The position numbers were made by a program, and so were the translations under genes. DNA of 64,000 nt from Eledone cirrhosa (Eukaryota): positions 46,438,001-46,502,000 of the forward strand of contig OZ024745.1 of the NCBI GenBank assembly GCA_964016885.1, read 5' to 3'. Under the pieces are notes generated by a model that was not told where the DNA came from, did not search any database, and saw nothing but the letters and a program-made list of their open reading frames with translations. Positions 1 to 64,000 of the stretch are shown in pieces; position 1 is the first letter of the stretch; each line of letters opens with the position of its first letter.

Positions 1-82
1 CTAGTTGAATAACATACTCTCCACCCCATAGAACAATGCGTTTATCAAGTCTGAATTATCTCCCTTTGAATTTGCTTATAGC

Positions 83-129
83 CCGGAAGTTCATTTGAGA
101 ATATTTTCATAATGTGCACGTGGTGACGT
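83..129 (+). promoter_or_regulatory. Candidate PNO1 proximal promoter motifs
   Basis: ETS-type CCGGAAGT (83-90), E-box CACGTG (117-122) and TGACGT (124-129) lie within 120 bp of the ATG. Motif match only. Confidence 0.35.
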
Positions 130-201
130 TACTTACCCGTTTTATATCACTTTATTTAGATACTTGGATTTATATTTGTCAACTAAAATTAATTTGTAAA
201 G

Positions 202-930
202 ATGGAAGAACCCGTGGAAGTTAATACTGAAACAGATTCTGTTGAAGAGAAATCAAGAAAACGAAAAATACCTTTAAATGACGATGTTGAAATGAAAGAT
301 AGCACTACGAATGAAGAATCTTCGGATATATCACCTCCAAAGAAACCGCAATATCCTCCTATATCAACAACTTCCACACAACTCAAAATAGAAAGGCGTA
401 AAATCCCAGTTCCACCACATAGATATACACCTCTCAAAGAAAACTGGTTGAAAATTTACACGCCTGTAGTTGAACAGCTGAAATTACAAATACGATTCAA
501 TGTAAAGACTCGGCATGTAGAACTGCGTACATGTAAAAGCACCACAGAAATGAGTGCGCTACAGAGAGGAGCAGATTTCGTGCGTGCGTTTACACTCGGT
601 TTCGACATTGATGATTGTTTAGCATTACTGCGTTTGGAAGAACTTTATTTGGAGTCGTTCAACGTCACTGACGTAAAACCATTAAAAGGAGACCACTTAG
701 GACGTGCAGTTGGCCGTTTGGCTGGTCGGAATGGCAAAACGAAATATACTATTGAAAATGTTACCAAAACTAGGATTGTTTTAGCTGATACTAAAATTCA
801 TCTTTTAGGTTCTTTTCAAAATATCAGAACTGCCCGAAGAGCTGTTAGTAATTTGATTCTGGGTAGTCCTCCCTCAAAAATATACGGTAAGTTACGGACC
901 ATAGCTTCCCGCACATCTGAAAGTTTCTAA
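202..930 (+). CDS. PNO1: RNA-binding protein PNO1 (Dim2/Rrp20), KH-domain 40S biogenesis factor, intronless
   Basis: 242-aa ORF with hallmark motifs RKIPVPPHRYTPLKENWLKIYTPVVEQLKLQIRFN, VKPLKGDHLGRAVGRLAG and LILGSPPSKIYGKLR. AATAAA at 1043-1048. Confidence 0.97.
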   Translation: MEEPVEVNTETDSVEEKSRKRKIPLNDDVEMKDSTTNEESSDISPPKKPQYPPISTTSTQLKIERRKIPVPPHRYTPLKENWLKIYTPVVEQLKLQIRFNVKTRHVELRTCKSTTEMSALQRGADFVRAFTLGFDIDDCLALLRLEELYLESFNVTDVKPLKGDHLGRAVGRLAGRNGKTKYTIENVTKTRIVLADTKIHLLGSFQNIRTARRAVSNLILGSPPSKIYGKLRTIASRTSESF

Positions 931-2099
931 CATCTGACTGAATCAGTTTTGATACAGTTTAAATAGAATCATTTCTAGATCCTATGCCTGTACTTTACCG
1001 GAATTTATTGATATTGACAAATACAAATATCGATTATCAACAAATAAATGTAACATTTAATTCGAATTTGTACAAGAAAAAGAAGACTATAAATTAAATT
1101 TATTCTTGTCTAGTTTGCTTTATTAATTTTTTAAATTTGTTTTGGAATCTTTTGTGTGTTATGTTTTAAAACTGAATTTATTTAAACGTATTAGATAACA
1201 GCAGAAGCAGTTCACATCGGTGAATACCATGTTTGGAATAAGAGTTTGATTTACTAAAATAAATATATTTCAATTATCGTATTTTCATGCATCAGTTCGA
1301 TAAAAGTTTAATTTATAAACCCCGTATTTTTTGAGGCCCTTTACTGAAATATTTACTATTCCAACTGGTGAATTGACTCGTAGAATATGAGAACCTGTGA
1401 TGAAAAGCCTTCCAACCAGGATCAACCCTTTTTTTATATATATATATACATAAATTGTGTGTCTATCTTTGACTGCACTATCCAATGTATTTTTTCCATT
1501 ATTTAAAACTATGGTATATAAAATGTCTCTAGCATCCAAGTATCTGCGCGTGTCACAACGGTATCAATTATTTTAAAGTTTCCTCTCTTCAACCGGTGTA
1601 TTGTAAATTAGGAAATGAGATTCCGCTAGGAGCACCACCACTCATCATAAAACCTGAGTTAAAACTAAAGGATTTGTGGAATGGGCATTTTTTTAATTTT
1701 TTTTATTTAGAAAGAAACAGAGGAAATTAGAGCATAGTCCGTCTTGGAGAAGAATAGAAAACCGAAATGTCAACAAAAGGTGCAGTAGCATAAAAACAAA
1801 TCAATTTTGTTCCGTTATTTGTATTTATGTTTAGTTTTTAATTTTCTCATGGATAATGTACGAATAGATCTGACTACATATCACAATTAACTATTAAATA
1901 GCAATTAATTATTGCATATGTTAAGGTGGAGGGACCACAGATTTAATGACGTTTTTGAAGGCCCATATTCGTTCAAATCACAAACATTCAAAGGAAAAAT
2001 ATAAATTGCACCTTCAAAATTCTAACTACCCTTAAAATAAAATTAAAAAATACTATTACACTCATCTTGGAGACGGATATGGTAGTATTTCTTTCTAAC

Positions 2100-2505
2100 G
2101 AAATATGGCCACATGAGCATTTTAGGGTTCTACAGTGACTTCCTATCAAAGCCTGAATGATATTTAAAATCTTACTGCTGCCCTTCAAAACTACATAGTT
2201 CACCGTATTACTTTAGTGAAAACAAGTCACCAGTGTGTTTAAGATCAAGTAACAATGGACTCATGGTACCAAGCACGAGAATAGCGTGTGGTGATCGAAC
2301 ATTTACCAAATCAGCTCCAGCTCTCTGGAATTAACTAACGTGTGTAGACTTTCAGATCAAATCTGAATACTTGCCCTTTCAGAACACCTGTGAACTGCCT
2401 TCAACATCGTAGAGTTATATGTATAAAGGAATGAACTATTAGAGCGCCTATGAACCTTCTTTCACTTTGTTGGATATATGGCACCATACAAGTGTTTTAT
2501 TTTTG
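2100..2505 (+). mobile_element. Decayed 3' end of an L2-clade LINE
   Basis: Manual translation gives RVLQ*LPIKA*MIFKILLLPFK and LMVPSTRIACGDRTFTKSAPALWN*L, matching the L2 ORF2 C-terminal motifs LHWLP..RI.FK and GDRAFS.AAP.LWNSL. Confidence 0.75.
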
Positions 2506-4599
2506 TAGCAATTAAACGTTTGATATATGGAGATATATTAAGTACTTCATCCTCCACAGTACCTAATCAACAACTACTCTCCAGGTTTACTGACAGAAAT
2601 ATAGCACTTCAAGGGAATCATGTATAGGGACGCAAGTATGACAAAGTTTCATAAATATGAGGTCCTAAGTTCGGTCTCATTGTGTGGCATCTTGAGCATC
2701 ATTTACCAAAGTTTTCGGTTGACTCGAGCCATGCCGGTGAAATTAGATCGTCAAAGTGTGAAAACTTGTGGAAATCCGTAATTCAAAAGTTTGACCTTGT
2801 CACAGTGATATGGTTTGGGAATCACATAAGGGTAAAGTTGTTTGTCAAATACTCAATCACTTGCATGTCAATTCACAAGTCAGACACCCAGTTGATCAAA
2901 CAATTGCTTGCCCGTTATCAAAACTGACGAAGGATCCATTGTACATATATGCATATATACGTAATTATCCTTATTTTTTCTATGTTCTGGTGGTAGCCCT
3001 TATTTGTTAGTCTGTTAACAGTACCAAGCAGAGAAAGTTATTACAATGACTGCTCTAGTTTGAACACACACACTTCAGTCTTGTCATTTTGTGTGTGTGT
3101 GTGCAAATCCTTCACATTAAGATGGTATGACTTAATGTGAGGAAGTTAACTAGATATAATTACGGGATGAAAAATAGAAAACAAAAACATTAGTAATTTA
3201 ATATTTTAATTATTTTCGGTAAGTAAGGGAGACAACTCTGGACATATTTTTAACTTTGTAACATTTCAAAAATTAAACCAAAGAAAAGTATATAAGATAT
3301 ATTTCAGTTGTGGTCATGTATATATGTATATTATACATAGACATCGTGTATACTTTCATATACACTATTTTTAATCATGCTGTGTTAGTGTTACTGCTAA
3401 TTATAACCTAAAGCCATTTTTTCTTGAATTAAAAAATACAAGAAAGGGCCTGTTTATAGTTAGGTACACAGTGCTGAAACCACAATTGTAAATTTGTGGT
3501 ATATAAACTCATCCAGTTGACTCAGGAATTAATGAACAACCAGCATCTCGTCATCTGATGTCTCTGTAACTCCAGTTGATATGTCCCTTGCTCAAGGATA
3601 AACACAACACAATGGTGGCAATAAAATATAAAAATATCATGAGTTTAACAATTCAGTTTCATTTTATCATATGATGTACATAGCCTCAGTGGATAAAATA
3701 GATTAAACTTACAAATCTTTGGATGAACATTTTGTAGGTAGTAATTTAAGCGATGATGGTACAGAAAATTAAAATGAAGAAAGGCTTTAACTTTTGAACA
3801 CAGCATAAACTGTTTAATAATTTGCTGGTGGTGAGAGAAAAACCAATCACTATATTAACCAAGTTAACAGCAAAAATGTTGCACTCCATGCTTTGCAATA
3901 TTTAATTTTTAAAATTCAGAATCCACTTTGGATTTCATATCTCTGGCATTGATAAAATAAATACTAGTAATATAATCAGTGTTCATAAAGTATATTCACC
4001 TCTACAATGCTTGTTCTGGTTTGAATACCACTGTATGGCATTATTGGAAGTGTCTTTTGCTATAGTTTTGATTCAACATAGACTTTGTAAGTGAAATTGG
4101 GGAAATGGAAAATTGTGTGGAAGTCCATCAGATAGATTGTCCCTGTAATTCAAAGGTCCAGCTTTGTTATATATTGTACCTTTAATTCATGAGTCCAGCC
4201 TTATTAAATATTGTATTACACCAATTTATCTATAGAAGTGTATGTTCAAGCTAAATGTGTCTGCAAAATAATACAGTTCATTGAAACAGATGAGGATCCA
4301 TCATACATCTCTGCTTCAAAAACTGGTCTTGTGTCATCATTATATAACGTTTGCTTTTCTAGCAAGAGTTGAACTACTGTGTTTAAGTAAGAATACAATA
4401 ATTTTATTTAGCTTGCTCAATTGGGATTAATTATTTAACACGGAGGTATCTTTCAAAGAATGATTAACTCCACTTATCTTCAGGACAAGAAATAAAAATT
4501 AAGATATTGTTTGCCTTTTACAAGGTTATTAGTGAACTAAGTAAAGTGAAATAGCTGCAATAAGGAGTGAAAGTCAAGCTGTGCACTTGATTCTCTGGG

Positions 4600-5330
4600 A
4601 AATTACTATACAGTTTCAACAAACTGGTTGGATGGTAGCACTTTCCTCTTTAAGTGAAACCTGAAAAAGTTAATCATGGCTTTGCTGAAGAGGAAAATGG
4701 TTGTCTTCAACCCTTTCAAATGTGTCCACCATACAATCTTTTTCACCATTGCTACTAGGACAGATAAACAGCCTATCTTTCTTGGCTAAAGGAAGGCAGC
4801 TGGTGATCTTCACAATGGACTTAGCTGATAGCCAGATCGGCCCTGCATGTGACAGTAGGTGTTCAACATAAACCCACAAGTCAACAACACTCGAACACTG
4901 GACAAGTGTATACATCTCGGACAGGCCCTTCTATGCCTGTAGAGATTATCTCAAACTCGCAAAGCTCCCAGGTAGCACTGCAAACCAAGGATTTTCGGAT
5001 GTTATCCATGAGATAGAAAGTGCCCCAGAAAAGAGTGACAATTGATTTTCATCGATGCCCAGAGTCTCCCCTAGAATATCATCGTTTTTACTCACCACTA
5101 ACCCTCTATGGGATACCATAGTAGAGTTTACACCGATCATACTGCCGAATTGGCTAAGGGCTGTGAGCACTTGAAGACATTACAATTTCCAAACACTTTT
5201 TCTCAGTCTTCGTTTGGCCTAGGACTGCAGTTCTGTCAGGGAGACAAGCTGTGGGAACACATGCCAAGCAAACGGCGACCACACCTCTTCACCATCAAAG
5301 TAAAGCTGGAGATGACATAGCACATGTTTG
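4600..5330 (-). mobile_element. Decayed L1/Tx1-like LINE ORF2 C-terminal fragment
   Basis: Frameshifted peptides VQCSSVVDLWVYVEHLLS and LVAMVKKIVWWTHLKGL. A related copy lies at about 6130-6520. Confidence 0.5.
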
Positions 5331-5344
5331 CTCATCACTACTAC

Positions 5345-6045
5345 TACTAATAATAATTGTTTCTACGTTAGGCACAAGGCCAGCAATTACCCAGTGCATT
5401 ACTGGTACTTTATTTTATCGACCCCGTAAGGATGAAAGGCAAAGTCAACCTCGGCGGGATTTGAACTCAGATCGTAAAGGGACGTAACTATGCTGGAAAG
5501 CATGGCGTCCAACCCTCTACCGATACTGCCAATCCACGTTTCTACTAATAATAATAATGGTTTTTTTTATATAGGCACAAGGCCAACAATTTTGGGGGAG
5601 GGGAAAGTCGATTAAATCGACCCCAGTGCGTGACTGGTACTTTATTTTATCGACCCCGTAAGGATGAAAGGCAAAGCTAACCTAAGTGGGATTTGAACTC
5701 AGAACATAAAGGGCTATAACTCTATGCTGCAAAGCTTGTCTGACACTCTACAGATATTGACAATCCACCACCCTAATACTACTAATAATGGTTTCTGATT
5801 TAGCCACAAGGCCAACAATTTTGTGGGGAGGCAAAAGTTGATTAAATCGACCCCAGAGCATTACTGGTACTTTATTTTATCGACCCTGTGATGATAAAAG
5901 CAAAGCTAACCTCGACCTGATTTGAACTCAGAATGAAAATGGCCATAACTCTATACCACAAATCATTTCCAATGCTCTGCCATTACTGCTAACCACCGCC
6001 TTCAGCATTTTTAATAATAATGATTTCTTTATTAGCCACAAAGGC
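5345..6045 (-). mobile_element. Head-to-tail array of three tRNA-derived SINE copies
   Basis: Three ~200-bp units with a B-box (GAGTTCAAATCCC), the core GCCTTTCATCCTTACGGGGTCGATAAAATAAAGTACCAG and a (TTA/TAG)n tail. Confidence 0.85.
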
Positions 6046-6129
6046 TCACATTAAGAGAACATTAAAGACGGCACAAGATAGTACAGTGTGGAGTTGTTTT
6101 TTTTTGTGTAAAATAAAATTTTTAACAGA

Positions 6130-6520
6130 GACTAAGAAAATAAACATTTAAAAAAATCAAACAAATTCCCAAAAAGTGGAGAGCCTCCAAGAGTCACTTG
6201 TGGGGAAAGCCACGGTCACCCTCACCACTAGGACAAGAGCCCCCTCCCAGTTGTTCTCCTCTAATCTACAGGTGTATACTCAAGGACTGTGCTCACCACT
6301 CTCACCCACCTTTCAACAAATTGGGTGGAAGGCAGCACAATATCCACCCTGACTTTTCTATTCAAATAAAACTAGAAAACATTATTTAGAGCTTCACAGA
6401 AGAAGGATTTGCTTTTAAACACATCACCACACAACCTCTTTTGTCATGGCCATCAGGCAGATAAAAACTGCCTGTACCTCCCCTCTAAAAGAAGACGGTG
6501 GAGTATAAGCTGATGCTGAT
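6130..6520 (-). mobile_element. Second L1/Tx1-like 3' end fragment
   Basis: Translates QAVFICLMAMTKEVVW, homologous to the 4700-4790 segment. Confidence 0.5.
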
Positions 6521-6868
6521 TTGATAAAAATTGCTTTACTATTAAAAGAATAAAGTCAGATTAAACTATTTGTAGGGAAATAACTTAGTGTGTATGTATA
6601 TATATATATGATTGTATGTATATATATAAATACAATCATATATATGTGTGTGTGATTTTGCATTGTGTACCAAGGCAAAACACTTTCACATTGCCCCAGC
6701 TAGCAAAAGTAAGTTGTAATTCAAAAAGGCCTGAAATTTGTCTCAGAATTCATACCAGCTGACTATGCATTAGTTTTGAGAATTTCTTTAGTGACTTTTT
6801 CTTATCAGCTTTTAGTAAAACCAATTTTTGTACAACACACTTAATTAGATATTGGAATTAGTGTAACA

Positions 6869-7460
6869 TCTATATATATAAAACTGAGGATGTCTGTCTG
6901 TGTGTGTGTGAGTTTGGATCCCTAAAACTAGAGAAGCACCCAACCGACTGTTTTCAAACTTTACACATGTAATAGTTATGTTTCAGGGAGTGTTCTGAGC
7001 AAAAAAAAAATTTCAAATTTTCAATGCCCTAGGGGCCGCATTAGGCGATTTAGCGATCTCTCTATAATTCTTAGTCTTTCTCTTTTTAGATAGATACATA
7101 CATATAACGTTGCGCCCTTATAATATCTGTCTGTATGTCTAGCTGTCTGCATTACGTCACTTTCTACAATTCGCTCTGCATCCAGAACGCGCCCTTATAA
7201 TATCTGTCTGTATGTCTGGCTGTCTGCTGCTTCCGGTTATTCTGCCACCCTTGCTCAAGACAAATCTTACGCTCATTCTCCAAACAGTTGGTAAGTGCAC
7301 ACAACTTCTTCCTCACGTTTTAAGCCACAGTGTTGCTTACTTACGTACCACCAGACCCTTACTTCTTTGCCAGCCGTGGTTGTGGCAATACTAAGCTTAG
7401 CTAAGGCGGTTATATATTTCACAATACCTTATCCCGTGCGACGCCGGGTACCACTGCTAG
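6869..7460 (+). mobile_element. Non-autonomous Helitron
   Basis: 5' TC(TATATATAAAA), 3' hairpin CCCGTGCGACGCCGGG, then CTAG. Inserted between A6868 and T7461. Internal ~42-bp duplication at 7107-7150 and 7187-7228. Confidence 0.9.
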
Positions 7461-7659
7461 TATTTAATAAATTACAAAGCCTTTACACATGCTCTCCACC
7501 ATTTAATGAAAGTAGGTACAGTCAAATGTTTAACTTATTATTATTGCTGCTGTTGTTGTTGTTATTGTATATGAGACTCTGTTGCAGATTGTTCTAATTC
7601 ACCTGATCAAGTTCAGAGATCAGTTTTCAAGGCCCACTTGGGTTCTAAATTGTTCCATT

Positions 7660-10075
7660 CATCATCATCATCATCACCGTTTTACATCCGTTCTTCCACG
7701 CTAGCATGGGTTAGACGGGTTGTCCTGTTGTGGGCAGTGTATGGTCGGCTGACCATGCTCATACAGGAACTGATTTGGTTTGATTTCTACAGCTGGATGC
7801 CCTTCCTAACACCAACCTCATTTACAGTGAGTGCTGGGTGCTTTTTCATGGCGCCTACACGTCCACTTTACAGTGTGGGCTGGGTGCTTTTTTGCCATGG
7901 CACCTCCACGACCACCTTGCAGTGGGGGGTGTGGGGGCATATTGCCTATATGCTTCAGCTTGTACCCATGGGAGGTCGGGTACTCTGTATTACTGCGTGA
8001 CGCCAGAGGTCACGGTCATGTGTCATCGCCTTTGAGAGGTGTAATTGGGTAAGGTCGGCTTTTATCACCTCATCCCAGGTCATCTTGGGTCTCCCCACTC
8101 CGCGGTTTCCATCGACTTCTAGTGCTCTGCACCTTTTTATGCAGCTGTCATCCTTCATACGCATCACATATCCATACCAACGCAACCGCCTCTCCTGCAC
8201 ACAGCATTTGATTCCTCTTATGCTCAGTCTCTCTCTCAATTCATTTATGTTTTGTCGTTCGTGTATATTACTATTACACATCCATCAGAGCATGCAGGCT
8301 TCGTTTCTCTCTAATCTACGTAAGTCATCCACCTTCAGCGCCCAGGTCTCACTACCATGCAACATCGCTGTTCGGATACACACATCATACAGTCTGCCTT
8401 TCATTTTGAGGGAGAAGCCTTTTGCAGCTAGCAGTGGTAGTAGTTCCCTAAACTTCTTCCATCCCGGTCTTACCCTAATTATTGTACTTTCTGAACACCC
8501 ACCTCCGCTGCTAATTCGATCACCTAGGTAGCAGAAGCTGTCTACTGTTTCTACAGAGCCCTCCCAGAGATTGGTGGTACTTGTTTCCTGTGGCTGTTTG
8601 CTGCTTGCTGTCCCTGCACAGCTGCTGCATGTGAAGCCTACATTCTTAATTAAGCTTCCTGAGATCCCACTACATCTCTTGTGTACCCATTGTTTGCATT
8701 TGGGGCAGAGAATGGAGTTCCTACCTACACCTTTCCTACATACTGAGCAAGGCCATTTCCTTGAGGGGATCTGGATTCTGTTTTCTCGTCTACTTACAAG
8801 GACCTTAGTCTCTGTCATGTTGACTTTGAGACCCTTTCTTTCTAGTCCCTGCTTCCAAATTTTGAATTTCTTCTCTAGTTCTACCATAGATTCAGCTATA
8901 AGTGCGAGGTCATCAGCATACAGGAGTTCCCATGGGCATCCGGTCTTAAACTCCTCCGTTATTGCCTGCAGGACTATGATGAATAGAAGAGGGCTAAGAA
9001 CAGAGCCCTGGTGGACCCCAACCTGTACGCTAAATTCCTCGCTATACTCATTGTTAATCCTAACTTTGTTGACTGCTCCCCTATACATGGCTTGTACCGC
9101 TTTCACAAGCCATTCATCTACTCCTAGTTTTCTAAGAGCCCACCAGATTACAGCACGTGGAACTCTGTCAAAGGCTTTCTCAAGGTCGACAAATGCCAGG
9201 TAGAGTGGCTTACTTTTAGCTAGGTACTTTTCCTGTAACTGCCTGACAAAGAAGAGGGCATCAGTGGTGCCTCTTCCTGGCACAAACCCAAATTGCATCC
9301 ACCTAGTTCCACCCGGTCCCTAATCAACTGTGCTATAACTCTTTCTGTTACTTTCATGACCTGGTCCATCAGCTTTATACCTCTATAGTTTCCTCTATCT
9401 AGTGCATCACCTTTACCTTTGTAGCAGTTGACAATGATGCTACTGCACCAATCTTTTGGTATGACACCTAGTATTACCTGGTTAACAATACGTGTGGTTA
9501 TAGTGTGACCTACAGACCCAGATGCCTTCAGCATCTCGGCAGCTATAGCCGATGGACCGGTTGCCTTCCCCATCTTCATATCTTTGATTGCCTTACTTAC
9601 TACGCTGCTGCTGACTTGTACTGCTAGCCCCTCTATAGGGTCTACTTGGGGTAGGGTCTCTTCTTCCCATGCATTCTCCTCATTTAGTAATCTATCATAA
9701 TGACTCTTCCATGCATCTTTCTTCTCAGCACTTGTGAGGGCAAGTTCACCTTTATCATTCCGGATACACTTCTCTCCAATGACATCACAATTCTCTCCAA
9801 TGACATCACAATTCTCTCCGACACACTGCCTCGCAATCTTGAACACCTCCTGTTTCTGGTCCTCATGTTGCAAAACATGCTTGAATTTTCTATCCTCTGC
9901 TTCCCTCTAAGTATACTTGTCGCCTAGCTTCCCTCTATGTAATGTACCCTGCTCCCCCCGTTCTTCCATTCTTTCCATGCCTGTCTCTTGGCCTTAACTG
10001 CCTCATCTACCTTATTGTTCCACCATCAAGTCACTCTCCTCCTGCTTGTGGTCTTACTCCAGCCACAGACCTATT
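7660..10075 (-). mobile_element. 5'-truncated RTE-clade LINE (reverse transcriptase) with frameshifts
   Basis: Consecutive ORFs 9220-9873, 8285-9298 and 7955-8281 carry NYRGIKL, QFGF, FVDLEKAFDRV, GVHQGSVLSPLLF, YADD, a PHD-like Cys cluster, GSETW and RLRWYG. Followed by a GGTTGGTGTTAGGAAGGGCATCCAGC 3' motif and a (GAT)n tail at 7660-7677. Confidence 0.95.
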
Positions 10076-10399
10076 ATATCTCACAATAACACATACTACA
10101 TAAGATGTCAAAATTTAACTATCATTATTACAGTGAGGAGTATAGTTGTGTATGTTTATAACATGTATATATTTGTCTCTGGTGATTAAGCTATTTCTTA
10201 GAACTATTATATTTCATGTGAGTATATATAATAGCAATAAGTAATATGTTTGTGTGTGTATATATGTAAGTACAACTGTATAAAAAATGCAGATGTATAT
10301 ATAAATAAAGATTGTATATATCAAATAGCATTTATGATTGTTTAGATGCACACAATAGGGAGAACCTTTTCAACTTTATTTCTTTAGAATTGTATATAT

Positions 10400-10850
10400 T
10401 TCATCGTTTTACATCTGTATTGTGATGCTTGCATGGGTTGGATGAGTACATACTATCCTTTGCCATTTCTTTTGTAAAGTTTAGTCTCCTATGTTTAGCC
10501 TTCACTACTTTTGCCTTGTTTTCTTCTTCCACAGGTTCCTTCTTGTGGATTGCATGACACTTCTTTGCCCAACTCTCACCCTCCATAGGCACATGTCCAT
10601 ATAAGCTGTCTTTTCTCTAGCACAGGACATGATTCCTCTTATACCCAGTTGTTCTCTCAGCATTCACTCCCATAGCATTACATATCCATCAGTGCAGGCT
10701 TGTCATTTCTTTCTAGCCTTCACATTGATACCCATGTTTCCCTATCATACAACATTACACTTTGTACACAAACATGATATAATTTACTCTACACACAATG
10801 AGAATCCCTTTGTTACCAGCAGAGGCAGTAATAGCTCACTGCACCTTTTC
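10400..10850 (-). mobile_element. Decayed RTE 3' fragment
   Basis: Similar in sequence to the C-terminal part of the 7955-8460 RTE segment. Confidence 0.7.
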
Positions 10851-12204
10851 CTATATTTGTGTATGTATGATGGTCCAATTGCTCAGTCTATTGCCCAATG
10901 CTTTAGATGAACAATCAGTATGAACTGAACAACAGAACAACTTACACTCTGATTGGATTAAAGTGGTGAAGACTTGTGTAGAACTGGCCACATATTTTGG
11001 TCTTGCTGATAACAACAAGAGTAAAGTCGGCCATGAACATAGAGAATGACAACCTCGGGTTTTCCTTGTAAGAGATTCCATCTCCTAGATAGTGAGCCAA
11101 CCAAAGCTAAAGACCACTTTACAGTGTGGACTGGGTGCTTTTTGTCATGGCATCAAAATCACCACTTTACAGTGTGGAGAGGGGGCTGGGATTGGTGAGG
11201 TAGATCTAGTGTGGAGCACTTATCTGGAGAAGGGTGGTGGTGTAGGAACATGAAGGTTGAGGTGTTAGGACATGGTAGATGCAAAAAGGGAGAGAGGGAC
11301 GTTGATGAAGGGAGGGGTGTTAGGGTGAGGGGAAAGTAGTGCATACAAGATGTATGCTTCAACCCATGCATATGGAAAGGCAGGTCTTCTGTATTACTGC
11401 ATAACTTCAGAGATCTCAATCCTGTGTCATTGCCTTCGAGAGGTGTCTGTTTCAATTGGTCTTTGTAGCGTTGCATGGAGCAGGCATGTGTTGAGTTCAC
11501 TGTAGAGGATTTAACATGGCAGTTCAGAATATTCATGCATCAGGTGTGATCTGTCTATCTAAGGTGATGTTTGATGATGATGGCCTCTATTATGGAGTAG
11601 AAATCAAATACCACTTCAATGGTAGACTTTACAATCTGTCCAAACTCTGATCACAAAGAAGGACCAACAGAACTCATATAGCTAAACTGCATATGCCAAT
11701 GACAATGCCTCACCAGCTCATTCACCTAAAGAAATTCAGGTATCAGTTATCAACTTCGAAAATGTTTAGAACTGCTTTGTCTGACAATCAACATATTGAT
11801 GTAACATTTTACTGATAATATTCACATCTCAACATAGTTTTAAAGATGTAACTGTAATAGTGTAATTATCTCCTCTATGGGAGATATTCTTCTTTCAGTC
11901 TTGAGTAGTTTTTGTGGATGTATTATAAATGTTTCATTTCTGAAGATCTTATAAGATTACAATTTTGATTTTGGAGATATATTTGTTTTAAAAACAAATG
12001 TATGTATATTTCTCAATTGATGTTATTTGAAATTAGTGAAACAAATGTAAAATAAATAAAATGACTTAATTGCACCTATACTCTCAGTTTATTATTGAAT
12101 TTTCATGCTTTGTGATGTTACAATTATTGTAACTTACCCTATGGATTTTAACTTGGATATTTTTACTCTACATAATTGTTAACTGTAATAACACCTTGAG
12201 CTTT

Positions 12205-14070
12205 GGATCGTCCTGTCATTTCTGAGGAACTTTTACAGACAACCTCAGTTACTAATGACAAAGACCTCATCATCTTGGCAGACAACTTCAATGGACATGT
12301 TGGACAGTACCTGGATGGATTCACTGGAGCACACAGTGGATATGGTTATGACTCAAAAATGAAGAGGGAGTGAGGCTCCTAGAATTCTGTGATGCAAATG
12401 AACTAACCAATTGCTGGTCAACCATCTGATCACATACCAATCAGGCAAACACACAAGCCAGATTGATTTCTTACTTGTAAGACAAGAAAGACAGGTGGTA
12501 ATAAATGCTAAGGCCTTCCTCAAAAAAGTATATGCTGCCCAACACAAGTTAGTTATTAGTGACATCAGAATAAACACATGGCAGAACAAGATATACAGGA
12601 AAATATGGAGACAGAGAGATTGAAAGCTAAAGGACCTTTCTGTTAATTAGGTTTAGAAATGCCCTACGAGATGCATATGACAAGAGGGAAGATAAGTTAG
12701 GTACATATGACATAGGGGACAATTGGAAATTCTTACATGAGAACCTACTGTAAACCACTGATGAGACTTGTGGCTGGAGCAAAGTGCCAACCAGACAGAA
12801 GGTGACCTAGTGGTAGAACAGCACAATGGATAGAGCCATTAAGGTCAAGAGACAGGTGTGGAAAGACTAGAAAAATAGGAGTAGCAGAAGCCAGTACCAG
12901 ATAGCTAAGCAAGAAGCTAGACAACAAATATAAATAGCATGGAAAGAGGCTGAAAGAAGAAGGTTTGCCAATGTCTTGTGATATGAGGATCAGAGACATG
13001 AAGTGTTCCACATTGCAAGGCAGCATGCCAGTGTAAATCAGGATGTTGTTAGGGAAAAGTGTATTCAAAATGACACTGGTACACTTAGCACCACTAATAC
13101 TCAAAAGAAAGAGGCTGATGAATTTAGAGAATGTGTGGGAAGAGAAACTACTCCCAGCCTAACCAACAGAGTGACCAGCTATTGAAATCAACAGTTATAG
13201 TCAAAGAAGCAATCAATTAGATGAAGAATGGTAAAGGTACAGCACCATCAGAGATAGTTGCCAAGATACTGAAAGCATCAGAAGTAGGAGCCAAACTAGT
13301 AACCCACATAATCAGGTAATACAGAACGGAGTCATACCCAATGACTGGTGTAGCAGTACAGTCATAAATTACTACAAGGATAAAGGTGATGCTCTAGAAA
13401 CGAACAACTACAGAGGAATAAAACTAATGGATCAAGTTATGAAAGTGATGGAAAGAGTTATAGCTCAGCTAATTGGGGAAAGAGTTGAATTAGATGAGAT
13501 GCAATTTGGTTTCATGCCTGGGAAAAGTATTACAGATGCTCACTTCTTAGTGAGACAATTACAAGAGAAGTTCCTAGCTAAGAATAAGCTTTTGTTGATC
13601 TAGAAAAGGCTTTTGACAGAGGACCTCAATCTGTTACCTGATGGTACTTAAAGAAATTGAGTATAGAAGAATGGCTTGTGAGAGCAGTGCAAGCCATGTA
13701 CAGAGGAGCTGTCAGTAAAATGAGAGTAGAAAAGGAGTTTAGTGAGAAATTCAAGATACAGGTAAGAATTCATCAGAGTTTGGCCCTCAACTCACTTCTG
13801 TTCATTATAGTTCTCCAGGCCATAACAGAGGAGTTTTAGACTATGGGAATTTCTTTATGTGGTTCTTATAGCTGAATCCATAGAACTAATGAATAAGTTC
13901 TGATTGTAGAAACAGAATTTACAATCAAAAGGGCTGAGAGTAGAGTCAACAAATACTAAAGTGTTAAGAAATAGGAAAGAAGACAGGATCATGATGCCAT
14001 CAAAGAAGTGGTCCTGTTCAATACACAGAAACACTATACAATATAAAGAATGCAAATCTTGGGTACACAA
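12205..14070 (+). mobile_element. Decayed RTE LINE (endonuclease end plus RT)
   Basis: SQIDFLLVR (APE endonuclease), NNYRGIKLMDQVMKV, MQFGFMPG, EEWLVRAVQAMY; many stops. Same family as 7660-10075, opposite strand. Confidence 0.9.
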
Positions 14071-14135
14071 GAGTAGTGACAACACACAAAAACAAGATGG
14101 TGTAGGACAAAACAAAGGAGGGAAACAAATAACAA

Positions 14136-14183
14136 ATTAGTCACTGAGGAGGCCACAGAATGTGATGAAAGAACTTTGACAAT
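14136..14183 (+). ncRNA. Degenerate minimal hammerhead-ribozyme-like motif (family C)
   Basis: attagtca-CTGAGGA-g-gccaca/tgtgat-GAAA-gaac-TT-tgacaat. Related copies at 29095-29135 (-) and 29321-29367 (+). Confidence 0.5.
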
Positions 14184-14360
14184 AAATAAACAACCAACAA
14201 GTTAATAAAACCAACCAACTGGAAATTTGTAATAAATTGAAGTGAAAAACCAACAGATGCGTGTGTTTTTATTGAGAGCCTGACCATCCCAAAGTATAAC
14301 AATATCTGTTTCAACACACATTTTCAGATAAGAAATCTTGCAAAATAAATAAAAAAAAAA

Positions 14361-14392
<32 letters not shown>

Positions 14393-14734
14393 CTGTGTGT
14401 GTCTGTGTATGTATGTATATATATATATATGTGCGTGTGTGTTATATAGTTTACTCTGTAGGGTGGTCATGCTGGTGACATGAAAAAAAGCACCCACTCC
14501 ATGCTGTAACATTGTTGGCATTAGGAAGGGCAGCAAGCTGTAGAAACCAAGCCAAAAGCAGATCCATATGAGCATAAGATGGTCACCTGACTTGACTTGC
14601 TTCATAACATGACAACCCATCTAACTTATGCAAGAGTGGAAAATGGATGTTAAATGATGATGATGATACATATATTATATCTGCCTACAGTCACAAGAAT
14701 GATTACTCAATACTATAGTAGAGATTAATATTTT

Positions 14735-15098
14735 CTGATCAGATGATTGCTATAAATATTAGCATAGAAAATTGGGTAAAATACCTCTATAGGTGGAAAA
14801 GGTGGCCAGCAGCCACTAGAGAAATGATCTCTGTACCACTCAAATTTTGGCTTAGAGCTCTGTACAACTCAAATAAACGACCCCTGATGACAGTTACCAT
14901 CTAATTAGAAGCTAAATAATCAGCTATAATTATAACATTTGTACACTGGAGTGTTGAGTGAGTTGAATTGTTTAGAAAATGCATAAGATCTCAGGCCAGC
15001 AGCTGCTGGCCATTTCCCCCATCTATAGGGGTATTTTACCCATTTTCTAAGCTCATCATCATCATCATCACTTATTTATAGCAATTAATTCTGATCAC
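14735..15098. mobile_element. Foldback/MITE-like element with ~80-bp imperfect inverted arms
   Basis: Arm 14735-14813 is the reverse complement of 15002-15098 (e.g. GGGTAAAATACCTCTATAGGTGG vs CCATCTATAGGGGTATTTTACCC). Confidence 0.7.
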
Positions 15099-15206
15099 AG
15101 TTATTTCCTGCATTCAAGATTATGTACATTTTCTAAGCCTATATATATATATAGAGAGAGAGTCACAATAAGGCAGCAGATTTGCAGCTTGTTATGAAAC
15201 TTTACT

Positions 15207-15294
15207 GCATATTACAACTGTTTCAATATCGATCAGCTCGGGTTTGATCAGGCGATCGAATCCCAACTCTTAACCGACACCTCTTCAGATATGC
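15207..15294 (-). ncRNA. Type I hammerhead ribozyme (Penelope/retrozyme type)
   Basis: Minus strand reads GCATAT-CTGAAGA-[long stem II GGTGTCGGTTA...TGATCGATATT]-GAAA-CAGTTG-TA-ATATGC. Perfect 6-bp stem I, complete core, GUA cleavage triplet. Confidence 0.8.
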
Positions 15295-15471
15295 GAGTTT
15301 ACATGGGTGGTCCCACCCAAACTGTTTGGCTTCTTATGGTCACTCTATATATACACTCTGCAAACTACAACTGTCTTAAACCTGGAGCACAACCCAATGA
15401 GAGACGAACCTCATAACATTGAGTGCTTTGACCAGCATCGTCGCTAGTAATCACAAGTTACTCACATAATA

Positions 15472-15512
<41 letters not shown>

Positions 15513-16083
15513 TGAACCTCTCGAAGGAGATGACACAGAACCAAGCTGATTGGCAATATGCTATAATAAAAAGATTCATCCACCAGTACAAGTATTGTGA
15601 CACTAAAAGTAAAAGCAAATATAGTGAATGATGAGAGATTAACAGTGATGGCATTTAAATGGAGATAATATAGAGTTTGAGAGGACGCTTCAACTCTAAA
15701 ATAAAACACATCCAGTACACTCTGTAAATTGCTTGACATCAGGAAGAGCATCCAGCTGTATAAACCATACCAAATATGGAACAACTTATATGCAAGATAA
15801 AGTTTCTCTGAGCCATCTAGTCTTGTACTGTGACAACCTGTCCAACTAATGCAAATGTAGAAAGTAGATGTATGATGATGATGAAAAACAGATACATGAT
15901 TAATACATGGAATACACATTACTAAACACATGCAGATGTGCAGTTTTACTCCTAAATGTTAGCAGTAAAGCTACACAGTTATATGTAGGTTTTATATAAA
16001 AGTCTCAGATTTATGGAAAAGGATTTATTGTTTTAATGCTGAAGTTTAATCATGCATTGATAGATTAACATTGTGGAAAGTAT

Positions 16084-17148
16084 TTAGAAAGTAATTGATT
16101 GAAGATTTTTTCTACATAATAACTCTACATCTTTCAAACAGATGTATTTTTGAATGATTTTAGGAATAGCTTGTGGAAACTTCTTGAAGGATATACTTAC
16201 AGAACATGTGAGTGTTCTACGGTAGGCACAGCGACAAAGATGATGCAGAGAAGGGACAGTTTTAGAAGTTGTTACACACCAGTTGCTGAGATGAGGATCC
16301 ACTCTACAGATATAGTCAATATACTGGGGTGACCAATGCCAACCAGAAGCAGTGGCATATACTGCTAGTTTCTTAGACACAAGCAATTTGTTTTGTTTAT
16401 CATGCCAATGTGATTCCAAGTAATATTTCATAGAATTTACAATTGGTATCAGTTCAGAACCATTACTTTCACATAGTAGCTTGATGGTAAATTTGGAAAG
16501 TGTTATAAATATGTTATCCATTGGACCTTCAAAGACTGGTTGGTGTCGATGTAGCTGCAAGAGAAGAAGCTCATGGAACTTGCATGACATACAATACTTT
16601 ATTGCCACTTCAGAAAGCTGGTTAATAAAGTCAGTGTTTCCATATTTTAAAGCAGTTCTTACCACATACAACATGGCATCTTTGCAAATGGGGTCAAAAC
16701 TAGTTGACATAAGAATTTTGATGATTTCCCAATAGTTCACATTATCTTCAAGTTCTGTACACTGATTGTAGGCATTGATTAGTGCAATATCAAAAGTAGA
16801 ACAGTTTTTTATATTCAGTTTATTCCTATCACAAGATGGTTGATTAATGAGTTTTTTCACCTGATTAGTGTGTCCCAAACGAACAGCTAATATTAATGCT
16901 GTTTCCTTGTTATCATTCAGTGGAATGTTCAAGTCAATATTGGTATCCATCAGTTGCTGTAATACACTGCAATCATCCTGCATGATAGCTTGTCGTAGAT
17001 TAGCTGTTGCTTGGTCAGATGAGATGTGTTGCTCGTGGTTATTGTTTAAATTCTTCTGTTCCTTCCAAGGAGGCTCACTTGGGAGTGTGTATGGTGTTAA
17101 TATATGCTTTGGAACACAACTGTACCACTGAGATGTGTTATTTCCCAT
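16084..17148 (-). CDS. Ankyrin repeat and SOCS box protein (ASB-like), predicted N-myristoylated
   Basis: 354-aa ORF with ankyrin repeats (LRQAIMQDD, ETALILAVRLGHTNQVKKLI), a C-terminal SOCS box (VPSLHHLCRCAYRRTL...IPKIIQKYI) and N-terminal MGNNTS. A polypyrimidine/AG acceptor lies at 17180, just upstream of the ATG. Confidence 0.85.
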   Translation of the reverse strand: MGNNTSQWYSCVPKHILTPYTLPSEPPWKEQKNLNNNHEQHISSDQATANLRQAIMQDDCSVLQQLMDTNIDLNIPLNDNKETALILAVRLGHTNQVKKLINQPSCDRNKLNIKNCSTFDIALINAYNQCTELEDNVNYWEIIKILMSTSFDPICKDAMLYVVRTALKYGNTDFINQLSEVAIKYCMSCKFHELLLLQLHRHQPVFEGPMDNIFITLSKFTIKLLCESNGSELIPIVNSMKYYLESHWHDKQNKLLVSKKLAVYATASGWHWSPQYIDYICRVDPHLSNWCVTTSKTVPSLHHLCRCAYRRTLTCSVSISFKKFPQAIPKIIQKYICLKDVELLCRKNLQSITF

Positions 17149-17881
17149 GATCCTCAGCTGTCCTTTGATTATGGTTTGCCTAGAATGTAAATCAGTGATT
17201 TACAAAAGTCATAACATGCAAAAAAAGAAAAGAAAAAATGAATGTAAAATTCTTTCAAAATTACTGAGTAATTATTATGAAATTAATATATGAAAAAATT
17301 ATTTTATTTATCAAAACTAGTTAAGAAAATACAGAAGGATAATATAATTTTCAAAGTATTTTTAACACTATTTATAATAATATTATTAAAAATATATAGC
17401 AAAGAAAAATATATCTCCTTTTAGATGTACAAATTATTATTATATATTAGTTAGATAGTAACATATAATCCCTCAGCAAGATTGGATAGAATTAAATTTT
17501 ATAACTTTTGAAAGAAAATTAGTAGGGAAAAGAAAATAACCTTAAAAAAAAGTCAAACACAGGAAGAAAGGAAATATAAAGTTTTAATAGCAAATATTAT
17601 TGTTGAAGCGAAGCAGATAACACTACAACAGACTTAGAATACAACAACAAACATCGACGTCTCTAAGAGGGAAATAAAATAACGAGAAAACTAACAAAAA
17701 AAAAAATCAAATTTTTGGTTAGTAAACAACAATAAGAGGATATGACTGGGTTCTGTTAATACGAAATTTATATAAACAATTTTTCAACGAAGCATTCACG
17801 CCGGGATTTTGTAAATAATAAATCTGTTTTTGTTTAAATATATCTGTGATCGACAGCTTTCCTCCGTTTCAGCATAGGCAG

Positions 17882-17923
<42 letters not shown>

Positions 17924-18798
17924 TATACATATATATATATATACATACATACATATATATTTATATATCTAAAGCATTAAGTCAGCAAACAGACACAACC
18001 AAAAAATACACACACTCACAATTACAACGGAATGTTATATGCTTTTTCTATGCCTTCCCTTTTTTTGGACGTGTGATGGAATGATTTACATTGCAAATAT
18101 TGAACTGGTGTTTAGGTATATATAAAAAATATTTATATATAGATGCAAACATATGAAAGAAACTAAGAATGGAATCCGAAAGAACAACGGTGTCAACTAA
18201 GATAATACCCAATTATTAATATACCTTACTATTATGCTACTAATTAGAAAACAATTTTCTTTTTCTTCTTCTCTTTCACCAGAATAGATAGTTATTTTCT
18301 TTTTTCAAAGAAAGAAATAATGATTTTTTTTTTCTATAAAGTGAAATTGTAGGAATACTATTTTCTCTATTAAACAAATAAGAAATATAATAGAATTTAG
18401 TAAATAAACGACAGTCTCCAATTGTAACATCTGAAATGAAATGACAAAGAAGTGAATATATATAATGTGGCTTGGTTGGCAAATTAACAAATAAACAAAA
18501 TAAATAGACCTTATATAAAAAAAAGTAATTGTTTCGATAAACGATACAAGTTATACCTGAAATATTGATAATTTTAGACTGGCTAGCAAAATTCTGAAAA
18601 ACTCTTTTTTTTTATATATATATTTGCTGCTTATAGAAAATAATTTATTTTATCATTAAGAAAATTAGATTTTTATTCATATATTTGAAGTAATCTGAGA
18701 TAGAAGCTAGTTTTCATTTTTCATAGATATGCTAATCTTTCTCCGTCTCTCTCTCCATTTTTTTAACGGTCGTTTTTCCATGCTAGCATGGCTTGGAC

Positions 18799-19283
18799 TA
18801 GGGTTTAGACATTGGGGCCCCTTATACACAAAAATATAGAATACACCTCCAACTCACTCCCACCAATTTTACATATCAAAGTCAGCTTGGCACAAATAAT
18901 TGGAATTGAAAAGTTATATATACAGGTATCAAATTCGAAAATTCTAACCATTCTAAAACTAAAAACAAACCTGCTAATCTCTAAAAACCCAAAAGGGGAG
19001 TGCCATGAAAAGAAGTGCCCCAAACTGGGAGAAATGAGGCAAAAATGGGGAGATATTACATAACGAAAGCTATACCCATTTTCACAAAATAAGACATCTC
19101 TCACCCACCCCAAAGTGATCTCCGACTCGGACGGGGAGAGTTGACAGGTCTGAAAAAAGCCCAAGTGAGGGCACAAATAAATTGCTATGGCCGTCGCTGG
19201 TCCCCCCCCCCCCCCCCAAAAAAAAACACTGCAGGGGTCCGAGGCAGTTTTCCCCCCTTAGTCCCCCATTAAATCCGGCCCTG
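18799..19283. mobile_element. Non-autonomous hAT-like DNA transposon inserted in an RTE tail
   Basis: Right end TAAATCCGGCCCTG, degenerate left end TAGGG-TTTAGA, imperfect 8-bp TSD GCTTGGAC/TGTTGGAC. Confidence 0.6.
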
Positions 19284-19289
19284 TGTTGG

Positions 19290-19750
19290 ACACGTCCTTT
19301 TCAGCACAGCATCTCTCGACTCGTCGCGTTCCTTCTTCATCTCCTCTGTAAGCTTAGCGATTTGTGATCAGAGATTTTTGGCTCTTCTTCACCCAGCGAT
19401 GATCATCCGTACCGATGCAGTTTTCTCTCTTGCATACCACTTCGGAATCCTCTTAAACCCAGTTTCTCCTTCAGTTCATCCAAGCGCTGACTTTTTGTCA
19501 TATTACATCGCACGTCTAACAAAGCATGGTAGCTTCATTTCTCTTCAGCTTACACATGTCCTCTGCAGTCACTGCCCATGTTCCACTACCATGCAATATC
19601 GCACTTCGCACATAGGCGTCATACAACCGTCCTTTTGTACTTAAGGAGAAATCTTTTGTTGTCAAGTGAGAGTAGCTCTCTAAACTTCTTCCATCCTATC
19701 CTTATTCTAGCTGTTATACTCTCGGAGCAGCTTCCCCACTGCTAGTTATT
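19290..19750 (-). mobile_element. RTE 3' fragment
   Basis: Homologous to the 8000-8520 RTE C-terminal region; its tail continues at 18760-18798. Confidence 0.75.
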
Positions 19751-19852
19751 ATTGTTATTGTTATTATGATGTTTGGATTTTGTTTTGTGTTTGTATGAGC
19801 TGACTCCAAGACTCACCCAGAGACTTCAAGAGACAGCAAGTTTTAAGCGGGC

Positions 19853-19950
19853 ATTGTTGACTTTGCCTTTCATCCTTACGGGGTCGATAAAATAAAGTAC
19901 CAGTAATGCACTGGGTAATTGCTGGCCTTGTGCCTAAAGTAGAAACAATT
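19853..19950 (+). mobile_element. SINE 3' half (same family as 5345-6045)
   Basis: Near-identical GCCTTTCATCCTTACGGGGTCGATAAAATAAAGTACCAG core. Confidence 0.85.
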
Positions 19951-20149
19951 ATTTTTAGGGGGAAGAATGTAGTTCGGTTATAGGGATTTGTGCTTTAATC
20001 GTGTGCCTTGGCTTGTTAAGAAGTATTGTTCTAGGAAATGTGTCAGGTCGTGGGGGAAGAATCCTCAAGCACGCCTCCTGGGGTCCCATTTGAAGCAACC
20101 ATCTCTAAATGATCCTGCTGAATCCCCAAGCTTGATCAGTCAAAGTTAT

Positions 20150-20520
20150 GGATGTTATCCAGATATCTTGCTGGTACTCGACCTCTGGGTCTCCTGCTGG
20201 TTGGGGTAGCAGCTCTATTCGGAGCGACTTCACGATCTCCGAACTATATGTCCTATCAAATAATATTACTCCTTCGAAGGAACCCCACTTCGACTGCTTG
20301 TATTCGCGATCGTATTCTTTCGGTTTCTATCCAAGATTCATGACCGTGGGCACAAATACCAAATTGAAGATAATAAGTTTGGTTTTTACATTTTCTTCTC
20401 ATACCATACATGGTATGAGGGAAATCAAGGGCAGGGCTTAGTAACTGATTTTTTCGATGTCTCTGATCTCTTCAATTCTGTGCTGGATGTTCATGTTAAG
20501 AGAAGACCTTAGCTGTCAAC
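20150..20520 (-). mobile_element. Rex3/Expander-type RTE fragment
   Basis: Manual translation HGHESWIETERIRSRIQAVEVGFLRR. Confidence 0.7.
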
Positions 20521-21240
20521 TGATCACCATCTGATTACCTGATACTTGAGATTACCTAAGGCACCACACACACGCACAAAAAAGAAAAGGTATAAGTATT
20601 CTCTGAAGAAATCCCTTCAAGTGAATCACATTGACTATCACCAATAGGCTGATGTGGCCTCTGATTGTATGATCTGGTGACACATCTTTCACCAATCTTC
20701 ATTCGAAATTGCTCGTTAGGCTGATGTTGAGGAAAAAAGGATTCGGAGGAAGACACAACAACAACACCAACCCCAGAACAGGTCTGAATTTTCTATATTT
20801 GTCTCACCGGCCACCAGTGACCCTGCTATACATGTAGTCAGACCCCTTTATAAATCTTTGTTAGCGTGACCAAGCCATGATATAAATATATATTGAAACT
20901 ATAAGAATTTCCAGAAGTTAACTGAAGAGAAGGGACCGTTCACCCCCCCCCCCCCCCCGTTATATTTGCCTTGTGTGAACCCTTTTTTTATTCCTATTTG
21001 ACATGGTCTTAGCTACGCAGGTCTTTTAAAGTATTGTCATCATCACCATTTAACATCTATTTTCCACTCTAGCATGGGTCAGACGAGCTATCCCATTGTG
21101 AAACACGCCAGGTCGGATGACTGTGTTTTGCTCATACAGGACTGGTTTTAGCTTGGTTTCTACGGCTGGACGACCCTCCTAACACCAACCACATTTACAG
21201 TGTGTGCTGAGTGCTTTTTGTCATGACACCTACACGACCG

Positions 21241-21275
<35 letters not shown>

Positions 21276-21390
21276 AATTTGTTCATGTCTCAATCTTAAG
21301 GTATATAAATATTGAGTTTTGTCCTATATTATTCACTGCCATGACTGAATTTTAACCATCTACTTAGTCAAGGTATGTCAAGCATCATCT

Positions 21391-21457
21391 TATTTTATCT
21401 GATGAGGACGTACTGTTGAAGATAGCTCAGTACCTCTGAAATATGTATAATAAAATA
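21391..21457 (+). ncRNA. Type I hammerhead ribozyme (Penelope/retrozyme type)
   Basis: TATTTTAT-CTGATGA-GGACGTACTG/CAGTACCTCT-GAAA-TATGTA-TA-ATAAAATA. Perfect 8-bp stem I, 9 of 10 pairs in stem II, complete core, AUA cleavage triplet. Confidence 0.82.
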
Positions 21458-21582
21458 TACTTGATCACACGAATGTTCTATATTTGTTAATATTTTGAAT
21501 TAATATTAATAACTCTGGAAAACCATAACTGTGGAGTGCTTCTAATCTATTGTAAAACTTTATTCATTGAACCTTGTTTAAC

Positions 21583-21646
<64 letters not shown>

Positions 21647-21929
21647 GGGAGGTAAGATCCTGATCGTGGCGCCAAACGGATTTTACCTATCTCTATAACC
21701 ATTCTGCAGCTCCCTTGCATTGAATACTACCATGATTAGCCTCAGCTTCGAGAATCTATATACATACACACACATATATATATACATATATGTATATGTG
21801 TGTGTGAGAGAGGGAGAGAGAGAAAGAGAGTCCCGGGTTCAATCGGGGGTAACCTCAGTTAGTAAGGTACTCAATACATTAGTAGAGTGTAAACATGTTT
21901 AATATAGAAATGGCTTTTGTTGTGTTCGA

Positions 21930-22120
21930 CGCCTGATGGGGAAGAGCTTGAAAGTTTTCTGCATTGGATTTCATGTTATTTTCTCCAGTCGACCGACAAG
22001 CAGTATCAAGGTCCTTCTGTCAGCTTTTAATATCTTCTGAACTTTTAATGCTTTCGGCGTCCTGGTATCATTACTTTAGTTTGTAGGGATGGTTTTGCTG
22101 GCAACCGAGAATAAATGTTA
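21930..22120 (-). mobile_element. CR1-group LINE RT fragment
   Basis: Manual translation QKDLDTACRSTGENNMKSNAENFQAL resembles LQ.DLD.L..W...N.MKFN..K. Confidence 0.55.
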
Positions 22121-22137
22121 GAACTGTTTCAAACAAT

Positions 22138-22315
22138 AATTGTTTCTACTTTTGGCACAAGGCCAGCAATTATTCCAGTGTATTACTGGTACTTTATTTT
22201 ATCGACCACGTAAGGATGAAAGGTAAAGTTAACCTCGGCGAGATTTGAACTCAGTCCGTAAAGGGACGTAACTATGCTGCAAAGCATAGCGTCCGACCCT
22301 CTACCGATACTGCCA
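22138..22315 (-). mobile_element. tRNA-derived SINE (same family as 5345-6045)
   Basis: Full ~175-bp match to the unit at 5358-5530. Confidence 0.85.
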
Positions 22316-22834
22316 AAGTCTCATGACAGTCCCCTAAAGCACCGCGCTCTGGATAGTTAACCTTTCAGAGATGTCATTCTTGATTTCTGTCTTTCTGGAA
22401 GTCATATAGCAACTCTCCTAGAATTTCGACCGTATGTGGCATATCATCATGAAATCGACTATGTCGAAAGCTTTTTCCAAGACAAGGCATACCACATTTA
22501 CATTTGGTTGGATGGCTAGCTACTTTCACACCCAGACATAATGCGGCATGGATAGTCTTGAGGCTCTTCTTGGCGCATCTACTCGATGATGCATTTAGCA
22601 TCGATGACTGCTTCAGTACGAGGTTTGAAATATTGACATGGATACCCAGAATTGAAAAAAATACAATACCAAAATCAGAATTTATGTGTCGCCTGGGAAT
22701 TGTAATGCATAATGCAAGAGGATGTCGATTATTTCATTCTATCTTTCTTGGAGTGTTCTGTTCTGCACTACATGCCATTGTACAAAGAGAACTAATGCAT
22801 GCGATACTAATCACATCTCCCTTTTAGATAAAAA

Positions 22835-23375
22835 TACGAGGTGCGTCAAAAAAGTAACAGGGCTTACTGTGCTGTGTGAGTTATGAGTTGGGTAGGCATT
22901 AGCGGGTTGCGTTAATTGTACGTTTTTTTCTTTTGTTAACAGCTTCAGAATACTGAAGCAAGTCTACAGAGATGAGATTATGTCACGCTCACGGGTTTTC
23001 GAGTGGCACAAAATGTTCAAAGAGGAACGCGAAGATGTGGAAGACGACCTCATGGGCGGAAGGCTTTCAACGAACAGGATCGAGACCAACGTTGAGCGCG
23101 TGAGGCAAATGATGCGTGGTGATCGTCGGCTGACTATTCGACTGATCGCAAGTGAGCTGGGCATGCACCGCGACGAGTTGTAACAGGACAACTCGTGACA
23201 ACTCATCACAACGAGCCGGTTCACTACGCCCTGAGCATCCGGCAGATCCTAGCCTAGAATATCGCCATACTGGTACAACCTCCTTATTCACCCGACCTGG
23301 CTCGTGTGATTTTTTCCCTTTTACCCAAACTCATGGGGTCATCAAGGGGACCCGTTTTCCGGACGTGAAAGCCAT
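22835..23375 (+). mobile_element. Internally deleted mariner transposon
   Basis: TA plus TIR-like CGAGGTGCGTCAAAAAAGTAAC; HTH region MSRSRVFEWHKMFKEEREDVEDD...DRRLTIRLIASELG; C-terminal QPPYSPDLA motif. Confidence 0.85.
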
Positions 23376-23779
23376 ATTTTTCAGGGTCTCTAAGATTTGT
23401 GGGAATAAAGAAGAAAGTTATCTTCAATCGGCAACCTGTCCTGAATGCTTGCAACATAGTGCATTCGTTAACGACAAGGGCTAGGTAGTGATGTTTCAAT
23501 GGGTACCATATTAAGTCTACAAAATTAGAATTCATTGTTGTCTTCGATGGTGATACTTGCATGGACGAGTGGAAACCATTCCATAGACTACATAGTCTAA
23601 CAGATAAATTCAGTTGTTCTGATTTGAGCTCTTCACACATCCATGGATGAAAACCTTGGACATACCATCAGTATTGTATCCTGGAGTCACTGGGTATTTC
23701 GGGTTATACAACATACACGCAACCGAGGTTGATCAAGCTACTGTATGTGTCCAAATGGCATATTACTGACTATACCAGT

Positions 23780-24062
23780 CACCTTTTTTCACCTCTACTC
23801 TTCTAGATGCTCTCTCTACTATGTTCCCGTTGCTTTTCATGGCTCTTCTCCTGCTTGCTACCACAATGCGCAGATTTCCGTAGGTTTGCAAAGGGAACGA
23901 GCTGCGAACCCTCCACCCATTCCTATGGTAGTTCTCCATGAACTCCTAGTACTTTGCTTTTCTTTTCCTCGCCTGTGCCTTCAAGACAACAGTTAGCTCC
24001 AATAGTACGAGCTGTCTTACTGTCTTATCACCCCAGAAACCAAGATGATGTCTGGTCTCACC
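23780..24062 (-). mobile_element. HERO/NeSL-like non-LTR element, restriction-like endonuclease fragment
   Basis: Frameshifted RPDIILVS...RQLVLLELTV...GGGFAARS matches RPDIVL...LELTVPWE...EVGCRGF of RLE-type elements. Confidence 0.6.
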
Positions 24063-25150
24063 ATAGATCGAGAGATGTATGAATTGATCAATCTTGAAAC
24101 TTGAAAAAGATATTCTATTTTGTTGTCTTTCAGTAGTACATTTCTTTCATTCTGATATATATATTTTTGCGTCGTATTTTGAGACATCAGCATTAATAAC
24201 TGCGGGATTAAGAGGACCTTGACGGAAGGGGCTCATTGATGCCGTTGAACCTCTTGTCAGAAGTATGGGGCCGAGAAACCTCATGTGAGGGTAAGGACAA
24301 TTAGTGTGGCCCTCTTTCTTGCTTGACCGTTGCCAGGGGTAGACATGTCTGGTTTGAGCACGAGTATATGTTCTAAGTTTTTTTAATTTTTATCAAGGCT
24401 AGGCAAGTAGGGCTCTCATGAATATTTCCCATTGGAGAGGAGCTGTAAGTGAAGTTACGTTTTCCCCTTACAACAACAAACAAACAACAATACATGCAGC
24501 AACAAGAGAAAATGTCTCGAAAGAGGTTGTAAAAAAAGAACGAAAAAAGAAAATTATGTATAAATATATATTTTCTAAAACCTATTTTTTTCTAAGCCTG
24601 AAAATGAAAACAACGCCAGGGAATAGACGAAATACATTTCTTGTTAAGATGGGGGGAAAAGAAACAAATGCCAAGTAATCCATTGTTTTCAAATATAATT
24701 ACATGTTTGATGTTTTCTTTCTGCTTTTTATGAGGGTAACATAATGATTACGAATATTTTACGACGACTGTACAATGTTCCGACTTCTTAATCTAAGTGT
24801 TAACCATAATTATTATGTGTGTGTATGTGTGGTGTGCATAGGTGAGTATGCCTGTATATGTGTCTTTATGTTTGTATTTGTCCTGTGTGTGTGCGCGCGC
24901 ATAAATCAACGTTGTACATACAAAGACCAAAAACATTGACCTCCTTATGACACTAACTTTTTGTCGTCACTTAATTTCACTCACACAAATATTGTGGGCG
25001 CGCGCGCCAACACGTATTGAAAAAGTGTTTGTTTATAAATGGCTGACTGAACACACATGCTTTTTCTCAAAAACATTTTCTTCTATCTAGAGATTGGGAG
25101 TTGTTTCACGAAATTGTAGGCAGATTTGCTGTTGGTTAGGCTGCCATATT

Positions 25151-25189
<39 letters not shown>

Positions 25190-25748
25190 ATGTTCATTCT
25201 ATGTATACACCTTATGATGTGCTCACTTTGAAATCCAGGCTGTTGCAGTGAATTGTTCTCATTCAGGAGTGAGAAGAAAGAGCACTTGTATCTATGCAAT
25301 GGCGAGCTATTCAGAGATTTCAATGTTCATGATTACAAGTGGCCAAAATAGGGTTTCTCTAAAGGGTCTTCGGAGTAATGTTACTCAATAGAGTGCACAG
25401 CGCCACTACTTCTCAAAATTGGGGGATCACAGCTCCAATATTATGAATATGTGGTTAGAATGTCACAGGAAAGAATCACTGAACACATTTTACAGGTAAA
25501 ATCAAACCAGAAGGAGACCCAGGGCAAGATGATTAACAACTGGTCTTGAGCCATTGCATAGCAAGATTTGATCGGAATTATACAACAGCATTATTGAGGA
25601 GACTGAAGGTTTTAAGGAATTTATAAATGCTGTGGGATAGTGAACAATTCCTTCCTGAAAATATTTATAACTGCCAGTTGATTCAGTTAACCATAACATT
25701 TTTGGGTGCAAGTATTGTTCTTTTGCACAATCACTTATGTGTCTAGGT

Positions 25749-26372
25749 CAGTGGTTCTCAACCTTTTTTTGCCAACGGCACACCTTGGAACACATGAAAA
25801 AATAGCGGCACACCTGGCTAAATATATATGAAAAATATATGCACACTAATGACGATAAATTTTTTTTTTCAAAAATATCAAAAGAAAAAGGCTTCTGTTA
25901 CCATACAATGACTGGTTTTCTGATTCTAAAAGTGTAAAAATCATCTTCATATCTTATTTAGATTTTCTCAAAAGAACTCTGAAAATTACGCTATTTTTCA
26001 ACCATTCTGGTCATATAAATTAGGACTAGATGAAAAAGTAATATATCATTTCCCTCAGTTTTAGAGGTAGATTCTACCATAAAAGTGAAAAAAAGATGCA
26101 TCATATAATAAATCTTTTTTTCTTCCGGGGGGTGGGTGGGGGTGTCTTACCTTAAGACAAGTATTGACTAATATCCATTCATATGATCAATACTAATGAT
26201 GAACGAAACAATAAAAGATACAGAATTTTAGCTTTGCGACATTTCGCTCATCCCTAAATGAACAAAGCTATGTGGTGCAACATGTTACACCACAGACTGT
26301 GAATACACAATTGGGATCACATGGTTTTTCGCATTTTCTTAAGTGTGCCGTTCAAAGTTTTGCGGCACACTG
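25749..26372. mobile_element. hAT (Charlie-like) non-autonomous transposon
   Basis: CAGTGGTTCTCAACC...CACTG ends with a perfect 8-bp TSD GTCTAGGT at 25741-25748 and 26373-26380. Confidence 0.88.
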
Positions 26373-26793
26373 GTCTAGGTAATGATGCTATACATTGAAG
26401 AACACCTGTATAAATTCATTTGGTTTCTTAGCCACTGTGCTTATTGGAGCTTGGTGCATAGCACCATTACTGTTGGGAGGAAATCCCTTCAACTTAAACA
26501 AACCATTGGTAAACTGATCTCCCCAAAATTGGATACTCATGTTTGTAGACACTTTGGTGAAAGTGATGATTTAAGGCAAGTACAGATTTTATCAGCTTTT
26601 GTTACTTTGTGGATTACTATCTGTGATAGATATGTCTTTATATTGATAGACTTTGGTAAGCTGTTGATTGATTGAAAATGTCTTTTCAGTCTTACCAGGA
26701 GTATCAAGGAAGCAAATTACAGCTTGTTGCTTAACTGTCAAAAAGAGCAACATAGACAGCCCCTGGTCGGCAGGGAGTTCTAGTACATTGTCA

Positions 26794-27302
26794 TTAACCC
26801 ATTATCATTTAAACTGGCCAGAATTCTCTCACCTCTTTCTGTTCAAACAAGCCGTAACTGGCCACTCATACTGACGTTAAGGTATTGTTCTCAAAATCTC
26901 ATAGATTCAATACTATGTGAGGTAAAGCCTTTACCGTGAAAATATAATAGTATCATCATCATTTTACGTCCGCTTTTCCCTCCAAGGGTCGGACGGGAAC
27001 TGATTCTGGCTTGATTTCTACAGCTGGATGCCCTTCCTAACACCAACCTCATTTACAGTGAGTGCTGGGTGCTTTTTTGCCATGGCACCTCCACTTTGCA
27101 GTGGAATGATATGGACCCCAGTCCCTATCATCTCATTTCTACAGCTGAGTAAACTGGAGCAATGTTAAATAAAGTGTCTTGCTCAAGGAAACAACACATC
27201 ACCCGGTCTGAGAATTGAACTCACAACCTTTCGATTGCAAGGCCAATGTTCTAACCACTAAGCCATGTGCCTCCTAGTATAATGTAAATACTAAAGGGTT
27301 AA
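26794..27302. mobile_element. piggyBac-like TTAA MITE carrying nested RTE-tail and SINE insertions
   Basis: TTAA-CCCATT...AAAGGG-TTAA. The body matches copies at 44854 and 49858. Confidence 0.75.
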
Positions 27303-29034
27303 CATATGCTGTTATCTCTACCAAAATTACTGTTGCTACATTATTGACATCAGTATAGTTAGGCTAAAGGAAGCCATATTTTTTTTTAGTACTTGGCAAT
27401 TTATTTTCAACTTTTTCTCAATATCAGTGAACTCATAAAAGTTTTGGCTGTTTGAGATGACAATGTTGGATCTAACTAGGTCATCATTCTCTAACACTAC
27501 CTCAAAAAACAGTTACAGAGAAGCATTCATGTTGATTGGGGTATATGGTGTACACTCTTCCAATGACACCATCAAACTTTTTCAAGTTGACTTTCAACAG
27601 CGGAACATTTGAAATGAGCTAAAAGGGCTGTCCCGTAAATGTGATTGCTATGCATCACTTACTAGAGTGAAGTAAACCTGTTGGCTCTCTTCCAAGTGGA
27701 AAGCATGCTGTCAAATTACAGGATATCTGTCACAAATGGGAAAGACAAATTGCATCAGAAAACTTCATTGCTGCTAATGTCCCCACAGACATTGGGTAAC
27801 TTTATCAGTTATTTTACTGTATTATAACAAACAATGCTACATTATAGTCCTTGATATATTTCCAGGCCTGAATACTGATTGCATGAAATGTCTTGATCAG
27901 TAGGGACTATCCATTTGTTGTTAATTTTATACTGCAAGCCTCCATTCTCTTCTGCTCTCCTAAGGGGGATAGACATCTTGAGGTGTTGGGGGTACCTTGA
28001 CAAATGGTCTTGGAAACCATTTGATACTTTTGTTAAGTTCTATACAAGGTGAATTCTTGTTGGGGGCACCATGGAGATCATGACCCACTTGGGTATAAAC
28101 AACTGATTAGCTCTTTGTTTCTGTCAGGGTCTGGAAGCTCTGCTGATATAAAATGGAGTCAAATCTTGTTAACCAGAATGTGTGCATATGACAAAACTCT
28201 TTTTTGCTATATGACACCTAACCAATCCAAATATTTGGCACTTCGTAATCAAATTCTTCAGTTATTATGCCTGTAAATGCATGTTTGGCCTAAATTTTGT
28301 TTAAGTAGTGAAGAGTTTCAGGTGGCTGAATTAGCATGCATGCCTCTGCATTCTGTGTTCATTTGTGTGTGTGAAGGGAAGAATGTAATATTGACCAAGC
28401 TCTTTTCCAGCTACATCATTACTAATTACAACTTGTATATGCACACAAGACCATGTACTAGCTCTTTTTAGTGAGTTCTAATGTAGCACTAGCTTTCAGA
28501 TCATATCTTTGCAAACTAACAGATTTCATTTTTATGTAATTGGTTGAATGAATTCTCTCAACTATGAAGTGAAAGGTATAGAAGTTCATACTTGAGAGAT
28601 GCTTTGAAGAATTTTATCAAGCTTGTATTCTTGACATTTAACTTCTCATAATAGCACTTCCATGACTTTCTTTTCAGTGTTAGTGTGCTCTTATCATTCC
28701 ATATACATTCTCCAGTATACTGCCGTGGAATATAGTGATCATCTCTAGTACGTTGCCTTGCAACCAGTCTAAGTGAGACCACCAGTCCCACACTGTAAAT
28801 ATGGTTGGTGTTAGGAAAGGCATCCAGCAAAAAACACAGGGTCCACTATGAGCAGGGATCAATGCGGCCAACTGACTAGACCTGCCTCATTACAGGTTCA
28901 CCCAGCTCCCAAATACAGAACTGCTTATAAGGTACAGTGCAGCCAACTGGTGACTGACCTCATAATGTGGACGACACGCTTAACCCATGTAAGCATGGAA
29001 CATAAGATGTTAAACTGATATATACATACAAATC

Positions 29035-29422
29035 ATCAACTTTTAATTTATAACTTTGCAGTCAGTTTAATAACCGGAGATTTGTTTAGTTGTAGATTGT
29101 CAAAGCTCTTTCGTCACAGTGTGATTACTTTCGTTGTTATTTTGTGAGGTGTGTACTTGGACTGTGCATGTGTTACACTCTCTTTCTCTCTCTTGTGCAG
29201 ATGTGTGCGTGTGCGTGTTTATGAATTTTCTTTCCTACTTGTCACTAGTTACACACATAGAATACAAAATCCAGGGTGTGTGTAGGGCTGTCCATCTTTT
29301 CTTGTGTCTATATTGCCCTTATGTTCTGAAGAGGTCACAGAATGTGTGACAAAAGACCTTTGACAATCAACAACTGGTGCATGTGTTTTTATTGGCAGCA
29401 TGACCCTCCAAAAGTATAACAT
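29035..29422. repeat. Two oppositely oriented copies of the family-C hammerhead-like repeat
   Basis: TGTGACGAAAGAGCTTTGACAATC on the minus strand (29095-29125) and CTGAAGAGGTCACA..TGTGACAAAAGACCTTTGACAATC on the plus strand (29326-29368). Downstream flanks match 14180-14305. Confidence 0.6.
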
Positions 29423-29682
29423 ATATAAAGCATATATACATACACGCATGTATGTATATATAGGTAAACACTTGAACATAATCCAGAGGTGAGGAGAAAT
29501 ATATAAATTATACAATTTAAAATTATCATTAAACATTAAGGTTATAATTTCAGCAGCAGAGCATTGACTAGATTAAATATTGACTCAACTCTTCACTCCA
29601 TTGCTCTTTAGCCTTCAATTTGTTCATTGTAAGATTGCTGTATAAAGTTTGATGGCAAAATAAAATAAAATAAACAACCAGA

Positions 29683-29713
<31 letters not shown>

Positions 29714-32700
29714 ACCATCATTTAGGTCCGCTTTATCTGGTAGACATACATAGATATGTAGTGAAAATATTTATGTAATACACAAAGGGTAAGCAGCAAA
29801 AGAAGAGGCATTCTTTTGATAGGCTATCTCAAAAACAAGATAAATCAATAAAATGTTACAACTTTTAACTATTTTATAAAAAAAAATTCAATCCAAATGA
29901 CTAAATAGAAATATGCAATAACATTATGACCATACAAATATACAATAGAATTGTTCTGTTAGAAGGAAGTTAATTTCCTTCATCTGCCTGAATATCTTAG
30001 CTATTTTTAAATATTTCACCTGTTTTTCATTAAAGGTAGTACATCAGTGCAAAGCGTATTTTTGGAATAATTACTCATTGATAGATTCATTAAAATTGTT
30101 TTAATACTTTTGAAACAATTTAAAAGAAAAAAAAAAAAAAAACAACAAAAAACAAAAAAAAAAAAAAACATTGAACTGTAAAAATAACCGAAGAAACTTT
30201 CAGAAAACATTAAAATTTCTTTGAGTATTTTAAAAAGGATTTTAACACTTCATTTTTATAGATATAAATTTTGTATATTTCGATGCTCTTTTTTGGACTG
30301 TTCGGTCAGCAAAAGTCAAAGCATGCATAAATGTAAAATGAGTTTTGGAAGATGACTGAACTTGCATATCAACAAGTATAATAAAATTTCATTAAATGAT
30401 TTGTTATATGAGAAATGACAGAAAAGGAGTGGGGTGGGATTTATTGCATTTAAATTAATGAATCAAAGCTTTATGCAATGAAATGATATTGTTGATTGAA
30501 AGGTTTTAAGGCATTAATATTTGACATAATTTAGAGGGTGGTCAATCAATCAAAATATGCTTATTCTAATAAGTATTGATTAACAAGTTTATCTGTATAA
30601 AGATATAAATATTTCGCCATGTGCGTGTAGGAGCTTGGGAAATAAAGCCTTAATCTAACTGAATTAGGCTACACTAAGTGCTGCTTGGAATCATACTGTT
30701 TATAAGTTAACAGTTTAGAAGTGAACTGTTTATATATCAATTGTCCTAGAGTTTATTCAAGAGTAGTAGTAGGGGGGGGGGGGGGGGGCATATATATCCT
30801 TAAATCAAAGAGTGAAATTGAATTTTAGTTTACTGACAAATCTAAATCCCATTTCTTTCAGCTGATTAACATTTACAACAATGAAGGACACAAGGAACTC
30901 TGCTAAATATTCATCAACTATGATAAAGTTTCTGATTAAAAAATATGTACCATTAAATGGAGCCAAATGTGTAAATTTATACAGACTCAAGCACAAAACA
31001 GACAGAATATACTGACAGCATGAACAAGTGGAGTGGATATGGAAACATCTGATGGATGAAGAGATTTGTAGAATAGGAGTAAATGGGGAAACAATTGATT
31101 TAAAGTACAGTGTAGAGTGGGGAGCTACATGAAAAGGGAGAATATGTTTATACAAATATGTGTAACATATCAGAGAAGACTTAAAAATTTCAAAATATAT
31201 TAACCAAAATACATGAAAACTAATTTAAATCAATAAAAACATTATGAACAATAGCTTACTTATTTTAATGCAGTGTTAAACTGGATAAAAAATATACATA
31301 TTTTCTATTTTGAGTGAATTGTTATTATGAAAAGAATGTAATCTTTGAATTAGAAGCTACAGAGCCATTGAAAGTCATAAAATAAGAAAATAACTAAGAG
31401 TTATTTCTTCCTCGTTTTATTTATTCAAAATGTTACATTTGAAATATTGGCTCATGCCAGCAAGACAACCACATCTGATCATTCATTTATAAATAGCAGT
31501 CTTCAACAACAGCTTAACTAGTTAACTTCAGATCTAGAAGAAAGAATCAGAGGAATGTAACGATCCAGATGATTCATACTAGAATCAATGTGACATGCTG
31601 CCATTGAAGATATGCAGAAAAAACAGTTAGTTAGAAACCTGCCAAACTATGAGATTTTAAAACTAGTGAAGTACAGTTGATTTAAAATTCTTTTTTGGAG
31701 TGTGAATAACAGGCATTAATATATTTTAGCAATAATTTTCTAGAATCAGCATCACTTATAAAAAAAAAGTATAAGAGACTAATTAAGAGTTCCCAACTAT
31801 CTTTTGTAATATATCATTATGTCAGTGATAGAATAAAAACAAAGTTTAGATTATGCCACAAATTACAATACAACATATCTATCAATAATGTTACATGGTA
31901 AACAGATTCAGGTTTTGAGTCAGCACCAACAACAGGCTCATTTTGGATTTTACTTTCAAATATTAAGAAATAAGTTTTGAACATCTGTGAATGAGTTTAT
32001 AATATGAAGCAAAGGACAGGAAAGAGAATTTTACATAATTTGCACAATTAATGAAAATCAGTTATTATGACAGAAAACAATTTCAGAACACCATTTTAAA
32101 ATAGCATTTTCTTAAGAAATAAATTACATAATCAAAAGTAATACCTTGAGACAACAAAGCATTGATTAAAAATTTGGTTGACATTATTAAAACCTTTTGA
32201 ACATCTATTTCCCTTTTGCAACAAAAAGAATGATTTGAAATAATACATGCCTTTCGTATCATAAGGATGAAATAACTGAAACAGCTTAAAATTAAAGATT
32301 TGACATTTATTTATACTAAGGCATTTTCAAGGTAAAACAATTAAATGGGACCATAATATGTAGATTACCAACTAATTACACTACTGTATTATATGTAATG
32401 TTCAATTTTTAATGTTAAAACTAATTAAATTATAAGCAATTTTGAATGTTCAAATTTCACTGAAAACAACTGTAGAGACCCATAAGATATTTTAAAGAAA
32501 CTATGACAGGACATAATGAATATAATTTATAGTTTGACGTTTATATAATTTGTTTATAACTTATTGCAATTATTCATAAAGCAATTTTCCAATATAAATT
32601 TTCTTTGAAAGCTTAAAATTTGAAATGATACAGGTCACACAATCATATGTAGCACCAATAAACTAAAATTTAAAAAAATATGAAAATCAACAATACCTTT

Positions 32701-35700
32701 CTATTTTGCCAATAGCAAATATCACACAGTTAAAAAAAGAAACAGAATTAGGAGTTAACATAATTTCCATACTATTTTTCCAATGATTTGCATAAAACAG
32801 CAACCAATAAAGTATTCAAACAATCCTTAAATTTCTTGGAAAGTGGGGAGGGATGTATAAAAATCTTATGATATACTTGTCTATGTTTTAAAATGAATGT
32901 TTTTGTTCAAGCAAAAACCTCCATTTGAGCTTAACATATGTCACTCCATAGACAACTGTATATTTAACAAAAACTTTTAACAATTGCATTAAAATATTAA
33001 GGTGATGATAGTAAGGAATTTCATTAAAGATTACCATTTAATGTTTTAATAATGAAAGAATAATAATATTAAATATATCACAAATTTAATGTGGGCAATA
33101 AAAAAAAAAAAAAATTGAAATCCCCATTTGAAATAAATGTTTGGGGGAATAAATTCTTTTAATTTTTTAAAATCTATTATTTTAAATCCAAACCAACTCA
33201 TTGTCTGAAACCCTAAATTTCATACAAACAAAATTGGAAAGAAGAATGACTATCATGTTACTCCAGATTTACCAAAGAATTAATTTAAAGTGAAGGAAGA
33301 AAAAAAAAAACAAAAAAAAAAAACTAAATATAAATGAAATACAACAAGTTAATTAAATGCACACTTTTCTTATAATAATTCAAATAGTTTTACTTGGGAT
33401 AGTAATATATATATATATATATATTTTAGTTACATAAAATAAAAATATATTTGATAAAATTTTAAAAATACAGTAGTATCTTACAAACTTCATTTCAAAT
33501 ATTTTATAAAGCAATATAGTTTATATATATTTTGGAAATATACAAATTGTATTTAATGTGAGAAAAAAAAAAAAAAGTATTACAACCAATTTAAACCAAA
33601 CTTGATTTCTTTTGTTGGTCACACACGATATACAACTTTATATCTATAACTTTAATGATAGTCTAATAATCTATATGTTTCTATTTCATAAATTCACTCG
33701 GTTTCAATTTTCAAGGAGTAAAGAATTTATGAATAAAATATTTAATTAATTTATAAGCAAAGGCAAAATATATATTCCAATAAATTATTTTCATTATTTG
33801 AAACCAACACAAAATTTTAATCCATTTTTTAACAGTTACTGAAATAGCAGTTTACTATTAAATATACTATCTATAATCAAATAATTTTGCATGATCTTAT
33901 TTATATTTCAGAATTCTCCATTAGTTAAAAAATACTTCAAGATTTTATTGGAAATTCATGAAGTGTATTTTTTTTTTTAATCAGACTATATATATATATT
34001 GTAAATGTGGTTAGATGCTGTTTTTCTTTGTGTAAAACAACAATCTGCTCAATGCACACTGACATAGTTATAGCAGTGTGTGTGTGTTTTAGTGCTAGTA
34101 GATATTTCCATACCACTATTTCAAACTAGTATCCAGAAGACTACTATGTCAAAATTCTTGGATACTAACATAAAACCATAGTATGGAAGAGGTACTATAT
34201 ATAAAATTGATGACACAAACGAAAATAGAGTAGTTAATTATACATATATTAATGATATAGTCCTTTACAGAGAATACATTGTAATTAGAGTTTCATACTT
34301 AACCAATAAATTAAGCAGTTATCTGACAATGTTGAAGTATTCAAACAAGGTTTCGGTAGGTACATGATAGATAGGATGCAAATGTTACAAGAGTTGTAAC
34401 ACCATGAATTTGAATAGTTGTTTTGAAGAATTCTACATGTTTACACACATACATGTATATATACAGATGTGCAATGCATAGATACATTTACTAATTCAAT
34501 GAATATGTAGGGCCCAAAGACATTAAAACAGAAATGAGGGACCATTCTGCTACAGATATGAAGAGTGGGTGAAAGTTATGAGTAAAGCCATTTAGTCCAG
34601 TGATAGCAATTAATTTCAGTTTTCCATTACATACTTATGAAAGTGGTAATATTTTGTAAACATTTCAGACCATGTTTAGATAGTTAACAAAATTATAAAG
34701 GTTTATAAGCATGATGCTTTTCTCAGCTATATATATATAAATTTCATCTTTTATACACGTTTTTATAAGGTCTATTTCTCTCAAGGATCATCCACTTCAT
34801 ATTGAATTTAGTAGTGTGTTCTTTCAAATGATAGATGTAATCAGACAATTTTGTTATTCCATTTTGTTTATATGAAGTACCATTGTTTAAATTTACCTTT
34901 TGTCCTAACTATATAGCATTTCTGTACTACATTGAAGTTTAGTTTGGTTTGGTGGAAATGACTTGTTTCATATGATTGCTTCAGCATTACATGGATTAAG
35001 TAGGCACATAGTATTTCTGCATGTTCAAATAGCCTCAGTTAATTTAGGTTTATAAGTAATTAGATTCTTCATATTAGTAGAGCAACAGTGGCTCAGTTTA
35101 GAAGTATTTCCCTGAATCTATGGTTAAGGAAATGCTTATGAAGTAAGGTTATGAATTTCTTAGCAATATTGGGACTTCACGTTTAACAAAACATATGTAA
35201 ACAGCATTGCTTCCTAGTTTAGGATGGTGAGAGGTGTGTGTGTGGATGTAAGTAATTCTGTCTTTGAAACTACAACATTTTACTGTTTAATTTTAGTAAG
35301 AGGTTGTTTGTAAATTAGGTATTTAAAAACTATTGGAAGATGGCAGGTCATATTACCGAGTTTTTTGTTCGGTTTGGCAGAAGGTTTATGTAAATAAATT
35401 ATTTACTTAGTGCATCACAGAGCTATTGTCTGACTCCATACTTCCATCAACAGAACCTAATCTAATTTTCTAATCCAGACAGATTCTTTGTTAAAAAGAT
35501 TTTCTAGTATACACAATCTCAATTTCATAGTCACCTATCTTATATGCATCTCATACAATTCTAGAGCACTGATAACGAGGGATATAGAAATAATATACAA
35601 GTCATATCATAGAGACAAAAATTTGAGTTATATTATTAAACCAACAAATAACCTGCAATTTAATAAGTGAAGGCAGGTTATATTCATAATAATATTGTTG

Positions 35701-35741
35701 ATATTGCTTAACATTTTCTTGTTTGTTAATATGTTTTCCAA

Positions 35742-35954
35742 TTTAACCTTTCATGACCATATTACTAACAAAATACACAATTTCAATTAATCAATGAAGA
35801 ATTTTGAGGGATTTATTAAAATTATTATGAAAATACTAAAATCCACCAATAATATTTTATTTAAGAACCATGTTAAGTTAAATAGGAACTCTTTATAATG
35901 GGTAATTTTATTTCATGGAATCAGATTTGGTTGGCTTGGTATCAAAAGGGTTAA
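35742..35954. mobile_element. TTAA-flanked MITE, second family (also ~38202-38450, 38880-39084, 50130-50342)
   Basis: TTAA-CCTTT...AAAAGGG-TTAA ends and a shared internal sequence among copies. Confidence 0.65.
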
Positions 35955-36162
35955 TGAGATTGAGCTCAGATTTACAATGTATTTTCTGTAAAGGATTGTA
36001 AGCATATATACACACACACACACACATACACATCTATATATGTATATATACACACATATATATATATAAACAAGTGGTGATAAAATATAAGAGTGGGGAG
36101 AAAACACTTATTGGTCCAGAATAAATAAGAATATCAAGAGCTGACATCTACAGTAAAGTGAG

Positions 36163-36194
<32 letters not shown>

Positions 36195-39100
36195 GTGTTT
36201 GTCACCAGTTTACACACCATACAAATTATCTTAATATTTAAATGGGTTTGTTTATATATATATTCCTGAATATGTGTATACACACAAAATTTAACACATT
36301 CCCCTACATTTGTTCAAGAATACTGCTCTTAGTATCTCCAAAAGTCAAACATTATTAAATATGAGCACAGGAATAGAGAAAGGGAAATATGAATGACTTA
36401 TTGCAATTCAAAAACCATTTTCAGATATTTTCAATTGTGTATGTGTGTGTCTATCTAATATAAAATGCTTCATGCTCTAGAAAAATATAAGTAAATTAAG
36501 TATTGACAGAAGTTTTAAGCTTTAAAATGATTAGAAAATTAAACCAAAAACCTCATTTCTAAATTAAAAGTTGAGAAATTGAGCTTTACTTGATCTGACC
36601 TGTATCAAGAAGCAAATTGACATCTTTAAAAAAAAAAAAAAAAAAAAAATCTTTTAGAAGGTGAAAGAACCCTTATTGACTCAAGAAACAATACTCTGAT
36701 CAACTATCTGCCACATAATCTCTGCACTAACACATTTTTGCTTCTTATGAGTCAAAAAACGTATGAGTATAATAAAAATGTAGTCTTTCAGATTTTTTAA
36801 AAATAAATAAAAAAAAAAAAGACAAAGAAAACTCAAACGCTACTCATTACACTAAACAAAATCAATATTTTGTGCAATATTTCTGAAATTTTTTCAATTA
36901 CTAATCTGCAGGAATTTACTGAATATTAACCAGATTAACCTCACCCAGTTACCACTGTCTTTCTGTCTAGGAGGGGCTAAAAAGTAACATACACTGCTCA
37001 TCACTGCAGCATAAATAACATTTAAAAAATATAATACAACTTCAATTTCAATTTCTTTCCGCTAAAAAAAGGAATATTTACATTAGCATTCATTTCTTAT
37101 TTTTAAATATATATATATACAACCTTTCAAACTCACCAATCCCAAGTTTTCTTGAAGAATATATCTAGTGCTGCCATTGCTGAGAATTGAACTAGTGGGT
37201 AAGTTCAATATCTTAATCCACTAGATTAAAGACCAATATGATATATCAGTTATGTGTTGGGACAAATAACTTATATACTCCCAAATATATACTGATAATA
37301 TAACAAGAGACAATGATCTAGACCCTAGAGGAAGAAAACAAAAGACCAGAGATTGAGCAGTTGAAAGATTGTACGTAAAATATTGAATGCAATTGAAAAT
37401 AGTCCTAATTTCTTTCACTACAACTTAAAGTTAGTTAAACTAGCATTTTAATAGTAAGCTTTTTGTCTTCATACTACAATATAGGTAAGCATTTTGATTT
37501 TTCTGTATACATATCTGCTTTGTCATTTTTCCTTTACTCTGCATTTGTACACATGTGTCTGGTTAAAGACAAAATGTCATGAAGATTTGATACAACTTTG
37601 GAAGCTTGCTTTAAAATGTTAGAAATAAATTGATAATAATGAAATAATATTGTATTTTGAAATTTTTTTAGACATGCAGCAGATATGTGTTTTAACTAAC
37701 AAAATTTAACACAACTCAGATATAAATTTATATAAGTAAGGCAATTAATTTATCAATCCCTCTTGCAAATACTCATTCATTTGGGCAGAGAAAGAAAAAA
37801 ATCAGTTTCACAATATTCCTAATAATAATGGATTCTTAGACTCGAAACCAAAGTTTAACGGTAATTGCCTTAAGAACATTTTCAAAGAATAAATGATTCC
37901 AACAAAGAATCTCCTGTTTTGGTACACAGCCCATGGTGTAAGGTGTAAAAGTTTATTCTATAATAAAAAGCAAAGTTAACCCCAGCAAGATTTGAACTTA
38001 ATGATGTACAGTATAGTTCAAACATCTACACCAAGAGACCATATAAAATAAATTATGGTGGTATGAGTAAGTAAATAAACACAAGAAGGGTTAGGGTTCA
38101 GAGAAACAACCCTGCAATTACTGTTGTTAAAAAACTGATTAAAATCAGTTGCAAAATATGTTCAATAAGATGTATTTCTCATTATTAATAACTGGTTTCC
38201 TTTAACCTTTTTGATGTCAAACTGCCTGAAACCACCTCAGGTTCTATCATACAAACTTGTTTGTTTTAATGTACTTATATTTATCTAAAAACATTGCATC
38301 ATAATTTTATGTAAGAATCTTCAATTCATATTGTAAACACCATCTAGTTGGTTATATTGCTAAATTCCAACATATTCTTAATTATTTTCAAAATTATTTG
38401 CAAATCATAGGCAGTGTCTTTCATTAGAAATATGGGAGTGAAAAGATTAATTATTGAAAGCAATAATCTAACCCATGCTTGCGTGGAAGATGGACGTTAA
38501 ACAAAGATGATGATGAATGAAAAATTTCAGAACTTCTATAAATCCAACCAAACTATTCAACTGAAGAGAGAAATATTTGCAACCAATAGTTGAATGCATA
38601 GAAGTATTTGAAATACAATTTTATAAGTTTGGAAAGAGTATAATCTATGAAACCAACCCTAGTATAATACTTGTACTTTCTCGTAATTCTCAGGAGATGA
38701 AAGGTGAAATCAACAATAGAATTTTCACTCAAATGTCAGATGTAAAACTAAATATGCTTAACTAAGTGTTTTTTTTTCTTTTGCACATACTCCACCTCCC
38801 TAAAAATAGTTTCATAATTTAAAGTAAAGTGCGTCACAAACAGGAATAGAAATGCAGTCACATCAACAACCTATTTTTTTTAACCCTTTTGATACTAAAC
38901 TGCCCATGGTTTTATGATGAAAAACGTTTTGTTTTAATATTTTTATAAAAACATTTCCATCATAATTTTATGATATATGTTTATACATATTTTAATACAC
39001 CAGCTTGATAACGGACTCTTTTTAAAATCAAATGAAAATTATTGGCAGTGCTTTTCAATAGAAATATGGTAATGAATGGGTTAAATTCCATGTAAATCAA

Positions 39101-39529
39101 CTGTCACTTAAATCCTGCATAAAGATTTTTAAATTAGGCAAGAAGCCTCAGCAATGAAACTGGAGTATTGAAATAGAGAGTTAGAGATAAGTATTTTCCA
39201 AAATTACACTAAAATAGAGATAAACCAAACACAAATTGAAATCAAGTCAAAGGTGCCACGTGAGAATTTCTCATTTCATATTTCATATTTAACAAAGTTA
39301 TAAATTTCTCCACTCTGTATATCCAAAGAGCTCTTTTTAAAAAATGGCCTGCACAAACCAAGTTTAGAAAATAAATTCATCAAAATACATGAGATTATGA
39401 TATACAAGGAAAATAATTAGGAATCTTAACTTAAACAGTTTGAAGAAAAATAGCTTGTGAATTTGAATGATTCAGCACACATTACATTAACATTTGTTAC
39501 ACTTAGATGTATGAATCTAAAAGTACATA

Positions 39530-40870
39530 TTATTTAACGTCCACTTTCCCTGATAACAAGGGTTGGATAGGTCTTAACAGAGTCTGGACTGAAACAGGTC
39601 CACTGACCTAGACGGGCTGGAGGGTTCGCATCTCGTTTACATATGATTTCTCATTCTACCAAGTGCATTTTATTGTGGCAACAGCACTAGAGTTGCCATG
39701 TCTTTGATACTTCTGGAGGGTACTCCCAACCTTTTGTTTGGTAACTTTTCTATGGTTGGATGCCCTTCCTATCACCAACATTAGGGATGTTGTCATGTCC
39801 CTGACACAACTAAAGGGTCCTCTCAACCCTTTTTGGGTTCTACAACAGTGCACCTAGTGCATTTAGATGGCACCATCAATAGAGAGGATTATTGGTCATA
39901 GATACAACTGCAGAACCTTCTCAGCTCTGAAGAGGGGGGGGCAGTGATAGTTATGAAAGTGTATGTAGTGATTGGGAAGGGTGGACTGATAGTCTATGGG
40001 AAGAGGGGATGTAGTGGTGGTGGTGGTGAGGAGGGTGCTACGTCATTCATGCACACTAACATTACACATCCATTGGAGAAATGATTCTCTCCAGCCTTCA
40101 CTGACATGTAGCATTGCAGTTCGCAAGTAGGTATCATACAGTCTACCCTTTATTGCCAGCAGAGGTATCAGCTCTCTAAACTTCTCCCTACCTTGTTCTG
40201 AACCTGGTTATCACATTTTCAGTGCATCCTTCCTAACTACTAATTAGAATGCCTAAGTAACAAAAGCTGTTGACAACTTCTAGGGAGCCTCTTTGACAAC
40301 TGAAGGAATTTACTTCATGTGTGTTCTTAGCACTTATTTCTCTTGTGCATCTGCTGCATATAAATCCTATCTTTTCCATTAATCTTTCTGACATATCGAA
40401 CACAGTCACTTCCCTGATAGTATCACCCTCCTGTCCTCTTTCTTACTTATTAACTAAGTTTAGTTTTAGGACTTTTAACTCTAGGTTGTTGATCTATGCT
40501 TGAAATTTTGCTAACTCTCCTACAGATTCAGCTATGAGGACTAGATCATCAGCATATAGGAGCTCCCATAGAGTGCTAGTTTTAAACTCCTCGGTGATGG
40601 CTGGAAAGACAATGATAAACAGGAGTGAACCGAGGACTGATCCCTGATGAACCCCCACCTACACTTCAAATTCATCACTATACTCATTGCCAACTCTCAC
40701 TCTACTGGCTGTTCCTTTATACATGGCTTGCATGGCACTCAAAAGATTACAGAGTGTCAAGCCCTATCAAAGGCCTCTAGATCTACAAAAGCAAGACTTA
40801 CTCTTATTTAAATACCTCTCCTGTATATCTCACCAGAAAAAGGGAATTGATAGTACCCCTGACTGGCATA
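39530..40870 (-). mobile_element. Decayed RTE LINE fragment
   Basis: Contains YADDL (40545-40560) and GVHQGSVL (40635-40660), plus the shared 3' tail motif. Confidence 0.85.
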
Positions 40871-42329
40871 AATAAAAAAAAGTATTTTGGTTCATCTTAT
40901 CACTTTTATAAAGTAACTTATGATTATAGCTTTGTGCCAAAGCTATAAGTGGGATGAAGTGTAATTCAATGAACCCCAGTTCTAGTCTGATATTTAAATA
41001 TTGAAAGGGCAAAAAGCAAAAATTGACCATAGCAAGATTTTAACTTAATATAAAGGGATATTAATAAAAATGAAGAATATATCTACGTATGTTTATTCAC
41101 CTTCCTGTGAATATTTTCAGATATTTTCTAAGACGCAGGCTCTGTTGCTGTATATCAGTGAAATAATAAGGTTCTTATTGCTATTTAAACAGAAATGAAT
41201 ATAAAGAATATATTCTAGATGTAAGCAGCAATTTTGTTTAGTCAATATAAGAGGTTTGTTTTTAAAAGAACCAGAAAAATCTACTTCAGTACAGAATGCC
41301 ATGTTAGCACAGTAAATGTTACCATTAGACAACAAAGAAGAAAAAAAAAAAAAAAAAAAGCCAAAATTAAGATTAACAAAAAGTCATGCATACTACATGA
41401 AGCCTAATAACTATAGAACATTTTCCATCAGAGGGGAAAAAACACTTCCAGAAATGAGGATTGCTAAAGTGAGAATTACAAAATATGTTAGGAAGAGAAA
41501 ATAAAAATAAATAAAATAATAAAAAGAAAAATGGAGAGGGAAAAAAACCCCAGAAAATGATTTTTTTTCTAAGATTTAAAAAAAAAAAAAACCTACAGTA
41601 ATGAAATGTCAGCCCATCAAGTTAATGCCAACATTTAAAAAAGTTAAATAATTTTTATAGATTTTTAAAGATGTGAGACGGAATAATTCAGTTATTAAAC
41701 ATAAAAAAAAGGAAACTATAAAATGTAATAATTCATCTTCAAGATAGCAGAATCACTCCAGTATGGAACAAATTGGATAAAAAAAAAATAAAAAAAATGA
41801 AACCCTGAGAAACATTTAAGAAATTGCATGCACACAGAAAGATATATGCAAATGTATACATACACACTGATAAGAAAATAAAGTTATGAATTCCCTTTTA
41901 TCTTTAAATGAGATATTTCTAAAGACTCATCACATTCATATCTACATGTATACATCTGATAATTAAATCACTTAAGTTTCTCCTCAAACTATTACAAATT
42001 TTCTTAAATATTTTCAGTATTTTTCATTAAAAAAAAAAACAAAAACCCACAACAACTTACGTAATATTTTTACCCCCAAAACTTTAGAGCAAAGAAATCC
42101 TTCCAACAAGATATTTTTGGCTTATCAATCCTCAGTTACATTTTCTCAGGGCTGTTGCCATCCATTTTACAGCAATAACATTAAAGTTGGAAGGATGGAA
42201 CATTTTGATATATATTGGTTACTTTCTGTTGACTAATCAGGACTAAATGATGTTTTTTGTTCAATTCCATAAATTCTTGAGAGAACCATGGAGCATCTTT
42301 AAACAACTATAGCTGATCCTCTAAAGACA

Positions 42330-60663
<18,334 letters not shown>

Positions 60664-60937
60664 CTGCAGTAAAACGAAAAATAATAATTTAAAAAATACA
60701 AATAAAAGCAAAAAGAGAAAGTAACAAGCATTCAAATTGAAGAAACCTATTTCCAGATATACATATATAAAATATTATTTTTAACACTCACACAGCCTAT
60801 ATTTCTTTAAACTGTCTGTGACCATATTTCTAATGAAATACACTGTCTATGTAGTTCAATTAATTTTGAAATAATATAAAAAAAATTGGTAGGATTTAAT
60901 AAAAGTGATATTTTCATAAGTTAGTGTTTGGAACATA

Positions 60938-61110
60938 ATGGTTTCTACTTTTGGCACAAGGCCAGCAATTACCCAGTACATTACTGGTACTTTATTTTAT
61001 CGACCCCGTATGGATGAAAGGCAAAGTTAACCTCGACGGGATTTGAACTCAGATCGTAAAAGGACGTAACTATGCCATAAAGCATGTCCGACCCTCTACC
61101 GATACTGACA
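60938..61110 (-). mobile_element. tRNA-derived SINE (family of 5345-6045), nested in a TTAA MITE
   Basis: Full-length match to the unit at 5358-5530. Confidence 0.85.
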
Positions 61111-64000
61111 ATAATGAAAGTATCTTATATAAAATTATAATGGAAGTTCTAAATATGGATAATTCAAAATTAGAGTTATCGTATTACAAAACCAGTTTGA
61201 AGAGGTTAAATACATAAGTTAGTTCAGTTCTAGGATCAGCCTTTAAAAAAAAAATGTTCAAAAGTCCCTTGGCCAGAACAAGCCAGTCTATAATGAAAAG
61301 AGTTAGATGAGAGAAACTGTCATAGGATATCAAGCTTTGGTGGAAACAATTCACATGGACTTGGATATCAAATTATTTTAACTATTACAAAACCAACTCT
61401 ATCAACCTTATCAATATGGCACACAAACCTGACCTAAGAAACTCTAATATCTTTAAAATGAGTGACCCACATGTCCCAAATTTTTCTGACCAACAGCTTT
61501 CCTCTTGCAATTTCTAATATGGTTGAGGACAACATAAAACATACAAGTAGATATACTGAATTATGTTGTCAGTCATTTTGAAGTTAGTCATTTATGCTAA
61601 ATAGCTTAAATATATGTGCAAGGGCTAAGCAGAAGAGTCAGCATACTAAAAAAAAATCCACAAATTTTAAAAAGTAACAAACAATTCTGAAGGCAAAGAA
61701 TTTAAATTACTAACCTAATACAATGCAAAAATGAAACACTTCACATGAATAAGATGAGAGATTAGACTATACTGAATAGATAGCGATTTCACAGGGAGGA
61801 GGAGTAGGTCTAATGATGTTTTGTCACCTTAATAATAGCACAGTACAAGGGTGAAGGGATCAAAATTCAGCATTGCATCATCATTAGATATATGCACTAA
61901 GTTAGCTACTTTAAAATAATATTAAGAACATATTTTAGTTCTCTTTCAAGTAGTTTCTTGAGCATGCAGGAATTGTTTGACCAGCATTCTATGGACATCC
62001 TTTCTTTATAAAATGTTATGCAAAAAACAAAACAGCTTCTTGAACATTCGGCTATGTTAACAGTTGCCTCTCCTACACATCAAGTATTGTATTGTTTTCT
62101 ATTGTGTTGGTTTTATGGATTTCCTTTCTATTTCATTATTTTATGGCTATAACAATTTTCGAGTTATCTCAAAGCTATGCGTATCCTTTAAATCGTTAAG
62201 ACAATTTTTATTTTCTTTATATTATGGGTTTCTTATGAATCGGAAATTGTAGCTTTAGATGTTTAACTCTCAACATTATGTAATAATTTAGCAGAAAATA
62301 TCTAAAAACCGACTTGTTAATTCAACATTTTTTTTTTTTTTTTCAGGAAATAATACATCAATCGTTTATTTTGAGCCATTTTTTATTTCACATTTGAAAA
62401 GAGGGTTTTAGCCCTGAAATATACTGGGTAAACATTTTGTTTTGTTTTATTTTATTTGTCATCCTTTATAAATTTCTACCATACTGTATTGACTTTTTGA
62501 AACTTATTTATTGTGGTCAATAGCCCAGCTCAAATTCAAATGTAGTTGTATATGCTATACAAATAAAAATGTTGGGTTAAATGCATTTGACTTAGCATCG
62601 TTCCAACTGTTGTTGTTTAACCCATTATCCAATGTAGTATTACACAGTTTGAGAGACAGAAGAGTATAATGTAAGGGACATTTGATTACTATCTCTAGCA
62701 GGTTAAACAACTAGAGGCCTCCTTATAATTAAGTTGTGTGAAATCTATGTGTGATATAAACCAGTGTTTCCAAACATAGGTTCCAAGAAACACTGTAAGA
62801 TAAGGTACTTGTAATACAAAGTATTTCGCGAAGAAATAAGTTTATGGAGTAGGGGTGACGACAAAAAGTACCCAGCACACACTGTAAATGTGGTTGGCGT
62901 TAGGAAGGGCATCCAGCCGTAGAAAACCAGCCCACACTGTAAAGTGAACGTGTAAAAGACACGGAAAAAACACCCAGCACACAATCAATCAATGTGGTTG
63001 GCGTTAGGAAGGGCATCCAGTCGTAGAAAACCAGCCTATATGAGCGAGACACGGTCACCCGACCCAACTTGCCTATAATTGGGACAAACTCGTCTAACCC
63101 ATGCTATCGTGGAAGATAAACGTTAATCGATGATGATGATACAGGCTATCACTATCACAAAGCTACCAAATGAATCATATACGCTACCATTCAATGACAA
63201 TTTTGTATACATTTTCTCTTTAGTTCAAAGAACTACACCCTAATTGCATACGTTTACAGTTTACTCTGCTTCAACATGTCTTTGACACAGATACAGACTA
63301 TTGAACTCTTGGGAGCAACTCACCTCATGTCCAGAGACTATGACACGAAACGAGCCAACCTACACGGAGACATCTGCCCTGCTAGAAATAACAGCCAAAT
63401 CTCCCTCAAATTACATCATATCGCCTTGAAAGAAAAATATTAGATAATGTGACACTAGCTGAAGAACACAAACTAATGCAGTATCATCTGATCATGTCTT
63501 CACCAGATCTGATCTGGGGTTAAACATACATTGTCCAAATTAAAATTCGTCGTTGAACCAGCATCTTTGTAATATATTATGTCCTAAGATTTAAAAATTC
63601 AATACATGCAGTCTCCATTAATTTTTACTAAGAATTAGCTGCTGTTTGATCCAGACGAAGCATCATTGAAAATACTTCTAATAATCACATTGTATCTATA
63701 TATATATAAAGCAATAGTTTTCCCTTTAGGTTGAGCGACTATGTAAAGATGTCAAGGGACTGTGTAGTGTGAAGCTGTTGATTATTAATGTTCATTTTGT
63801 CTTGATCTTTCATATTAGAGATGAACGTGAACGTGAATTTATCATCTATATACAAGTTTAAATGCTTCTAAGGATTAGTGCTTATAACACAAATTCATTC
63901 ATGGATTTTTTTTTTTTTTAAAGATAAATAGCATATCATTAACATAAAATTTTAAAGGATCTCTAGTAATCCCTAACGCAAACATTCATACGATTCATAA

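Follow-up and report, generated by a model that had tools for sequence, protein, structure and literature searches.

A hammerhead-bearing sequence in a (TA)n tract of Eledone cirrhosa reads as the truncated end of a Hydra-clade Penelope-like element

A stretch of 64,000 nt from the Eledone cirrhosa genome (assembly GCA_964016885.1, contig OZ024745.1, positions 46,438,001 to 46,502,000), referred to here as the window, carries a type I hammerhead ribozyme motif within a short sequence enclosed by (TA)-rich tracts. The question raised by this locus is whether such a sequence is a mobile unit in its own right or a piece of a larger one, and by which route it came to its present position. The initial annotation of the window took it for a non-autonomous, self-cleaving retroelement monomer of ~314 bp, flanked on both sides by CTTT(AT)n as a target duplication. 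The copying of Penelope-like elements (PLEs) and the role of their hammerheads are open questions in the field, for which one in vitro study was found (PMC11167929).

With regard to the ribozyme itself, all the stems, the core, the loop, the cleavage position (H17) and the extended stem I that had been annotated were confirmed base by base (Table 1), as was the TATA-like TATATAAA upstream. Positions 10.1-11.1 and H17 follow hammerhead numbering. The motif presents the core CUGANGA and GAAA, an NUH site, stems I and II and an open stem I, as found in type I hammerheads, with stem II being closed at 10.1-11.1 by a G-U rather than a G-C pair. The self-duplex of the palindromic stem III is predicted at only -2.2 kcal/mol, and in the extended stem I the single common variant (A vs G) keeps pairing, 19 of 84 copies being one-sided. 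A descriptor scan of the 64 kb returned two motifs, this one and a weaker one on the minus strand (core start 15288), while 60 local shuffles gave 0.083 descriptor matches each and none with a stem I of at least 8 bp. The Rfam hammerhead models, which test for a library match rather than for biochemical activity, gave no match at E<=1 over 5 kb or at E<=10 over 161 nt, for which reason the identification rests on the descriptor and on the evidence from the family described below. Since Rfam misses this motif, and two more in this genome came to light only through the descriptor or on visual inspection, such hammerheads are likely under-annotated.

Table 1. Coordinates of the element, its ribozyme and its flanks in the window
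Feature	Position	Strand	Basis or remark
Left (TA)n tract, insertion target	21244..21272	.	(TA)n after the 3' end in 96/99 sampled copies
Putative 5'-truncated 3' end (pseudo-LTR + tail) of a ~4.6-kb Hydra-clade PLE	21273..21586	+	copy comparison
TATA box, putative promoter	21302..21309	+	TATATAAA; 33 nt from box start to 5'-end pile-up
Initiator-like TCACT, putative transcription start A21335	21333..21337	+	351 genomic matches with non-template preceding base
Extended stem I, 5' arm	21368..21376, pairs with 21457-21464	+	A21457 common to both stem I parts
Type I hammerhead motif	21391..21457	+	descriptor search; core intact in 38/45 copies not motif-selected
Stem I	21391-98/21450-57	+	8 bp
Hammerhead core	CTGATGA 21399-405 and GAAA 21438-41	+	base-by-base check
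Stem II	21406-15/21428-37	+	9/10 pairs, C-C mismatch, 12-nt loop
Palindromic stem III	21441-48	+	self-complementary ATATGTAT, 8 nt
Predicted cleavage site	after A21449 (H17)	+	hammerhead descriptor position
End site B, tailless 3' end, putative second RT start	21502..21506	+	68/99 sampled copies end here, then (TA)n
Tail between sites B and A	21507..21586	+	94 nt in reference copy L071
Hypervariable patch	21525..21530	+	TAAC at 21526-29 in the window copy
End site A, AACCTTT, element 3' terminus	21580..21586	+	tandem copies continue into ORF 5' leader
Right (TA)18(AG)13 tract	21586..21646	.	sequence

The expectation that the element is multi-copy was borne out by 1,949 exact genomic matches to its 23-nt core motif (control 0), the family comprising about 2,000 or more copies. 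When the 314 bp were used as query against the 3.0-Gb genome, 41 scored matches of 91-100% identity were obtained from the best 40 of 3,432 candidates, the closest other copy among the matches listed (L002) being 97% identical. Among the 30 closest loci the 3' end is the same, AACCTT(TAA) before (TA)n, but the upstream extent varies (in five of them reaching beyond the 1.5 kb of flank examined), so that ~314 bp is not the size of the element. Nearly every full-length 3' end in these loci finishes in AACCTT(T), meaning that the right CTTT is part of the element, and the left CTTT lies at the end of a different high-depth repeat; the proposed target-site duplication is accordingly rejected.

What lies upstream in longer copies was examined by extending eight loci. 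Coding sequence was present on the same strand in seven (in L035 as a weak 35% match), the eighth (L036) being truncated before the ORF, and the linkage to an RT/GIY-YIG reading frame that the annotation had suggested looking for was thereby established. When the RT region served as query, 40 matches were scored from 2,679 candidates and a 750-aa open frame, P0001, was obtained; ten loci from this search were extended for unit structure. In L070-L073 the ORF has a hammerhead piece on either side, the two being 4.55-4.7 kb apart, and the passage into the ORF leader falls at a fixed point. The same 3' sequence therefore ends a ~4.6-kb unit coding for RT and GIY-YIG, with varying 5' ends, which runs against the notion of a non-autonomous monomer; the window copy is a single tail-bearing arm of this kind, its partner arm being absent within the window.

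A retrozyme-like origin, in which a non-autonomous monomer of ~314 bp would cleave itself, form circles and spread as an independent unit, was weighed at this point. The sequence shares with non-LTR retrozymes a type I hammerhead, AT-richness, a length of a few hundred bases and kinship with PLE terminal repeats (PMC7229834; bioRxiv 10.64898/2026.07.22.740005), and its 314 bp fall within the 150-450 bp of their repeats (PMC7229834). Moreover, short copies of 170-260 nt running from start site to end are frequent, 27 of the 99 sampled copies having their 5' end between -75 and -55, and the window copy keeps the TATA box and could thus be transcribed. However, non-LTR retrozymes are tandem and non-coding, whereas the present sequence belongs to a coding element and occurs in dispersed copies truncated to differing extents: neither 150-450-bp head-to-tail repeats nor a fixed-length non-coding unit was found, the search for arrays of the short monomer that the annotation had recommended being negative in all 86 position-sampled loci. 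A tandem array was seen only in L076, where the units have no hammerhead core and are interleaved with TTAGGG repeats. In addition, a single hammerhead cannot excise a monomer, copies derived from transcripts would be expected to lose the TATA box, and the 5' ends are variable and linked to the ORF. This origin is largely refuted and must be considered highly improbable.

The identity of the parent element was approached through its protein. P0001 shows DKT, YRDD, a VY...YIG nuclease motif and a terminal CxH, with RW[R], CxCx5C and CxxC being intact in other copies: RVRWRAF occurs in L049 and L073, KSDKTNN is present, and CNCRNRSNC, CNLC and CLH are found in several copies, P0001 itself being without two of these cysteines. 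Relatives carry RWK, here changed to RWR, and no CCHH motif was seen when the protein was inspected by eye. The single ORF is ordered with RT first and GIY-YIG at the C-terminus, and 189 full-length relatives were recovered at E<=1e-10 (31-40% identity among those listed). A Pfam scan of P0001 found neither RT nor GIY-YIG, and of three relatives scanned only P0043 matched RVT_1, with a score that did not reach the curated cutoff; a profile search of the PDB was empty. The Hydra clade of PLEs is defined by RW[K/R], DKT in place of DKG, a CxCx5C linker, CxxC and CxH around the conserved E and N, the lack of a CCHH motif, (TA)n targeting and 3' hammerheads (PMC8557442). Like its members, the present element combines a single RT then GIY-YIG ORF, a type I 3' hammerhead with palindromic stem III, a (TA)n target and both tandem and inverted insertions (PMC8557442); (TA)n insertion at 96 of 99 3' ends, pseudo-LTR tandems, inverted arms and a tail at one end were all observed. 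On these motifs and on comparison by eye, the window sequence appears to be the 5'-truncated end of a Hydra-clade PLE, and the initial annotation was correct in recognising a PLE pseudo-LTR hammerhead of type I with a short palindromic stem III, a ribozyme that is ordinary in kind, being an expected part of Hydra-clade elements. A Naiad affiliation, which the (TA)n target had suggested, was rejected because the nuclease is C-terminal.

Within the clade, the octopus member Hydra-1_Obim (2,507 bp; PMC8557442) has a clearly homologous protein start and a different hammerhead, and identity with it was rejected since hammerhead and protein differ by eye; on this comparison the element would be a new family of a known clade. 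Apart from Craig et al. 2021 (PMC8557442), no publication on cephalopod Hydra-type GIY-YIG PLEs was found in the openly accessible literature. The family departs from the Hydra elements listed in the available part of PMC8557442 (1.1-3.0 kb, tail of 30-40) in its ~4.6 kb and 94-nt tail, in having RWR in place of RWK, and in a hypervariable patch without counterpart in that part of the source. The clade tends to be generally <3 kb; the ORF is here of normal size, the excess of the 4.55-4.7-kb unit being non-coding and lying in ~2 kb of 3' sequence, in which an old duplication of ~530 bp is contained. The repeats of this direct duplication (L033:6372-7474 and relatives) are 67-77% identical.

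How copies of the family end was studied on contig 1, in the loci that contain its first 100 motif matches (minus one); with two overlaps removed, these gave 86 loci and 99 copies. Selection was by an exact motif lying 5' of the cleavage site, which makes the sample blind to copies starting beyond that site. Two 3' ends predominate, with 68 copies terminating at site B (~21504) and 28 at site A (~21586), one running into the ORF and two being unclassified, and (TA)n follows all 68 B and 28 A ends. When arms are arranged head to head, the pairing is nearly strict: 45 of 50 pairs are A+B, none is A+A or B+B, and five have one other end (L096/L097 being one duplicated insertion among the 50). The arms of one insertion differ at a mean of 3.9 positions (n=17), against 7.2 between insertions (n=136). 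Template ATAT follows both sites, B lying within the 3' arm of a predicted hairpin, and this tetranucleotide, which matches the (TA)n target, could pair with a nicked (TA)n primer. The window tail is shorter than 94 nt because of a 12-nt indel common to L002, L003, L005 and L009. In the PLEs described in the available text of PMC8557442 and PMC3846280 the tail is likewise at one end only, with 30-40 bp.

The closest experimental parallel is Poseidon PAc from the lizard Anolis carolinensis (Frangieh et al. 2024), for which two internal RT starts, extension of both strands, an uncleaved template and a protein-assisted hammerhead are reported in vitro (PMC11167929). As in the present family, two 3' ends define a tail, and extension of both target strands on uncleaved RNA corresponds to what is proposed here (PMC11167929). 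PAc, however, is of another clade and starts inside its ORF without target homology, while both sites lie here upstream of the ORF with ATAT matching (TA)n, and the near-strict one-of-each pairing is a count made in genomic copies.

The 5' ends provide the complementary information. In the sample they pile up 64 nt before the core, nine of 99 exactly there, at the A of TCACT, and the TATA-like box noted in the annotation sits where a promoter would be expected, 33 nt before the pile-up. Throughout the genome, 351 matches have a non-template base just before the start-site A, compared with 59 at H17; on inspection, 29 of 30 of the former were junctions, with one looking continuous by eye, and about 8 of 30 of the latter were by eye junctions at the cleavage site. 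About 340-350 copies thus start at one base by the TATA box and cross the cleavage site intact, which makes uncleaved transcripts the likely templates, although some cleaved RNA may be copied as well, given the eight or so cleavage-site junctions. The base preceding the start site was G in 44, T in 48 and A in 8 of the first 100 matches listed (hand count), and of the 12 G among the 30 inspected start junctions about half can derive from the partner arm, so that an extra cap-derived G is only partly supported. The TATA and TCACT layout is known from a rotifer PLE (PMC3846280), and no publication was found in the openly accessible literature on an untemplated cap base with twin priming at Penelope-like pLTRs.

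These 5' ends bear on a second possibility, which accepts the same parent but supposes that hammerhead cleavage belongs to the copying cycle and, by cutting in two successive terminal repeats, frees a unit-length RNA, that this RNA is circularised, and that RT running round the circle generates partial tandems. The tandem junction is indeed seamless and fixed, and a few copies begin at the cleavage site. Yet a circle has no 5' end, while about 340 copies stop at the putative start upstream of the cleavage site, and insertion of the lizard PLE was unaffected by hammerhead mutants (PMC11167929). Together with the folding predictions given below, this leaves the circular route unlikely.

Insertion by twin priming on uncleaved RNA would instead proceed as follows. 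Transcription would start at A21335, the RT-nuclease would nick both strands of (TA)n, and cDNA would be primed from two internal RNA sites, B (~21504) and A (~21586), each with its ATAT match. The cDNAs would stop at the RNA 5' end or continue into a tandem unit. Joining would follow, either of two cDNAs head to head or of a cDNA to the target. On this scheme the window copy is a lone A-type arm whose synthesis ended some 60 nt upstream of the start site, and the reverse transcriptase-nuclease that likely placed it in (TA)n is that of the family itself. Cleavage by the hammerhead would require a dimer or assistance from protein, and would serve processing or control rather than the copying itself. 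Taken as a whole, the explanation by a Hydra-clade PLE end inserted into (TA)n by its own RT-nuclease from uncleaved templates is very probably right. Thousands of copies, 91-97% alike, would then record insertion steps in the genome, namely the use of two fixed ends, one per arm, the stopping of cDNA at the likely cap site and the read-through of uncleaved ribozyme.

At 21449-21488 of the window, the cleavage site and stem I are overlapped by an AATAAA, after which come CA and a T/GT-rich run, as in the layout of a polyadenylation site. Were this layout used in the 3' repeat, neither end site would exist outside the 5' leader, and a template jump would be required to make long copies.

The extent to which the ribozyme is functional was addressed by folding and by variation among copies. 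The hammerhead fold is predicted 2-9 kcal/mol above the minimum-energy fold, stem I has a predicted probability <0.5 in 49 of 49 folded leaders, and an upstream CATCA can pair with the core (predicted anti-core probability 0.04-0.64 by window, median 0.41 over 49 leaders); as a monomer, the hammerhead is thus predicted to be poorly formed. A double-hammerhead dimer is predicted to equal two monomers in energy (-23.2 kcal/mol), which would suit the circular route, but a non-hammerhead dimer lies lower (-27.0), and the low stem I probability speaks against that route. As regards variation, subfamily-level variants affect none of 38 unselected structured positions, compared with 16 of 164 others (Fisher p=0.03); this avoidance, which suggests constraint in the source lineage and would also suit the circular route, is a modest sign of selection. 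Stem covariation was uninformative, with one double change in 2,100 pair-by-copy cells, the 84 copies being too alike.

It could be argued from the same data that the family's hammerhead is a decayed relic whose cleavage has been lost, given the A/U-only stem I, the G-U closing pair, the C-C mismatch and 3-bp stem III, in addition to the unfavourable fold, the competing CATCA and the lack of an Rfam match. Against this stand the 55 structured positions (38 unselected) without subfamily-level change, when about 10% changed elsewhere. Non-standard closing pairs are common among Hydra hammerheads, many of those listed in the available part of PMC8557442 having U-U, G-U or similar at 10.1-11.1, and PLE hammerheads on their own are reported to cleave poorly in vitro (PMC4209133). 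Loss of cleavage is therefore decidedly unlikely, and by analogy with PMC4209133 and PMC11167929, dimeric or protein-assisted cleavage would be the likeliest mode of action.

Two-site insertion leaves one feature of the family unaccounted for, a hypervariable patch in the tail that offers a precise, testable site. Around 21526-29, 94 tails contain 66 different strings of 8-12 nt (a count that includes one flanking subfamily site), and on a tree of 84 copies built from other columns the four patch columns require 28, 28, 37 and 21 changes, where the median column requires 2. The patch differs in 12 of the 13 closest pairs, the agreeing pair being a duplicated locus, and the two tails of one insertion differ in L071, L073, L074 and L075 and agree in L072. 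Public contigs (library type not on record) also show alternative letters, with depth falling from ~70,000 to 7,000 at 21525-28, which makes an assembly artefact unlikely. Nor is the patch supported as a general Hydra trait, since it is absent in 10 tails of a second, younger Hydra-like family. No publication on hypervariable Penelope pLTR tails was found in the openly accessible literature.

As for its origin, a change at the time of copying is favoured by duplicated loci, which keep the patch in two of three comparisons (L096/L097; L071/L072 upstream), the third (L071/L072 downstream) differing and needing a conversion event on either reading. A later change in DNA is favoured by L076, where seven tandem units with shared private variants show five patches. 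When RT stops were considered, short tail arms were found to end across 4498-4554, not sharply at the patch. Error-prone copying at insertion is the favoured reading, at modest odds. The bolder proposal, that at nearly each copying RT rewrites ~4 bases at a fixed tail spot, some 20 nt from the second start site, in a programmed error-prone step, is tentative and somewhat more likely to be wrong than right. The errors would perhaps occur where the enzyme from the tail end meets a partner bound at the second site. If true, each insertion would receive a random tag which, with the one-of-each pairing, would be a record of an asymmetric two-enzyme insertion complex.

Some further observations concern other repeats and a nearby gene. 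The second hammerhead-like motif of the window lies on the minus strand between (TA)n tracts (15150-15483, core starting at 15288), with stem I GCATAT/ATATGC, CTGAAGA, a long stem II insert, GAAA, a palindromic stem III and a GTA site. Its family gave 47 scored matches (83-94%) among 1,291 candidates, most starting at query positions 74-88, and the repeat is likely the terminal repeat of another PLE. The second Hydra-like family (L037:7585-9260, L227-L256; 888 candidates) is very young (99% identical) and has (TA)n targets, a hammerhead stem II region spanning 90 nt and two 3' ends about 107 nt apart. In L076:8000-9800 (contig C184), seven tandem element pieces alternate with (TTAGGG)n on the same strand, upstream of an ORF; each begins 4 nt before the cleavage site and includes some 20 nt of the ORF leader. 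The insertion is flanked by other short repeats of high copy number (21150-21243 and 22140-22330), and more occur elsewhere in the window (5390-6004 and 7821-7928), the left flanking one reaching a summed contig depth >1e6 in one public run. Finally, the minus strand carries, at a distance of about 4 kb from the element, an ASB-like gene (16087-17199), a 371-aa open frame in which ankyrin repeats (Ank_2, E=2.6e-6) are accompanied by a weak SOCS box (E=0.002).
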